A program made the translations under genes and the position numbers. A DNA stretch of 64,000 nt. Origin: Acidobacteriota bacterium. Lineage in GTDB: Bacteria > Acidobacteriota > UBA890 > WLXD01. Location: assembly GCA_965205505.1 (NCBI GenBank), contig CBDBHB010000008.1:128001-192000 (forward strand), in the 5' to 3' direction. This document shows, in pieces, positions 1-64,000 of this stretch (positions within the stretch are counted from its first letter, which is position 1; every line of letters starts with the position of its first letter). The notes below the pieces were generated by a model that made no database searches, had not been told where the DNA came from, and saw only the letters and a program-made list of their open reading frames with translations.

Positions 1-1300
1 TCGGAATACCGAGCGCTTTGGCCGTTCGCGGCGATAGTGCCACCATCTCGTAGTCGAAGTGCGTGAAGCTATCGCCGGCCGCATCCTCGCCGATCAGATA
101 GAAGGCCTGCTCGACGATCGACTGCAGGTACGATTGCCGAACGTCGATGACCGAGATGGCCCGGTCGGCGCGACCGAATCGCGCCTCCAGCCCCGCGTCC
201 GACGTCGTGCGCCACACTCGGTCGCCGTCGCGCTTAGGGCGGCTTCCGGGCACGATCTCGTAGTTGAAGTCTCGTTCCAGCAGCCCGTACTTCCAGAAGT
301 GGTGGGCGATGTCCTTGGCCACGTACGTGGCCGTGCCGTTGGAGCGCACCAGAACCTTGTCGGCCTCCTCGAGCTGCTCGAAGCCCTCCGTGCCGCTCAG
401 ACGGATCACCCAGCAGCCGGCGTGCTTACCCTCCTCTACGTAGACAACTTGAGGGCTCGACTTGAGGCGCTCGAACGCCTCCGACCATAGATCGAGCTCC
501 AGGATGTCGCCCTCCTTTACCAACAGGTCGTACTCGATCCCCAGTCGCCCCATGGTGAGCAGGTGGCGCGTGACGACGCGCTCCGAGACTACGCGACCCA
601 TCTCGGCCTCGACGCTGTCGCCCTCCTCCAGCGCCAGCAGTACCTCGCGGCGTCTCTCGGCTAGCCCTTCGTCTTCCTGCAGGCGAGCGCTCACCTCCGT
701 ATACAGGTCCCAGCAGAGGTAGTCGAAGGGCTCGGGAAGCTCACGGACCTCATCGGGTGACAAGCCACGCACGTCGAGGAAACCGATCACGACGTCGGCA
801 ACCTGCACGCCCGTATCGTCGATGTAGTTGTGGACCTCGATGGGGTGTCCGACCGCCGCGCAGATCTTCGCCAGCGTGTCGCCCATACACGCGTTCCGGA
901 GGTGTCCGACGTGCGCCGCCTTGTTGGGGTTGACGCTGGTGTGCTCGATCAAGACCTTCTCGCGACGCGCCTCCGGCACATCGCTGCCGAGGCCGTCGAT
1001 GAGTGTTAGGAGGGCAGCCCCACGATCGAAGCGGGCATTGAGAAATCCGGGCCCGGCGATGCTCCATGACAACACACCGGCAACGGCAGTCGCCTCCAGG
1101 CGCTCGACGAGTTGTTGCGCTAGCTCGCGTGGGTTGCGGCCCAGCTTCTTGGACAGCTGCAGAGCGATGGCACACGCCAGGTCGCCTACCTCGGGCCGAG
1201 GCGGATCCTCGACCACCGGCAGCTCGATCTGCTCACCGGTAACATCGGCCACCGCAACACGGATCGCCTCCGCGACGCGTGATCTCAATATCTGCAGCAA
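1..1300 (-). CDS. argS: Arginine--tRNA ligase (3' end outside window)
   Basis: Manual translation from TTG at 1300: GDLACAIALQLSKKLGRNPRELA, then HIGH motif EHTSVNPNKAAHVGHLRN; purine-rich RBS upstream. Confidence 0.93.
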   Translation of the reverse strand, partial: MLQILRSRVAEAIRVAVADVTGEQIELPVVEDPPRPEVGDLACAIALQLSKKLGRNPRELAQQLVERLEATAVAGVLSWSIAGPGFLNARFDRGAALLTLIDGLGSDVPEARREKVLIEHTSVNPNKAAHVGHLRNACMGDTLAKICAAVGHPIEVHNYIDDTGVQVADVVIGFLDVRGLSPDEVRELPEPFDYLCWDLYTEVSARLQEDEGLAERRREVLLALEEGDSVEAEMGRVVSERVVTRHLLTMGRLGIEYDLLVKEGDILELDLWSEAFERLKSSPQVVYVEEGKHAGCWVIRLSGTEGFEQLEEADKVLVRSNGTATYVAKDIAHHFWKYGLLERDFNYEIVPGSRPKRDGDRVWRTTSDAGLEARFGRADRAISVIDVRQSYLQSIVEQAFYLIGEDAAGDSFTHFDYEMVALSPRTAKALGIP

Positions 1301-2141
1301 GCTCTCTCTCTCCCGATGCGCTGAGCGGTGGCTCCTCAGCGCCGTAACCACGGCCGCTACACCACCACCACGGCCGGCTAGTGTCCTGAGTCAGTGATCC
1401 GTTGCGTATTGCTGGGTCGAGATGCGGCAAGCCTGGATCCGACTCGGTTGCGCTTGCCACGATACGCAACGAACCTCTGCTACAGCACACTAAAAGGGTA
1501 GCGTCCCCTGCACCCGGAACGTGCGATTGCTGGGTCGAGATGGGGCAAGCCTGGATCCGATGCACCTCAGAAAACCCCCGGCTCATGATCGCAGCGCGAT
1601 GCTCAGCAGTGGCGTATCCCATGTTGCGAGTCAGCCCGTAACCACGAATGCTCTTGCCATACTGCCGGATAAGATCGTCACGCACACACTTGGCGACTAT
1701 GGATGCGGCGGCGATCGAGCAGCACCGCGCGTCGCCCTTGATGATCGGGGTTTGCGGAATATCGAGGGCGTCAAGCTCCATGGCGTCGATCAGCAGATGA
1801 TCGGGGCGCCTTCGCAGCCCACGTACTGCCCTCACCATGGCGAGCCGCGAAGCGCGCAGGATGTTGATCTGGTCGATCTCGGCCGCCGACGCCAAGCCTA
1901 TCGCCCAGTCAACCGCATGCTCCTGCAGTTGGATGAACAGCTCGAGCCGTTGGGCGGCACTAAGCTGCTTGGAGTCGTTCAGGCCGGCCACCGGGCCTTC
2001 CGGATCCAGTACCACCGCGGCAGCCAGCACAGGGCCGAACAGGGCACCGCGACCTACCTCGTCGATCCCCGCGACGTGTTCCGCCCCGCGTCGCTGTAGG
2101 TCCGCTTCGAACGGCTCCATCGCCACAACCTGTTGCGGCAT
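1233..2141 (-). CDS. rnhB: Ribonuclease HII with aberrant, repeat-derived C-terminus
   Basis: AGIDEVGRG, LNDSKQL, IKGDA..SIAAASIVAK, GYATAEH; homology ends at EVHR (~1558) and the frame then runs through repeat DNA. Confidence 0.9.
   Translation of the reverse strand: MPQQVVAMEPFEADLQRRGAEHVAGIDEVGRGALFGPVLAAAVVLDPEGPVAGLNDSKQLSAAQRLELFIQLQEHAVDWAIGLASAAEIDQINILRASRLAMVRAVRGLRRRPDHLLIDAMELDALDIPQTPIIKGDARCCSIAAASIVAKCVRDDLIRQYGKSIRGYGLTRNMGYATAEHRAAIMSRGFSEVHRIQACPISTQQSHVPGAGDATLLVCCSRGSLRIVASATESDPGLPHLDPAIRNGSLTQDTSRPWWWCSGRGYGAEEPPLSASGERELAADIEITRRGGDPCCGGRCYR
1381..1490. mobile_element. MITE-B, 110 bp, IS630-type, TA-flanked
   Basis: TA at 1379-80 and 1491-92; 29-bp imperfect TIR GTGTCCTGAGTCAGTGATCCGTTGCGTAT / GTGTGCTGTAGCAGAGGTTCGTTGCGTAT (22/29); related copies at 34972, 49781, 53250. 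Confidence 0.8.
1526..1560. repeat. 35-bp direct copy of MITE-B interior (1408-1442)
   Basis: ATTGCTGGGTCGAGATG(C/G)GGCAAGCCTGGATCCGA, 34/35 identical. Confidence 0.9.
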
Positions 2142-2145
2142 GGGC

Positions 2146-2499
2146 TCAGCGGATACGCTTTTCCTTGATCCGAGTCGCCTTGCCACGCAGCTCGCGGAGG
2201 TAGTAGAGCTTGGCACGACGCACCTTGCCCAACCGAACCACCTCGATCTTCTCGACGTTCGGCGAGTGCAGCGGAAAGATGCGCTCGACGCCGATACCCG
2301 AGGAGATCTTGCGCACGGTAAAGGTGGCGTTCGTGCGGCTACCGCGGCGGCCGATCACCACCCCTTCGAATACCTGGATTCGTTGCTTGTTCCCCTCGAT
2401 CACACGCAAGTGCACCTTGACCGTGTCGCCAGCGGCGAACTCCGGCCGATCGTCGCGCATGTAGGGGGCATCGACGGCGTTCAGTAGTTCCATTGTCAT
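2146..2499 (-). CDS. rplS: 50S ribosomal protein L19
   Basis: [38 protein letters not shown]. Confidence 0.97.
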
Positions 2500-2560
2500 C
2501 TGTCACCCGCTCCTGCGCCGGTCGGTCGAATGAAGGCCGCGCTGCCCGGCGCGTCGGGCG

Positions 2561-3349
2561 CTATTGTACCTCAGTAGGCTCTTTCTCGCGGTCGCTCTCG
2601 GCGCCGCGTAGCAGCGCATCGACGAAGCGCCGATCCTCGCCATCGAGCTCTATCCCGTCGAGCAGATCGGGCCGCTTCAACGCCGTGTTGCGGAGAGCCT
2701 CCCGGCGCCTCCAGCGCTCGACAGCGGCGTGATTTCCCGACCCCAGCACCTCGGGCACCCGCCGCCCGGCGTACTCCGCCGGTCGCGTGTAGTGCGGGTG
2801 ATCGAGAAGTCCATCAACGAACGAGTCGTGCCGTGCCGAGTCCGGATCGCCGAGCGCGCTCGGTATCAACCGTACGACGCACTCGATGAGCACCATAGCA
2901 GCCAGTTCCCCGCCGGTGAGCACATAGTCGCCAATCGATAGCTCGAGATCGACGCGATGCTGGCGTACACGCTCGTCGACCCCCTTGTAACGACCGCAGA
3001 CCAGAGTGAGCTGACGAGCCACTGCAAGCTCCTGCGCCAGACCGTGATCGAGCCGCCGTCCCTGTGGGGTGAGCAACGCCACCAGGCCCGGTTCGAGCTT
3101 GCTCGAACGAACGCTGGCGGCGACATGATCGAGGGCGCGGTAGAGCGGCTCCGGTTTGTAGACCATTCCGGCACCGCCACCGAACGGCTCGTCGTCGACC
3201 TGGCGATGCGGTGGGTCAGCGAAGTCGCGCAGGTCGTGGGCTTGGATCGAGAACAGGCCTCGATCGTTGGCCTTGCCGATGATCCCAGCAGCGAGCGGGC
3301 CCGGGAACATTTCCGGGAAAATCGTAATGATGTCGAACCGATGGCTCAT
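2561..3349 (-). CDS. trmD: tRNA (guanine37-N1)-methyltransferase
   Basis: FDIITIFPEMF, VDDEPFGGGAGMV, SIGDYVLTGGE, HYTRP; rimM-trmD-rplS synteny. Confidence 0.96.
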   Translation of the reverse strand: MSHRFDIITIFPEMFPGPLAAGIIGKANDRGLFSIQAHDLRDFADPPHRQVDDEPFGGGAGMVYKPEPLYRALDHVAASVRSSKLEPGLVALLTPQGRRLDHGLAQELAVARQLTLVCGRYKGVDERVRQHRVDLELSIGDYVLTGGELAAMVLIECVVRLIPSALGDPDSARHDSFVDGLLDHPHYTRPAEYAGRRVPEVLGSGNHAAVERWRRREALRNTALKRPDLLDGIELDGEDRRFVDALLRGAESDREKEPTEVQ

Positions 3350-3350
3350 C

Positions 3351-3878
3351 TCAGCCCTGACGCTTCGGGCCATTGGCCTCGAGCAGGCCGTCGGGCAGCC
3401 GCACGACGATATGTCGAGCAGCGGGATCGGTGCTGACGAGCCACTCCCTCACCATCGGAACGAGGACGGTTTCGCCGTCCCACGCCACCTCGAGCATGTC
3501 GTGAGTGCCCTCTATGACGGCCGTCACCCGTCCCGTGCCGCCGCCGACCGCATCCTCGACACGGTACCCAACCAGGTCGTCGACATACCACTCGCCGTCG
3601 GGCAGCTCGGCCAGCCGATCGCGTTTCACCTGCACGTCCGCCCCCCGGAGGCGCTCGGCGCCATCGCGATCGTCGCAGCCATCGAGCGTCACCAGCAAGC
3701 GGCCCTGGTGCGAGCGCACGGATCCGATTCGGTAGGGGTTCGGTCGCCCGACCCAGATCGGGATTGACGGCGAGAGCGAGCCCAACGTGTCGCCGAGAGG
3801 AGCGATCACGAGCTCACCCCGTATGCCGTGGGGCTTGACCACTCGCCCTACCCGAACAAGATCGGGCTCGCCGCCCAT
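3351..3878 (-). CDS. rimM: 16S rRNA processing protein
   Basis: VGRVVKPHGIRGE, WYVDDLVG; synteny. Confidence 0.92.
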   Translation of the reverse strand: MGGEPDLVRVGRVVKPHGIRGELVIAPLGDTLGSLSPSIPIWVGRPNPYRIGSVRSHQGRLLVTLDGCDDRDGAERLRGADVQVKRDRLAELPDGEWYVDDLVGYRVEDAVGGGTGRVTAVIEGTHDMLEVAWDGETVLVPMVREWLVSTDPAARHIVVRLPDGLLEANGPKRQG

Positions 3879-3883
3879 CGTGC

Positions 3884-4120
3884 CTATTCGAGGATCTCGA
3901 GCACTGCCCGCATCTCGTGCTTCATGCCAGCGGCAGCAAGCAGCGTGCGCATGGCACGTGCCGTGCGACCCTGTTTGCCGATTACCTTGCCGAGGTCGCC
4001 CTGCGCCACTCGGAGCTCCAGCACCGTCGTCTGCTCACCCTGGACCTCTGTGACGACTACGTCGTCCGGGTTGTCGACGAGGGCGCGTGCTACCTCTTCG
4101 ATCATCTGCTTGAGATTCAT
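3884..4120 (-). CDS. khpA: KH-domain RNA-binding protein
   Basis: [17 protein letters not shown]; between rpsP and rimM. Confidence 0.92.
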
Positions 4121-4195
4121 CGATCGCACCTCTTCTTCAGCGTTGTCCGTCAGTTCGTGGTGGTGGCGATCAGGCCGCTGCGCCGGCTTTGGTAC

Positions 4196-4666
4196 TCAGC
4201 CCTCGTTCGGCTCTCCCTCATCCTCCTCATCCGCCGAGGCGTCGCCCTCTACCTCGCCTTCCGCCGCGTCCGCTGCCGGCTCGGCATCAGCTTCATCGGC
4301 CGCCTCCAGAGCAGCGGTGTCGCCCTCGGGGTCGGCGCTCACGTCAGCTGTCTCTACTTCTGCCGCCGCTTCGAGCTCCGCGTCGCTCGGAGCCGCGGGC
4401 GGGGGCGCCTCAGGCACCTCCTCCATGGGACCTCTTTTGGCGCGCCGGTAGAGACTGCGCACGGTGTCGCTCATGCGGGCACCTTGGCCAAGCCAAGTTT
4501 CAGTCCGTTCCATGTTGAAGAAGACTTCGGCCGGCCGCTGGCGCGGATGATAATGCCCCAGGATCTCCAAGAACGCGCCATCACGGCCCGCCGCTCGGTC
4601 GGCAACAACGACCCGATAGTGCGGATCCTTCTTGGCGCCCGTACGGCGCAAGCGAATCATCAGCAC
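4196..4666 (-). CDS. rpsP: 30S ribosomal protein S16 with acidic C-terminal tail
   Basis: IRLRRTGAKKDPHYRVVVAD..RDG, GARMSDTV. Confidence 0.96.
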   Translation of the reverse strand: MLMIRLRRTGAKKDPHYRVVVADRAAGRDGAFLEILGHYHPRQRPAEVFFNMERTETWLGQGARMSDTVRSLYRRAKRGPMEEVPEAPPPAAPSDAELEAAAEVETADVSADPEGDTAALEAADEADAEPAADAAEGEVEGDASADEEDEGEPNEG

Positions 4667-4715
4667 GATGTTCCTCCTCTCACAGGTTGTAGCCCGAGCC
4701 TACGCGATCTTCGGA

Positions 4716-6047
4716 TCACAGGCCCGGCAGGTTCGCCCAACGCATCCCGCCTCGACCCTTCTTGCCGAGCTTCTTCATCATCTTCTTCGTCTGGGCGAAT
4801 CGTTTGAGCAATCGATTGACGTCTGGTACGCCCCTACCGCTGCCTGCCGCTATCCTCAGCTTGCGGCTGCGGCTGATGATCTGCGGTCGCCTCCGCTCTT
4901 GCACGGTCATCGAATCGATGATCGCTTGGATCTTGCGCAGCTCGTCCTCGTCGGGTGCCATCTGCTTCAGGCCCGGTGTCGAGCTCGCCCCTGGAAGCAT
5001 CTCGAGCAGCTGCGACAACGGCCCCATCTTACGAATCTGAGAAAGTTGCTGCTGGAAGTCCTCGAGGTTGAGGTCGCCACGCCGGGCACGCTTCTCCATA
5101 TTCGCAGCCGCTTCGACGTCGACATTCTGCTGTACCTTCTCGATGAGCGTCAGCACGTCCCCCATACCGAGGATGCGCGAGGCTATGCGATCCGGGTGGA
5201 AGATCTCGAAGTCCTCGATCCCCTCGCCCATCCCGGCGAAAAAGATCGGCAACCCCGTGACCGCCACCACCGATAGAGAAACGCCTCCTCGCGCGTCGCC
5301 ATCGAGCTTGGTCAACACGTGGCCGTCGAGCTCCAGCGCCTTACCGAACGCCGTCGCAGCCTGGACGGCATCCTGGCCAGCCATCGCATCGGCGACATAG
5401 AGCACGCTCTCCGGGCTCACCGTGCGCGCAATGTCCTTGGCCTCCGACATCATCTCGGCATCGATGTGAAGGCGGCCGGCGGTATCCACCAGCAGAACGT
5501 CGTCGCCGCGGCGGCGCGCCGCCGCGAGCGCCGCTCCCGCCAGGTCGACTGCCGTCGATTCGTCCCCGTCGTAGACGTGCAAGCTGGCGCTCTCGCCAAG
5601 AATGCGCAGCTGGTCGCGCGCCGCTGGCCGATGCACATCGACGCTTACCAAGTGTGGCGATCGGCCTCTCGAGCGCAGCCAGTTCCCCAGCTTGGCGACC
5701 GTAGTCGTCTTACCCGTACCTTGCAGGCCAACAACCATGAGCACATGCGGCGTCGGGCCGTGCAATCGCAGCTGCTGCGGCGCCCCTCCGAGCAGCTCGA
5801 TGAGCTCCTCATGGACGATCTTTATCACCTGTTGGCCTGGCGACAGCGAGCCCGTCACCTCCTCGCCCAGCGCCTTGTCCTTGACGCGCGCCAGGAACTG
5901 GTTGACAACGCCGAAGTGGACGTCGGCCTCGAGCAGCGCCAGTCGGAGATCACGCGCTACCTCTGCGAAGCTCTCCTCATCGATCTTGACGGTGCCGCGG
6001 AGCTTGCGCAGTGTCCCCTGCAGGCGTTCAGTGAGCTGCTCGAACAT
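4716..6047 (-). CDS. ffh: Signal recognition particle protein
   Basis: GLQGTGKTTT, DTAGR, TKLDGDARGG, Met-rich M domain. Confidence 0.97.
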   Translation of the reverse strand: MFEQLTERLQGTLRKLRGTVKIDEESFAEVARDLRLALLEADVHFGVVNQFLARVKDKALGEEVTGSLSPGQQVIKIVHEELIELLGGAPQQLRLHGPTPHVLMVVGLQGTGKTTTVAKLGNWLRSRGRSPHLVSVDVHRPAARDQLRILGESASLHVYDGDESTAVDLAGAALAAARRRGDDVLLVDTAGRLHIDAEMMSEAKDIARTVSPESVLYVADAMAGQDAVQAATAFGKALELDGHVLTKLDGDARGGVSLSVVAVTGLPIFFAGMGEGIEDFEIFHPDRIASRILGMGDVLTLIEKVQQNVDVEAAANMEKRARRGDLNLEDFQQQLSQIRKMGPLSQLLEMLPGASSTPGLKQMAPDEDELRKIQAIIDSMTVQERRRPQIISRSRKLRIAAGSGRGVPDVNRLLKRFAQTKKMMKKLGKKGRGGMRWANLPGL

Positions 6048-6068
6048 GCGTCTGTGGGTCTCCGAGTC

Positions 6069-7274
6069 TCAGACAGACTCGAGCCGGTGGCCGAGCTTGT
6101 CTTTCTTGGTCTTGAGATAACGGCGCGTCAGCTCAGAGCGCGGAGGGATCTCGATGGGTACCCGTTCAACGACTTCCAGGCCGTACCCCGACAGCCCCAC
6201 GAACTTTCGTGGGTTGTTGGTCATCACACGCAGCTTCGAAGCGCCTAGATCGGTCAGCATCTGAGCGCCAATGCCGTATTCGCGCTGATCCGGTTTGAAG
6301 CCAAGTGCTTCATTGGCCTCAACCGTATCGGCGCCTTCGTCCTGGAGCTCATAGGCCCGGAGCTTGTTGTGTAGCCCGATCCCGCGGCCTTCCTGGCGCA
6401 GGTAGATGACAATGCCCCGGCCCTCCTGAGCGATGAGTCGCATGGCGAAATCCAGTTGCTCACCGCAGTCGCACCGCACGGACCCGAACACATCTCCGGT
6501 CAGGCACTCGGAATGCACCCGGACCAGAACCGGCTCGGGAGTGCCTACGTCACCCATCACCAACGCCACGTGCTCCTTGCCATCAAGCTCGTTCTCGTAG
6601 GCGTAAATGCGAAAGTCGCCGTGCCGGGTGGGCAACTCCGGAGCCGCCACCCTCTTCACGAATCGCTCGGTCTGCAACCGATACTGAATAAGGTCAGCGA
6701 TGGCCACTACCTTGATGCCGTGTAACTCGGCGAAACGCTCGAGGTCGGGGACACGCGCCATGGTGCCGTCCTCGTTCATCACTTCGCAGATGACACCCGC
6801 CGGGTAGAGCCCAGCGATTCGCGCCAAGTCGACGGCGGCCTCGGTCTGGCCGGCGCGCTGCAGCACGCCGCCGTCCACGGCGCGCAGCGGAAACATATGA
6901 CCCGGGCGCGCCAAGTCATCCGACGTCGTGTCCGGCTGAATCGCAGTAAGCACGGTGGCGCTACGATCAGCGGCGGATATCCCCGTCGACACTCCGCGCC
7001 TCGCCTCGATCGACACGCAGAATGCCGTGTTAAAGCGCGAGGAGTTCTCCGACACCATGAGCGGGATCTCGAGCTCCGCGAGGCGCTGACGAGTCATAGG
7101 AAGGCAGATCAGCCCGCGACCATGCTTGGCCATGAAGTTGATCGCCTCCGGCGTGACCTTCTGAGCGGCGATGGTCAGATCGCCCTCATTCTCCCGATCC
7201 TCATCGTCGACGACGACCACCATGCGACCGGCACGGATGTCGGCGATCGCCTCTTCTATCTTCGCAAAGGGCAT
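6069..7274 (-). CDS. ribBA: Bifunctional DHBP synthase / GTP cyclohydrolase II
   Basis: [43 protein letters not shown]. Confidence 0.97.
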
Positions 7275-7289
7275 GGTGGAGTCTTCCCG

Positions 7290-7928
7290 TCAGCCGGCAC
7301 CGGGGCCTTCAGGGCCCTCGGCAGTAAGGCCGACTTCGTGTTCATGGTTAAGCAGTTGGGCAACGTATTTTCCCAGGATGTCGACTTCGAGGTTGAGCGT
7401 CTCGCAGCGGTCCTCGGCGGTGAGGTTGGTCTGCTCGAGCGTATGCGGTACCAGTTGTACATCGAACGAGCGATCTTCGATGCTGGCAACGGTCAACGAT
7501 ACCCCGTTTACCGACACCGAGCCTTTCGGCACGAGGTAGGCGCGCAGCCCGACGGGGATTTCGAACGTAACGCGCAGAAAGTCCTCCTCCTCGAGCGTCC
7601 GCACGACGCGGGTCACACCATCGACGTGGCCCTGGACAAAGTGTCCGCCGAGACGCTGCCCCACGCACAACGGGCGTTCGAGATTCACGGCAGTTCCGAT
7701 CCGGTAGAGTGCTACGTTGCTGCGGGCGATCGTTTCGGGCGAGACATCCGCCGAGAAAGCGTCGCCATCGATATCGAGCGCCGTCAGGCACACGCCGTCG
7801 ACCGCGATGCTGTCTCCCTGCTCGAGCTCGGCGAGCACGCCCTTCGCCGCGATGCGAAGGCGCGAGCTTCGTGCGAGCGCGTCGACGCCAACCACGGCGC
7901 CGACCTCCTCGACCAGACCGGTGAACAT
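7290..7928 (-). CDS. ribE: Riboflavin synthase
   Basis: N-terminal MFTGLVEEVG, GDSIAVDGVCLT, GGHFVQGHVD. Confidence 0.95.
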   Translation of the reverse strand: MFTGLVEEVGAVVGVDALARSSRLRIAAKGVLAELEQGDSIAVDGVCLTALDIDGDAFSADVSPETIARSNVALYRIGTAVNLERPLCVGQRLGGHFVQGHVDGVTRVVRTLEEEDFLRVTFEIPVGLRAYLVPKGSVSVNGVSLTVASIEDRSFDVQLVPHTLEQTNLTAEDRCETLNLEVDILGKYVAQLLNHEHEVGLTAEGPEGPGAG

Positions 7929-7997
7929 GACGATGAGGCTCCAAGCGCCGTGCAAGTCGCTGGCGCCGACGAAACGAAGGATGAGATCCACGGCCTG

Positions 7998-9134
7998 CTA
8001 AGCAGGCGGTTCGGGGGGCTGGAGATACCCTTCTACGGCCCAATCGGGACCGAGCCGGTGCAGGCGAACTCGCTGCACCCGAGGCGCTGAGGCGAGCTCC
8101 GCGATGCCGTCGCCGCCCCAGAGCGGGAGCGCCTCTTGCCCGCCGATCAACAGCGGAGCGTAAAACAGCATCACCTTGTCGATTATACCAAGCTCGAAAG
8201 CGTTGGTTAGCAGGGCGCTACCGCCCTCCATCAACACCGACGCCACATCGAGCTCACCGAGTCGAGCCAGCATGTCATCGAGATCGACACGGCCGCTGGA
8301 TGTCGCCTGGGCGCCGACGACCTGAGCCCCGCTGGCCACCAGACGTCGGCGCAACTTGGCATCGCCCGCCGAGGTGGTAACCACCAGCGGCACGCCGGCT
8401 TTCTCCTGCAGGAGCCGTGCGTCGGGCGGCGTATCGAGCCGTCCATCTACGACGACACGATAGCGAGGCTGATGGGCGCCCGGCGCACGCGCGGTGAGTC
8501 GCGGATCGTCCGCGAGCAATGTCCCGATTCCGACGACGACGGCGTCAACAGTGCCGCGCACCTGGTGAGCGAAGTTCCGTGCCTCCTCGCCGGTGATCCA
8601 CTGGGAGCCTCTGCTGCTGGTGGCCATACGGCCGTCAAGCGACAAGGCCGCCTTGGCAATGACCAGAGGTCTACCGGTGCGCTTGAGCTTCAGGTAGCCG
8701 GCGTTGAGCTCGGCAGCCTCGGTCGCCAACGGCCCAATCAAGACCTCCACTCCAGCGCCCCGCAGCGCCTCGAAGCCGCGGCCGTCGACACGCTCGTCGG
8801 GATCGCCGTGCGATGCCACGACAGCGCGCACGCCGGCCGCAATGATCGCTTCTACGCACGGTGGGGTGCGCCCCTGGTGGCAGCAAGGTTCTACATTGGT
8901 GTACAGCGTCGCGCCGCGCGCCGCATTGCCGGCCTGTGCCAGGGCCACCTGCTCGGCGTGCGGATCGCCACTGCGCCGGTGATACCCGCGGCCGATGACC
9001 TCACCGTTGGTGACCAGCACGGCGCCTACGAGTGGATTCGAGCCAGTGTCGCCACGCGCTTTGACCGCCAGATCGAGACACTCCTGAATATGGATCAGGT
9101 GCATTTCGTCGTGGCTAGCCGGTCGATTGCTCAT
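7998..9134 (-). CDS. ribD: Riboflavin biosynthesis deaminase/reductase
   Basis: NPLVGAV, HAE, EPCCHQGRTPPC, SLDGR, SQWIT, MEGG. Confidence 0.96.
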   Translation of the reverse strand: MSNRPASHDEMHLIHIQECLDLAVKARGDTGSNPLVGAVLVTNGEVIGRGYHRRSGDPHAEQVALAQAGNAARGATLYTNVEPCCHQGRTPPCVEAIIAAGVRAVVASHGDPDERVDGRGFEALRGAGVEVLIGPLATEAAELNAGYLKLKRTGRPLVIAKAALSLDGRMATSSRGSQWITGEEARNFAHQVRGTVDAVVVGIGTLLADDPRLTARAPGAHQPRYRVVVDGRLDTPPDARLLQEKAGVPLVVTTSAGDAKLRRRLVASGAQVVGAQATSSGRVDLDDMLARLGELDVASVLMEGGSALLTNAFELGIIDKVMLFYAPLLIGGQEALPLWGGDGIAELASAPRVQRVRLHRLGPDWAVEGYLQPPEPPA

Positions 9135-10030
9135 CCGTCGGTCTCTCCGATCAGCGCTTCAACATAACCGGCGGCGTCGAAACTCGCGAGATCCTCGGCC
9201 CCTTCGCCCGTTCCTACAAACCGTATCGGTAGTGCCAGCCGGCGCGCGATGGTCAGGGCCACCCCTCCCTTGGCGGTGCCGTCGAGCTTGGCGAGCACGA
9301 GGCCGGTGACGTCGGCGTAACGGAGAAACTGCTCGGCTTGTCGGAGACCGTTCTGACCCGTCGTGCCATCGAGCACCAGGAAGGTCTCGTGTGGCGCATC
9401 CTCCACAACCCGTGCCGCAACGCGTCGGATCTTGTCGAGCTCGGACATCAAGTTGTCGTGCGTCTGCAGTCGGCCGGCGGTGTCGATGATGCCGACATCG
9501 GCCTTCCGTGCCACCACCGCCTCGCAGGTGTCGAACGCCACCGCTGCCGGATCGCCACCGTGCGGGTGAGCAATGACCCTCACGTCGAGCCGGCAACCCC
9601 AAGTCTGCAGCTGCTCGACTGCCGCAGCCCGGAACGTGTCTGCGGCGCCCAGGATAGGCGTTTGCCCTCGAGCTTGATACCAGCACGCCAGCTTGGCAGC
9701 GGTAGTCGTCTTGCCCGACCCGTTGACCCCGACCAGAAGGACGATCAGCGGCCACGGCTGCCGTTCCGGTGGATCGCTCTCGGCGGCCGCGAGCAACTCG
9801 ACCATTGCCTCCACGAGCACCGCCCGGGCGGCGCCCGGATCAGTGCCAGCGCCGCGAACTACCTGTAGCAGTTCATCGACGGTGTCGGCTGCAACGTCGG
9901 CACCGATGAGCGCTTCTTCCAGGGCCTCGAGGTCACGCTCCGCGAGCAGCCCGCCGGGGAGCAGCCGTCCCAGTGCCGACGCCAACCGGACGCGGCTATT
10001 GCTCAGCGAGCGAATCAGGAAGTTGGCCAC
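9131..10030 (-). CDS. ftsY: SRP receptor (NG domain only)
   Basis: GVNGSGKTTT, DTFRAAA, DTAGR, KLDGTAKGG. Confidence 0.96.
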   Translation of the reverse strand: MANFLIRSLSNSRVRLASALGRLLPGGLLAERDLEALEEALIGADVAADTVDELLQVVRGAGTDPGAARAVLVEAMVELLAAAESDPPERQPWPLIVLLVGVNGSGKTTTAAKLACWYQARGQTPILGAADTFRAAAVEQLQTWGCRLDVRVIAHPHGGDPAAVAFDTCEAVVARKADVGIIDTAGRLQTHDNLMSELDKIRRVAARVVEDAPHETFLVLDGTTGQNGLRQAEQFLRYADVTGLVLAKLDGTAKGGVALTIARRLALPIRFVGTGEGAEDLASFDAAGYVEALIGETDG

Positions 10031-10043
10031 CGTCCACGGCCTG

Positions 10044-11125
10044 CTAGTGTAGCGTCTCTAAAATGGCTTTACAGCGATTAACTTTGTCGATGATCTGCTG
10101 GGCGGAAGCACTCCAAACATAGGGCTTGGGATCGTCGTTGTAGTTGGCAATGAAGTTCTCGATGTTTTGGATGAGTGCTTGGACGGAAGGAAACGCAGCT
10201 CGTCGGACGCTTTTTGTTGTCAGCTCAGCGAACCAGCGCTCCACCAGGTTCAGCCACGAGGAGCTTGTTGGAATGAAGTGCAGGTAAAAGCGACGATGCC
10301 GAGACAACCACTTCTTCACATTGGGGTGCGTGTGGGTGCCGTAGTTGTCAACGATCAGATGCAGATCTAGTTCCTGGGGGAACTCGCGGTCGAGCTTGCG
10401 TAGGAACTTCAAGAACTCTTGATGCCGATGACGCGGCAGACACTGACCGATGACGGTTCCGTCCAGCATGTTCAGGGCGGCGAAAAGGCTCGTCGTACCG
10501 TGGCGCTTGTAGTCGTGGGCATGGTTCCGGCACGGCCCTTCTTGAGCGGCAACGACGGCTGCGTGCGGTCCAAAGCCTGAATCTGAGACTTCTCATCCAC
10601 GCACAGCACTACAGCCCGATCTGGCGGATTCATGTACAGGCCGACCACGTCGGTGAGCTTGTCCACGAAGTGGGGATCCTTGGAGAGCTTGAACGTCTTG
10701 ACCAAGTGAGGCTTGAGTCCGTGAGCGTCCCAGATCCGCTGGACCGTGGCGGCACTGACCCCTTGCGCCTTGGCCATCGTTCGGCACGACCAATGAGTGG
10801 CGTTGGGTGGCTTGGTGTGCAACGTTGCTTCGACGATCTGTTTGATCTTGTCCCGGGAGATGGACCGGGGTCGTCCACGTCCCGGCCTGGTCTGCCCCAG
10901 CGCCACGGGACCTGCTTTCTCGAACCGCCTTCTCCACATGATCACAGTCGGCCGGCTGATGCCGAGCTGATCAGCAATCCCGCTATTGGACTCGCCATCT
11001 GCCGCCAGCAGGATGATCCCGGCACGAGTCGCTACTGACTGTGGTGTGCTGGGGGCTCGGAGCCAGGCTTCCAGAACGTCTCGATCCTTGTCCGCGAGCG
11101 CTATCGGTTCTGCTTTTGTGGCCAT
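10044..11125 (-). pseudogene. IS630 transposase, frameshifted near 10519
   Basis: HTH region and [11 protein letters not shown] in one frame; [17 protein letters not shown] and [10 protein letters not shown] in another; ATG[A]CCCACGAC restores the MTHDY motif. Confidence 0.9.
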
Positions 11126-11182
11126 GCGAAGCACAATACAATGGTCTTCATCTAATGTAAAGCTATTTACGATACACTATAC
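10047..11182 (-). mobile_element. IS630-family insertion sequence
   Basis: TA duplication (10045-46, 11183-84); imperfect TIRs TAGTGTAGCGTCTCTAAAAT / TAGTATAGTGTATCGTAAAT; lower GC than flanks. Confidence 0.92.
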
Positions 11183-11975
11183 TAGATCCCGAGTGTTGTA
11201 GCTGTCGTAGGATCTCCAGCGCCTGATCGGCCAGAGCACTGCCCGGTGCCAGTCGGAGCACCTGTTGCAAATGATCGACCGCCTGTTCGCTGGTGCCGAG
11301 ATCTCGATGCGCCAGGCCTCGCAGTAGCTCGCCCCGCGGCGTCGACGGTACAACTCCCAGGCTCTCCAGCGCCCCGAGCGCCTCCTGTGGCCGTCCGTTC
11401 TTGATCAACGCCTCGGCAAGCGACATGTGCATGAGCGGATACAACGGATCGTTCGACGGGACCGCGACGCGCGTCGCCTCGCTGAGGGCCGGGATGGCTG
11501 CTTCAACGTCGCCCTGTCGCAAGTAGACGTTGCCCAAGTTTACCAGCACACGAGCGCGTGAGATGCGAGGGTAGACCGGGTCGTCCAGAGCAGCCCGATA
11601 GTGCTCGACGGCACGCGCCATGTCGCCACGCCGAACCCAGTGGACACCGAACCAGTTATGCGCCTCGGTCAGCTGCGGGTTGATCTGCAAGGCGGAGCGA
11701 AACTCCGCCTCGGCCGACTCGAACTCGTCGAGCTGCGTGTAGACGACCCCCAACCACATCCGCGACTCGGCGTTTTCCGCGTAGATACCCACCGACTTGC
11801 GGAGAGCCACCAACGCCTGGCGGATCTGGTTGCTGGCTATGAACTGAACCGCCAGCTGCTGCAGCTCGGTCGGATCCTCGCTGTTGGCGATCAACGGATC
11901 GATGGCTCGCTGGGCCGCGACTGACGGCACACCGGAGCTAGCGATCAGCAGTGCAAGAGCGATGCTCCGGAGCAT
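11163..11975 (-). CDS. TPR-repeat protein with N-terminal signal/anchor (PilF/PilW-like)
   Basis: Hydrophobic N-terminus; TPR motifs (LGVVY, EAHNWFG, LVNLGNVY); stop codon supplied by the IS630 end. Confidence 0.8.
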   Translation of the reverse strand: MLRSIALALLIASSGVPSVAAQRAIDPLIANSEDPTELQQLAVQFIASNQIRQALVALRKSVGIYAENAESRMWLGVVYTQLDEFESAEAEFRSALQINPQLTEAHNWFGVHWVRRGDMARAVEHYRAALDDPVYPRISRARVLVNLGNVYLRQGDVEAAIPALSEATRVAVPSNDPLYPLMHMSLAEALIKNGRPQEALGALESLGVVPSTPRGELLRGLAHRDLGTSEQAVDHLQQVLRLAPGSALADQALEILRQLQHSGSSIVYRK

Positions 11976-12111
11976 GCGCGTCCCCCAACCAGAGTACGTT
12001 CAGAACCTGATAGCCCCCCACATGGCGATCACCGAGATCGTAGCATGCCCGGTGCGTGGAGGGACCAGAGGACTGCGTACGCCCGGGTGCTCCGTTGGCC
12101 TGACGGCGCGC

Positions 12112-13137
12112 CTAGCCCCACTCCTCGACCAAGGCTCGTGCTAGCAACTCATCGATAGCCTGTCTCGCCGCCTTGCCGCCGTAGAGCACTCGATAGACTT
12201 GCTCGGCGATCGGCATCTCCACCCCGTGGCGTCGGGCGATCTGACGCACTGAGCGCGTTGTGGCGACCCCTTCGGCCACCATCGTCATGTCCCGTGTCGC
12301 CTCATCGAGGGACTGGCCGCGACCGATAGCCACCCCGACACCGCGATTGCGGCTCAACGGCCCGTTGCAGGTGAGCACGAGATCCCCGAGACCTGCCAGC
12401 CCCATCATTGTCTCGGCCCGCCCACCGAGCTCCAGAGCAAGCGTCGTCATTTCTTTCAGACCCCGACATATCAAGGCGGCGCTGCTGTTGGCACCGAGCC
12501 CAAGGCCGGCGACGATCCCTGCGGCCACGGCGATCACATTCTTCAGTGCGCCGGCGATCTCCACTCCGACGATGTCAGCGTTGCGGTAGACGCGCAGCGG
12601 ACCGTAGCTAAGGGCGGTCTGGACGTCCTCGGCGGCTGCCGCATCGGCACAACCGAGGGTCACTGCCGTAGGCTGGCCTTCGGCCAACTCGCGCGCGAAC
12701 GAGGGTCCCGACAACGAGGAAAGAGACCGCACGGAGACCGGGACCACCTCCTGCAACAACTGCGTCATACGCAGGCCACTGTCTTCTTCGATTCCCTTCG
12801 TAGCCGATATCAGGTGTGCCCCGGCCTCGACACACGCCCCCAGACTTACCCACACGTCACGCAGAAAGCGGGAGGGAACCGCGCTGATCACGAGTCTCGC
12901 GCCACCCAACGCTTCCTCGGCTACCGCAGTCACGCGCATTGTTTCCGGGAAGGGAATACCCGCCAAGTAGACGGCGTTCTCGCGCTCCTCGCGCATGCGT
13001 GCCACCTTGCTGGGGTCGTGACCCCAGAGGACGACATCGTGTCCCGCAGAGGCAGTGTGAATCGCCAGCGCCGTGCCCCACGACCCGGCGCCCACCACCG
13101 CGACCGACGTGGCCTGCGGCACCGGTGACCCGGTCAT
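12112..13137 (-). CDS. gpsA: NAD(P)H-dependent glycerol-3-phosphate dehydrogenase
   Basis: GAGSWGTA, TKGIE, SGPSFA, GALKNVIA, GLGDLVLTC, SRN. Confidence 0.96.
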   Translation of the reverse strand: MTGSPVPQATSVAVVGAGSWGTALAIHTASAGHDVVLWGHDPSKVARMREERENAVYLAGIPFPETMRVTAVAEEALGGARLVISAVPSRFLRDVWVSLGACVEAGAHLISATKGIEEDSGLRMTQLLQEVVPVSVRSLSSLSGPSFARELAEGQPTAVTLGCADAAAAEDVQTALSYGPLRVYRNADIVGVEIAGALKNVIAVAAGIVAGLGLGANSSAALICRGLKEMTTLALELGGRAETMMGLAGLGDLVLTCNGPLSRNRGVGVAIGRGQSLDEATRDMTMVAEGVATTRSVRQIARRHGVEMPIAEQVYRVLYGGKAARQAIDELLARALVEEWG

Positions 13138-13733
13138 GGTCGTTCGCTCCCGGCCCGAGCCTCGTTGCCGGCGCGGAGCCGAGCGATGTTGTCAGCGTGG
13201 CGCACGACAACGACGGCCGCCACCAGCACCGCACCCACCACTACCGCCGTCGGCTCACCCGTCACGAGGCCGCCGATCGGCAGCAACAGCGCGGCGCTGA
13301 GCGACGCCAGCGATACCGTTCGAGACCATCCGGCCACCAGCGCGAAGGCTATCAGCGCGACCGCGGAGGCCCACGGGCTCATCACGCCGAAGGCGCCCAG
13401 CATTGTCGCCACCCCTTTGCCACCGCGCCACCGTAGCCAAGGCGTAAAGCAATGGCCCAGTACGGCACCGAGTCCACCGGCAACCGCGACCGCCGGAACG
13501 CCGGTCGCCAACATGCCGCCCAGCAAGACTCCCGCCGCCCCCTTGCCGGCGTCGGCGGCAAGCGTCAGCGCCCAACCAACCGGGCCGAGCACGCGGCCGA
13601 CGTTTGTTGCACCGATGTTGCCGCTACCCACAGAACGAATATCCCCTCGACCAAGCAGGCGCACCAGGAGAAACCCGAACGGCACGCTGCCGACAGCGAA
13701 CCCCGCGACAAGCGCGACGACGGCTGTTCCCAA
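13134..13733 (-). CDS. plsY: Glycerol-3-phosphate acyltransferase
   Basis: GSVPFG, GSGNIGATN, GGKGVAT, HADNI. Confidence 0.95.
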   Translation of the reverse strand: MGTAVVALVAGFAVGSVPFGFLLVRLLGRGDIRSVGSGNIGATNVGRVLGPVGWALTLAADAGKGAAGVLLGGMLATGVPAVAVAGGLGAVLGHCFTPWLRWRGGKGVATMLGAFGVMSPWASAVALIAFALVAGWSRTVSLASLSAALLLPIGGLVTGEPTAVVVGAVLVAAVVVVRHADNIARLRAGNEARAGSERP

Positions 13734-13736
13734 CGC

Positions 13737-14255
13737 TTACTCCTGAACGCGAGCGGGGTCGTGATCGCGCACGACCTCCTCAATGAGGCAACGCAACAGG
13801 CCTCCCGTGGCGGCTCGGCGCACGGCGATGCGATCGCCATCGTATACGCACCGCAGCGCTCGGACTCGGTTGGCTCCCGAAACCACCAGGTAGGCCGTCC
13901 CCACCGGGTCAGGACCATCTGTGGTCGGCCCGGCCCAACCAGTAACGGCCGCCCCGTACGAGCTCCGTGCGAGGTTACGCACACGACCCGCCAGACCACG
14001 CGTGATGGCCTCCGACACCGTGCCGTGCGTACCAAGCTCGTCGGCGGATACGCCGATCAACTGGCGCTTCGCTTCGGCAGTGTAGGCCACCACCGATCCC
14101 CAGAAGCATACCGACGCCCCGGGCACCCTGGTCAGCGCTGCGCCGACTTCACCGCCTGTGCACGACTCCACTACCGCGAGCGTCTCCCCGCCGGCGGTCA
14201 GCATCGCCACTAGGCGCGCGGCGAGCTCGTCGACAGTGTTCAGATCGGCAACCAT
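13737..14255 (-). CDS. CinA C-terminal domain / NMN amidohydrolase (PncC-like)
   Basis: ESCTGG, PGAS..FWGSVVAY, HGTVS, TGWAGP. Confidence 0.88.
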   Translation of the reverse strand: MVADLNTVDELAARLVAMLTAGGETLAVVESCTGGEVGAALTRVPGASVCFWGSVVAYTAEAKRQLIGVSADELGTHGTVSEAITRGLAGRVRNLARSSYGAAVTGWAGPTTDGPDPVGTAYLVVSGANRVRALRCVYDGDRIAVRRAATGGLLRCLIEEVVRDHDPARVQE

Positions 14256-14698
14256 GGCGCCACCAGGTGCACCAACGCCAGTGCGTAAAGGCCAGCAAGC
14301 ACATCGTCGGCCATGATCCCCCACCCTGCCGGCAAGGCCTCGGCCTGACGTACCGGGAACGGCTTAGCGATATCGAAGAATCGGAAGAGGAAGAACGCCA
14401 GCACTCCGGAGCCCCAGCCGCTCGTGCCCAGCAAAGCGACCCACATGCCGGCGAGCTCGTCGACCACCACCTCGGAAGGATCTTCCGTCGCTAGGGATCG
14501 GCTAACGCGGGTTGCGGCCAACACACCGACAACGATCACCACGAGCGTAGCAACGGCCTGGACAGCAACAGGTCGAGCGGCGAGCAGCGTCCAGAAGAGG
14601 GCTACTCCCAGCAGGGAGCCCCAGGTTCCCGGCGGCCAAACGAACCCGATACCCAGGCAACTTGTCAGCAGCCGCGATGCCCAGGTGACCGGGCTCAC
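14240..14698 (-). CDS. pgpA: Phosphatidylglycerophosphatase A
   Basis: PGTWGS, DPSEVVVDE, FRFFDIAKP, GIMADDVLAG. Confidence 0.93.
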   Translation of the reverse strand: MSPVTWASRLLTSCLGIGFVWPPGTWGSLLGVALFWTLLAARPVAVQAVATLVVIVVGVLAATRVSRSLATEDPSEVVVDELAGMWVALLGTSGWGSGVLAFFLFRFFDIAKPFPVRQAEALPAGWGIMADDVLAGLYALALVHLVAPWLPI

Positions 14699-15990
14699 GG
14701 CTCCAGACGCCCGAGCATGCGTGGGAACGGAATTGTCTCGCGCAGGTGCGGCCGGCCGGTGACCCAAGCAACGAGGCGCTCCAACCCCATTCCGAAGCCC
14801 GAGTGCGGCACCGTTCCGTAGCGTCTCAGGTCCATGTACCAGGAGTACGGCTCGAGGGGCAAGCCATGCTCCCGCAACCGAGACTCCAGCAGATCCGGAT
14901 CGTGAATTCGCTGGCCGCCGCCGACCAGCTCTCCGCAGCCCTCTGGGGCGATCATGTCGCATCCGAGCACCAGATCCGGCCGCTCGGCATCCGGTTCCAT
15001 GTAGAAAGGTTTGATCTTGGCCGGGAATCGGTTGATGAAGACCGGACGATCGTAGGCGTCCGAGATGATCGTCTCGTGGCCGCCGCCGAAGTCGCTGCCC
15101 CAATCGAACTCCTCCCCGGCCTCCTGGAGGATCTGCACCGCCTCGTCGTAGTGGAGGCGCGGGAAAGGGCTGAGCACGGTCTGCAGCCGTTGGGTGTCGC
15201 GCTCGAGCGTCGCCAGCTCGCTGGCGCAAGCCGTCAGTGCTCCTTGCACCACCGTGACGATGAAGTCCTCCGCCAGGTCCATGATGTCTTCGAGGTCGGC
15301 GAACGCGACCTCCGGCTCGAGCATCCAGAACTCTGTCAAGTGACGGCGCGTCTTCGACTTTTCGGCGCGGAAGGTGGGCCCGAAGCAGAAGACTTTGCCG
15401 TGCGCCATTGCGCCAGCCTCTTGATACAGCTGTCCGCTCTGCGTCAGAAAGGCTGAACGTCCGAAGTAGTCGGTCTCGAACAGACTCGTCGTACCTTCGA
15501 CCGACAGCGGCGTCAAGACCGGACTGTCGATGAGGGTAAAGCCGCGATCATGGAAATAGTCGCGGCACAGCTTCTCGAGCTTGCTGCGAACACGCAGGAT
15601 GGCGTGTTGCTTTGATGAGCGCAGCCACAGGTGGCGCCGGTCCATCAGAAACTCGATACCGTGCTCCTTGGGGGTGATCGGGTAGTCGTGAACCTGCTGA
15701 AGCACTTCCATGTCGGCTAGACCGATCTCGACGCCGCCGAGAGCGCGATCGTCCGCCTTCACCCGACCGGTGACGATGATCGATGACTCCTGGCCCAGTC
15801 GATCGATCAGCCCCCAAAGCGCCTCGTCGATCTTGCTGCGAACCGCCACCACCTGCACGACGCCGGTGCCATCGCGCACCTGTATGAATGCGATCTTGCC
15901 GCTGGAACGCTTGTTGTAGAGCCAGCCACGGAGACACACCTCCGAATCGACGTGATCGGTGAGATCCTCGACGTAGACGAACGGTGGCAA
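14695..15990 (-). CDS. asnS: Asparagine--tRNA ligase
   Basis: RHLWLR, LTQSGQLY, FRAEKSKTRRHLTEFWM, PHSGFGMGLER. Confidence 0.96.
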   Translation of the reverse strand: MPPFVYVEDLTDHVDSEVCLRGWLYNKRSSGKIAFIQVRDGTGVVQVVAVRSKIDEALWGLIDRLGQESSIIVTGRVKADDRALGGVEIGLADMEVLQQVHDYPITPKEHGIEFLMDRRHLWLRSSKQHAILRVRSKLEKLCRDYFHDRGFTLIDSPVLTPLSVEGTTSLFETDYFGRSAFLTQSGQLYQEAGAMAHGKVFCFGPTFRAEKSKTRRHLTEFWMLEPEVAFADLEDIMDLAEDFIVTVVQGALTACASELATLERDTQRLQTVLSPFPRLHYDEAVQILQEAGEEFDWGSDFGGGHETIISDAYDRPVFINRFPAKIKPFYMEPDAERPDLVLGCDMIAPEGCGELVGGGQRIHDPDLLESRLREHGLPLEPYSWYMDLRRYGTVPHSGFGMGLERLVAWVTGRPHLRETIPFPRMLGRLEP

Positions 15991-16050
15991 TTGCTGGCTC
16001 CGTCAGCGATTGGTAGTGACGGAGAACGGTACCGTTGGACTCAGTACAAG

Positions 16051-17061
16051 TCACGCCGTGAGGCGATCGAAATCCTGCAGCTGCCGCAAGACATCGTCCC
16101 AACCCAGCGCCACCAGGGCGGCGCGGGCGTTCTTCCACGTCCGCGGCGCATAGCGTGCATAGTCGGAATTTCCGGCGATGGTCACCTGGTATCCGAATGT
16201 TCCGAGAGCCTTGAGGCAGCGCTGCACGCCGACCAGGCAGAAGGCCTGCCGGGCCGACGCCGGCAGGCCGGCCGGGCCCGCCGGAATCTCGGCGCCATCA
16301 GAGGCTTCGAGCCGGCAGCGGCAGCCTGCCCAGAAACTCGCCAATGTGGCGGTCGCTACGGCCGGGTCGACGTCGCAGTAGTTGTCCCAGACCAGAGAAG
16401 CCATGTCGTACAGCAGCGGCCCCGGCATGACATCCTGGAAGTCGAGCACCATTAACCGGTTGCCGGTCACCAGCAGATTGCGCGCGTGGTAATCACGATG
16501 GCACAGCGCAAGCGGCTGCCGCTCGACCTCGGATACCAGGCGATCATAGGCTCTTGCCCGACGGCCGCCACCGCCACCGACCCCGAGCCAACCGCGCAGC
16601 GCGTGCTGCTCCATGAAATCAAGCTCCCGGCGGAGCCGAGAAGCGTCCAGGCGCAGATCCGAGTTGGGGGCCACGGCGCGGCGCCCGTGGCGCTGCAAAC
16701 GTACGATGGCCCGTGCCGCCTGACGGTACAGTCGCATGAGTCGTCCCGGCTTCGCCTGGTCGAGCAGTTCGTCGCCGCCGTCTTCTACCAGCAAGGCGCG
16801 AGCACCGACAGATCGCACCCGCGGTACTCGAACGCCGGCGCGCCGGAAGAACTCCGACGTGTTCATGTAGCGGGCCGCACCATCGCGCTCGTCCGGGGGA
16901 TAGACCACCAGAACGCTCGACTCTGCCGCTGTGGCCATGCGAAAGAACCTACGGCTCGACGCGTGACCGGTGAGGCGCTCCAAGTGCGCGCCGGTAGGTA
17001 GCGCCAGACCCTCCAGCACGCCCTCGGCCGCGAGATCGGCGAGTATCGCTTTACCCGTCAT
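16051..17061 (-). CDS. Aminoglycoside-phosphotransferase-fold kinase (AmgK-like)
   Basis: GHASSRRFFR, HRDYHARNL, LDFQD, LKALGTF; coupled to a nucleotidyltransferase. Confidence 0.82.
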   Translation of the reverse strand: MTGKAILADLAAEGVLEGLALPTGAHLERLTGHASSRRFFRMATAAESSVLVVYPPDERDGAARYMNTSEFFRRAGVRVPRVRSVGARALLVEDGGDELLDQAKPGRLMRLYRQAARAIVRLQRHGRRAVAPNSDLRLDASRLRRELDFMEQHALRGWLGVGGGGGRRARAYDRLVSEVERQPLALCHRDYHARNLLVTGNRLMVLDFQDVMPGPLLYDMASLVWDNYCDVDPAVATATLASFWAGCRCRLEASDGAEIPAGPAGLPASARQAFCLVGVQRCLKALGTFGYQVTIAGNSDYARYAPRTWKNARAALVALGWDDVLRQLQDFDRLTA

Positions 17062-18116
17062 GGACGGCTGGCCGGCCGCGACGTGGCGCCAAAGGGGACC
17101 ATTCCCTCGTGCGTGAACACCGCCTCCTCGGCCTCGGTACCGGGCGGTACCGCTACCCCATCCATTACAACCACCCGGTGCAATCGGCACCGCGGCCCTA
17201 CGTTGGCGCCCGTCCAGAGCACGCTATGGGTCACTCGGCTACCGGCCTCGATGCGACAAACATCCGCCGCTACGAGACCCCTCAGTATGCTGCCGTGCTT
17301 GAGGCGTGTTCCAGCGCCGACCAGAAAGGGCGGTTCCAACCGGACGTTCTCTATGTGAGTATCGGGGCTCACGTAACCGCTGCTCAACAGGCGCGTCGCT
17401 CGGGCGTACCCGAGCGACGCGTGGCCGTGTTCCAGGGCCGCGAGCTGAGCATCGATATAGCGGCCCGGATCACCGGCTTCGTACCAGCTGCCGGCTAGCG
17501 GCAGCGCGTGCACCGGGAGCTCGGCGCGCAGCAGCGATCGATACACTGGGTCGACCATGCCAAGCGGCTTGCCCACCGGAAGCGATTCCAACACCTCGCG
17601 CTCCACTAGGTGCACGCCGGAGAATACTCCCTCCACGGTACGCTCGTCCGACGGCGCCGGATCACCGGGAAACGCCAGCAAGCGTCCTGTATCGGTCGCG
17701 GTTACGGTCGGATAACCGCGCGCCGATTGCCCACGGTACAGGCCTAGAGTAGCGAGAGCCCCACTACGATGCTGATGTAGTAGCGGGCCGAGAGCCATGG
17801 ACGAGACCGTGTCCCCATTGACCAGGAGCGTCGTCGCACCGAGCTGATCGAGGACACGCCGAGGCCCCCCGGCGGTGCCGAGCAGACGTTCCTCGACGCT
17901 GTAGCGGATCGTCATGTCGAACGCCCGCCCGCCGTACGTGCCCGCGATTGAATCCGGCTGGTGGTGGAGGTTGACCCAGACCTGTCGAAAGCCGCAGCGG
18001 CGAAGCCAGTCGAGCGTATAGTCGAGGAGCGGTCGGTTCAGAAACGGCACCACGGCCTTGGCGCGATCGTCTGTCAGCGGCCGCAGGCGGATCGCCTTCC
18101 CGGCCGCCAATACCAT
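17058..18116 (-). CDS. Sugar-phosphate nucleotidyltransferase (MurU/GMPP-like)
   Basis: LAAG..RLRPLT..K, LGTAGG, NGD, C-terminal hexapeptide-like repeats. Confidence 0.85.
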   Translation of the reverse strand: MVLAAGKAIRLRPLTDDRAKAVVPFLNRPLLDYTLDWLRRCGFRQVWVNLHHQPDSIAGTYGGRAFDMTIRYSVEERLLGTAGGPRRVLDQLGATTLLVNGDTVSSMALGPLLHQHRSGALATLGLYRGQSARGYPTVTATDTGRLLAFPGDPAPSDERTVEGVFSGVHLVEREVLESLPVGKPLGMVDPVYRSLLRAELPVHALPLAGSWYEAGDPGRYIDAQLAALEHGHASLGYARATRLLSSGYVSPDTHIENVRLEPPFLVGAGTRLKHGSILRGLVAADVCRIEAGSRVTHSVLWTGANVGPRCRLHRVVVMDGVAVPPGTEAEEAVFTHEGMVPFGATSRPASRP

Positions 18117-18169
18117 GACACCGAGCCGTATGCTGTCGAAATGACGCGGTTCGTCTCTCAGGTCTGTCC

Positions 18170-18739
18170 TCAGAACGTGAGGAGCTCCTGTCGCTTGGCC
18201 TCGGCCAGTTCCTCGACGCGCTCGCAGAACCTGTCGGTCAGCTCTTGACCCTGCTTGAGCGCGCGGTGCGCATCGTCCTCTGAGAGTTCCTTGTCGTTCT
18301 CGAGCTGCTTGACCTGGTCGTTCATGTCGCGACGAATCTGCCTTATCTCCGTCTTCCCGTGCTCTGCAATCGTCCCGACGTTCTTGGCCAAGTCGTGCCG
18401 ACGCTCCTCCGTCAGCTCGGGGATCGGCACGCGGATCACAGTTCCGTCGTTGTTCGGGTTCAGCCCCAGGTCCGACTTCAGGATCGCCTTCTCGATGGCG
18501 ACGATGGAGCCCCTGTCGTAGGGCTGCACAACGAGCAGCTGTGGCTCCGGAGCCGCCAGGCTGGCGAGTTGGTTCAACGGCGTCGCTGTGCCGTAGTAGT
18601 CGACCAGCACGTCGTCGAGGACTGCGGTGCTTGCGCGACCGGTCCGAATCGTCCGTAGTTCACGACTCATTGCTTCGAACGCGTCGTTCATCCGCTGCTG
18701 CCCGGCGCGTAACGCCTGCTGGACGCCATCTTCCGTCAT
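18170..18739 (-). CDS. frr: Ribosome recycling factor
   Basis: IRTGRA, DLGLNPNNDG, PELTEERR. Confidence 0.96.
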   Translation of the reverse strand: MTEDGVQQALRAGQQRMNDAFEAMSRELRTIRTGRASTAVLDDVLVDYYGTATPLNQLASLAAPEPQLLVVQPYDRGSIVAIEKAILKSDLGLNPNNDGTVIRVPIPELTEERRHDLAKNVGTIAEHGKTEIRQIRRDMNDQVKQLENDKELSEDDAHRALKQGQELTDRFCERVEELAEAKRQELLTF

Positions 18740-18751
18740 CGCTCGAGCCCC

Positions 18752-19498
18752 TCAGTTGCTATGCGAGTACTCCGCGGGTGCGATTAACGATCCGATCGCC
18801 TCACCGCAGACTGCCCTCACGATATTACCGGATTCCCGCATGTTGAAGATCAGAATGGGGAGCTCGTTCTCCATACAGTGAGCAACGGCCGCTGAGTCCA
18901 TTACCCCGAGTCGACGGCTCAGCACTTCCTCGAACGTGGTCCGCTCGATCAGCTGCGCGCTCGGGTCACTGACTGGATCCGCGGTGAACACTCCGTCGAC
19001 CTTGGTGCCCTTCATCAATACATCGGCGCCCATCTCCAGCGCCCGCAGCGCGGCCGCCGTATCAGTAGAGAAATACGGGCTACCGGTGCCGGCCGCAAAG
19101 ATGACTACGCGACCCTTTTGTAGATGCCGCAGTGCCCGACGACGAATGAAGGGCTCGGCCACCTGGTCCATGCGCAGAGCGGACATGACACGGGTGTCGA
19201 GCCCTGTCTTCTCGAGGGCCTCCTGCAACGCCAAGCTGTTCATTACCGTTGCCAGCATGCCGATGTGGTCGGCGGTGACACGATCGATTCCGAGATCTTT
19301 GGCATTTATGCCCCGGAAGATATTCCCACCGCCGATGACGATGCCCATTTCGTCGCACGCTGAGCGCGCTTCGCGGATCTGCTCAGCGATGCTGTGGGCG
19401 ACCCGGTGATCGATTCCGTAGCCCACCGAGCCCATCAACACCTCGCCGGACAGTTTCAGAAGCACGCGGCGATACGCCGGCCGAGCGTCGTTGGTCAT
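18752..19498 (-). CDS. pyrH: UMP kinase
   Basis: LLKLSGE, GGGNIFRG, GMLATVMN, FSTDTAAALRA. Confidence 0.97.
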   Translation of the reverse strand: MTNDARPAYRRVLLKLSGEVLMGSVGYGIDHRVAHSIAEQIREARSACDEMGIVIGGGNIFRGINAKDLGIDRVTADHIGMLATVMNSLALQEALEKTGLDTRVMSALRMDQVAEPFIRRRALRHLQKGRVVIFAAGTGSPYFSTDTAAALRALEMGADVLMKGTKVDGVFTADPVSDPSAQLIERTTFEEVLSRRLGVMDSAAVAHCMENELPILIFNMRESGNIVRAVCGEAIGSLIAPAEYSHSN

Positions 19499-19589
19499 GC
19501 GACCCGCAAATCCCATCTGCGATAGGCAACGATCATCTGTTTACAGGCCACTTCTAAGAGAAGGCCTAGTTCGGTCAAGGGCAATGTGG

Positions 19590-19800
19590 TGCCCAGCGAA
19601 GAATCGATCTGCACGCCATGCTCCTATTCGCACTCTGGTGGACGAGGATTCAGGTCGTCCGGTGCATTCTGGGGTCCGTCCCGATTCGAGGCGCTGCAAT
19701 CTAGCTGCCGAGCTCGAAGCTCGTAGTGACCTTCGCAGTCGCCCGGACCGGGCGGTCAGATCGATAACCGTTGGGTCGCGTCGCCCTACCGACCTCCTGG
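19590..19800 (-). ncRNA. Candidate bridge/seekRNA of the IS110 element (boundaries approximate)
   Basis: Two stem-loop modules: CUGCGA-[9]-CGAGCU UCG AGCUCG-[9]-UUGCAG and UGCAC..GGACGA/UCGUCC..GUGCG. Confidence 0.6.
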
Positions 19801-19812
19801 TTGCGGGTTAGT

Positions 19813-20315
19813 TCATGCTGCTGAAACCTCTACAGGTGCGCGCAACGGTTCGTACTCGTCTCCACTCAGCCACAGTCGGTGCAGCACAACGGCGAGCTTA
19901 CGGGCGACAGCAACTGCTGCCTTTTTGTTGCCATGAGGACCACCGCGTCCGGCCAGCTTGAGCCCCCAGCGTCTGAGCTCAGTATCGGGCCCGAAGGGGC
20001 CCAGGATGTAATGCGCCGAGCCCACCAACAGGCGTCGGAGCATTTTGTCGCCCGCCTTGGTTATTCGTAGCGCAGGGTCCTTGTCCCCCGACTGCCGTTT
20101 CTTCGGTCTCAGTCCCAGGTACGGGCCCACGGCTCTGGAGGTATTGAACCGCTCCGGCTCCTCGAGCGTCAGCACATACGCCAGTGCGGTCAGAGCTCCG
20201 ACCCCGGCCACTTGCTGGAGCTGCTGTGTCTCCGGGTATCGCCCCTGGCACAGCTGCACGATCTGACGCTCGTATTGCTGGATGTTGCCCGTCAGCATGG
20301 CGATCGTTTCAAGCA
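19813..20315 (-). pseudogene. IS110 recombinase fragment lacking the N-terminal DEDD/RuvC domain
   Basis: VAGVGALTA, ERF, YLGLRPKKRQSG, RITKAGDKMLRRLL, KKAAVAVARKLA; predicted N-terminal codons are MITE-A sequence. Confidence 0.88.
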
Positions 20316-20380
20316 CTCCTTGCCTGCACTTCGCAAGACCCTGTCGCCAGACCCACCACACTTTCACCACGGCCTGCTAG
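20316..20380. repeat. MITE-A terminal fragment at the tsf stop
   Basis: CTCCTTGCCT..CAAGACCCTGTCGCCAGACCCACCACACTTTCACCACGGCCTGCTAG, matches 28721-28785. Confidence 0.9.
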
Positions 20381-21012
20381 TCGGAGCTGACAGCGTTGCT
20401 CACCGCCAAAGTGGCATCTGAATCACCAATCGCCAGCCGTGAGAAACGCCCAACGCGGATGTTCTCTCCAAGCTTCGTGACAGCGTCGGTGATCAGATCG
20501 GTGACCTTCTTGTCGGGCTCTTTGACGAAGCCCTGCTCGAGCAGGCACGTCTCGGCCAGGAACCGGTTGATCTTTCCGTCGACGATCTTGTCGATGATGT
20601 TGTCCGGCTTGCCTTCTGACACCGCCTGCTCACGGTACACCTGCCGTTCGGCTTCCAACGTCGTGGCATCGACCTCGTCGCGACCGATGTGCTTGGGGTT
20701 TGCTGCCGCCACGTGCATGGCCAGGTCGCGGGCGAGGGAAACGAATTCCTCGTTTCGTGCAACGAAGTCAGTCTCGCAGTTGAGCTCGAGCAACACCGCG
20801 ATCTTGCCTCCCATGTGCACGTATGTCTCGATGCGTCCCTCGGTCGCCGCGCGGCCGGCCTTTTTGGCGGCCTTCGCCTTGCCCATGGTGCGGAGAACCT
20901 TGATTGCCTCGTCGATATCTCCGTTCGCTTCCCGCAGCGCCTGCTTGCAATCCATGAAGCCGACGCCGGTGCGCTCTCTTAGTTCCTTGACGAGGATCGC
21001 ACTGATGTCCAT
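20377..21012 (-). CDS. tsf: Elongation factor Ts (short form)
   Basis: VKELRERTGVGFMDCK, ELNCETDFVA. Confidence 0.96.
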   Translation of the reverse strand: MDISAILVKELRERTGVGFMDCKQALREANGDIDEAIKVLRTMGKAKAAKKAGRAATEGRIETYVHMGGKIAVLLELNCETDFVARNEEFVSLARDLAMHVAAANPKHIGRDEVDATTLEAERQVYREQAVSEGKPDNIIDKIVDGKINRFLAETCLLEQGFVKEPDKKVTDLITDAVTKLGENIRVGRFSRLAIGDSDATLAVSNAVSSD

Positions 21013-21091
21013 CTGTTGTCTTCCTCGTGAGCAAAGTACGTGGCAGTCACGGAGGTGTCCGCTCCACCAGCGGTTTGGTAGCAGTTGGGCG

Positions 21092-22509
21092 TCAGGCCTC
21101 GTCGGTCGCCGACGCAGTCTCCGAGTCGGTGTCGGGCTCCTCCAGCGCGACGGCCTCAGCTGTCTTGTCGTCGGCCAGGCCTTCCTCCGCCAACGCAGCC
21201 GCCTCTTCTGCTGCGAGCTCGTCTCCCGCCTCTGCATCGTCGGACGCCGCCGCCTCCGACGAATCCGCTGCCTCGACTACCTCATCTGCGGCCTCAGTGA
21301 CCTCAGTGACCTCAGCGACCTCAGCGACCTCAGCGACCTCCGCGACCTCCGCGACCTCAGCGACCTCAGCGACCTCAGCGACCTCAGCGACCTCAGCGAC
21401 CTCAGCGACCTCAGCGACCTCAGCGACCTCAGCGACCTCAGCGACCTCAGCGACCTCAGCGACCTCAGCGACCTCCGCGACCTCCGCGACCTCCGCGACC
21501 TCCGCGACCTCAGCGACCTCAGCGACCTCAGCGACCTCAGCGACCTCAGCGACCTCAGCGACCTCAGCGACCTCCGCGACCTCCGCGACCTCCGCGACCT
21601 CCGCGACCTCCGCGACCTCCGCGACCTCAGCGCAGCGACCTCAGCGACCTCAGCGACCTCAGCGACCTCAGCGACCTCCGCGACCTCCGCGACCTCGACC
21701 TCCGCGACCTCAGCGACCTCAGCGACCTCAGCGACCTCAGCGACCTCAGCGACCTCAGCGACTTCCGCGACCCCAGCGACTTCCGCGACCTCAGCAGCTT
21801 CGACGACCTCATCGAGGGTGGCCTCATACGTGCCTCGACCCGCCAGGAGTGCATTCGACGCCGCCCCGCAGAACAGTCGGATCGCACGCAGGGCATCGTC
21901 ATTGCCCGGAACGACGAAGTCGATCCCGTCCGGATCGCAATTCGTATCAACGATCGCGACGACCGGGATCCCCAGCTTCAAAGCCTCATCGACCGCTATC
22001 CGCTCGCGCCGGATGTCCATCACGAAGACGACGTCGGGCAGGCCCCCCATGTGCTTGATTCCGACGAGGTTGCGGTCGAGCTTGAAGAGCTCACGCTTGA
22101 GCTTCAGCACCTCCTTCTTGGGCAGAAGATCGAAGCGCCCATCCTCCGCCATCGCCTCGAGATCCTTGTAGCGATCGATGCTCTTGCGGATCGTTTGATA
22201 GTTGGTGAGCAGCCCCCCGAGCCAGCGGTGGTTGACGTAGTACTGACCGCAGCGGGTCGCCTCCTCGGCGATGATCTCCTGAGCCTGACGCTTCGTACCG
22301 ACGAAGAGCACCTTGCCGCCCTGTGCCGCTTCCTGCTCGAGGAAGCTGAGCGCGTCCTTCCACGCCGCCTGGGTCTTCTGCAGGTCGATGATGTAGATAC
22401 CGTTCTTCTTCCCGAAGATGAATGGCTTCATCTTGGGATTCCAGCGCCCGGTCTGATGGCCGAAATGGACCCCGGCCTCGAGCAGCTGCCGCAGCGAAAC
22501 GCCGACCAC
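21092..22509 (-). CDS. rpsB: 30S ribosomal protein S2 with long repeat tail; frameshift near 21630 (as sequenced it stops at 21277)
   Basis: [31 protein letters not shown]; acidic tail resumes in another frame to TGA at 21092. Confidence 0.93.
21292..21795. repeat. 9-bp tandem repeat (GCGACCTCA/C), ~55 units, coding (EVA)n
   Basis: Directly visible; interrupted by a CAGCG duplication at 21628-21637. Confidence 0.97.
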
Positions 22510-22517
22510 GATTCCTC

Positions 22518-22910
22518 CTAACGCTTGCTGAACTGGAACCTGGCGCGCGCACCCTTGAGACCGTACTTCTTGCGCTCCTTCCTGCGAGCGTCACGCGTCA
22601 GCAATCCGTGTTCCTTGAGGGCGGCGCGGAGGCCGGGATCGGAGTCGAGAAGCGCGCGCGCCACACCGTGTCGCACTGCCCCTGCCTGTCCCGACGGCCC
22701 GCCGCCTTTCACCGTAATCAACAAATCGACCTTACCTTCGGCCTCGGTCACCCTTAGCGGCAAGATCACCGCCGCTCGATGCGTTGCAATTGGGAAGTAG
22801 TGTTCGAGCGTCCGTCGATTGACAGTGATCTCTCCGGTGCCCGGGCGCATGAATACCCGCGCGATGGACGACTTCCGCTTGCCAGTTCCGTAGTACCGAA
22901 CCTCTGTCAT
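22518..22910 (-). CDS. rpsI: 30S ribosomal protein S9
   Basis: [30 protein letters not shown]. Confidence 0.97.
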
Positions 22911-22920
22911 CGTCTCCTCG

Positions 22921-23358
22921 TCAAGCCTTGCCGCCGACGAACTGCTCGGGATGCTGGCTCGCATGCGGATGCTCGGGACCTGCGTACACGCGCAGCTTGC
23001 CGTACATCTGCCGACCCAGCCGGGTCTTCGGGAGCATTCCCTTCACCGCGGCTTCGAGAACTCGCTCGGGATGCGTCTCCAGGATGCGTCGTGCGTTGGT
23101 TTCCTTCAGGCCTCCCGGATAACCGCTGTAACGGTAGTACTTCTTGTCATCGAGCTTGTTGCCCGTCAAGACGATCTTCTCGGCATTCACCACCACGACG
23201 TGGTCACCGCAATCCAGAAAAGGTGTGTAGATCGCCTTGTGCTTCCCCATCAGCAGGCGGGCGATCGTCGTGGACAGACGGCCCAGCACCTGGCCTTCAG
23301 CATCGATTGACCACCAACGACGCTCGATGTCCTTGGCGGATGGGTATGGCGTACTCAT
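22921..23358 (-). CDS. rplM: 50S ribosomal protein L13
   Basis: [34 protein letters not shown]. Confidence 0.97.
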
Positions 23359-23442
23359 CGACTCAACCTTGTCTTGCGGGCTCGACCACCGGCGTGAGCT
23401 TCGCGGTACCCCGCGTCTCGTTGCTCGGCTGCGGCAGCATCC

Positions 23443-25539
23443 CTAGACCTCGACAGAAGCACGCTCGGCCTCGGTCAGCGCCTTCAGCGACAGCCGAATG
23501 CGATTCGGAGCCTCAATCTTGACCACCTTGACCGTAAGCTCCTGCCCTTCACTCACATGCTCACGCATATCATCGACGTGATGCTCTGCAACTTCGGAAA
23601 TGTGCAGCAAGCCGTCTGTTCCCGGCAGGATCTCGACGAACGCACCGAAATCCTTGATCGAGCGCACCTTACCGCGATACACCTTGCCGACCTCGGCCTC
23701 CTGTGTGAGGTCCGAGATCATCTTCTGGGCAGCCGCACAGGCATCGGAGTCCGGTGACGCGATCTGCACGGTGCCGTCGTCCTCGACGTTGATCTTGCAA
23801 CCCGTGTCCTCCTGCATCTGCCGAATGATGCGCCCACCCGGGCCGATGATGTCGCGGATACGATCGACCGGGATCTTCACGCTTATGATCTTCGGTGCCC
23901 AGCGACTAGTTTCGGCGCGCGGCGCCGCCAGCGCCTCACTCATCGTCTTCAAGATGTGTATGCGGTTCTGTCGCGCTTGCTCGAGCGCCTGCTCCAAGAT
24001 CTCCCTCGACAAACCGGAGACCTTGATGTCCATCTGCAGCGCGGTGATACCGCGTGGCGTACCCGCCACCTTGAAGTCCATGTCTCCGTAGTGGTCTTCC
24101 TCGCCGGCGATGTCGGACAGGATGACGACGGTGTCCTCGTCCTTCATGAGGCCCATTGCGATCCCTGCCACGGGCGCGCGGATCGGCACCCCGGCGTCCA
24201 TCAGCGATAGCGTGGCGCCACATATCGTGGCCATCGATGATGACCCGTTCGACTCGAAAATCTCCGATACGGTCCGCAATACGTAAGGCCAGTCGTCGTC
24301 CGTCGGCAAGACCGGTTCGATGGCCCGCTCGGCAAGATTTCCATGGCCGATCTCGCGACGACCCGGGCCACGCATGAAGCGCGCCTCACCAACGGAGAAC
24401 GGCGGGAAGTTGTAGTGGAGCATGAAGCGCTTCCAGAATTCGCCGTCATATCCCTCGACCTTGCGGGCATCGTCCGTCGTGCCGAGGGTCGTGGTAACAA
24501 AGGCCTGCGTCTCACCGCGCGTAAACAACGCCGAGCCATGGGCGCGTGGTGAGTAGCCCACCTCGCACCGAATCGGTCGGACCTCATCAAAGGTTCTACC
24601 GTCGAAGCGCTTGCCCTCAGTCAGCGCCGAGTGGCGCGTAGCACGCTTCACCAGCTCCGAGATGGCCTCGCCAGCATCGGCGGACCAATCGGCGTTCTCC
24701 TCGGCGATGGCGTCCTTGATCTCGTTCTTGATCTCCCCCATCCGGTCCCGGCGCTCGATCTTGTCGGCGATCGTCAGGGCCTCGCGGATCCCATCGCCAC
24801 CGATCTCCTCGACGCGCGTGCACAGATCCGCGTCGAGCACGGCCGGCTCAAAGACGAATTTCTCCACGCCGAGCTGCTCGCGGACACGCTCCTGTAGATC
24901 GATATAAGCCTCGACATACGGCTGCGCAAACTCGAACGCCCCGATGACCTCGGCTTCACTGACCTCGTCGGCGCTAGCCTCGACCATCATCACCGCGTCG
25001 CGGCGCGCGCAAAGGATGAGATCGAGGCAGCTGTTGTCCAACTGCGTCGAGGTGGGATTGAGCAGGTAGCCGTCCTCGTCGAGCCCGACGCGGAAGGCCG
25101 CGAACGGTGTATCGAACGGGATGCGCGAGCAATTCAGCGCCATCGACGCGCCCATCTTGGCCAAGATCGCCGGATCGTTCTCGCCGTCGGCCGAAAGCAC
25201 CATCCCGATCACCTGCGTCTCGTACCGATACCCTTTCGGGAACAGTGGACGGATGCTGCGATCGATCATGCGAGAGGTGAGGATCTCCTTGTCTGCAGGC
25301 CGCCCTTCACGCTTGAAAAAGCCCCCTGGAATACGGCCCCCAGCATACGTCCACTCACGATAGTCGACCGTAAGCGGCAGAAACGATGCGGCTTTCGGCT
25401 TGCGGTCCATTACCGCGGTGACCAGCACCTTGGTGTCACCACAGGACACCACCACGGAGCCATCCGCCTGGCGAGCCACATGGCCGAGCTCGAACTCGAT
25501 TGTCTGGCCATTTAGCTCGATCTTCTCTTGCACGATCAT
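23443..25539 (-). CDS. pnp: Polyribonucleotide nucleotidyltransferase
   Basis: GFFKREGRP, HGSALFTRGETQ, ESNGSSSMA, GDMDFKVAG, KH and S1 domains. Confidence 0.97.
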   Translation of the reverse strand: MIVQEKIELNGQTIEFELGHVARQADGSVVVSCGDTKVLVTAVMDRKPKAASFLPLTVDYREWTYAGGRIPGGFFKREGRPADKEILTSRMIDRSIRPLFPKGYRYETQVIGMVLSADGENDPAILAKMGASMALNCSRIPFDTPFAAFRVGLDEDGYLLNPTSTQLDNSCLDLILCARRDAVMMVEASADEVSEAEVIGAFEFAQPYVEAYIDLQERVREQLGVEKFVFEPAVLDADLCTRVEEIGGDGIREALTIADKIERRDRMGEIKNEIKDAIAEENADWSADAGEAISELVKRATRHSALTEGKRFDGRTFDEVRPIRCEVGYSPRAHGSALFTRGETQAFVTTTLGTTDDARKVEGYDGEFWKRFMLHYNFPPFSVGEARFMRGPGRREIGHGNLAERAIEPVLPTDDDWPYVLRTVSEIFESNGSSSMATICGATLSLMDAGVPIRAPVAGIAMGLMKDEDTVVILSDIAGEEDHYGDMDFKVAGTPRGITALQMDIKVSGLSREILEQALEQARQNRIHILKTMSEALAAPRAETSRWAPKIISVKIPVDRIRDIIGPGGRIIRQMQEDTGCKINVEDDGTVQIASPDSDACAAAQKMISDLTQEAEVGKVYRGKVRSIKDFGAFVEILPGTDGLLHISEVAEHHVDDMREHVSEGQELTVKVVKIEAPNRIRLSLKALTEAERASVEV

Positions 25540-25730
25540 CTAGTGTCTTCCTCCAAGCCGCACAGCGACCTCGGTACAGGCGAGCGAGCGCGCAGCTTGG
25601 TTACACGATCAGGGGTGGGGTGGAGTGTGCTTCCCCGAGGTGTGTTCCCAGCAGGCTTCGAAGTTCCCCTTCGCCGCGCCCGCGTTCCGCTTCTTTTCTT
25701 ACCCCGTTTCCTTCCGCAGCAGGCGCACGA

Positions 25731-25991
25731 CTAGTGTCGCAATCCTAGCCTCTTTATTAGATTCTGGTACCGTGCCACATCTACGCGCCGCAGGTAATCA
25801 AGCAGGCGGCGACGCTTGCCGACGAGCATCTGCAACCCGCGCTGGGTCGCATAGTCGCTCCGGTTGGCCTTCATGTGTTCCGTGAGGTGCCGGACGCGCG
25901 AGCTTAGCTGCGCGATTTGAACCTCTGACGACCCCGTGTCCGCCGGGTGCTGCCGGTACTCGTCGATCGCTATCTCCGCTTGATTCATCAT
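25731..25991 (-). CDS. rpsO: 30S ribosomal protein S15
   Basis: DTGSSEVQIA, LVGKRRRLLDYL, LGLR. Confidence 0.96.
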   Translation of the reverse strand: MMNQAEIAIDEYRQHPADTGSSEVQIAQLSSRVRHLTEHMKANRSDYATQRGLQMLVGKRRRLLDYLRRVDVARYQNLIKRLGLRH

Positions 25992-26147
25992 CCTCTTCGC
26001 GTAACTCGCTATCTACCGTGTTCATGGGTTTGCCAAGGCACACAAGGTTCACAGGCGTCCGGACGCACGAGCGCCAGGCAGGCGGCAACGGTAGCATGGG
26101 GCCTGTTGGCTGTAAACGCGCCGCAGGCGCCAGGGAGCGGCAGCGCG

Positions 26148-26239
26148 TCGTCAACGATGGGTCACCATCGCCTTCTCCTTGCCTTCGCCTCCCAAGACCC
26201 TGTCGCCAGACCCACCACACTTCCACCACGGCCTGCTAG
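26148..26239. repeat. MITE-A terminal fragment at the truB stop
   Basis: ~90 bp homologous to 28686-28785, including the CGATGG..CCATCG hairpin and ..CCACGGCCTGCTAG. Confidence 0.9.
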
Positions 26240-27159
26240 AGCAGCACGATGCGCGGTTGCAGCATCCCCCCGGGAAGCAGCTCCGCCGCGGCCAGTAGAT
26301 GCGCTTCCGGATCCATCACTCGCACCCAGCCTCCGCGGCTCCGCGACGGTGCCGAGCCGTCAGCCGGAACGCGCTCGACGATGCAATGAGGCTCTAACAC
26401 CCCGCCGTGGCGAAGGACGTCGACGCCCACCCGATCTACCACCACGCCGGGCCACTCTTGCACCATGGCGGCCGCCGGCAAAATGCCGGCCTCGATGTCC
26501 TCGACCGGGCCGCTGGCCAAGATCTCCCAGCTCAGCGCCCCCGACAGATCGAACCGTCCGATTCGCAAGCGGCGCAGCGAAGCAAGGTGCGCCGGACACC
26601 CCACCGCCACCCCGATGTCGTGCGCCAGGGTACGCACATACGTGCCCGATCCGCAGTGCACGCGCAACTTCAGGACGTCGGCATCGTGATCGATCAGATC
26701 AATGGAGTAAACACGCACGGGCACCGGCTCGTGAACGACCACTTCTCCACGCCGAGCCCGCTTGTAGGCCGGCTGACCGCGAATCTTCTTGGCCGAATAA
26801 ACAGGCGGAACCTGCTGGATCTCGCCGACGAATGACTCCAGGATCTCTGCCAGTCGTTGCGGCTCTATGGCCGGCACAGGAATGCGACTGCCTACCATCT
26901 CGCCTTCGGAGTCGTAGGTATCCGTGGCCCAACCGAGCCGAATGCCGCATTCGTACAGCTTGTCCTGGCTTTGCAGAAACCTCGCCAACCGCGTCGCACG
27001 GCCCAAGCACAGGATCAACACACCAGTTGCCTGTGGATCGAGCGTCCCGGTGTGCCCAACGCGGCACCGGAGCCGTTGTCGCACCTTGGCAACGACGTCG
27101 TGGGACGTCACGGCGGGAGGCTTGTCGGCCACCAGCATGCCGGCCAGCTTGTTGTTCAA
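26236..27159 (-). CDS. truB: tRNA pseudouridine55 synthase
   Basis: DKP..TSHDVV, GHTGTLDP, PPVYSAKK, CGSGTYVRTL. Confidence 0.96.
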   Translation of the reverse strand: MNNKLAGMLVADKPPAVTSHDVVAKVRQRLRCRVGHTGTLDPQATGVLILCLGRATRLARFLQSQDKLYECGIRLGWATDTYDSEGEMVGSRIPVPAIEPQRLAEILESFVGEIQQVPPVYSAKKIRGQPAYKRARRGEVVVHEPVPVRVYSIDLIDHDADVLKLRVHCGSGTYVRTLAHDIGVAVGCPAHLASLRRLRIGRFDLSGALSWEILASGPVEDIEAGILPAAAMVQEWPGVVVDRVGVDVLRHGGVLEPHCIVERVPADGSAPSRSRGGWVRVMDPEAHLLAAAELLPGGMLQPRIVLL

Positions 27160-28130
27160 CCGACTACGCCTCGTGATCGCTTGGACCTGATCTTCGTCAT
27201 GATGCTCGCACGCACCTCCTCGAGCGAGCCATCGAGCTGGCAGCCGGCGGCGCGCGGATGGCCGCCGCCCCCATAGGACGCGGCGAGCTCGGCAACGTCT
27301 ACGCTCCCATCGGAGCGTAGGCTGACCCGGAAACGATCGCGGGCGACCTCCTTGAAGAGCAGCGAGACTCCGACGCCGGCGATCGCTTGCGCCTGATTGA
27401 TCAGCCCCTCGGTATCACCGCCGCCCCGACGCGCGAAATCACGACGCCAGAGCACCATCCAGGCAACGTAGCCATGTTCCTCCAACTTCAGCGTCGCGAG
27501 CGCGTCGGCAAGGAGGTAGACGCGCGCCGCCGGCACGTTGCCGTACACCGCCTCCGCGATCGCAGACGCGTCGGCGCCCAAGCTGACCATGTCGGCAGCA
27601 AACTGGAGGGCTGCCGCGTCGGTATTGGAATGGTGGAACGAACCAGTATCGGTAAGCACCGCGACGTACAGCAGAGTGGCTATTGAGGGTGTGATCTCGG
27701 CTCCCAAGGGCTCGGCTAGACGCGCCACCATCATGCTGGTAGCGGCGACCTGCGGATCGATCCAGTTCACGTTGGCGAACATTGCGTTCTGACTGTGATG
27801 ATCGATGTTCAGCGACTCGATTCGATCGAGCCCCGAGACCCCGGCACGAGCAAAATCCGAGCACTCGACCAGAATGCTAGCGCGAGCCCGGCGCGACACC
27901 GCATCGAGCGACTGTACTCGGGAGCACTCCGGCAACCAGCCAAACCGCTGAGGGAATGGCTGCTGGATCACCACCTCTGACCGCTTACCGACCTGATCGA
28001 GCATGAGCGACAGGCCGAGCGATGAGCCCAGCGAATCGCCGTCTGGATCGGTGTGCGAGGCGATGACAAAATCGTCGCGTCGGTCGATCCACCGGACTGC
28101 CCGGTCTATTCCGTCACCCGTCGGCGGCAT
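27156..28130 (-). CDS. DHH/DHHA1 nanoRNase/pAp phosphatase (NrnA-like)
   Basis: HTDPDGD, NIDHH, TDTGSF, SLRS, GGGGHPRAAG. Confidence 0.9.
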   Translation of the reverse strand: MPPTGDGIDRAVRWIDRRDDFVIASHTDPDGDSLGSSLGLSLMLDQVGKRSEVVIQQPFPQRFGWLPECSRVQSLDAVSRRARASILVECSDFARAGVSGLDRIESLNIDHHSQNAMFANVNWIDPQVAATSMMVARLAEPLGAEITPSIATLLYVAVLTDTGSFHHSNTDAAALQFAADMVSLGADASAIAEAVYGNVPAARVYLLADALATLKLEEHGYVAWMVLWRRDFARRGGGDTEGLINQAQAIAGVGVSLLFKEVARDRFRVSLRSDGSVDVAELAASYGGGGHPRAAGCQLDGSLEEVRASIMTKIRSKRSRGVVG

Positions 28131-28491
28131 CCGTCCCACCTTCCTCCGGCTCCTGCGGCGCACCCTGACGGATCAGCTCATCGATTCGATCGCCGTGATC
28201 GAGGGTACGGTCGACCTCGAAATGCAACTCGGGTGTTCGACGCAGCTGTACCCGTCGCCCGACCTCCCTGCGGAGGAAACCGCTCGCCCGAGTCAGGCTT
28301 TGCATCGACTTCGTTTCCGCATCGGCGTCGCCGAGCACGCTGATGAATACACGGGCGTGACACAGGTCAGCGCTCATGCGTACCTCGGTCACTGTGACGA
28401 AGCCCAGCCCTGGATCCTTGACCTCGTTCAACAACAGGTCAGCCAGCGCTGCCCGCAGGCTGTCTCCAACACGTCGTGGTCGATGCCGCAT
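28114..28491 (-). CDS. rbfA: Ribosome-binding factor A
   Basis: VKDP..VTVTEVRMSADL..ARVF, LRRTPELHF. Confidence 0.95.
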   Translation of the reverse strand: MRHRPRRVGDSLRAALADLLLNEVKDPGLGFVTVTEVRMSADLCHARVFISVLGDADAETKSMQSLTRASGFLRREVGRRVQLRRTPELHFEVDRTLDHGDRIDELIRQGAPQEPEEGGTDAADG

Positions 28492-28510
28492 CGTTCGGTT
28501 CCTTGCCTAG

Positions 28511-28781
28511 CAGGCCGTTGTGAAAGTGTGGCGGGCCTGGTTACGGCGAGTTGGGGCCAGATGCAAGGCGGCCTGACGCAGGCGATGCCCTAGCCATCGT
28601 CCAGGAGGGCCAACGCCGCAGATGGCCCCAAATCGCCGTAACCCTCCGGGCGATAGGGGGTTGCGCGCGTATGCTGCGTCGTTCCTCGTCAACGATGGGG
28701 TAACCATCGCCTCCTCCTTTCTCCTTGCCTCCCCCTCGCAAGACCCTGTCGCCAGGCCCGCCAAACTTCCACCACGGCCTG
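28511..28781. mobile_element. MITE-A, complete 271-bp copy with CTAG target duplication
   Basis: CTAG at 28507-10 and 28782-85; 30-bp TIR CAGGCCGTTGTGAAAGTGTGGCGGGCCTGG / CAGGCCGTGGTGGAAGTTTGGCGGGCCTGG (27/30); no transposase. Confidence 0.9.
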
Positions 28782-28867
28782 CTAGCACGCCGTTGTGGAA
28801 GCCCGGCTGCGAGATATTCAGCCCGGTATTACGCCGTTACCCGCCACGAGCGCAAGCGTCAGCGCGC

Positions 28868-29146
28868 CTACAGGTACTCGATGCGATGGCGCAGCAACTG
28901 GGCGTCGTGGGCCTCAGCCTCGCGAACGACACGTTCAAACAACCCCTCCAGGGGGCGCTGCGATGCCGATATCGACGCCACTGCTACGCCAGCTCGCTGC
29001 CGCAAATCCTGATGCTCCACCTCGGCGACCGCAACGTTGAAGCGAGCCTTCAGCCGCCCTTTCAGACGGTTGAGAAACATGCGCTTTTCCTTGAGGCTCC
29101 TGCAGCCTGCGAGATGAAACTCAAGGCTGCAGACCCCGATGATCAT
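28868..29146 (-). CDS. DUF503 (YlxP-like) protein
   Basis: SLKEKR, RFNVAVAEV..QD; between infB and rbfA. Confidence 0.9.
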   Translation of the reverse strand: MIIGVCSLEFHLAGCRSLKEKRMFLNRLKGRLKARFNVAVAEVEHQDLRQRAGVAVASISASQRPLEGLFERVVREAEAHDAQLLRHRIEYL

Positions 29147-29209
29147 GACTTGGCCTCACCACCGCTCGGCGCCGGGAGAGCCAGTCCGATCGACGTCAGG
29201 GCGGGACGT

Positions 29210-31467
29210 TCAGAGGCTGGGAGCAATCTCCTTGAGATCGTACGCCTCGAGCACGTCACCGATCTTGACGTCGTTGAAATTCTCCAGCCCAATGCCACAC
29301 TCGTAGCCTTGCTGCACTTCGCGCACATCTTCCTTGAACCGACGCAGGGAGCCGACCTTGCCCTCGTAGATGATGCGTGAATCGCGTACCAGGCGAGCCC
29401 GCGTACCACGGGAGAACTTACCGTCGGTCACGTAACAACCCGCCACGACGCCGGCGCGCGGCACCCGGAAGGTATCGCGTACTTCCGCAGACCCCGTCGC
29501 CCGTTCTTCGAACGTCGGGTCCAGCTTGCCGACCATGGCCTCCCGCACCTCGTCGATAAGCCGGTAGATGACGGTATGTAGCCGCAGATCGACACGCTCG
29601 TGCGTCGCTGCGTCGGCCACCCCACGTTCCGGCCGCACGTTGAAGCCCACGATGATGGCGTCGGATGCCGACGCCAACAGTACGTCCGTCTCGGTCACGC
29701 CACCAACAGCGGCGAGCATGATCTCCACCTGCACCGAGTCGCCCGAGAGCTTGCTCAGGGCATCGCTGAGCGTCTGCACGGATCCCTTCGTGTCAGCCCT
29801 CAGTACCACCCGGAGCTTCACGCGTTCGCCCTCGAGGATGCGAGCGTGAAGGTCTTCAAGCGTCAAGCGCGAGCCGGCGGCTAGGTTTTCCGTACGCGCC
29901 TTGAACTGACGTAATTCAGCGACCTTCCGCGCCACTGAAGCCTCTTCGACCACCTGGAAGCTATCGCCGGCTTCCGGCACGCCGGAAAACCCGAGCACCT
30001 CTACAGCGGTCGCCGGAGGCGCATCCTTCGTCTGCTGGCCGCGCGCGTCGATCATCGCACGCACCTTGGCGCTCTCGGTGCCGGCAACGAGCGAATCGCC
30101 TACGCGCAAGGTACCTTCCTGAACCAGCAAGGTTGCCAAGGCGCCCCGCTGGCGATCCAGCTGAGCTTCGAGCACGGTGCCGCGTGCCGAAATCTCCGGG
30201 TTCGCTTTCAGCTCGAGGAGCTCCGACGATAGGATGATCATCTCCAACAGCTCGTCGAGATTCTCCTTGGTCTTGGCCGATACTGATACGCACACCGTGT
30301 CTCCACCCCAATCCTCAGGCGTCAACTGGTGCTCGATGAGCTGCTGCTTGGCACGCTCGACGTTGGCTTGCGGCAGGTCGATCTTGTTGATGGCCACCAG
30401 AATCGGCACGTTCGCCGCGCGCGCGTGACCAATAGCCTCAACGGTCTGCGGCATGATGCCGTCGTCGGCGGCCACCACGAGGACGACGATGTCGGTGATC
30501 TGCGCGCCGCGAGCCCGCATACGTGTGAACGCCTGGTGGCCAGGCGTGTCGATAAGCACGATGCGATTGCCCTTCCACTCAACTTCGGAGGCGCCGATAT
30601 GCTGCGTGATCCCGCCCGCTTCCCGTGCCACGACGTTGGTTTCCCGAATCGAATCCAGTAGTTGCGTCTTGCCGTGGTCGACGTGGCCCATGATCGTCAC
30701 CACCGGGGCGCGCGGCGCCAAATCCGCCTCGTCGCCGGCGTCCTGTTCGCCGAGCAGCCGCTCGTCGGCGGTAACAACTCTGAGGTTTACACCGTGCTCT
30801 GCGGCGATCGCCATCGCCACCTCGGCGTCGAGCGACTGAGTGAGGTTGGCCATGATGCCCTTGGCCATGAGCTTGGTGATGATCTCCGTAGGACTGATTC
30901 CGGCCGCTTCCGCAAGCTCACGGACGGTAACGCCTTCTTCGACCTCGATTGGCTCCGAGTCGAGCGTCGCTGCAACCGTCCCGTTCGCCTCGGTCACGTC
31001 GTCGACGGCCTGTGGCTCGTCGACAACGTCGGCTTCGGCTTCTTCGACCTCCGACATCGCGTCGACCGGCTCAGGCTTCGCCTCGATCTCTACCGGCGGC
31101 TCGGGCTTGGCTCGGGCTTGGCCTCGGATTTCGCCTTGGCCTCGGATTTCGCCTTGGCCTTGGGCTTCGCCTTGACCTTGGGCTTCGCCTTGACCTTGGG
31201 CTTCGCCTTGACCTTGGGCTTCGCCTTGACCTTGGGCTTCGCCTTGGCCTTGGGCTTCGCCTTGACCTTGGGCTTCGCCTTGACCTTGGGTTTGACTTTG
31301 GCGTCGGCCGCGTCGGTCCGACCCGCGAGCAGCTCGCGAAGCCGGCCAGCGTCGGCATCCGAGATGGCGTTGGCGTGCGATTTCACCGCTACGCCAAGGT
31401 CGTTGAGCCGCTCGATGGCAACCTTGCTCGCGATGTCGAGCTCCTTGGCGATCTCGTGTACTCGCAT
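29210..31467 (-). CDS. infB: Translation initiation factor IF-2, frameshift near 31110
   Basis: N-domain [10 protein letters not shown] (31090-31467) out of frame with G-domain ORF 29210-31057 ([21 protein letters not shown]). Confidence 0.93.
31122..31301. repeat. 18-bp coding tandem repeat (AKPKVK)n in the infB linker
   Basis: TTGGGCTTCGCCTTGACC units directly visible. Confidence 0.93.
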
Positions 31468-31557
31468 CGGATCTCTCTGTCTCTAGGTTCTGGACTTCGT
31501 TTCGTGTGGGTTCTGCGACTAGGTGTGGGTTCTGCGAAGGGTGCCGGCCATGGCCTG

Positions 31558-32943
31558 CTAGGCGGGTTCCGCCTCCGACTCCGTTGTGTCTGCGCCTGTC
31601 TCCGGCTCAGGTGTGACATTCTGCTCGGCTGCCGAAGGCTCGACAATCTCAGAGGTCGAGGCAGCCTGCTGGATCTTCGCCGCGGATTTCGGCCCGATGC
31701 CGTCGACCGCGACCAACGCTTCTATGTTCGCTGCAACGATATCCGCGGCGCTCGTGAAACCCGCCGCAAGCAGCGCCGCCGCAGCCTTCGGTCCGACACC
31801 CGGTATCTGCCGCAGCGCTGCCACCGACGAAGCCTCTGAGCCCGCCGAATCACCCCCGGCGTCGATCGTCTCAACCACCGGTGGTGCCAGCTCCTGCCGC
31901 TTCTGCTCGTGGCTCTTCACGTCGATCTTGCGGCCAAGGAGCTTTCCGGCGAGGCGCACGTTCTGTCCTCGCTTGCCGATCGCCAGCGACAGCTGGTCCT
32001 CGTCAACGATGACCTCGAGATGGTGCTCCTCGCGGCCGTGATCGTCGACCACCAGCAGCTCGCCCACCCGGCTGACACGCGCCGGCTTGAGTGAATTGAT
32101 GGCGTACTGGTCCGGATCCTCGGCCCACTCCACGATGTCGATCTTCTCGCCCCGCAGCTCGCGAATGATCGCCTGAACGCGCGAACCGCGCATGCCAACG
32201 CAGGCCCCCACAGGATCGATATCGGCGTCCTTGGAGTAGACCGCAACCTTGGCACGATCGCCGCCCTCTCGCACAGCTCCCTTGATCGCCACCGTACCGT
32301 CGTAGATCTCGGGCACTTCCATCTCGAAGAGGCGTCGCAAAAGCTTGGGGCTACTGCGTGAGACGACGATCTGCGGCCCCCGTGTGACGCGCAGCACTTC
32401 GACGATTACCACGCGGATTCGATCGCTGATGTTGTAGTGCTCCGCGCGCGACTGTTCTCGCCGGGGCAGCAGCGCCTCCGCGCGTCCCAGATCGACGATC
32501 ATGTCACCACGCTCAAAGCGCTTGACAGTTCCGGTGAGCAACTCACCGATCCGATCGCTGTACTCAGCGTGAATGTTGTCGCGTTCGGCGTCGCGGACTT
32601 TTTGATAGAGAACTTGCTTGGCGGCCTGCGCCGCAATTCGGCCAAGCTGGTCGGTGGACATCGACGTACGCATCTGCGCGCCGATCTGTGGATCTTCCAT
32701 ACCCTCCTGGCGTGCGTTCTCGACGGTGATCTCCGAGCACGGGTCTTCCACCTCCTCGACCACGGTCTTGACCGCGTGTAGCTCGACCACTCCGGTCTCG
32801 GGGTTGAGCTCCGCCTCGAGGTAGTCCTCGGTGCGATAGAACTTCTGCGCCGCTACCGCCATCGCTTCTTCGATCGCGGCCACGATGATCTTGGGCTCGA
32901 TGTTCTTCTCTCGGCCAATCTGTTCGATCGTTTGGAGCAGCAT
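31558..32943 (-). CDS. nusA: Transcription factor NusA
   Basis: GRIAAQAAKQ, DPVGACVGMRGSRV, LAIGKRGQNVRLA, C-terminal HhH. Confidence 0.97.
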   Translation of the reverse strand: MLLQTIEQIGREKNIEPKIIVAAIEEAMAVAAQKFYRTEDYLEAELNPETGVVELHAVKTVVEEVEDPCSEITVENARQEGMEDPQIGAQMRTSMSTDQLGRIAAQAAKQVLYQKVRDAERDNIHAEYSDRIGELLTGTVKRFERGDMIVDLGRAEALLPRREQSRAEHYNISDRIRVVIVEVLRVTRGPQIVVSRSSPKLLRRLFEMEVPEIYDGTVAIKGAVREGGDRAKVAVYSKDADIDPVGACVGMRGSRVQAIIRELRGEKIDIVEWAEDPDQYAINSLKPARVSRVGELLVVDDHGREEHHLEVIVDEDQLSLAIGKRGQNVRLAGKLLGRKIDVKSHEQKRQELAPPVVETIDAGGDSAGSEASSVAALRQIPGVGPKAAAALLAAGFTSAADIVAANIEALVAVDGIGPKSAAKIQQAASTSEIVEPSAAEQNVTPEPETGADTTESEAEPA

Positions 32944-32965
32944 CTATCCGCTCTCCTCGCCCAAC

Positions 32966-33427
32966 TCAGATCTCACCTTCCAGGCACGCCTCGGTCACCC
33001 GCTTGAGCGGTATCTCGAGTCGTCCTTGGGCGTCATCGTCGAGCAGAATGGTGCCGTGCTGCAGGCCACGAAGGAGGCCCCGATGCAAATGTTCGCCGTC
33101 CGGCTCCCCAGCCAGTATCCGCACCCTGTGCCCGGCGTATCGGCGAAAGTCTGCGGCAACGAGCAACGGTCGATCGAGTCCCGGCGAAGAAACCTCCAGT
33201 CGGTAAGCACCGGGCAGCAGGTCTTCGACGTCCAGAACGGCCGACAGCTGGCAGCTGACGCGGGCGCAGTGCTCAACGTTGACACCGCTCTCGCAATCAA
33301 TCACCACGCGCAGCATCCAACCGCCGCCCTCGAACAAGTGGCGCAGGTCGACCAGGGTGCAGCCCTCGCGTCGCGCGATGCGCTCCGCATGCGGCCGAAC
33401 CAGCTCGGCGACGCCGCCGGAAGACAC
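32966..33427 (-). CDS. rimP: Ribosome maturation factor (start approximate)
   Basis: LRVVID, YRLEVSSPGLDRPL. Confidence 0.9.
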   Translation of the reverse strand: MSSGGVAELVRPHAERIARREGCTLVDLRHLFEGGGWMLRVVIDCESGVNVEHCARVSCQLSAVLDVEDLLPGAYRLEVSSPGLDRPLLVAADFRRYAGHRVRILAGEPDGEHLHRGLLRGLQHGTILLDDDAQGRLEIPLKRVTEACLEGEI

Positions 33428-33509
33428 TTTCTCTTCCGGCCTCCGGCTCAATCGAGCGTCGCTTTGCTGTGTTTCCTGGGTCGCGGACGTTGCCAAAAAA
33501 CCCCCTAAC

Positions 33510-33539
33510 AAAAAAAAGGGCGGGCGCTGGGGCCCACCT
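33510..33539 (-). terminator. rimP leader hairpin / intrinsic attenuator
   Basis: GGUGGGC-CCCAGC-GCCCGCC followed by a U tract upstream of rimP-nusA. Confidence 0.7.
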
Positions 33540-33562
33540 CTCCGAGGTCCCGAATTAGTGAA

Positions 33563-33591
33563 ACCGTAACAAAAATGGTGGGCACCTTCAA
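33563..33591 (-). promoter_or_regulatory. Putative sigma70 promoter for rimP-nusA-infB
   Basis: TTGAAG-17 nt-TACGGT with extended TG. Confidence 0.4.
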
Positions 33592-33731
33592 CGAGCCCTC
33601 GCGCCGGCGCGCCGGCGCGAGGGGATTCCAGCGACCTGTTAGTGTCCCTGACGGGATTCCGTCCATACTTCTTGTCGGGCCAGCGGAGGGTCCGTAGGCA
33701 GCGAGAAGGCACCCCAGTTCGAGGCTCATCG

Positions 33732-34904
33732 ATGCCGCCGTATTCCCTCCTTCGCGATCTGACCTGCAGCCGGTGCGCTTCGTCGCACGATGCCGATCTG
33801 CTCCAGAGGTTCTGTACCAGCTGCGGCGGTCCCCTGTATCCGCGCTACGAGCTCGACGCCAGCCGAGTGGCTTGGAACAACGAGACACTGGCAAGCCGGC
33901 CGTGGAACCTATGGCGGTACGCTGAGCTCTTGCCCGTGCGGGCACCGGAGCACCGCCTGAGCCTAGGCGAGGGCGGTACCCCCCTGTTGTCGGCAGAGCG
34001 ACTCGGCGAACAACTCGGCCTACGCCGTCTGTTGCTGAAGGACGAGGGTGTCAACCCGACCGGTTCCTTCAAGGCCCGTGGTCTATGCATCGCCGTGAGT
34101 CGCGCACGCGAGCTCGGTGCCCGAACGCTGTCGATCCCCACAGCGGGCAACGCGGGCAGCGCCCTGGCCGCCTACTGCGCCCGCGGCGGGCTCAAAGCGA
34201 TCGTCTACATGCCTGTCGACACACCGCGAGAGTTCGTCGTTGAGTGCCGCGATCTCGGGGCGCAGGTAGTGATGGTCGAAGGCACCATTGCCGATGCTGG
34301 TGCGCGGATGGCGGCCGACGCGGCGGACGGCTGGTTCCCGGTAAGCACTTTGCAGGAGCCCTACCGACTCGAGGGTAAGAAAACGCTGGGCTTCGAGCTC
34401 GCCGAGCAGTTGGGCTGGCAGCTGCCGGAGAGCATCGTCTACCCCACCGGAGGTGGCACCGGCCTGCTCGGCATGTGGAAGGCTTTCGACGAGCTCGAGG
34501 CGTTGGGCTTGATCGGCTCGCAGAGGCCCCGAATGTACACCGTTCAGGCGGAGGATTGTGCACCCATAGTGCGGGCATTCGAAGCCGGCGATGCTGGCGC
34601 CGAGCCCTGGGCCGATGCCCAGACCGTAGCCAACGGACTCCGCGTTCCTCGTGCGTTCGCGGATCGAGAGATCCTCGCTGTGCTGCGCGATTCTGGCGGC
34701 GATGCGATCACGGTGTCGGATGAGGCGATGCTAGACATGCTGCGCATGGCCGCGCGCTTGGAGGGCATCTACGCCGCTCCTGAGGCCGCAGCTACGCTGG
34801 TGGCAGCGGCTGAGCTGGCGCAGCAGGGCCGACTTGACGGCGACGGGCGCGTCGTCTGCTTCCTCACCGGCAACGCATATAAGTACCTGTCGTCGCTTGG
34901 CTAG
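33732..34904 (+). CDS. thrC: Threonine synthase family PLP enzyme
   Basis: N-terminal CxxC..CxxC, SLGEGGTP, NPTGSFKARG, PTGGGTG. Confidence 0.8.
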   Translation: MPPYSLLRDLTCSRCASSHDADLLQRFCTSCGGPLYPRYELDASRVAWNNETLASRPWNLWRYAELLPVRAPEHRLSLGEGGTPLLSAERLGEQLGLRRLLLKDEGVNPTGSFKARGLCIAVSRARELGARTLSIPTAGNAGSALAAYCARGGLKAIVYMPVDTPREFVVECRDLGAQVVMVEGTIADAGARMAADAADGWFPVSTLQEPYRLEGKKTLGFELAEQLGWQLPESIVYPTGGGTGLLGMWKAFDELEALGLIGSQRPRMYTVQAEDCAPIVRAFEAGDAGAEPWADAQTVANGLRVPRAFADREILAVLRDSGGDAITVSDEAMLDMLRMAARLEGIYAAPEAAATLVAAAELAQQGRLDGDGRVVCFLTGNAYKYLSSLG

Positions 34905-35016
34905 TAGCAGGCCATGGTGGAAGTGTGTCGGGCCTGGCTGTGGCAACCTGGGGTCAGATTCGAGGCGACCTCGGTCGCGCTCGCCACAATATGCAACAGA
35001 TTCCTGACTCAGGTCG
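34905..35016. repeat. Chimeric MITE-A end fused to MITE-B end
   Basis: 34905-34971 resembles 28508-28575; 34972-35016 resembles 1445-1490 and 53266-53311. Confidence 0.75.
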
Positions 35017-35105
35017 CGAGTAGGCCCCAAGGGGGAGTGTCGCTGCAGCCCAAGGGGCAATATGATGGTCGCTATCCGGTCTCGAAAAATCGCCGTGAGG
35101 GAATT

Positions 35106-35321
35106 ATGTTCGGCTCGATCGGGGGCACTGAGCTGCTCATCATCCTGGTGATCGCGCTCGTGGTGTTCGGCCCGAAGCGTCTGCCGGAGCTGGGGCGCAC
35201 GATTGGCAAGGGCCTGAGTGAGTTCCGACGAGCCTCGAACGACCTGAAACGCTCGCTTGAAGATGAGATCACGCTCGATGAGCAGCGCAGCGAGCGGCCG
35301 GAATCTCGCGATACTGACTGA
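35106..35321 (+). CDS. tatA: Twin-arginine translocase subunit A/B
   Basis: IGGTELLIILVIALVVFGPKRLPELGR. Confidence 0.9.
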   Translation: MFGSIGGTELLIILVIALVVFGPKRLPELGRTIGKGLSEFRRASNDLKRSLEDEITLDEQRSERPESRDTD

Positions 35322-35362
35322 GCGAGTGGGCCGACTGAGCGAGTGGTCGGAGTAACTGCGCG

Positions 35363-36139
35363 GTGAGCGAGTCTGAAGGCGTAACGACGGCCGACGACCA
35401 GCCGGGAGCTGGCCGGAGCGAGGCGTTACCGGAAATGACGTTGCTCGGTCACCTGACCGAGCTCCGCCAACGCCTCATCGTCAGCTTGGTGACGTTCGTC
35501 ATCGGGATGGTTGTGTGCTGGGCGTTCGCGGCGGAAATCTACAGCATTCTGACCCGGCCGATCGTCGAGTTGCTCCCCGGCGACGAACGTCCCGCGTACC
35601 TTTCACTTACTGAGCCATTCATTCTCTATTTGAAAGTCGCCGCGCTATCGGGGTTCCTTGTCGCGTCCCCGGTGATCATCTACCAGGTTTGGATGTTCGT
35701 TGCGCCGGGACTGTACCGACGCGAGCGACACTACGCGTTTCCGGTCGTGCTGTCCTCGGTGGGGTGTTTCCTTTTGGGCGCCCTGTTCGGGTACCGCGTC
35801 CTCTTCCCGGTGATGGCCAACTTCTTCCTGTCGCTCGGTGGCGACTTCAGACCCGTACTGGCAGTGAACAACCTCTTCGGGTTCCTCACCCGCACCCTCC
35901 TTGGCTGCGCGCTTATTTTCCAGTGGCCGATCGTCGTGTTGTTTCTCGCGCGGCTGGGCATCCTGACGGCTGGAAGCATGTGGCGAAATTTCCGCTATGC
36001 GGTGCTCATCATCTTCGTCGTAGCGGCTGTAGTAACCCCGACCCCGGACATGGCGACCCAGACCATCCTGGCCTTGCCGATGCTGCTTCTATACGTCATC
36101 GGGATCGTGATCGCGTGGGCGGTAGCGCCGCGCAGCTGA
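35363..36139 (+). CDS. tatC: Twin-arginine translocase subunit C
   Basis: MTLLGHLTELRQRL, FVAPGLY..E, TPTPD. Confidence 0.95.
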   Translation: MSESEGVTTADDQPGAGRSEALPEMTLLGHLTELRQRLIVSLVTFVIGMVVCWAFAAEIYSILTRPIVELLPGDERPAYLSLTEPFILYLKVAALSGFLVASPVIIYQVWMFVAPGLYRRERHYAFPVVLSSVGCFLLGALFGYRVLFPVMANFFLSLGGDFRPVLAVNNLFGFLTRTLLGCALIFQWPIVVLFLARLGILTAGSMWRNFRYAVLIIFVVAAVVTPTPDMATQTILALPMLLLYVIGIVIAWAVAPRS

Positions 36140-36141
36140 TC

Positions 36142-37851
36142 TCATACGCTGACGTCGTTGATCTCCAACTGAGCTGTGAGCCGCCCCTTCCACTTGCGCG
36201 CCCGCAACGTGGCTACCAGCGAGATCCGCTCAGCACCACGGAGCGATTCGGCGAGGTCAGCCCGCCGCCAGCCCACCGCCTCGATGTCGGCCTCCGGACC
36301 GCGAAAATGTAACTTCACGTGCTCCTCCTTGAGCAAGCGTGGAGGCGCAGCAAGACGGAGATCCCGGCACAAGAAGCGCGGGCGAGGGTTCCCGATGCCG
36401 AATGGTGCCAGCCGTTCCAGCTCGAGTGCGAGCGCCGACGTAATGTTCTCCGGCTGCAGTTCAGCATCGCATGTGAGGGTGGAGCGAAGCGCCTCTGGAT
36501 CCTGGCGATCAGCATGCTCGATGAGGCTGGCGCGTAGCGCATCCAACTGATTCGCCGGAAGGTGGAATCCGGCGGCCTGGTGATGCCCGCCGAACGCCGT
36601 GAGATGTTGTGCCGCCGCTTGCAGAGCCGCCACCATGTTGAAGCCGGGAACCGATCGGGCCGAGCCATGCGCGGAGTCGCCGTCCGTCGAGATCACCAGC
36701 GCCGGCCGACCGAAGCGTTCCACCAGCCGTGACGCGACGATTCCGATTACGCCGCGATGCCAGCCGTCGCCACTGACCACGGTGATCGGATCCTCGCCCT
36801 TACATACGGCAGCAGCTTCGGCATACACGCCACGCTCCGTTTCTTGGCGGAGGGCGTTGAGCCGCTGCAACTTGCCGGCAAGCCTCCGGGCACGGCCGGG
36901 ATCCGCGGTTAGAAACATCTCGGCAGCGTCGTTCGGATGTGCTAGCCGGCCGGCCGCGTTAATCCGCGGCGCCAGGCGAAAGGCAATGTCAGAGGCGCTT
37001 ACCCGCCGTGCGTCGACGCCCGCCACGTCCATCAGCGCCTTCAACCCAGGATTGGTCGCGCTGGCAAGACCCGCAAGACCGTGGAGCGCCATGACCCGGT
37101 TCTCTCCGCGCAGCGGCACCAGGTCGGCGACCGTTCCGAGGGCAACGAGCTTCAGCATCGAGATCCCGCTGAGCTGCGTGGGATGCCGCTCGAGCAGCCC
37201 GCGCGCCAGCTTGAAGGCCACGCCTACCGCCGCAACCTCCTGTTCCGGATAGCCCGAGTCGGGCAACCGCGGGTTCAACAGCGCAATCGCCTGCGGCAGC
37301 TCTGGCCGGGGCAAATGATGATCCACCACAATGACGTCGATCCCGAGCGTGCGCGCGTGCGTGCAAGCTTCGAAAGCCGTGATGCCACAATCCACAGCGA
37401 TGAGCACCGCGGCGCCCGCAGCGTGCGCCTTGTCGATGCCGCTCGGGTTGAGCCCATAACCGTCATCGATCCGATGAGGAAGAATGAGGTCCACCTCTCC
37501 ACCGAGATGACGTAGCACAGTCACCAGGAGGACCGCGCCCGTAATTCCGTCCACGTCGTAGTCGCCGTGTACGGCGATCCGCTCATCGTTGCGCAGCGCA
37601 GACATCAGTCGGTCGACCGCCGTTTCCATCTGGACGAAGGCAAACGGCGAGTGCAACTCGTCGAGCCCGGGCGCCAGAAAGCCTTCGGCGGCAGCGACCG
37701 TATCCAACCCACGTGCTACGAGCACTTGAGCGGTAATCGGGTGTAGCCCCAGCGCGGTTTCGATCTGGGCGGTGAGCGTGAGGTCCACATCACGCACCCG
37801 CCAGGGTTGCCGAGCCGCCAAGATGGGCGCGTCGACAGCCTGCCCTGTCAC
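36142..37851 (-). CDS. recJ: ssDNA exonuclease
   Basis: GDYDVDG, DCG, VDHH, PRINAAGR, GSARS, GGHHQAAG. Confidence 0.96.
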   Translation of the reverse strand: MTGQAVDAPILAARQPWRVRDVDLTLTAQIETALGLHPITAQVLVARGLDTVAAAEGFLAPGLDELHSPFAFVQMETAVDRLMSALRNDERIAVHGDYDVDGITGAVLLVTVLRHLGGEVDLILPHRIDDGYGLNPSGIDKAHAAGAAVLIAVDCGITAFEACTHARTLGIDVIVVDHHLPRPELPQAIALLNPRLPDSGYPEQEVAAVGVAFKLARGLLERHPTQLSGISMLKLVALGTVADLVPLRGENRVMALHGLAGLASATNPGLKALMDVAGVDARRVSASDIAFRLAPRINAAGRLAHPNDAAEMFLTADPGRARRLAGKLQRLNALRQETERGVYAEAAAVCKGEDPITVVSGDGWHRGVIGIVASRLVERFGRPALVISTDGDSAHGSARSVPGFNMVAALQAAAQHLTAFGGHHQAAGFHLPANQLDALRASLIEHADRQDPEALRSTLTCDAELQPENITSALALELERLAPFGIGNPRPRFLCRDLRLAAPPRLLKEEHVKLHFRGPEADIEAVGWRRADLAESLRGAERISLVATLRARKWKGRLTAQLEINDVSV

Positions 37852-38801
37852 TGGGACGCGAAGGTCCCCATAGCCCGGTACTTGTGATACCGCTGTTCCA
37901 GCATCGTGTCGATATCCAGCGCATCGAGCTCCACGAGCTGCCGACGCAACACATCACCCACGCTGGCGACGGCGGCCGCGTGGTCGGCGTGTGCACCGCC
38001 GATCGGCTCGCTGATTATCTCGTCGACGATTTCCATCTCGACGAGATCCGGGGCGGTCAGGCGTAGCGCGTCGGCGGCCGATTCGGCGTGCTCGCCGTCA
38101 CGCCACAGTATCGACGAGCACGACTCGGGCGAGATCACCGAGTAAACAGCGTGCTCCAGCATGCTGACTCGATCCGCCACACCGATAGCAAGGGCCCCGC
38201 CGCTGCCGCCTTCACCGATGACCGTGGCGATGATTGGTACGCGCAGGCCCGCCATCTCACGCAGATTCATGGCGATCGACTCGGCTACGCCACGCTCCTC
38301 GGCGCCGGAGCCCGGATACGCACCGGGCGTGTCGATGAAGGTAAGCACCGGGTTTCCGAACTTCTCTGCCAACCGCATCACCCGCAGCGCCTTGCGATAA
38401 CCCTCGGGGTTGGGCATTCCGAAGTTGCGGTGCAGCTTCTCCTTGGTGCTACGTCCCTTTTGGTGCCCCACCACCGCCACGGGCCGCCCCTCGAACGAGG
38501 CCAGGCCGGCGACCATCGCCGCGTCGTCGCGAAAGAGCCGATCGCCATGCAACTCGACGAAGTCGCGGCATAGGCCCCCTATGTAATCGAGCGTATGAGG
38601 TCGCTTGGGGTGGCGAGCCACGAGCGTCGTCTGCCAGCGACTGAGATTCGCGTAGACCTCCTGCCGAGTACTGTCAAGCTTCTCCTCTAGTCGTTGCAGC
38701 CTGACGTCACGCTGCATCGATTCCGGGTATCCCTGCAGCGCCGCGATCTGCTGCTCAAGATCGCGAATCGGCTTCTCTAGCTCCTCTGCCTTTCGCAACA
38801 T
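37848..38801 (-). CDS. accA: Acetyl-CoA carboxylase carboxyltransferase alpha
   Basis: ELHGDR, PEGYRKA, IDTPGAYPG, GEGGSGGAL. Confidence 0.97.
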   Translation of the reverse strand: MLRKAEELEKPIRDLEQQIAALQGYPESMQRDVRLQRLEEKLDSTRQEVYANLSRWQTTLVARHPKRPHTLDYIGGLCRDFVELHGDRLFRDDAAMVAGLASFEGRPVAVVGHQKGRSTKEKLHRNFGMPNPEGYRKALRVMRLAEKFGNPVLTFIDTPGAYPGSGAEERGVAESIAMNLREMAGLRVPIIATVIGEGGSGGALAIGVADRVSMLEHAVYSVISPESCSSILWRDGEHAESAADALRLTAPDLVEMEIVDEIISEPIGGAHADHAAAVASVGDVLRRQLVELDALDIDTMLEQRYHKYRAMGTFASQ

Positions 38802-38848
38802 GGCGCAAGACTAGCACGGCCTCATCAACCCGCTGCCGGCCAGGCACG

Positions 38849-39411
38849 CTACCGGGATTCAGGGGGTCGGGGATGAAACACACGCCCTACGGCGCCCATC
38901 AGAGCAACGATCCACCCCCCTATTGCTCCCCACCGACCGGCGCCCGCACGCCGCGTCGGCTCGACCCGGTGGAGCCGCTCCACGGCATTTGCGACCGCTC
39001 GTTCGCTGAGCTCGTCGAGAAACCCGTCGAACACTTCGACGGCCTCGCCACTCCAGCCCTCCAGCGCCACGTAACTTCGCGCCTCGGTTCTCCACTGCGC
39101 TGCGACGTCGTCGATCCAGGTCAGCAACGACGGCAGCTCGGGCCCCGGGGGCGGGCCGCCCTCGCACCGAATACGCGCCCATACCTTGAGGATCTCAGTG
39201 AGCTCGGTCGCGAGGTTACCAGCCAGCGCCTTGGCGCAGTGTGCGTCGTCATCGAACAGTGGTGCCAGCGAGCCCATGCTTCGGCGCCAGTCGCCCTGTC
39301 GTTGTCCGATACGCTGACGTAGACGCCGAAACTGCTCTTCCTGCTCGCCCACGAGTCCGGAATGCGCCGGAATGGCCCGCAACAGGGTCTCGATTCGTTC
39401 GGCGTCGTCGG

Positions 39412-39415
<4 letters not shown>
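38849..39415 (-). CDS. Hypothetical protein
   Basis: GTG overlaps the dnaE TGA; fills the dnaE-accA gap; helical with hydrophobic C-terminal segment. Confidence 0.6.
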
Positions 39416-42975
<3,560 letters not shown>

Positions 42976-42988
42976 CCGCGCCACTCGA

Positions 42989-43157
42989 TTATTCCCATTC
43001 AATCGTTGCCGGGGGCTTTGTGGAAATGTCGTAGACGACTCGGTTGACGCCTTCGACTTCGTTGACGATGCGCGACCCCGCCCGCTGCAGTACGTCATGG
43101 GGAAGCGGGGCCCAATCCGCAGTCATACCATCTACTGAATTCACTGCTCGCAGGATT
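42989..43157 (-). pseudogene. guaA: GMP synthase C-terminal remnant
   Basis: [33 protein letters not shown] only. Confidence 0.88.
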
Positions 43158-43167
43158 CGCTGTCTGC

Positions 43168-43365
43168 TCACCTGAGGTTGTCCTCGAACAGCTTCAGAAT
43201 ACGGCGGTACTCATCGGCCCACGATGCCGGCTCTACGGACCGGTGACTCTCGACCGGGTACAGCGCCACCTCCCAGTTCTCCTTGCCAGGCTCGACCAGC
43301 CGCTGGGCTAACCGCGCTACCCTCTGAAAGTGGACGTTCGCATCGATGACGCTATGACAGACAGC
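43168..43365 (-). pseudogene. S9 (prolyl oligopeptidase-like) peptidase C-terminal remnant
   Basis: [42 protein letters not shown]; no catalytic Ser motif. Confidence 0.72.
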
Positions 43366-43427
43366 AGTGGGTCTTGGAGCCCCTCCGCGAAGTATATGGG
43401 TGACCAGTCCATCCTGTCGTACACAGC

Positions 43428-45944
43428 TCATAAGAGGCTCTGTGGGTCGATATCGACCACCAAGTCGCGTGGCAACCGGCGTGCCTGCCGCAAGCGCCGC
43501 ATCGATCGCCTTAGATGGTCACTGAGATCACCTCGGGTAGCGGCCTTGAGCAGCAGCTGGACTCGGTACTTGCCACGCAACCGCGAGATCGGCGGCGACG
43601 CCGGACCGAGCACGTCGATTCCCTCCCCCGCCTCAGCCCGTAGCGCGGCCGCCAAGCGGTCCGCGTCCTCCTTCACCGACGCCGCCAGCTTACCCCTGCA
43701 GACGCATGCTGCAAGCGCCACGAAGGGCGGATACCGCAGCCGTCGCCGATACTCGATCTCACGCTCATAGAACGCCTCGAAGTCATGGTGCATCGCCGCC
43801 TCGATGGCGTAGTGGCCCGGTTGGTGTGCCTGCAGCAGCACTTCTCCAGCAACTTCGCCACGGCCAGCTCGTCCCGCCATTTGCGTTAGCAGCTGGAAGG
43901 TACGCTCGGCGGCGCGAAAGTCGGGCATCGACAACGCGGTGTCAGCACCGACGACACCGACCAGTGTCACACGGGGAAAGTCGTGTCCCTTGGCCAGCAT
44001 CTGAGTGCCGACAAGCACGTCGATATCGCCTTTTCCGAAGCGCGACAGAATACGTGCATGGGCGCCCCGCCGCTGTGTCTGATCGGCATCGAAGCGCTCG
44101 ATACGGGCGCCCGGAAACCGCTGCCGAAGGGTCGCCTGCAGACGTTCGGTACCGTGGCCGAGTTCGTGCAGCACAGCTGCCCCGCAGGCGACGCACACGG
44201 TGGGCACCGGCGCGCGGTGGTCGCAGTAGTGGCACCGCAGCGTCCGGTCGGAACGATGCACCGTAAGGCTCACGGCACAGTGCGGACACTCCACGCGCTC
44301 GCCACAGGCGCGGCATAGCAAAACCGTCGCGAACCCGCGCCGGTTGAGCAGCATCAACGCCTGCTCGCGGCGTTCCAGGCGTGCGGCGATGCTGTCCTCG
44401 AGGCGCCGCGAAATGAGGCTCCGGACGCATTCCTTCCACTCGCGCCGCATGTCGACGAGGCTTACCTCTGGCATCGGTTGGCGCCGCACGCGGCGCGGCA
44501 AGCGCAGCAACTCCCACGCTGCGGCGGATGCTTGACGATAGCTCTCGACCGCCGGTGTTGCTGATCCCATCAGCACCGCGGCACCCTCGAGGCGGGCGCG
44601 CCAGCGGGCGACGTCGCGGCCGTTGTAGCGCGGCCGTTCGTGCTGCTTGTAGGCGCCGTCCTGTTCCTCGTCGATGACGATGAGACCGACGTCGGCGAGC
44701 GGCGCGAATACTGCAGACCGCGGGCCCACCACGACGCGCGATTCGCCGCGTCGGACGCGCCACCAAGCACGCGCGCGCGCCCCATCGGCCATGCCGGAAT
44801 GGAGGACCGAGACGCGATCGCCGAGCACCGCGCGAGCGCGCTCCTCGAGCTGCGGTGTCAGGCCGATCTCCGGAACCAGCAGCAGCGCCGCGCGTCCGGC
44901 ACGCAGGGCGTGCGCGGCGGCGCGCAGGTACACCTCGGTCTTACCGCTACCGGTCACTCCGTGCAGCAACGCCGGGTGCAGCGCGCGCTCGTCGATAGCG
45001 CGCTTCACCGAGCACAAGGCGAGCTCCTGATCGGCGGTCAGGACGAAGCCGCCAGCTCCACCGGCTCCCAGCTTCCAGGGCGTCGCTTCCTCTAACGGAC
45101 GACGCTCGAGCTCGACCAACTCCTTGTGCTGGAGCGCCGACAACACCGAGTGGGTGATACCGAGCTGCTTGGTCATTGTCGCCACATCGATCTGGTGTGA
45201 CGGCTCCGCTAGCAGAGCCTCCAGCACCCGCCGCTGTGCGGGCGCCCGCCCGGTTGCCTCATGAGCCACTGCGACATCAACGCCGGCGCACAGTCGGGCG
45301 GCGATCCGGTGCGCCCCGGGCTCGGAGCCGTTCCACTCATCGAGCACCTCGACGAGGCCGGCGGCGCTCAGCTCGTACAGCGACGCGTGCAGTGATTGCA
45401 GACTGGTCCGCCGACGAATCACCGCGGCGGTCACCCAGCGTGACTCGGCGCCGGCGGCGCGCGCGGCCTCGAGCACAGAAAGGGCCGCCGTCGACAGTCG
45501 ATCGTCGACAGCCGGCGCCCGCTCGATTCGAACTCGCCTGCCGGCCGACGGATCGCGACTTCCTGGCGGCAAAGCCAGCTGCGCCACCTCGCCGGGTCCC
45601 ACCAGATACGTCGAGGCAATCTGCTGAATCAGCGCCAGCATGAGCGGGCCGATAACCGCGTCGCGATCGAGGCAATCCTCCACGGCCCGTACGCGACGAG
45701 GATCGACACCAGCGGGTGGCTTCTCCGCCGTTTCGACGATGACTCCCTGTACCTTGCGCCCGCCGAAACGCACGCTCACCCGCATCCCTGGGATCGCCTG
45801 CGGCTCGAGCGCCTCCGGCACGCGGTAGGAGAAGACTTCGTCGACGGGCGCCGGCACAGCCACAAGCGCGTAGCGTGCCGCTTCGTCGTAGAGCGAAAAC
45901 TGTCGCGTCACGCCGGCGGCTCGATCCAACGGGGAACCGACCAA
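43428..45944 (-). CDS. priA: Primosomal protein N'
   Basis: GVTGSGKTEVY, DEEQD, Cys-rich zinc region, QMAGRAGR, DIDP. Confidence 0.96.
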   Translation of the reverse strand: MVGSPLDRAAGVTRQFSLYDEAARYALVAVPAPVDEVFSYRVPEALEPQAIPGMRVSVRFGGRKVQGVIVETAEKPPAGVDPRRVRAVEDCLDRDAVIGPLMLALIQQIASTYLVGPGEVAQLALPPGSRDPSAGRRVRIERAPAVDDRLSTAALSVLEAARAAGAESRWVTAAVIRRRTSLQSLHASLYELSAAGLVEVLDEWNGSEPGAHRIAARLCAGVDVAVAHEATGRAPAQRRVLEALLAEPSHQIDVATMTKQLGITHSVLSALQHKELVELERRPLEEATPWKLGAGGAGGFVLTADQELALCSVKRAIDERALHPALLHGVTGSGKTEVYLRAAAHALRAGRAALLLVPEIGLTPQLEERARAVLGDRVSVLHSGMADGARARAWWRVRRGESRVVVGPRSAVFAPLADVGLIVIDEEQDGAYKQHERPRYNGRDVARWRARLEGAAVLMGSATPAVESYRQASAAAWELLRLPRRVRRQPMPEVSLVDMRREWKECVRSLISRRLEDSIAARLERREQALMLLNRRGFATVLLCRACGERVECPHCAVSLTVHRSDRTLRCHYCDHRAPVPTVCVACGAAVLHELGHGTERLQATLRQRFPGARIERFDADQTQRRGAHARILSRFGKGDIDVLVGTQMLAKGHDFPRVTLVGVVGADTALSMPDFRAAERTFQLLTQMAGRAGRGEVAGEVLLQAHQPGHYAIEAAMHHDFEAFYEREIEYRRRLRYPPFVALAACVCRGKLAASVKEDADRLAAALRAEAGEGIDVLGPASPPISRLRGKYRVQLLLKAATRGDLSDHLRRSMRRLRQARRLPRDLVVDIDPQSLL

Positions 45945-45963
45945 GCCGAGAGTTTCGAGCGAC

Positions 45964-46662
45964 TCAAGGCGCCGCGAGCCGCTCCATCACCACCTGCACG
46001 TCCTGCCACGTCTTGCCCTTGTCGGCTGGATTCCGGAGTAAGTATGCGGGGTGGTAGGTGCAGACTACGGGAATCCCGAGCCACTCGTGAACCCGACCGC
46101 GCATCCGACCGAGAGGCTCGCTCGTCTGCAGCACCGATTGAGCTGCCACGCGTCCCAGGAGCACGATAATCTCCGGACGGATCGCCTCCACCTGGCGTCG
46201 CAGGAACGGACCACACGCTTCGAGCTCGTCCGATTCCGGGTTGCGATTACGCGGCGGGCGGCACTTGACGGCGTTGGCGATATAGACCTCTTCGCGCTGC
46301 AGGCCCATCGCCTTGATGATGCGATTGAGCATTTGCCCGGCACGGCCCACGAACGGTTCGCCTTGCAAGTCCTCATCGCGGCCGGGGCCTTCGCCAATGA
46401 ACATCAGCCGGGCACGCGGCGGACCGACGCCGAACACCACGTTCGTACGTCCCTCGCTCAGCTTGCACAAGGTGCATCCGGCCGCCTCCGCGCCGATCTC
46501 CTCGAGGCTATCTCCTCCTGACGCATCTGCGCGTACCGCGGCCCCCTCCATCGGACTCCGCGCCTTGGTCTTCAGGCCCCAGACGCCCTCGCGCTCGAGA
46601 CCTTCCAGATGCGCGACGAGATGGCGCCGAATGCTGTCGTCGGACGGACCGGAGCCGGTCAC
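45964..46662 (-). CDS. Family 4 uracil-DNA glycosylase
   Basis: [31 protein letters not shown]. Confidence 0.92.
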
Positions 46663-47891
46663 GAGCTCGCCTCGGCGCGGTACGCGAGAACCGCTTCCCA
46701 TACGGCACGAGCGATCGCGGCCTTCGGCGCTGGGCCGACTTGCGCCCGCCCGCCCCGCCTGTCGAGGATGACCACTTCGTTTTGGTCGGCTCCCATGCCG
46801 CGTCCCACGGCGTCGACGAGGTTGCCGACGATGAGGTCGCATCCCTTTTGTTCCAGTTTGCCCCGCGCCTGCGCCTCGAGGTCACGCGTCTCGGCTGCGA
46901 ATCCTACCAGCAGCGGCGGGGCCGATCGTGCGCCCAGTGCGGCGAGAATATCGACGGTGCGCGCTAGCTCGAGTTGAAGCGAGTCCGACCCGGCTTTCTT
47001 GATCTTGTCGGCGGCCGGCACCGGGACGGTGAAATCACAGACCGCCGCGGCCATGATAGCGATGTCGCAACCGTCCACGGCGTCAAACACTGCCGCCGCC
47101 ATTTGCGACGCGCTTTCGACCCGCTCCACCAGCACACCGGGGGGGTCCGGCAAGCATGTCGGACCCGACACCAGGCGCGCACGTGCGCCGAGCGCCGCAG
47201 CCTCGGCGGCGATCGCATAGCCCATCTTGCCGCTAGAACGATTCGTAAGGACTCGAACCGGGTCCAGCGCCTCACGCGTAGGGCCGGCGGTGACCAAGAC
47301 GGTGGTGCCCTGCAGAGGCCGCACCTTCGCACCTTCGCCAAGCAGTGGAACAGCTACGGTGACGATCTCGCTGGGCTCCGACATACGCCCCGGCCCCTGC
47401 CGCCCCGACGCCAGCGCGCCATCACCCGGGCCCACTACCTGGACGCCGCGTTCACGTAGCAACTCCAGGTTTCGCTGTACGGCCGGCTGTCCGTACATAT
47501 CATCTTCCATTGCCGGAGCGACGAGCACCCGCCCGGCTGCCGCTAGCAGCAAAGTCGATGGGAAGTCGTCGGCGATACCGTGCGCCATCTTGGCGATGAA
47601 GTTCGCTGTGGCAGGAGCCACGCACACGAGGTCGGCACGCTCGGCCCACCGCACGTGCGGGATCTCCTCGGGCGCCGGATCCTCAAACAGCGAAGCAACC
47701 ACACGATTGCCCGAGAGTGCAGCGAAGGTCTGCGATGCGACGAATTTCGTCGCTGCTCGCGTCATGGCAACGTGCACGTCGGCGTCCACGTCACGGAATC
47801 GCCGTACGACCTCGCATGCCTTGTAAGCGGCGATACCGCCGCTTACCACCAGCACTACTTGTGCCTGGCGCGTCTTCGACTCAGCGCTCAT
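46659..47891 (-). CDS. coaBC: Phosphopantothenoylcysteine decarboxylase/ligase
   Basis: [39 protein letters not shown]. Confidence 0.96.
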
Positions 47892-47929
47892 GGCGTTCAG
47901 GCAAGCCTGGCGGTTGCGGCCGCCGCCTG

Positions 47930-48172
47930 CTACTCCTCTTCGACGCTTTCCTTTTCCTCAACCGGCTCTTGCAATCCAGCGGCCACAAGGCCAGCGGCTT
48001 CTTTGGGATCACGTAGCTCCCACGGGACCTCTCCGGCGCGCACCTCCTGGATCGCCAGCGTGCTGTACTTGCGAGCGTTGGAGTCGATCTTGGGCCGGGC
48101 TCCTCGCATCAACTGCAAGCAGCGCTTGGCCGCGACTTCGACGAACAGATACTCGCTGTCTGGCTTACTCAT
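47930..48172 (-). CDS. rpoZ: RNA polymerase omega subunit
   Basis: YLFVEVAAKRC.QL..GA.P, AIQEV; gmk-rpoZ-coaBC synteny. Confidence 0.88.
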   Translation of the reverse strand: MSKPDSEYLFVEVAAKRCLQLMRGARPKIDSNARKYSTLAIQEVRAGEVPWELRDPKEAAGLVAAGLQEPVEEKESVEEE

Positions 48173-48204
48173 CGTTGCTCCAACGCGTTCCGCCCGTGAT
48201 TGGG

Positions 48205-48846
48205 CTACCCCTGTGCCAAGAACCGGAAAGCTGTGAGGATAGCCTCAGCCTCCCCGACCCGTCGGGCCTGTCGACTGCGCTCAGCCCGCACGATCCCCTC
48301 GAGCTCGGCAACGGCGGTTTCAAAGTCGTCGTTGACGATGACGTAATCGTAGCTCAGATACTGCTCGATCTCGTGCACGGCCACTGTGAGTCTGGTCGCT
48401 TGATCAGCCTGTCGCGCCGGATCGGAACCATCGCGGCGCCGGAGACGACGCTGCAGGGCCTGCAGAGACGGCGGCAGCACGAAGATCGTGACGGCGGTAT
48501 CTAGCGTCTCACGTACGACGGCGGCCCCCTGAACATCGATGACCAAGACCGCGTCGTGCCCTGTGGAGTGGATGCGATCAATCTCGGCTCGTGGCGTGCC
48601 GTACTGGTGACTGTGCACCTCGGCCCATTCGAGGAACGCTCCCGCCTGTCGACGCCGTTCGAACTCCTCCTCGTCGACAAAGTAATACTCGCGCCCATCC
48701 TGCTCGTCAGGGCGCGGCGCACGGGTGGTGGCAGAAACGGTTCGCTCTAGACGTTCGACCCGGCCGAGCACGGCGTCGGCCAAGGAGGTCTTGCCGGCGC
48801 CGGACGGCGCCGACACCACAAAGCAGAATGGAACGTCCTCACTCAA
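48205..48846 (-). CDS. gmk: Guanylate kinase
   Basis: SAPSGAGKT, SATTRAPR..E.DG.EY.F, IDVQG. Confidence 0.95.
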   Translation of the reverse strand: MSEDVPFCFVVSAPSGAGKTSLADAVLGRVERLERTVSATTRAPRPDEQDGREYYFVDEEEFERRRQAGAFLEWAEVHSHQYGTPRAEIDRIHSTGHDAVLVIDVQGAAVVRETLDTAVTIFVLPPSLQALQRRLRRRDGSDPARQADQATRLTVAVHEIEQYLSYDYVIVNDDFETAVAELEGIVRAERSRQARRVGEAEAILTAFRFLAQG

Positions 48847-49717
48847 TGTTCTGCACCTGCTCACGAATGCGCTCGAGCTCGGCCTTCAGCTCCACCACGG
48901 TTTCGGCAACGACGAGGTCCTTGACCTTGGATCCAACCGTGTTGAGCTCGCGGTGAACTTCCTGAATGACGAAGTCCAGCGTGCGTCCGACGGCCTCGTC
49001 GCGCTGCAACAGGTCCTCCAGCTTCGCCAGATGCGAGCGCAGTCGGACGACTTCCTCGGTGACATCGGCGCGCTCTGCATGGTACGCGGCTTCCTGAACG
49101 ATCCGGTCCTCGTCGACGGTCACACCGGTGTCTACGAGCAGGCCCTGAATGCGCTCCCGTAACTGATCGCGAATGCGTTCGGGCAATTCCTGCGCTGCCA
49201 CTGCGATGGCCTCCACTCCTGCGCTGAGCGTCGCGGCGCGGGTGGCAAGATCGTCTACTAGATGCTCCCCTTCGCGACGGCGCATGGCATCCAGGGCATC
49301 GAGGGCCCGGCCAGCGGCACTATCTAGAAGCTGCCCCAGCTCTTCGGCGTCCGCCATGCTGGCGCCGTCGACAACGACACCCGGGAGCGCCAGCAGCGTC
49401 TGGAGGTCGGGAGTCAACGGCGTACCCAGCTCTTCGGCGACATCTTGTAGCTCGCCCAGCCAATGATTCAGCAGATCGCGACGGATGTGCGGCGCGCCCG
49501 CCCCGGCACCGCCGAGCGTCGCGGACAGGTCAACTTTGCCGCGCTGGACGCGCGCCAGGACGCGACGGCGCACCGGCTCCTCGAACGCCGCCAGCATGCC
49601 CGGCAAGCGCAGCGAAACACGGCAATACCTGTGGTTCACGGCGCGAACCTCGACGGTGAGTCGCAGACTCTCCGACGAAGCCTCGCCGCGCCCGTGACTA
49701 CTCATGCTCCGAACCAT
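48839..49717 (-). CDS. YicC/YloC endoribonuclease family
   Basis: EVRAVNHR, DVTEEVVRL.SH, RELNTVGSK, REQVQNIE. Confidence 0.93.
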   Translation of the reverse strand: MVRSMSSHGRGEASSESLRLTVEVRAVNHRYCRVSLRLPGMLAAFEEPVRRRVLARVQRGKVDLSATLGGAGAGAPHIRRDLLNHWLGELQDVAEELGTPLTPDLQTLLALPGVVVDGASMADAEELGQLLDSAAGRALDALDAMRRREGEHLVDDLATRAATLSAGVEAIAVAAQELPERIRDQLRERIQGLLVDTGVTVDEDRIVQEAAYHAERADVTEEVVRLRSHLAKLEDLLQRDEAVGRTLDFVIQEVHRELNTVGSKVKDLVVAETVVELKAELERIREQVQNIE

Positions 49718-49777
49718 GGCGGGCCATATTAGCAGGACGCCGCCCTGTCTCGTTGCGCAGGTCGACGTAGCTCCGAG

Positions 49778-49831
49778 CTAGTGTGCTGAGTCAGGACACT
49801 AGCAGGCCGTGGTGGAAGTGTGGCGGTCTAG
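49778..49831. repeat. Collapsed MITE-B (19 bp) nested at a MITE-A end
   Basis: CTA-GTGTGCTGAGTCAGGACAC-TAG-CAGGCCGTGGTGGAAGTGTGGCGGT-CTAG. Confidence 0.82.
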
Positions 49832-51762
49832 TCCAATCCGAAGGCCAGCAACACATTCCCCGGCGCGCCGCCGAGAATCGCGTAGCCGGAGCCGATGAAC
49901 ATCATCCCGTCGACGATCGTCGGCGCGCCGCCACCAATTCCACCGCCGAAGCCCGAAACACCGTTCACGGTCTCGAACTCGCGCTGCGTCGGATACTCCC
50001 AGAGAATCGTGCCGTCCTCGGACGAGTATGAACGCAGGACACCGTTCCACGATCCGGTCAACACGGCGCCGGGGATAGCGCTCGCCGACGACCAGTTGGC
50101 CGACGAACACTGCCTCGCCTCAGGATCGGGACAGTCGTCCGGCTTCTCGAGCTCGGTGTACCAAACGCGGGAGCCGTCGGCTGGGCGTATCGCCGCAATA
50201 GCACCGGTCCCGTCGCGGAACGGGAGCGGCTTGAAGTAGTACTCGCCGTCGAAGGCACCTCCGAAGCCGCCGTTGGCCGCCGCCAGCCTGTCGCCGGCCT
50301 GGGAGACCCAAAGGATAGCCCCGTTGTTGTCGGGATCGAGGGCGGTCATCCGCCCGCTCTCCTGTCCGGTGATGATCATGCGGCGACCGTCAGGTGCGGT
50401 GTACAGCACCGGCGCCCCCGACGGGTCGTCGTCCGGATCGTTGACGTAGCCCGGGCAGTTGAGCCGCATCTCCTCCGGAGTCCGACCGCACCCGCCCCCG
50501 TGTCGATCCATCGGCACGAGCTGCGTCGACCATTCCCGCGCCCCGGTGTCCATGTCGAACGCCATGATTGAGACGCAGGCGCCACCGTCGAATCCGACCT
50601 TCTGCTCGAAGAACTCCGAGATGTAGCAGGTTCCGGTAGTAGCGTAGACGCGGCGCAGCTTGAGATCGATCGTCGGCGCGTTCCAGACCGCGGCTCCGGC
50701 CGGCCCGTACAGCTGCGTGCCCGCCGAGTTCCTGCGCAGCGGACGCGGACGCTCGGTCATGGTGAACGTCTTCCACACCGGTTGCCCGGTGTTCACGTTG
50801 ATCGCCGTGACGCTGCCCTGGAACTTGCAGCATTCGTAGGTCAACTGCCGTCCGGGGATCTGCTCCCACGACGAGACCCCGACATAGAGATGGCCGCCGG
50901 GCGAAGGATCGAGCGTCGGCGGGCCGGTGATCTTGGCGGCCTGGTGGTCGTCGGGAAGCAACGACCAGAGCTCCTCACCGGTCTCCGCGTTGACCGCGGT
51001 GACGTACCCCATGTAGTCGCCGAAGTAGGCGGCGTAACGAACCGCGGAGATCTCCGTGATCTCGCCGATGCTGACCGCCGTGCGAACCTGCCCCGGTGCC
51101 TCGTACGACCAGTGGATGCAGCCCGTCTTGGCATCCAGCGCATACACGAAGTTGTTGTCGCTCCCGATAAACAACGCCCCGCCGACGACCGTCGGCTGCG
51201 TCCACGCAGCGGAGGCTGCACCCGGAATCGCGAACGCCCATTTGAGCTTCAGCTGCGACATCTGTGAGGCGGACAACCCGCCGGCTTCCTGCGGCTGGAA
51301 CCGGTACGACTTCGTCGGATCGGGAGTCCATCCGTTCCAACCCGGCTGCCCGAATGGATCGTCCAAGCTCAGAGGGCTGCTGCACGGGTTGCTCATGGCC
51401 GCAGCGGTGCGGTCGGCGGTGCCGCCGAAGGGCTTGCCGGTCACGAGCTCCGCCATCGCCCGTAGCTGCGCCTCGCTGTAGCCCTCCGCAAACTCCACCA
51501 TCGGCCCGGTCGTCAGAGCGGCAAGCACACGCTCCGGCTCCAACAGCCGCAGCGTCTGCCGGCTGGGCGCCATGCTGTCGGGGCTGCGGTTGTCGTGACA
51601 AGAGGCGCATCTGCCCTCGAAGGGCGACACCATGCTTGCGGTAGAGGCCACCGCGGCCGGTTCCTGCTGCGCCCAGGCAGGCGCAGAGAATGACTGCGCT
51701 ATGATCGCGGACGCGGCGAGAATCGCCGTCAAGGCTCCCGTCAACAAGACTCTTCTCAGCAT
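49828..51762 (-). CDS. Quinohemoprotein: cytochrome c + PQQ-dependent dehydrogenase (polyvinyl-alcohol dehydrogenase-like)
   Basis: Signal peptide, CASCH, LKLKWAF, YALDAKTGCIHW, CCKFQGS, GNVLLAF. Confidence 0.88.
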   Translation of the reverse strand: MLRRVLLTGALTAILAASAIIAQSFSAPAWAQQEPAAVASTASMVSPFEGRCASCHDNRSPDSMAPSRQTLRLLEPERVLAALTTGPMVEFAEGYSEAQLRAMAELVTGKPFGGTADRTAAAMSNPCSSPLSLDDPFGQPGWNGWTPDPTKSYRFQPQEAGGLSASQMSQLKLKWAFAIPGAASAAWTQPTVVGGALFIGSDNNFVYALDAKTGCIHWSYEAPGQVRTAVSIGEITEISAVRYAAYFGDYMGYVTAVNAETGEELWSLLPDDHQAAKITGPPTLDPSPGGHLYVGVSSWEQIPGRQLTYECCKFQGSVTAINVNTGQPVWKTFTMTERPRPLRRNSAGTQLYGPAGAAVWNAPTIDLKLRRVYATTGTCYISEFFEQKVGFDGGACVSIMAFDMDTGAREWSTQLVPMDRHGGGCGRTPEEMRLNCPGYVNDPDDDPSGAPVLYTAPDGRRMIITGQESGRMTALDPDNNGAILWVSQAGDRLAAANGGFGGAFDGEYYFKPLPFRDGTGAIAAIRPADGSRVWYTELEKPDDCPDPEARQCSSANWSSASAIPGAVLTGSWNGVLRSYSSEDGTILWEYPTQREFETVNGVSGFGGGIGGGAPTIVDGMMFIGSGYAILGGAPGNVLLAFGLD

Positions 51763-51906
51763 CAGCGCCCTCCAGGCCTTACGATCGAGGTCGTGCGGGA
51801 TCTTGCAACCACGCTGCATCGTAGAGACCCGGGAGCGACGGGGCAAGCACGGTGCCGACCGCTTCCTGGAGCGGCGACCGTCTCCTACGCCTTGGGTCGC
51901 GCGGGC

Positions 51907-53166
51907 TCAGCTGACCGACTCCCAAAGGTCGAGCACCGCCATGGCCATCACCCGCGTCGACGTGATGATGTCGTCGACAGCGCAAGACTCGTCCACCTGG
52001 TGGGCTTGATGGAGCTCACCGGGGCCGTAGGCGATACAGCTGTCGATCCCTGCGATGCCCGACACGTGCTTGTGATCGTAGGTGCCGGGGCTGGCGACCA
52101 ACTGCGCCGGCCGCCCGACGATCTCGCAGACAGCGCGCTCGAACGACCGCACCAGCGGCGAGTCCGCTGGGGTTGCCGTCGGGTGCACCACGAGCAGGTC
52201 CGTGAGCTCGAACGCGTCCGCTCCGGGCTCGATGCTGGCGAGCAGCTGCACGATCTCCAGCTTGACCTCTTCGAACGCCTCCTCGGACAAGAACCGCCGG
52301 TCGAACGTCGCAGAACAGCGGTCGGGAACGCAGGGTGTTTGAGCTGCGGATCCCGTCTGACCTCCCTCGATCGCGTTGACGTTGATGCTGGCGCGGCGCG
52401 ATCCTTCCGGGACAATCGGCACTCTTGTAACTCGCTCTCTCAAAGACGGCGCCAGACGGGTGCGAATCGCTTCGAGGAAGGGCTGCAGGCGATCGATAGC
52501 GTTGACACCCAAGAACGGCATCGACCCATGCGCCATGACGCCAATCGCCGTGACCCGGAACCAGTACACACCGCGATGCCCAAGGCAAACACGGTCGATC
52601 CCGAAGGGCTCAGGGATCACCACGTGATCGGTGCGATCCGCGGCGATGCGGCCGATTTGCGCCAGATGAGCCAGGCCGGCCTGGCCGCCGCTTTCTTCGT
52701 CGACGGTGCCGCTGAGCTCCAATCGCCCATGGCGCCGCACCCCGGCGCGGCGTATTGCCTCGACGGCAAAGAGCGCCGCTGCCAGCCCCGCCTTCATGTC
52801 GGCGCTGCCGCGGCCGTACAATCGACCGTTGGCAATCTTGCCGCCGAACGGGTCGACCGTCCAGCCCTCACCGGGGGGCACCACATCGAAGTGCCCATTG
52901 AAATGCACGCATGGTCCGGGCGAGTCTCCCTCCAACATCCCGATGACGTTGGGTCGGGGGAGGCGCTCCCGCTGCTGAGAAACTTGGTAAGACTCGACCT
53001 CGATTCCGCCTCGCCGCAGATGGTCGGCGATGAGCTCGGCCGCCGCGCAGTATTCTTCGCCGGGTGGGTTGATTGTCGGGATACGAACGAGCTCGGCGGC
53101 AAGCTCGGTGATCTCGTCCGCAGCTGCCTCAACTTGGTGAAGCACCCGCTCCCGCACACCCGTCAT
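51907..53166 (-). CDS. M20 ArgE/DapE-family amidohydrolase
   Basis: NGHFDVVP, GRGSADMKAG, DEESGG, IPEP, AHQVDE. Confidence 0.9.
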   Translation of the reverse strand: MTGVRERVLHQVEAAADEITELAAELVRIPTINPPGEEYCAAAELIADHLRRGGIEVESYQVSQQRERLPRPNVIGMLEGDSPGPCVHFNGHFDVVPPGEGWTVDPFGGKIANGRLYGRGSADMKAGLAAALFAVEAIRRAGVRRHGRLELSGTVDEESGGQAGLAHLAQIGRIAADRTDHVVIPEPFGIDRVCLGHRGVYWFRVTAIGVMAHGSMPFLGVNAIDRLQPFLEAIRTRLAPSLRERVTRVPIVPEGSRRASINVNAIEGGQTGSAAQTPCVPDRCSATFDRRFLSEEAFEEVKLEIVQLLASIEPGADAFELTDLLVVHPTATPADSPLVRSFERAVCEIVGRPAQLVASPGTYDHKHVSGIAGIDSCIAYGPGELHQAHQVDESCAVDDIITSTRVMAMAVLDLWESVS

Positions 53167-53249
53167 TGATGACCCTGGCCCGTCGGCGGAGTCATTTCTC
53201 AAACACCGTTCGCCTTAACATGCTGTCTGCGCACGAGTGACGGAGCCTG

Positions 53250-53311
53250 GTGTCCTGATCCGACCCGGTCGCGCGCGCCACAATACGCAACGAACCTCTG
53301 ATACAGGACAC
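53250..53311. mobile_element. MITE-B, internally deleted copy (62 bp)
   Basis: GTGTCCTGA..TCCGACCCGGTCGCGCGCGCCACAATACGCAACGAACCTCTGATACAGGACAC-TA; matches 1381-1389 joined to 1438-1490. Confidence 0.82.
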
Positions 53312-53315
53312 TAGC

Positions 53316-54107
53316 ATGCAGGATACGAGTTTCCGGCTGGACGAGCAGGTGGCTGTTGTGTGCGGTGCCGCGTCCGGAATCGGCGCTGCAGTAGCGCGTG
53401 GATTCGGCGCGCGTGGGGCGCGAGTCATCTGCCTCGATCTCAATGAGGAAGCTGCACAAGAGGTCGCCAAGGCGATCCGAGACGCCGGTGGCGAAGCTAG
53501 CAGCAGCCCGCTGGACATCCGTGACAGCGCCGCGGTCGGCCGCTCCTTCGTGCGCACAGCGGAGCAGTATGACCACATCGACATCGTCGTTTCGACGCCG
53601 AGCGTAAATGTGCGCAAGACCGTGCTCGATTACGCTGCCGAGGAACTCGACCGGGTCATCGACGTCAACCTCAAGGGTACCTTCAACGTGCTTCAGGCGG
53701 CAGGTCGGATCATGGGGGCACAGCGCAGCGGCAGCATCATCGCCTACTCGTCGATCCGCGCGCTGGTCGTCGAGCCCGGGCAAGGAGTCTACGCTGCGAC
53801 CAAGGCCGGCATCGTGCAGCTGGTTCGCGCGCTGGCAGCAGAGCTTGGCCCCTCCGGCGTGCGTGTCAACGCGATCGCGCCAGGAGTGGTAGACACGCCG
53901 CTGACGGAGCCGATCAAGAGGAACGAGGACTGGTACGGTGCCTACGCCGACAGGAACGCGCTAGGGCGATGGGCGCGGGTCGAGGAGATGGTCGGTCCGG
54001 CCGTCTTCCTGGCGTCCGACGCTGCCAGTTATGTCACCGGGGCTGTGTTGTTCGTTGACGGCGGATGGACGGCGATCGACGGGCGGTTCTCACCTCCCGG
54101 AATATGA
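53316..54107 (+). CDS. SDR family oxidoreductase
   Basis: CGAASGIG, YAATK, NAIAPG, FVDGG. Confidence 0.93.
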   Translation: MQDTSFRLDEQVAVVCGAASGIGAAVARGFGARGARVICLDLNEEAAQEVAKAIRDAGGEASSSPLDIRDSAAVGRSFVRTAEQYDHIDIVVSTPSVNVRKTVLDYAAEELDRVIDVNLKGTFNVLQAAGRIMGAQRSGSIIAYSSIRALVVEPGQGVYAATKAGIVQLVRALAAELGPSGVRVNAIAPGVVDTPLTEPIKRNEDWYGAYADRNALGRWARVEEMVGPAVFLASDAASYVTGAVLFVDGGWTAIDGRFSPPGI

Positions 54108-54129
54108 GCCCTAACAACCCGGTTCGAGC

Positions 54130-55125
54130 ATGAACCGCGAACAAGGATCTGCAATGAACGACCGGCGCTTGGCGCGAGTGCTCCACGACGACGTTCCTAC
54201 CCTCTTCGAAGCCCCGATCGCCGACCAGGACGTATCGGGAGTCGTTCTGCTGGGCGTACCGTACGAGGGAGTCCTGGTGGGCGATCGGCACACGTTGTAT
54301 CCGCCGGGCTCGCGACCGCCGGAGACCTTCTACGCGCGCCATGGCGCCGACGCGGCGCCCGACGCGATTCGCCGAACGAGCGTCATCTACTCGCTCGAGC
54401 ATGACGGCGGCGTCGCCGCCGAGCTTGATTTCGCCCGGCTGTCGGATGAACTGCACCTAGTAGACGCCGGCAACCACTCGCTCGAGAGTTGCGAGCAACT
54501 GGCATGCTCGGTGGCGGAGGCCGGAGGCGTAACGGTCGCCCTGGGCGGCGATCATCTCGTGCCGCTACCTTTGATCCGCGGGTTGCAGAAGGGGCATCAG
54601 CAACGTCTCGCGGTGGTCGTCTTCGATTCGCACCTCGACCTCCACGCAGCGCCTCCGCTATGGGCGGGTTCGCAATGGCGAACGCTGATCGACGCTGGGC
54701 ACCTGCGACCCTCCGATCTGACAATTATCGGTGCGCGCGGCGTGCGACATTCTCTGTCGGAGATCGACTATGCACGGCAACATGGCGTCAACGTCGTGCC
54801 GTTGCGAGCGCTCGACGACAGAGGAATCGATGCCGTTTGTGCCGAGCTGGCTGGACGTCTCCAAGCAGTTGAGGCGGTCTACGTGTCGCTCGATATCGAT
54901 GTGGTGGATCCGAGCTTCTGCCCAGCCCAGAAGTACCCGGACGCCGCCGGGCTTGCGCCACGCGAGATTCTCAGGGTGATGCGCGCGGCGATTGCAGCGG
55001 CGACCTTCGCCGGTTTCGATTTGTGCTGCCTATCACCGCGCTATGACGAGGGCCAGCGCGGCGCTCTGCTGGCGGCACGCTTTGCCCTCGAGGCGGTATA
55101 CGCCTGTCGCGGGGCGGTCGACTAA
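54130..55125 (+). CDS. Arginase/agmatinase (ureohydrolase) family protein
   Basis: GVPY, GGDH, FDSHLD, SLDIDVVDP. Confidence 0.88.
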   Translation: MNREQGSAMNDRRLARVLHDDVPTLFEAPIADQDVSGVVLLGVPYEGVLVGDRHTLYPPGSRPPETFYARHGADAAPDAIRRTSVIYSLEHDGGVAAELDFARLSDELHLVDAGNHSLESCEQLACSVAEAGGVTVALGGDHLVPLPLIRGLQKGHQQRLAVVVFDSHLDLHAAPPLWAGSQWRTLIDAGHLRPSDLTIIGARGVRHSLSEIDYARQHGVNVVPLRALDDRGIDAVCAELAGRLQAVEAVYVSLDIDVVDPSFCPAQKYPDAAGLAPREILRVMRAAIAAATFAGFDLCCLSPRYDEGQRGALLAARFALEAVYACRGAVD

Positions 55126-55136
55126 CGACCCCCGGG

Positions 55137-55844
55137 TCACCTCAGGATTACCGAGCTGGCGCGGTCGGTCAGCTCGCCAAGCTGCTGGGCGAGCCTTCGG
55201 TCGGCGCTGGCGAGCGCCGCCGCGTCGGCATCCCGCGGTACCCACAGATGCGGCCCGTAGACGAACACACCATGGGCGAAGGGCAGCGGCAGCAGCATGC
55301 GATCCCAGCTTCGCAGCCGCCAACATCGGGAGCAGTCAAAAGCCACCGGTAGTAGCGGCCGCCCGGTCGCCTTGGCAATCCACGTTGCCCCGGGTTGCAC
55401 GATTCGGGCCGGCCCGCGGGGCCCATCTGGAGTAATACCCAGGTCGCGGCCGCGCTGCGCCGCCCTGAGCATGCCGCGCGCCGCTGTTGCGCCACCGCGC
55501 GAACTTGATCCGCGCACGGCGTCAACACCCAGATAGGCGAACAGCCGGGCCATAACCGCGCCATCGCGTGAGCGCGAGATCGGCACCGAGGTAGGCGGTC
55601 GGAACTGTACCCACGGCATCATCGCAAGCTGCTCGTGCCAGAAGGTGTAGATAACCGGCCCGCCGTCTTCCGGAAGAGCATCGGCGGCCCCTTCTCGCGT
55701 CACCCGCATCGTGGCGTGCACCAGGCGCAGGTACGCTGCTCCCAACGGAGCAACGAGCGCCCGTGGGTTCCACATGCGCAGCACGTCCACAGAGTGGCTC
55801 GCCTCCTGATCACTCGCGATTGGGTCGTTGGCCAGCGATGCCAT
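55137..55844 (-). CDS. DUF374 lysophospholipid acyltransferase-like protein (start uncertain)
   Basis: FWH, ISRSRDG, RGSSSRGG, TPDGPRGP, SWDR..LPLPF. Confidence 0.85.
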   Translation of the reverse strand: MASLANDPIASDQEASHSVDVLRMWNPRALVAPLGAAYLRLVHATMRVTREGAADALPEDGGPVIYTFWHEQLAMMPWVQFRPPTSVPISRSRDGAVMARLFAYLGVDAVRGSSSRGGATAARGMLRAAQRGRDLGITPDGPRGPARIVQPGATWIAKATGRPLLPVAFDCSRCWRLRSWDRMLLPLPFAHGVFVYGPHLWVPRDADAAALASADRRLAQQLGELTDRASSVILR

Positions 55845-55886
55845 CAGCGATACCCTGCGTCGCCGCTGCACGCTACCACAACGCGC

Positions 55887-57695
55887 TCAGCCTTCGAGGG
55901 CAAATCCGGACCCGGCGGCGGCGGCGAAATCCAACGAGTAGAGTCTCTGGTAGGCCCCCATACGCGCCAGCAGCTGCTCGTGTGTCCCCTGTTCGGCCAC
56001 CCGACCGCCCTCGATCACCACGATGAGGTCGGCCCCCTGGATGGTCGACAACCGATGCGCGATGATGAGCGTCGTGCGGCCTTCCATCAAGTTGACCAAC
56101 GCCTCCTGCACTAGCCGGTCTGACCGCACGTCGAGGTTGCTCGTAGCCTCGTCGAGGATAAGGATCGGCGCATTCTTCAACAACGCGCGGGCGATCGCGA
56201 TGCGCTGGCGTTGCCCACCCGAAAGCCGCTGCCCGAGCTCTCCGAGGACCGTGTCGTAGCCGCTCGGCAGCTGCTCGATGAAGTCGTGCGCAAAGGCAGC
56301 GCGCGCCGCGCGCTGAACCGCCGCGTCCGAGATACCGGGCTGGCAATAGGCGATGTTGTTGCGGACGCTGTCGTTGAACAGAATGGTCTCCTGCGTCACT
56401 ACGGCGATCTGATCGCGCAGATCATCGAGGCAAACGTCTCTCAGATCGACACCGTCAATACTCACCGCCCCCTCGGTCGGAACATAGAACCGCGGGATCA
56501 GGTTGGCGAGGGTGGATTTGCCGGCGCCAGACGAGCCCACCAGCGCCACGGCGCTGCCGGCCCTTATCTCGAGGTCGATATCGTGCAGGATCCTCTCGTC
56601 GGGCGCGTCCTCGTAGGCGAAGGAGACCTGTTCCAGCCGGATGCCGTCGACCAGGGGCGGCATCGAAAGCTCGGTCGACTTGCTCGGGATAACGTTGGCG
56701 GTACCGGCTGCTGCTGCGGCCAGCCCAGCTCGCAGCGGCTCGAGCGGCGCGTCGAGGATTTCGTAGATACGATCAGCCGCAGCGGCGGCGGCCTGGATCC
56801 GTACGTTGGCCGAGCTCAGCCGCCGCAGCGGAGCATAGGTCGCAAAGGCGGCAAAGAGCACTCGCGCCAGGTCACCGGTCGAAAGGCTCCCTGTCGTGAT
56901 CCGCCAGGACCCGTAGACCATCACGAGGGCACCGGCGCTGGCGGCGATGAACTCGATCAGCGGCGAGCCAATGCTGGCCAGCCGTTCGGCGTGCAGCGAG
57001 TGCCTGTACAGGCGCTCGGCCGATCGGCGGAACTTCTCCGTCTCCGCCTGCTCCATGCCGAACGCCTTGACTACACGAATGCCCGTAAGAGTTTCTTGCA
57101 ACAGCGACGACAGCTGCCCGAGGCCACGCTGAGCCTCGTGGCTGACGCGACGCAGGCCCTGCCCCAGCCAGGCGATAACCCCAATCAGCAACGGAGCGGC
57201 CACCAGGATCAGCAAGGTCAAGAGCCAATCCGTGGCGAACATGATCCCCAAGTAGACCGTCAGCGTGGCGCTCTCACGCAGGAGGTCGACCAGAACCCGC
57301 GTCAGCGCTTCCTGAATCGCCATTACGTCGCTGGTCACACGCGACATGAGACCACCGGTTGATCGGCGCTTGTGGAAGGCCAGCGGCAAGAACTGGAGAT
57401 GGCCGTAGAGCCGCACTCGCAGATCCTTGACCACCGCGAACCCAACGCTGCCCATGAGGTAGCTGGACGCGTAACGCGCAATTCCCAGCGTCAGATACAG
57501 GAGCACGACCACGCCCGCCAGCATGCGCACGTACGACGACTGCGCGCTCGGCTGAAACGCATCGTCGATCACCGGCTTGATCATCCAGAGGATGGCACCG
57601 TTGGCGGCCGCCACGACCCCCATCGCCATGACGGCACCGGACATTCGGGGCCCATACGGCCGGACCATTCTGAGCAGGCGATTTAGATTGGCCAT
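55887..57695 (-). CDS. msbA: Lipid A flippase-type ABC transporter
   Basis: TM domain, GSSGAGKST, LSGGQRQR, LDEATS; follows lpxB. Confidence 0.85.
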   Translation of the reverse strand: MANLNRLLRMVRPYGPRMSGAVMAMGVVAAANGAILWMIKPVIDDAFQPSAQSSYVRMLAGVVVLLYLTLGIARYASSYLMGSVGFAVVKDLRVRLYGHLQFLPLAFHKRRSTGGLMSRVTSDVMAIQEALTRVLVDLLRESATLTVYLGIMFATDWLLTLLILVAAPLLIGVIAWLGQGLRRVSHEAQRGLGQLSSLLQETLTGIRVVKAFGMEQAETEKFRRSAERLYRHSLHAERLASIGSPLIEFIAASAGALVMVYGSWRITTGSLSTGDLARVLFAAFATYAPLRRLSSANVRIQAAAAAADRIYEILDAPLEPLRAGLAAAAAGTANVIPSKSTELSMPPLVDGIRLEQVSFAYEDAPDERILHDIDLEIRAGSAVALVGSSGAGKSTLANLIPRFYVPTEGAVSIDGVDLRDVCLDDLRDQIAVVTQETILFNDSVRNNIAYCQPGISDAAVQRAARAAFAHDFIEQLPSGYDTVLGELGQRLSGGQRQRIAIARALLKNAPILILDEATSNLDVRSDRLVQEALVNLMEGRTTLIIAHRLSTIQGADLIVVIEGGRVAEQGTHEQLLARMGAYQRLYSLDFAAAAGSGFALEG

Positions 57696-58891
57696 CAGAT
57701 CGCAGGTTCTTTGGACGGTGCCGGAGTCAGAGTGGCGAGAACGGCCCGCGCGGCGCGCGCCGAAGCACCGGGCTCGCCAAGTGTCGAGCGCACATCACTC
57801 AGAAAGCGCTTGACCCGAGCCCTATGCTCCTCGTCGTTCAGTAGCGGCCGCAGCTCGGTGACGATCGCGTCCGGCGTAACCTCGTACTGGAGCAACTCAG
57901 GCACGCCACGGTGCCCCGCGACCACATTGACCAGAGCGATATCTGGGATGCGCACGAGTAACTTTCCGAGATTGTAAGTGAGCCAGGATGTCCTGTAAAC
58001 GACCACCTCGGGCGTCCCGAGCAGCGCCACCTCCAGCGTCGCAGTGCCAGAGCACACCACCGCCGCTCGGGCATGCCGAACCGCCTCGTAGGTGTCCTTC
58101 TCGATCAGGTGCACGTGCCGCTTCAGATCGGCGCCGAGCCCCTCGAGGAGCCGCTCGTAGATCTCGCCGTCAAGCGCCCCCGCCACCGGCACGATGTACT
58201 CATAGGCACCCTCGTGGGCCAGCTGTGCGGCAGCTGCCAACATCGTCGGTAACAGCCGTTCCACCTCGGCAGTGCGGCTGCCGGGTAGCAGCCCTACCCA
58301 CGTACGATCGAGAGCGATCCCGTGACGCTGGGCGAAGGCGACCTCATCACCCTCGTCCGGAATTACGTCGAGCAGAGGATGTCCGACGAACTCCACCGGC
58401 AATCCGGCTCCTTCGTAGAGCGCCTTCTCGAACGGCAGGATCACCAGCATGCGATCCACCAGTCGTGCAATCTGCCGCACCCGGCCTCTTCGCCACGCCC
58501 AGACTTGCGGGCTGATGTAGTAGACGATCGGCAACTCCGGTCGGGCGCGTCGAAGCCGTCGCGCAAGTGCCAGGTTGAAGTCCGGGTAGTCGATCAGCAC
58601 GACGGCGCGAACTCGCTGTGTGGCGGCCGCCTCGAGCACGCGGCTCATGGCACGGCGGATGTCGCCGATGTGGCCGAGAACCTCGGTAATGCCGACCACC
58701 GCCAGCTTGCGAAAGTGCACCAGCAGTTGGGCGCCCGCAGCGGCCATCAGATCGCCGCCGACCGCGATGATGTCGATCTGTGGCTGCAGCCGCTTGATCT
58801 CGCGGATGAGACTGCTGCCGTGCAGGTCACCCGATGCCTCACCGGCGACCATGAGCAGTTCGGCATCGCGCTGCCGCGGTGCGGCCATCAC
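57695..58891 (-). CDS. lpxB: Lipid-A-disaccharide synthase
   Basis: AGEASGD, IDYPDFN, SPQVWAWR, LLPGSR, SGTATLE. Confidence 0.96.
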   Translation of the reverse strand: MMAAPRQRDAELLMVAGEASGDLHGSSLIREIKRLQPQIDIIAVGGDLMAAAGAQLLVHFRKLAVVGITEVLGHIGDIRRAMSRVLEAAATQRVRAVVLIDYPDFNLALARRLRRARPELPIVYYISPQVWAWRRGRVRQIARLVDRMLVILPFEKALYEGAGLPVEFVGHPLLDVIPDEGDEVAFAQRHGIALDRTWVGLLPGSRTAEVERLLPTMLAAAAQLAHEGAYEYIVPVAGALDGEIYERLLEGLGADLKRHVHLIEKDTYEAVRHARAAVVCSGTATLEVALLGTPEVVVYRTSWLTYNLGKLLVRIPDIALVNVVAGHRGVPELLQYEVTPDAIVTELRPLLNDEEHRARVKRFLSDVRSTLGEPGASARAARAVLATLTPAPSKEPAI

Positions 58892-59085
58892 CCCGACACT
58901 CCGATCAGTCGCTGAAGCCTCGTGTGCATCGCTCTCAGAACCCCTCGATTCGCGCAGAGGGTACCCGATGCCCCTCCGCCCCGGGCGCCTCAGACGACGA
59001 TCCGAGGCCCGCGGCGGGCCCTACCCGTGCTACCATTCCATCTCCGCCGCACCTGCCTCCGCTGCGGCAATCCCACGCCTCCCGG

Positions 59086-60204
59086 ATGCACGTCTGTATC
59101 GACTATCGCCCGGCGCTGCACGAGAGTACGGGCGTCGGCACCTATGTTCGCGGCCTTCTGGCCGCCCTCGTCAGTGCCTTCCCCGACGATCGCCATACGG
59201 CGTTCTCTGCCTCGTGGAAACACCGCCTCGCTTCGATCCCCGGCGTTCCCAGCGCTCGGATACGGGACGTGCGTTTGCCGGTGCGGCTGGTCGACTGGCT
59301 GTGGCACCGGCGCCGATGGCCCCCGGTGGAGCGGTGGGTCGGCGCGCTCGACATCGCACACTCGCCCTCGCCGATGCTCGTTCCCACGCGTAAGGCCCGT
59401 CGGCTCGTCACCGTACACGACTGCTACTTTGCACGCCGGCCCGGCGACGTGTCGGGGGCGGTTCGTCGCCATTACGTACCTCTGGTTGCCGACTCCCTGC
59501 GCCGCGCCGATGCGGTGATCGCCGTTTCCGAGACCACCAAGCAAGAGCTGCAGGAGCTCTTCGACGTGGCGCCCGAGCGCATCCACGTCACCTACAATGG
59601 CATCGATGCCGCGTACGGACGCGGGGATGTGGCAGACAAGCAGGCAGCGCGAACGGCGCTCGGAGTTGACCGTCCCTATCTGCTGTTCGTCGGACGACGT
59701 GAGCCGCGCAAGGACCTGGGCACCCTGCTGGCGGGATTCGCTCAGCTTGCCGCCCTTCACCCGGATCTCGACCTGCTGTTGGTGGGCCCGGACGGGTATC
59801 GCTGGGAGCAAATATGGGAAGCGGCCCTACCCAGCGCACGCCAGCGTAGCCGCTGCATGCCCCACCAGCCGAGCGTCAGTCTCGCCGCGTTGTATGACGG
59901 TGCGGAGGCTCTCGTGCTGAGCTCACTTTGGGAGGGGTTCGGGCTCACCGCCGTCGAGGCCATGGCCTCCGGCACGCCGGTCGTATCGTCGCGCGCCGGA
60001 GCCCTGCCCGAAGTTCTCGGCGACGCGGCGGCCTGGTTCGACGTTGGCGATGCCGAGGGGATGGCGCAGGCCTGCGATCGAGTGATCTCCGACTCGAGCT
60101 ATCGGCAGAGTCTGGTTGCTGCCGGCAACGGCCGTGCGGCTCGCTACACGTGGCAAAACGCCGCCGAACGCACCCGGTCCGTCTACCATCAGCTGCTCAC
60201 ATGA
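59086..60204 (+). CDS. Glycosyltransferase family 4
   Basis: TVHD, EPRKD, EGFGLTAVEAMASG. Confidence 0.92.
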   Translation: MHVCIDYRPALHESTGVGTYVRGLLAALVSAFPDDRHTAFSASWKHRLASIPGVPSARIRDVRLPVRLVDWLWHRRRWPPVERWVGALDIAHSPSPMLVPTRKARRLVTVHDCYFARRPGDVSGAVRRHYVPLVADSLRRADAVIAVSETTKQELQELFDVAPERIHVTYNGIDAAYGRGDVADKQAARTALGVDRPYLLFVGRREPRKDLGTLLAGFAQLAALHPDLDLLLVGPDGYRWEQIWEAALPSARQRSRCMPHQPSVSLAALYDGAEALVLSSLWEGFGLTAVEAMASGTPVVSSRAGALPEVLGDAAAWFDVGDAEGMAQACDRVISDSSYRQSLVAAGNGRAARYTWQNAAERTRSVYHQLLT

Positions 60205-61280
60205 AGGTCGCGGTCGACGCCCGCGAGCTGGCCGGTCGCCGGACAGGCGTCGGTCGCGTGATTCAGGGACTGTTGGAGGCATGGCCAGACGGCGATGAGA
60301 TCTGTCTCATAAGCCGCACACCTCTGGCCACCACACCGTTGCGTTCGGGTTGGGGCACGGTCGTCGATTCCGGATCCGCGGCACTACCGAGTGCGGTCTG
60401 GGAGCAACTTCGCCTGCCGCGCGTCGTGCGCGACAGCGGCGCCGACGCGCTCCTCGCGCCCAACTACAGCATGCCACTGCGCGCTCCCTGTCCGACCGCC
60501 GTTTGCATGCATGACTGTGCGCCGTTCGCAGTGCCACAGGGTTTTCGCCCACGCGAACGGTGGCGACGACGTGTCGGCGCCCGCATCGCGGCACGCCGAG
60601 CAGCCTTCCTCTTCATGGGGTCACGCTTCGCTGCTGACGAGGCCCACAAGCACCTCTCGGTCCTTCAGGAGCGTCTACTGGTGGTCCCCTGGGGTCTTAC
60701 ACGTGGCTTCGGCGCGGTTTCGGATGAACGCGTTGTCGCCGTACGAGAGCGCTACGGAATCGACGGCCGCAGCGTGCTGTTCGTCGGTTCGGATCTTCAG
60801 CGACGTGGCCTTCAGGACCTCGGCGACTGGATGGCGGAGATAGTCGCCACTCGCCCCGACGTCGAGCTGCTCGCGGCGGGAACCCGGCCCGAAGCGGGGA
60901 GCACGGAGGCGTCGATGCGACACCTCGGGTACGTCCCCGAGGAGCACCTGGCGCCTCTGTACGCCGCTGCCACCGTCGTGGCCTATCCATCGTCGTATGA
61001 AGGCTTCGGGCTGTCTGTGCTGGAGGCGCTCGCCTGCGGCACGCCCGCGGTAGTTTCGGCCACGTCGGCCTTGGCGGAGGTCTACGCCGACCATGCGTGC
61101 CTCGTTCCACACGGAGATGGCACTGCGTGGAAGACGGCGCTGGCCGCACTGCTCGACGACGAGACCGAGCGCCGACGCACAATCGACGCCGGCACCGCTT
61201 GGGCTCGATCCCAGAGTTGGGTGCCCAGCGCCAAGCGTCTGCGGGCTCGGCTTGCGAACGCTGCAGGCGACCGGCAATGA
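60201..61280 (+). CDS. Glycosyltransferase family 4
   Basis: ATGA coupling; YPSSYEGFGLSVLEALACG. Confidence 0.9.
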   Translation: MKVAVDARELAGRRTGVGRVIQGLLEAWPDGDEICLISRTPLATTPLRSGWGTVVDSGSAALPSAVWEQLRLPRVVRDSGADALLAPNYSMPLRAPCPTAVCMHDCAPFAVPQGFRPRERWRRRVGARIAARRAAFLFMGSRFAADEAHKHLSVLQERLLVVPWGLTRGFGAVSDERVVAVRERYGIDGRSVLFVGSDLQRRGLQDLGDWMAEIVATRPDVELLAAGTRPEAGSTEASMRHLGYVPEEHLAPLYAAATVVAYPSSYEGFGLSVLEALACGTPAVVSATSALAEVYADHACLVPHGDGTAWKTALAALLDDETERRRTIDAGTAWARSQSWVPSAKRLRARLANAAGDRQ

Positions 61281-62197
61281 GCGTCACACAGGTTGATGTC
61301 GTGGTGGTGAGCTTCAACTGCCGTGAGCTGTTGGCGAAGTGCTGTGACAGCATCGCCGAGCTCGGCGCACAGGCCAACCTCATCGTGGTCGACAACGCCT
61401 CTGAGGATGGTAGCGCCGAGATGGTACGCGAACGGTTTCCGCAGGCTTCCCTCATCGCCAGCGACCGTAACCTGGGTTTCGGCCGCGCCGTCAATCGCGG
61501 CGCCATCACCGGCAGGGCAGCGCTGCTGCTGCTGCTGAACAGCGACGCCGAGCTGCTCCCGGGGGCCTATGCCGCGTTGGCAGCGGCGCTGCTTGACGAC
61601 CCCGACGCAGCTGGGGCCGGGCCCCGCCTGACCGACGAGCACGGCCGCACTGAGCTGTCTGTCGGGCGCACGTTGAGCCTGTCCAACGAAGCATGGTTCA
61701 AGATCCTCGGAAGCGCACACGACGCCGGCCTCCCGATGCTGCACGGTCTCGTCGAGCGCCGCTACGGACGAGCCCGGAAAACGCGATCGTTGAGCGCCGC
61801 ATGCCTGCTGCTGCGGCGTGAGGCTTTCGATCAGCTGGGGGGCCTCGATGAGCGCTTCTTCCTCTATGCCGAAGACGTCGACCTGTGCCGCAGGCTGGCT
61901 CGGGCCGGCTGGCATCTGCGCTATGTTCCGGAAGCGCGCGTACAGCATCGCCGTGGCGCTTCCGCGGCGGTGCAGCCCTCGCTAACCGAGCGCTGGTACC
62001 GTGCCAGCCAAATTGGCTTCTATGACAAGCACCGCTCCCGCATTGCCCTAGCCAGCTTGCGCATGTATCTGCGCGTTCGCTACGCGCTGATGTCGCGGTT
62101 CGGAGACCGAACGCAACGCATGCGGGCACGCGACGTTGCCGACTGGCTGCGCAGCGGACCGGAAGCAACGGCGGCTGATGCCGCGAGCGACAGTTGA
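61277..62197 (+). CDS. Glycosyltransferase family 2 (WbbL-like)
   Basis: VVDNASEDG, NLGFG, LLNSD, FFLYAEDVDLC. Confidence 0.92.
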   Translation: MSVTQVDVVVVSFNCRELLAKCCDSIAELGAQANLIVVDNASEDGSAEMVRERFPQASLIASDRNLGFGRAVNRGAITGRAALLLLLNSDAELLPGAYAALAAALLDDPDAAGAGPRLTDEHGRTELSVGRTLSLSNEAWFKILGSAHDAGLPMLHGLVERRYGRARKTRSLSAACLLLRREAFDQLGGLDERFFLYAEDVDLCRRLARAGWHLRYVPEARVQHRRGASAAVQPSLTERWYRASQIGFYDKHRSRIALASLRMYLRVRYALMSRFGDRTQRMRARDVADWLRSGPEATAADAASDS

Positions 62198-63321
62198 TGC
62201 GAATCGCCGTCGATGCCCGCAAGATCAACGACTACGGGATCGGGTCGTATCTGCGCGGGCTGCTCGATGCGAGCGCCCGGGCTCGCCCAGACTGGCGGTT
62301 CGTGCTGATCGGCGAGCCGAGCGCTGCGCGAGAGCTCGACGAGCACCCCAACATTACGTGGATCGCCAACTCCTCTCGAAAGTACGGAGTCGGCGAGCTG
62401 ATCAGCCTGCCGCGAGCTGTCCACAGAGCGCGTGCCGACGTCTTCCACGCGCCCCACTACGTCGTTCCGCCGAGGCTACTGTGCCCGCTGGTGGTGACGG
62501 TGCACGATTGCATCCACCTGCGCTTTCGTGAGCACCTACCGCGGCCACTCGGGTTCCTGCCCCGGTCTCTCAGCTACGCGTACGCGCGCGCCATGATGGG
62601 TCATGCCGTGGCCAGCGCCGCACGAGTGATCGCCGTCTCCGAGTCCACCCGCCAAGACCTCATTGAGCGCCTGTCGGCTCCGACTGACCGCCTCCGCGTT
62701 GTATTGAACGGTGCCAGCGAATTCTGGCACGAACCCACGCCAGAACAGCAGGGCACTGCGATCGCGCGGCAACTCGAGCTGCCCGAGCGCTACCTGCTGT
62801 GGGTCGGCAACCCGAAGCCACACAAGAACCTGGAGCGGCTAGTGTGCGCGTTCGAGCGACTCGCGCATGCACGCGAAGACCTTCACCTGTTGCTGGCTGG
62901 AGCGAGACCCGCCCAGGTAGACGCTCTCACGCGCCCTCGGATCCGCCCCGAGCGCTGTCGAGCGCTGGGGGCGGTCAGCAACGAGACGCTACGGCTGCTG
63001 TACGAGCGCGCGACGGCGCTCGTGCTGCCGTCGCTCTGGGAGGGATTCGGCCTCCCGGCGCTCGAAGCCATGGCCGCTGGAACGCCGGTGGTTGCAGCGG
63101 ATGTGGGTGGGTTGCGGGAGATCGTCGGTACGGCGGGCGTGCTCGTGGATCCCGGTAAGACCGACTCGATCGCCGCCGGAGTCGAGCGCCTGCTCGACGA
63201 CCGAGACCTATCAGAGAAACTGCGGTGCCGCGGCCGCGAACGCGCCGCACAGCTGAGCTGGGATCGAGCCGCCGAGGCTACCATGCTGGCCTACTCGGAA
63301 GCGGCGGGCGGTGCATCCTGA
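62197..63321 (+). CDS. Glycosyltransferase family 4
   Basis: TVHD, KPHKN, EGFGLPALEAMAAG. Confidence 0.92.
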   Translation: MRIAVDARKINDYGIGSYLRGLLDASARARPDWRFVLIGEPSAARELDEHPNITWIANSSRKYGVGELISLPRAVHRARADVFHAPHYVVPPRLLCPLVVTVHDCIHLRFREHLPRPLGFLPRSLSYAYARAMMGHAVASAARVIAVSESTRQDLIERLSAPTDRLRVVLNGASEFWHEPTPEQQGTAIARQLELPERYLLWVGNPKPHKNLERLVCAFERLAHAREDLHLLLAGARPAQVDALTRPRIRPERCRALGAVSNETLRLLYERATALVLPSLWEGFGLPALEAMAAGTPVVAADVGGLREIVGTAGVLVDPGKTDSIAAGVERLLDDRDLSEKLRCRGRERAAQLSWDRAAEATMLAYSEAAGGAS

Positions 63322-64000
63322 GAACGGTGCTCGTTCACGACTGGCTTACCGGGATGAGGGGCGGCGAAAAAGTGCTCGAGCGCCTCGCGGCGATGTTCCC
63401 GGAGGCACCCATCTACACGCTGTTTCATCATCCGGACAGTGTTAGCGCGGCCCTCGAAAGCCACCCGATCCATACTTCGTTCCTGCAAGGGCTTCCGGCT
63501 CGACAATCGTATCGCTGGTATCTTCCGCTCTACCCGTTGGCGATGCGGTCGCTCGACCTGACGGAGTTCGACCTCGTCGTCTCGAGCAGCCACTGCGCCG
63601 CGAAGGCTGCGATCAGCCGCCCGGACGCCCATCACGTCTGTTACTGCCACACCCCCATGCGCTACGCCTGGGATCAGTTCGACAACTACTTCTCTGCCGA
63701 GCGGGTTGGTTGGTTACGCCATGCGCTTATCCGGCCGACGATGGCCTGCCTGCGTCGGTGGGATCGCAGCACGGCCGCGCGCGTCGACTCGTTCGTGGCC
63801 AACTCGGGATACGTCGCCGGCCGTATTCGTCGCTACTATGGGCGCCGGGCGGAGGTGATTCCGCCTCCCGTCGACACGAAACGCTTCACCCCGTCGGGCG
63901 TGCCGCCCGACGACTTCTACCTCATGGTTACCGCCTTGAGTCCCTACAAGCGTGTCGACGTGGCCATCGAGGCGTTCAACCGCATGGGACGGGAGCTCGT
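63318..64000 (+). CDS. Glycosyltransferase family 4 (partial, runs off window)
   Basis: Manual translation: VLVHDWLTGMRGGEKVL, SSSHCAAK, CYCHTPMRYAWD, YKRVD. Confidence 0.88.
   Translation, partial: MRTVLVHDWLTGMRGGEKVLERLAAMFPEAPIYTLFHHPDSVSAALESHPIHTSFLQGLPARQSYRWYLPLYPLAMRSLDLTEFDLVVSSSHCAAKAAISRPDAHHVCYCHTPMRYAWDQFDNYFSAERVGWLRHALIRPTMACLRRWDRSTAARVDSFVANSGYVAGRIRRYYGRRAEVIPPPVDTKRFTPSGVPPDDFYLMVTALSPYKRVDVAIEAFNRMGREL

Follow-up and report, generated by a model that had tools for sequence, protein, structure and literature searches.

The window, that is the whole 64,000-nt stretch of DNA analysed here, displays on its minus strand the gene order rpsB, tsf (stop codon 20379–20377), an open frame (19813–20370), a 268-nt non-coding stretch, pyrH and frr, the pyrH start codon ATG being placed at 19498–19496 by comparison with a sister genome. 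PF02371 (E 2.6e-17) is the sole Pfam match of the open frame, which reaches 107 bits with NF033542, below the cut-off of 140. Between tsf and pyrH lies a truncated copy of an IS110-family insertion sequence (IS), whose features are collected in Table 1. It had been described as having lost its catalytic domain; the DEDD/RuvC-like domain is indeed gone, while the C-terminal domain with its SG motif remains. Only the right subterminal inverted repeat (sTIR) is kept. In the sister genome G018, whose pyrH is 93% identical, the tsf-pyrH spacer measures only ~40 nt and holds neither the IS nor the MITE-like part, and the insertion is therefore young.

Two further observations concern the neighbourhood. 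The MITE-like element has terminal inverted repeats of ~30 bp beginning CTAGCAGGCC, CTAG on both sides and at least nine copies; complete ones lie elsewhere (e.g. G000:C9:2991388-2991657), and the window copy is cut exactly where the IS fragment starts. In the 3' part of rpsB (21277–21700, minus strand), a 410-aa frame ends in 9-nt tandem repeats (GAGGTCGCT/G..), whose translation is a tail of over 100 residues resembling (AEV)n and which also keep long opposite-strand ORFs open.

Table 1. Position of the IS copy, its predicted RNA and adjoining features in the window
Feature	Position	Strand	Remarks
Right half of target, start of genus-wide repeat family (TGGCCTGTAA(A)CAGATGATCG...)	19502..19550	-	
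AG core dinucleotide, right junction	19551..19552	-	AG at both left and right junctions
5'-truncated IS copy, IS positions 641-1406 of 1406	19551..20316	-	without left end, without DEDD domain
Right sTIR GGCCTTCTC(T)T	19556..19566	-	base 19557 polymorphism common to 8 other copies
Predicted whole bridge/seekRNA, two-loop form, ~142 nt	19613..19754	-	closing stem, target-binding module, donor-binding module
Candidate donor-binding module	19621..19677	-	5' strand GGACCCCAGAAT (19677-19666), assignment tentative; stem GCAC/GTGC; 3' strand ATAGGAG (19627-19621)
Predicted target-binding module (module 1)	19694..19738	-	stem CTGCGA/TTGCAG, 9x9 internal loop, inner hairpin; stem invariant in 21/21 aligned sequences
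3' loop strand GCAGCTAGA	19700..19708	-	same sense as left flank (..CT) + core AG + A, first base of left end
5' loop strand AGGTCACTA	19724..19732	-	predicted to pair with TAG (core AG) and the adjoining right half-site TGGCCT, top strand; 9 nt, one G:U
Transposase remnant and stop codon	19813..20316	-	residues ~179-348, C-terminal Transposase_20 domain, RQSG motif
First ~64 nt of ~280-bp MITE-like element with CTAG ends	20317..20380	-	abuts truncation point, overlaps tsf stop codon

The full element and its insertion sites

The full element is 1406 bp long and consists of ~60 nt upstream of a 348-aa ORF, the ORF itself and a 262-nt non-coding end 3' of it. An intact copy (P0001) combines a DEDD domain (PF01548, E 1.1e-17) with a Transposase_20 domain (PF02371, E 5.7e-17), as expected for a recombinase of the IS1111 group, and scores 205.5 bits with the NCBIfam model NF033542, "IS110 family RNA-guided transposase" (cut-off 140). 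Its C-terminal domain carries the RQSG sequence (SG motif), and a PDB comparison matches this domain to the transposases of IS621 and ISCro4. The other IS1111-group traits are likewise present: a longer non-coding region downstream of tnp, 11-bp sTIRs (ATGAGAAGGCC / GGCCTTCTCAT) located 7–9 nt in from the ends and within the 7–17 bp of the group, and sequence-specific insertion at [C/T]TAG^TG[G/A]CCT with a shared core dinucleotide, AG, and without a long duplication of the target. The first-pass annotation had placed a bridge/seekRNA of the IS1111 group after the ORF, and this is where the non-coding end lies.

The genome contains 29 further near-identical copies of an 800-nt stretch of the element, and one partial copy. 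The window copy is identical to the consensus of 26 full copies at 765 of 766 positions, the sole difference being at 19557 in the right end. An uninterrupted frame of 348 residues is encoded at ten places, which amounts to ~10 intact transposase genes. Among the 26 aligned full-length copies nine are intact, one more diverged; the same 4-bp deletion, a frameshift near residue 90, is found in 12 copies at different loci and the same 1-bp deletion, near residue 134, in five, with one copy having both. The recurrence of these deletions at different loci, with 9/26 copies intact, suggests that defective copies are mobilised in trans or homogenised by gene conversion. The guide-loop module, which takes up the initial ~130 nt of the 3' non-coding region, shows no difference among the 30 aligned copies; three copies show changes elsewhere in the RNA, further downstream, two of them within the candidate donor module. 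A transposase query against four same-genus genomes gave no match. The sequence TTGAC(C/A) (19573–19578; TTGAC at 19578–19574) was noticed 5 nt ahead of the right sTIR and recurs in most relatives at about the same place; the conserved TTGAC is a possible -35 box of a circle-junction promoter; no circle-junction sequence was seen among the RNA-library contigs.

All 31 right ends abut TG[G/A]CCT, with right junctions reading GGCCTTCTCATAGAAG then TGGCCT (..TAGA-AG-TGGCCT). Left junctions consist of variable sequence, CTAG and ATGAGATGAGAAGGCC (..CT-AG-ATGAG): 26 of 28 left ends come after CTAG and one after TTAG, the remaining one carrying an additional ATGAG, so that [C/T]TAG is abutted in 27/28, while the six bases before CTAG nearly all differ (25 distinct among the 28). 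AG is shared by both junctions and is thus the core. The junctions alone cannot place TGGCCT, which could belong to the element or to its target, and it is the empty sites that assign it to the target and the boundary to between 19551 and 19550. The uninterrupted motif CTAGTG[G/A]CCT has 111 matches in the genome, corresponding to 108 distinct sites, when 13.5 are expected from composition. In 87 of these matches the next bases, GTAA.., lead into a repeat family; leftward of CTAG, each site has a unique sequence. We considered that palindromic empty sites might be double-counted and avoided by the IS, an idea dropped since only 3/108 sites are palindromic. In agreement with these data, the junction GAAG/TGGCCT proposed in the first-pass annotation is borne out by the empty sites, with ambiguity only in the shared AG, and the site predicted there from the loop, ..CTAG followed by TGACCT, is the one actually used for insertion, CTAG^TGGCCT.

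The target repeat family (CTAGTGGCCTGTAACAGATGATCG...) was also observed outside this genome, with dozens of copies (30–63 matches) in three of the four same-genus genomes searched; in G017 there are only 3 matches. It appears that the IS came in recently and took advantage of a repeat family older than itself.

Guide loops of the predicted RNA

The non-coding end folds into a stem, a 9x9 internal loop and a hairpin. On the minus strand, these are laid out as CTGCGA (19738–19733), AGGTCACTA (19732–19724), CGAGCT-TCG-AGCTCG (19723–19709), GCAGCTAGA (19708–19700) and TTGCAG (19699–19694), exactly the sequence and architecture first described. RNAfold recovers the arrangement whether given the 276-nt non-coding stretch or an excerpt of 148 nt; the folding energy, a weak point of the case, is unremarkable in either (z = -2.1 for 276 nt, with 4/200 shuffles equally good; z = -1.5 for 148 nt, 15/200). 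The flank AGTGGCCT (19552–19545) agrees with the reverse complement of the 5' loop strand at 7/8 positions, the mismatch being a G:U wobble, as had been noted. The hairpin and this flank match are more than chance, since the architecture is conserved in 21 aligned relatives and the loop strands prefer their own flanks (see below). As in bridge RNAs and seekRNAs, the two strands of the internal loop are complementary to opposite target strands and overlap at the core.

A covariance model (R1) was built from 21 relatives with the window sequence among them, and its score for 19613..19754 (107.5 bits, E 2e-30) is therefore partly circular. Sequences held out of the model scored 93.5 (L068), 80.0 (L063), 75.3 (L021) and 21.3 bits (L077). 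Across the own genome, R1 finds 31 copies of the RNA in all. It matched nothing in an IS110-family element from a Klebsiella plasmid (L079) and reached 9.2 bits (E 0.09) in one from a Sphingomonas plasmid, so that RNA homology to these plasmid elements is unsupported. A search of 19000–21000 against Rfam at E up to 10 returned two matches only, both irrelevant and with E > 5. The predicted target site of the 142-nt RNA is CTAGTGGCCT.

Relatives of the element were collected by genome searches at order and phylum level. The phylum search, covering 401 genomes, detected the transposase at E <= 1e-50 in 22 of them; a further related locus, L021, comes from a Myxococcota MAG and is the sole locus contributed by a related-locus search with a single protein. 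The transposases in the 22 genomes are 34–70% identical over the aligned segment (tblastn re-alignment). Conserved ends (AGATGGG-ATGAG.. on the left, ..CTCAT-[G/A]GAAG on the right) were found in 21 of the 28 loci examined, together with sTIRs of 11–16 bp, 3' non-coding ends of 258–457 nt and differing flanks. Within these non-coding ends the module recurs as ..GACTGCG, 5' strand, variable hairpin, 3' strand of 6 + 2 nt and A[T/G][T/G]GCAG. The 3' loop strand keeps a fixed layout of 6 + 2 nt, and the stretch in the 5' loop strand position complements the right flank of the element in question.

The structural alignment comprises 21 sequences, window included, and yields a consensus fold of 18 pairs formed by an outer stem, an invariant CTGC/GCAG stem, the inner hairpin base and a second stem, GCAC/GTGC. 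Seven of the 18 pairs are maintained through changes on both sides, and such compensatory changes affect both the inner hairpin base and the outer stem of the target-binding module. Paired cells amount to 95.2% versus 87.4% in shuffles, and the covariation score is 0.235 versus 0.098 (reached by 0/500 shuffles), with slid controls at or below 0.086. The fold is thus conserved among the relatives.

Covariation between guides and flanks was assessed in 17 elements treated as independent (34–67% transposase identity over the aligned segment), 16 of them with a left flank; the second copies L072, L074 and L076, and L055 from an unpublished genome (G166), had been left out beforehand. For the 5' strand, the mean run of pairing is 6.4 with the right flank of the same element and 4.1 with the flanks of other elements, and the 3' strand agrees with its own left flank at 4.56 of 6 positions, versus 1.94 of 6; neither value was reached in 20000 permutations (0/20000 each), figures that are optimistic as the relatives are phylogenetically non-independent, L054 and L056 for instance sharing a target type. 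The covariation of both strands with the insertion flanks, together with the empty sites, bears out the proposal that this is the target-binding loop. An earlier scan of guides against flanks over the whole non-coding region was too noisy (bottom-strand diagonal 7.2 versus 6.4 off-diagonal) and was replaced by this structure-anchored test.

Individual elements illustrate the point. G006 contains the closest relative (67% identity over the aligned C-terminal part), whose strands are CGGACTCTA / CCGAGTAG and whose flanks read ..GAGT-AG-AGTCCG, both loop strands being altered in step with its different site. Elements with an AA core carry TT / AA in their guides, a change matched in both strands. 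L069 is an exception, its 5' strand not matching its own right flank, and the core complement in the 5' strand is imperfect in L054, L058, L066, L067 and L073. Two loci showed peculiarities of another kind. In L068 (G268:C38) part of the element's 3' non-coding region is present a second time just beyond the right end, i.e. the element adjoins or sits inside another copy, and its target module has a variant stem. In G006 the transposase gene of the closest relative (L026 / L023, G006:C1:3908161-3911885) is split into residues 1–150 and 146–341 lying ~2.7 kb apart, presumably by an insertion.

In the element itself, the 3' loop strand matches the left flank only at CT and AG, and its four 5'-most bases, GCAG, are as a block absent from the left flanks. 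The constant part of these flanks is limited to CT and the core, the AG just before CTAG being weakly enriched. In an exploratory test of occupied versus empty sites at four positions, the guide base was enriched at -2 (A, 11/27 versus 12/111, Fisher p = 0.0007), weakly enriched at -1 (G, 10/27 versus 21/111, p = 0.07), showed no enrichment at -3 and was depleted at -4 (G, 3/27 versus 42/111, p = 0.01). The two loop strands had been read as together spelling GCAGC-TAG-TGACCT; on the left, this holds for CT and the core and fails for the GCAG block. The element appears to use a near one-sided reading of its target, with the core and 6 nt on the right and ~2–4 nt on the left.

Downstream of the target loop, a second loop is arranged as ..ACCCCA..ATGCAC, hairpin and ..GTGCG-[G/A]AT[G/A]GAAG. 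Its last seven bases equal the right terminus of the element in 17 of 19 parsed rows, AA-core elements included. In the element studied here they read ATAGGAG for a right terminus ATAGAAG, the one G-for-A difference being a G:T wobble on the bottom strand. Judged by these sequence matches, the second loop is probably the donor-binding loop, which would read the circle junction. We infer pairing of its 5' strand with the left end only tentatively, the hand alignment giving a poor, partial pairing at 3/6 positions.

Interpretation and alternatives

We consider, with a probability of about 0.9, that 19613–19754 on the minus strand encodes the bridge/seek RNA of an IS1111-group IS110-family element and that the hairpin is its target-binding loop for CTAG + TGGCCT. 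This reading draws on the anatomy, the copy number, the occupied and empty sites, and the structural and guide/flank covariation observed above; expression of the RNA, its binding by protein and the recombination chemistry are inferred. In the proposed mechanism, the 5' loop strand would pair with the top strand of T-AG-TGGCCT and the 3' loop strand with the bottom strand of ..CT-AG, the two overlapping on the AG core; insertion accordingly takes place between CTAG and TGGCCT, where an abundant repeat family begins, while the downstream internal loop with the right-end sequence of the element would probably read the donor (circle) junction. As for the window copy, a deletion fused the interior of the neighbouring MITE-like element to IS position 641, with loss of the left end and the RuvC-like domain. 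Any RNA made from it could load onto recombinase from the ~10 intact copies, adding nothing distinct.

The first-pass annotation had gone further and seen in the window copy an orphan RNA that survives its recombinase and may act in trans; extended, this would mean a retained guide RNA that read-through from tsf supplies to other copies. The fragment indeed lies in sense orientation between tsf and pyrH, inside the rpsB-tsf-pyrH-frr cluster, where read-through is plausible, trans action in this genome generally is suggested by the common 4-bp (12/26) and 1-bp (5/26) deletions at different loci, and orphan ssr9 copies beside ISPpu9 are described in PMC12288879. Retention is nevertheless quite unlikely. 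The RNA is hardly an orphan in a genome with 31 RNA copies and ~10 intact transposase genes; its gene equals the consensus and its guide loops are those of the other copies, so that it offers no new specificity and, as a young deletion derivative, nothing special in trans. Furthermore, the transposase remnant is preserved as well as the RNA. With one difference in 766 positions and a remnant equally intact, the truncation is recent and the RNA persists by recency, not by selection, which fits the short spacer of G018. Contigs from four metatranscriptome runs of one study (X1–X4) cover 19520–20316, including the non-coding end; they carry the variants of other copies, run into intact IS at 20316 and cannot show transcription, and in none of the four runs does a contig cross the junctions specific to the window copy, which is a recent and immobile remnant. 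One can still imagine that this dead copy yields, via read-through of the ribosomal-protein/EF-Ts operon, a constitutive, recombinase-independent bridge RNA which, uncoupled from a transient circle-junction promoter, would prime the ~10 recombinase genes and help to mobilise the 16 frameshifted copies in trans; we give this scenario an outside chance.

Another possibility is that the hairpin is the donor-binding loop, TGGCCT being the last six bases of the element and the loop reading the element's own ends. TGGCCT (or TGACCT) does follow GAAG in every copy, whatever stands further right, and CTAGA of the 3' strand equals the left junction. This was a first reading of the data, and the empty sites ruled it out: CTAGTG[G/A]CCT exists uninterrupted at 108 sites without any IS between its halves. 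Moreover, the corresponding bases in relatives vary with the flank of each element, and a separate downstream loop holds the conserved right-end sequence, which together make the donor assignment very unlikely. Finally, next to no weight goes to a host role of the hairpin, be it regulation or termination in the tsf-pyrH spacer, or to a generic REP-like palindrome matching the flank by chance. Its intergenic position between two housekeeping genes and the richness of this genome in palindromic repeats speak for such readings; against them, the hairpin lies inside an IS repeated in 31 copies, is absent from the orthologous spacer of G018, recurs after related transposase genes elsewhere in the phylum, where it is conserved and covaries, and has no T-run after it.

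Relation to known systems

The bridge/seekRNA reading places the element beside ISEc11, ISPa11 and ISKpn4 (Siddiquee et al. 2024, PMC11187229), with which it shares a non-coding region downstream of tnp and subterminal inverted repeats. In IS1111 seekRNAs, the segment complementary to the top strand lies 5' of the one complementary to the bottom strand and the two overlap in the target (PMC11187229); the strand order is the same here. The paper also reports RNAs of 154 nt and 82 nt for ISEc11; in size, our predicted two-module form (142 nt) comes near the former and module 1 (~80 nt) near the latter, a long (~150 nt) and a short (~80 nt) form being common to both. ISPa11, too, targets a REP. 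The target and the host phylum differ from those of ISEc11, ISPa11 and ISKpn4. Its transposase is a distant relative, at most 36% identical to any plasmid-borne IS110-family gene in PLSDB.

With IS621 (Durrant et al. 2024, PMC11208160; Hiraizumi et al. 2024), the element has in common a single RNA with the target loop followed by the donor loop (here a candidate), loops whose two strands read opposite DNA strands and share a dinucleotide core, and a recombinase made of a DEDD domain and a Tnp domain. IS621 belongs to the IS110 group: its RNA is encoded in the left end, before the ORF, its core is CT, and the strands of a loop come in the opposite order. Here, by contrast, the RNA is predicted after the ORF, AG forms the core and the sTIRs are longer. 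ISPpu9 of Pseudomonas putida is reported to have AG at both ends, one belonging to the target (PMC12288879), as does our element; in contrast, its bridge RNA is transcribed under the native Ptnp promoter in front of the tnp mRNA, upstream of tnp rather than downstream. We identified no counterpart here of Asr9 and Ssr9, the accessory sRNAs of ISPpu9 / ISPpu10, and phylum and target sequence differ as well.

Altogether, this is a well-supported but ordinary example of a mechanism that is already known, its "orphan" aspect being a recent deletion. It nonetheless provides a clean natural case of an IS1111-type bridge RNA for which the in-genome evidence is unusually complete, with 31 RNA copies and 108 empty target sites. 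Comparison with ~20 relatives that differ in target settles the register of the two guide strands, the 3' strand having 6 + 2 nt, the 5' strand being variable and the core being AG or AA. Tests of a further programmable recombinase could start from this element, which might also help to ask how much left-flank pairing such systems need.
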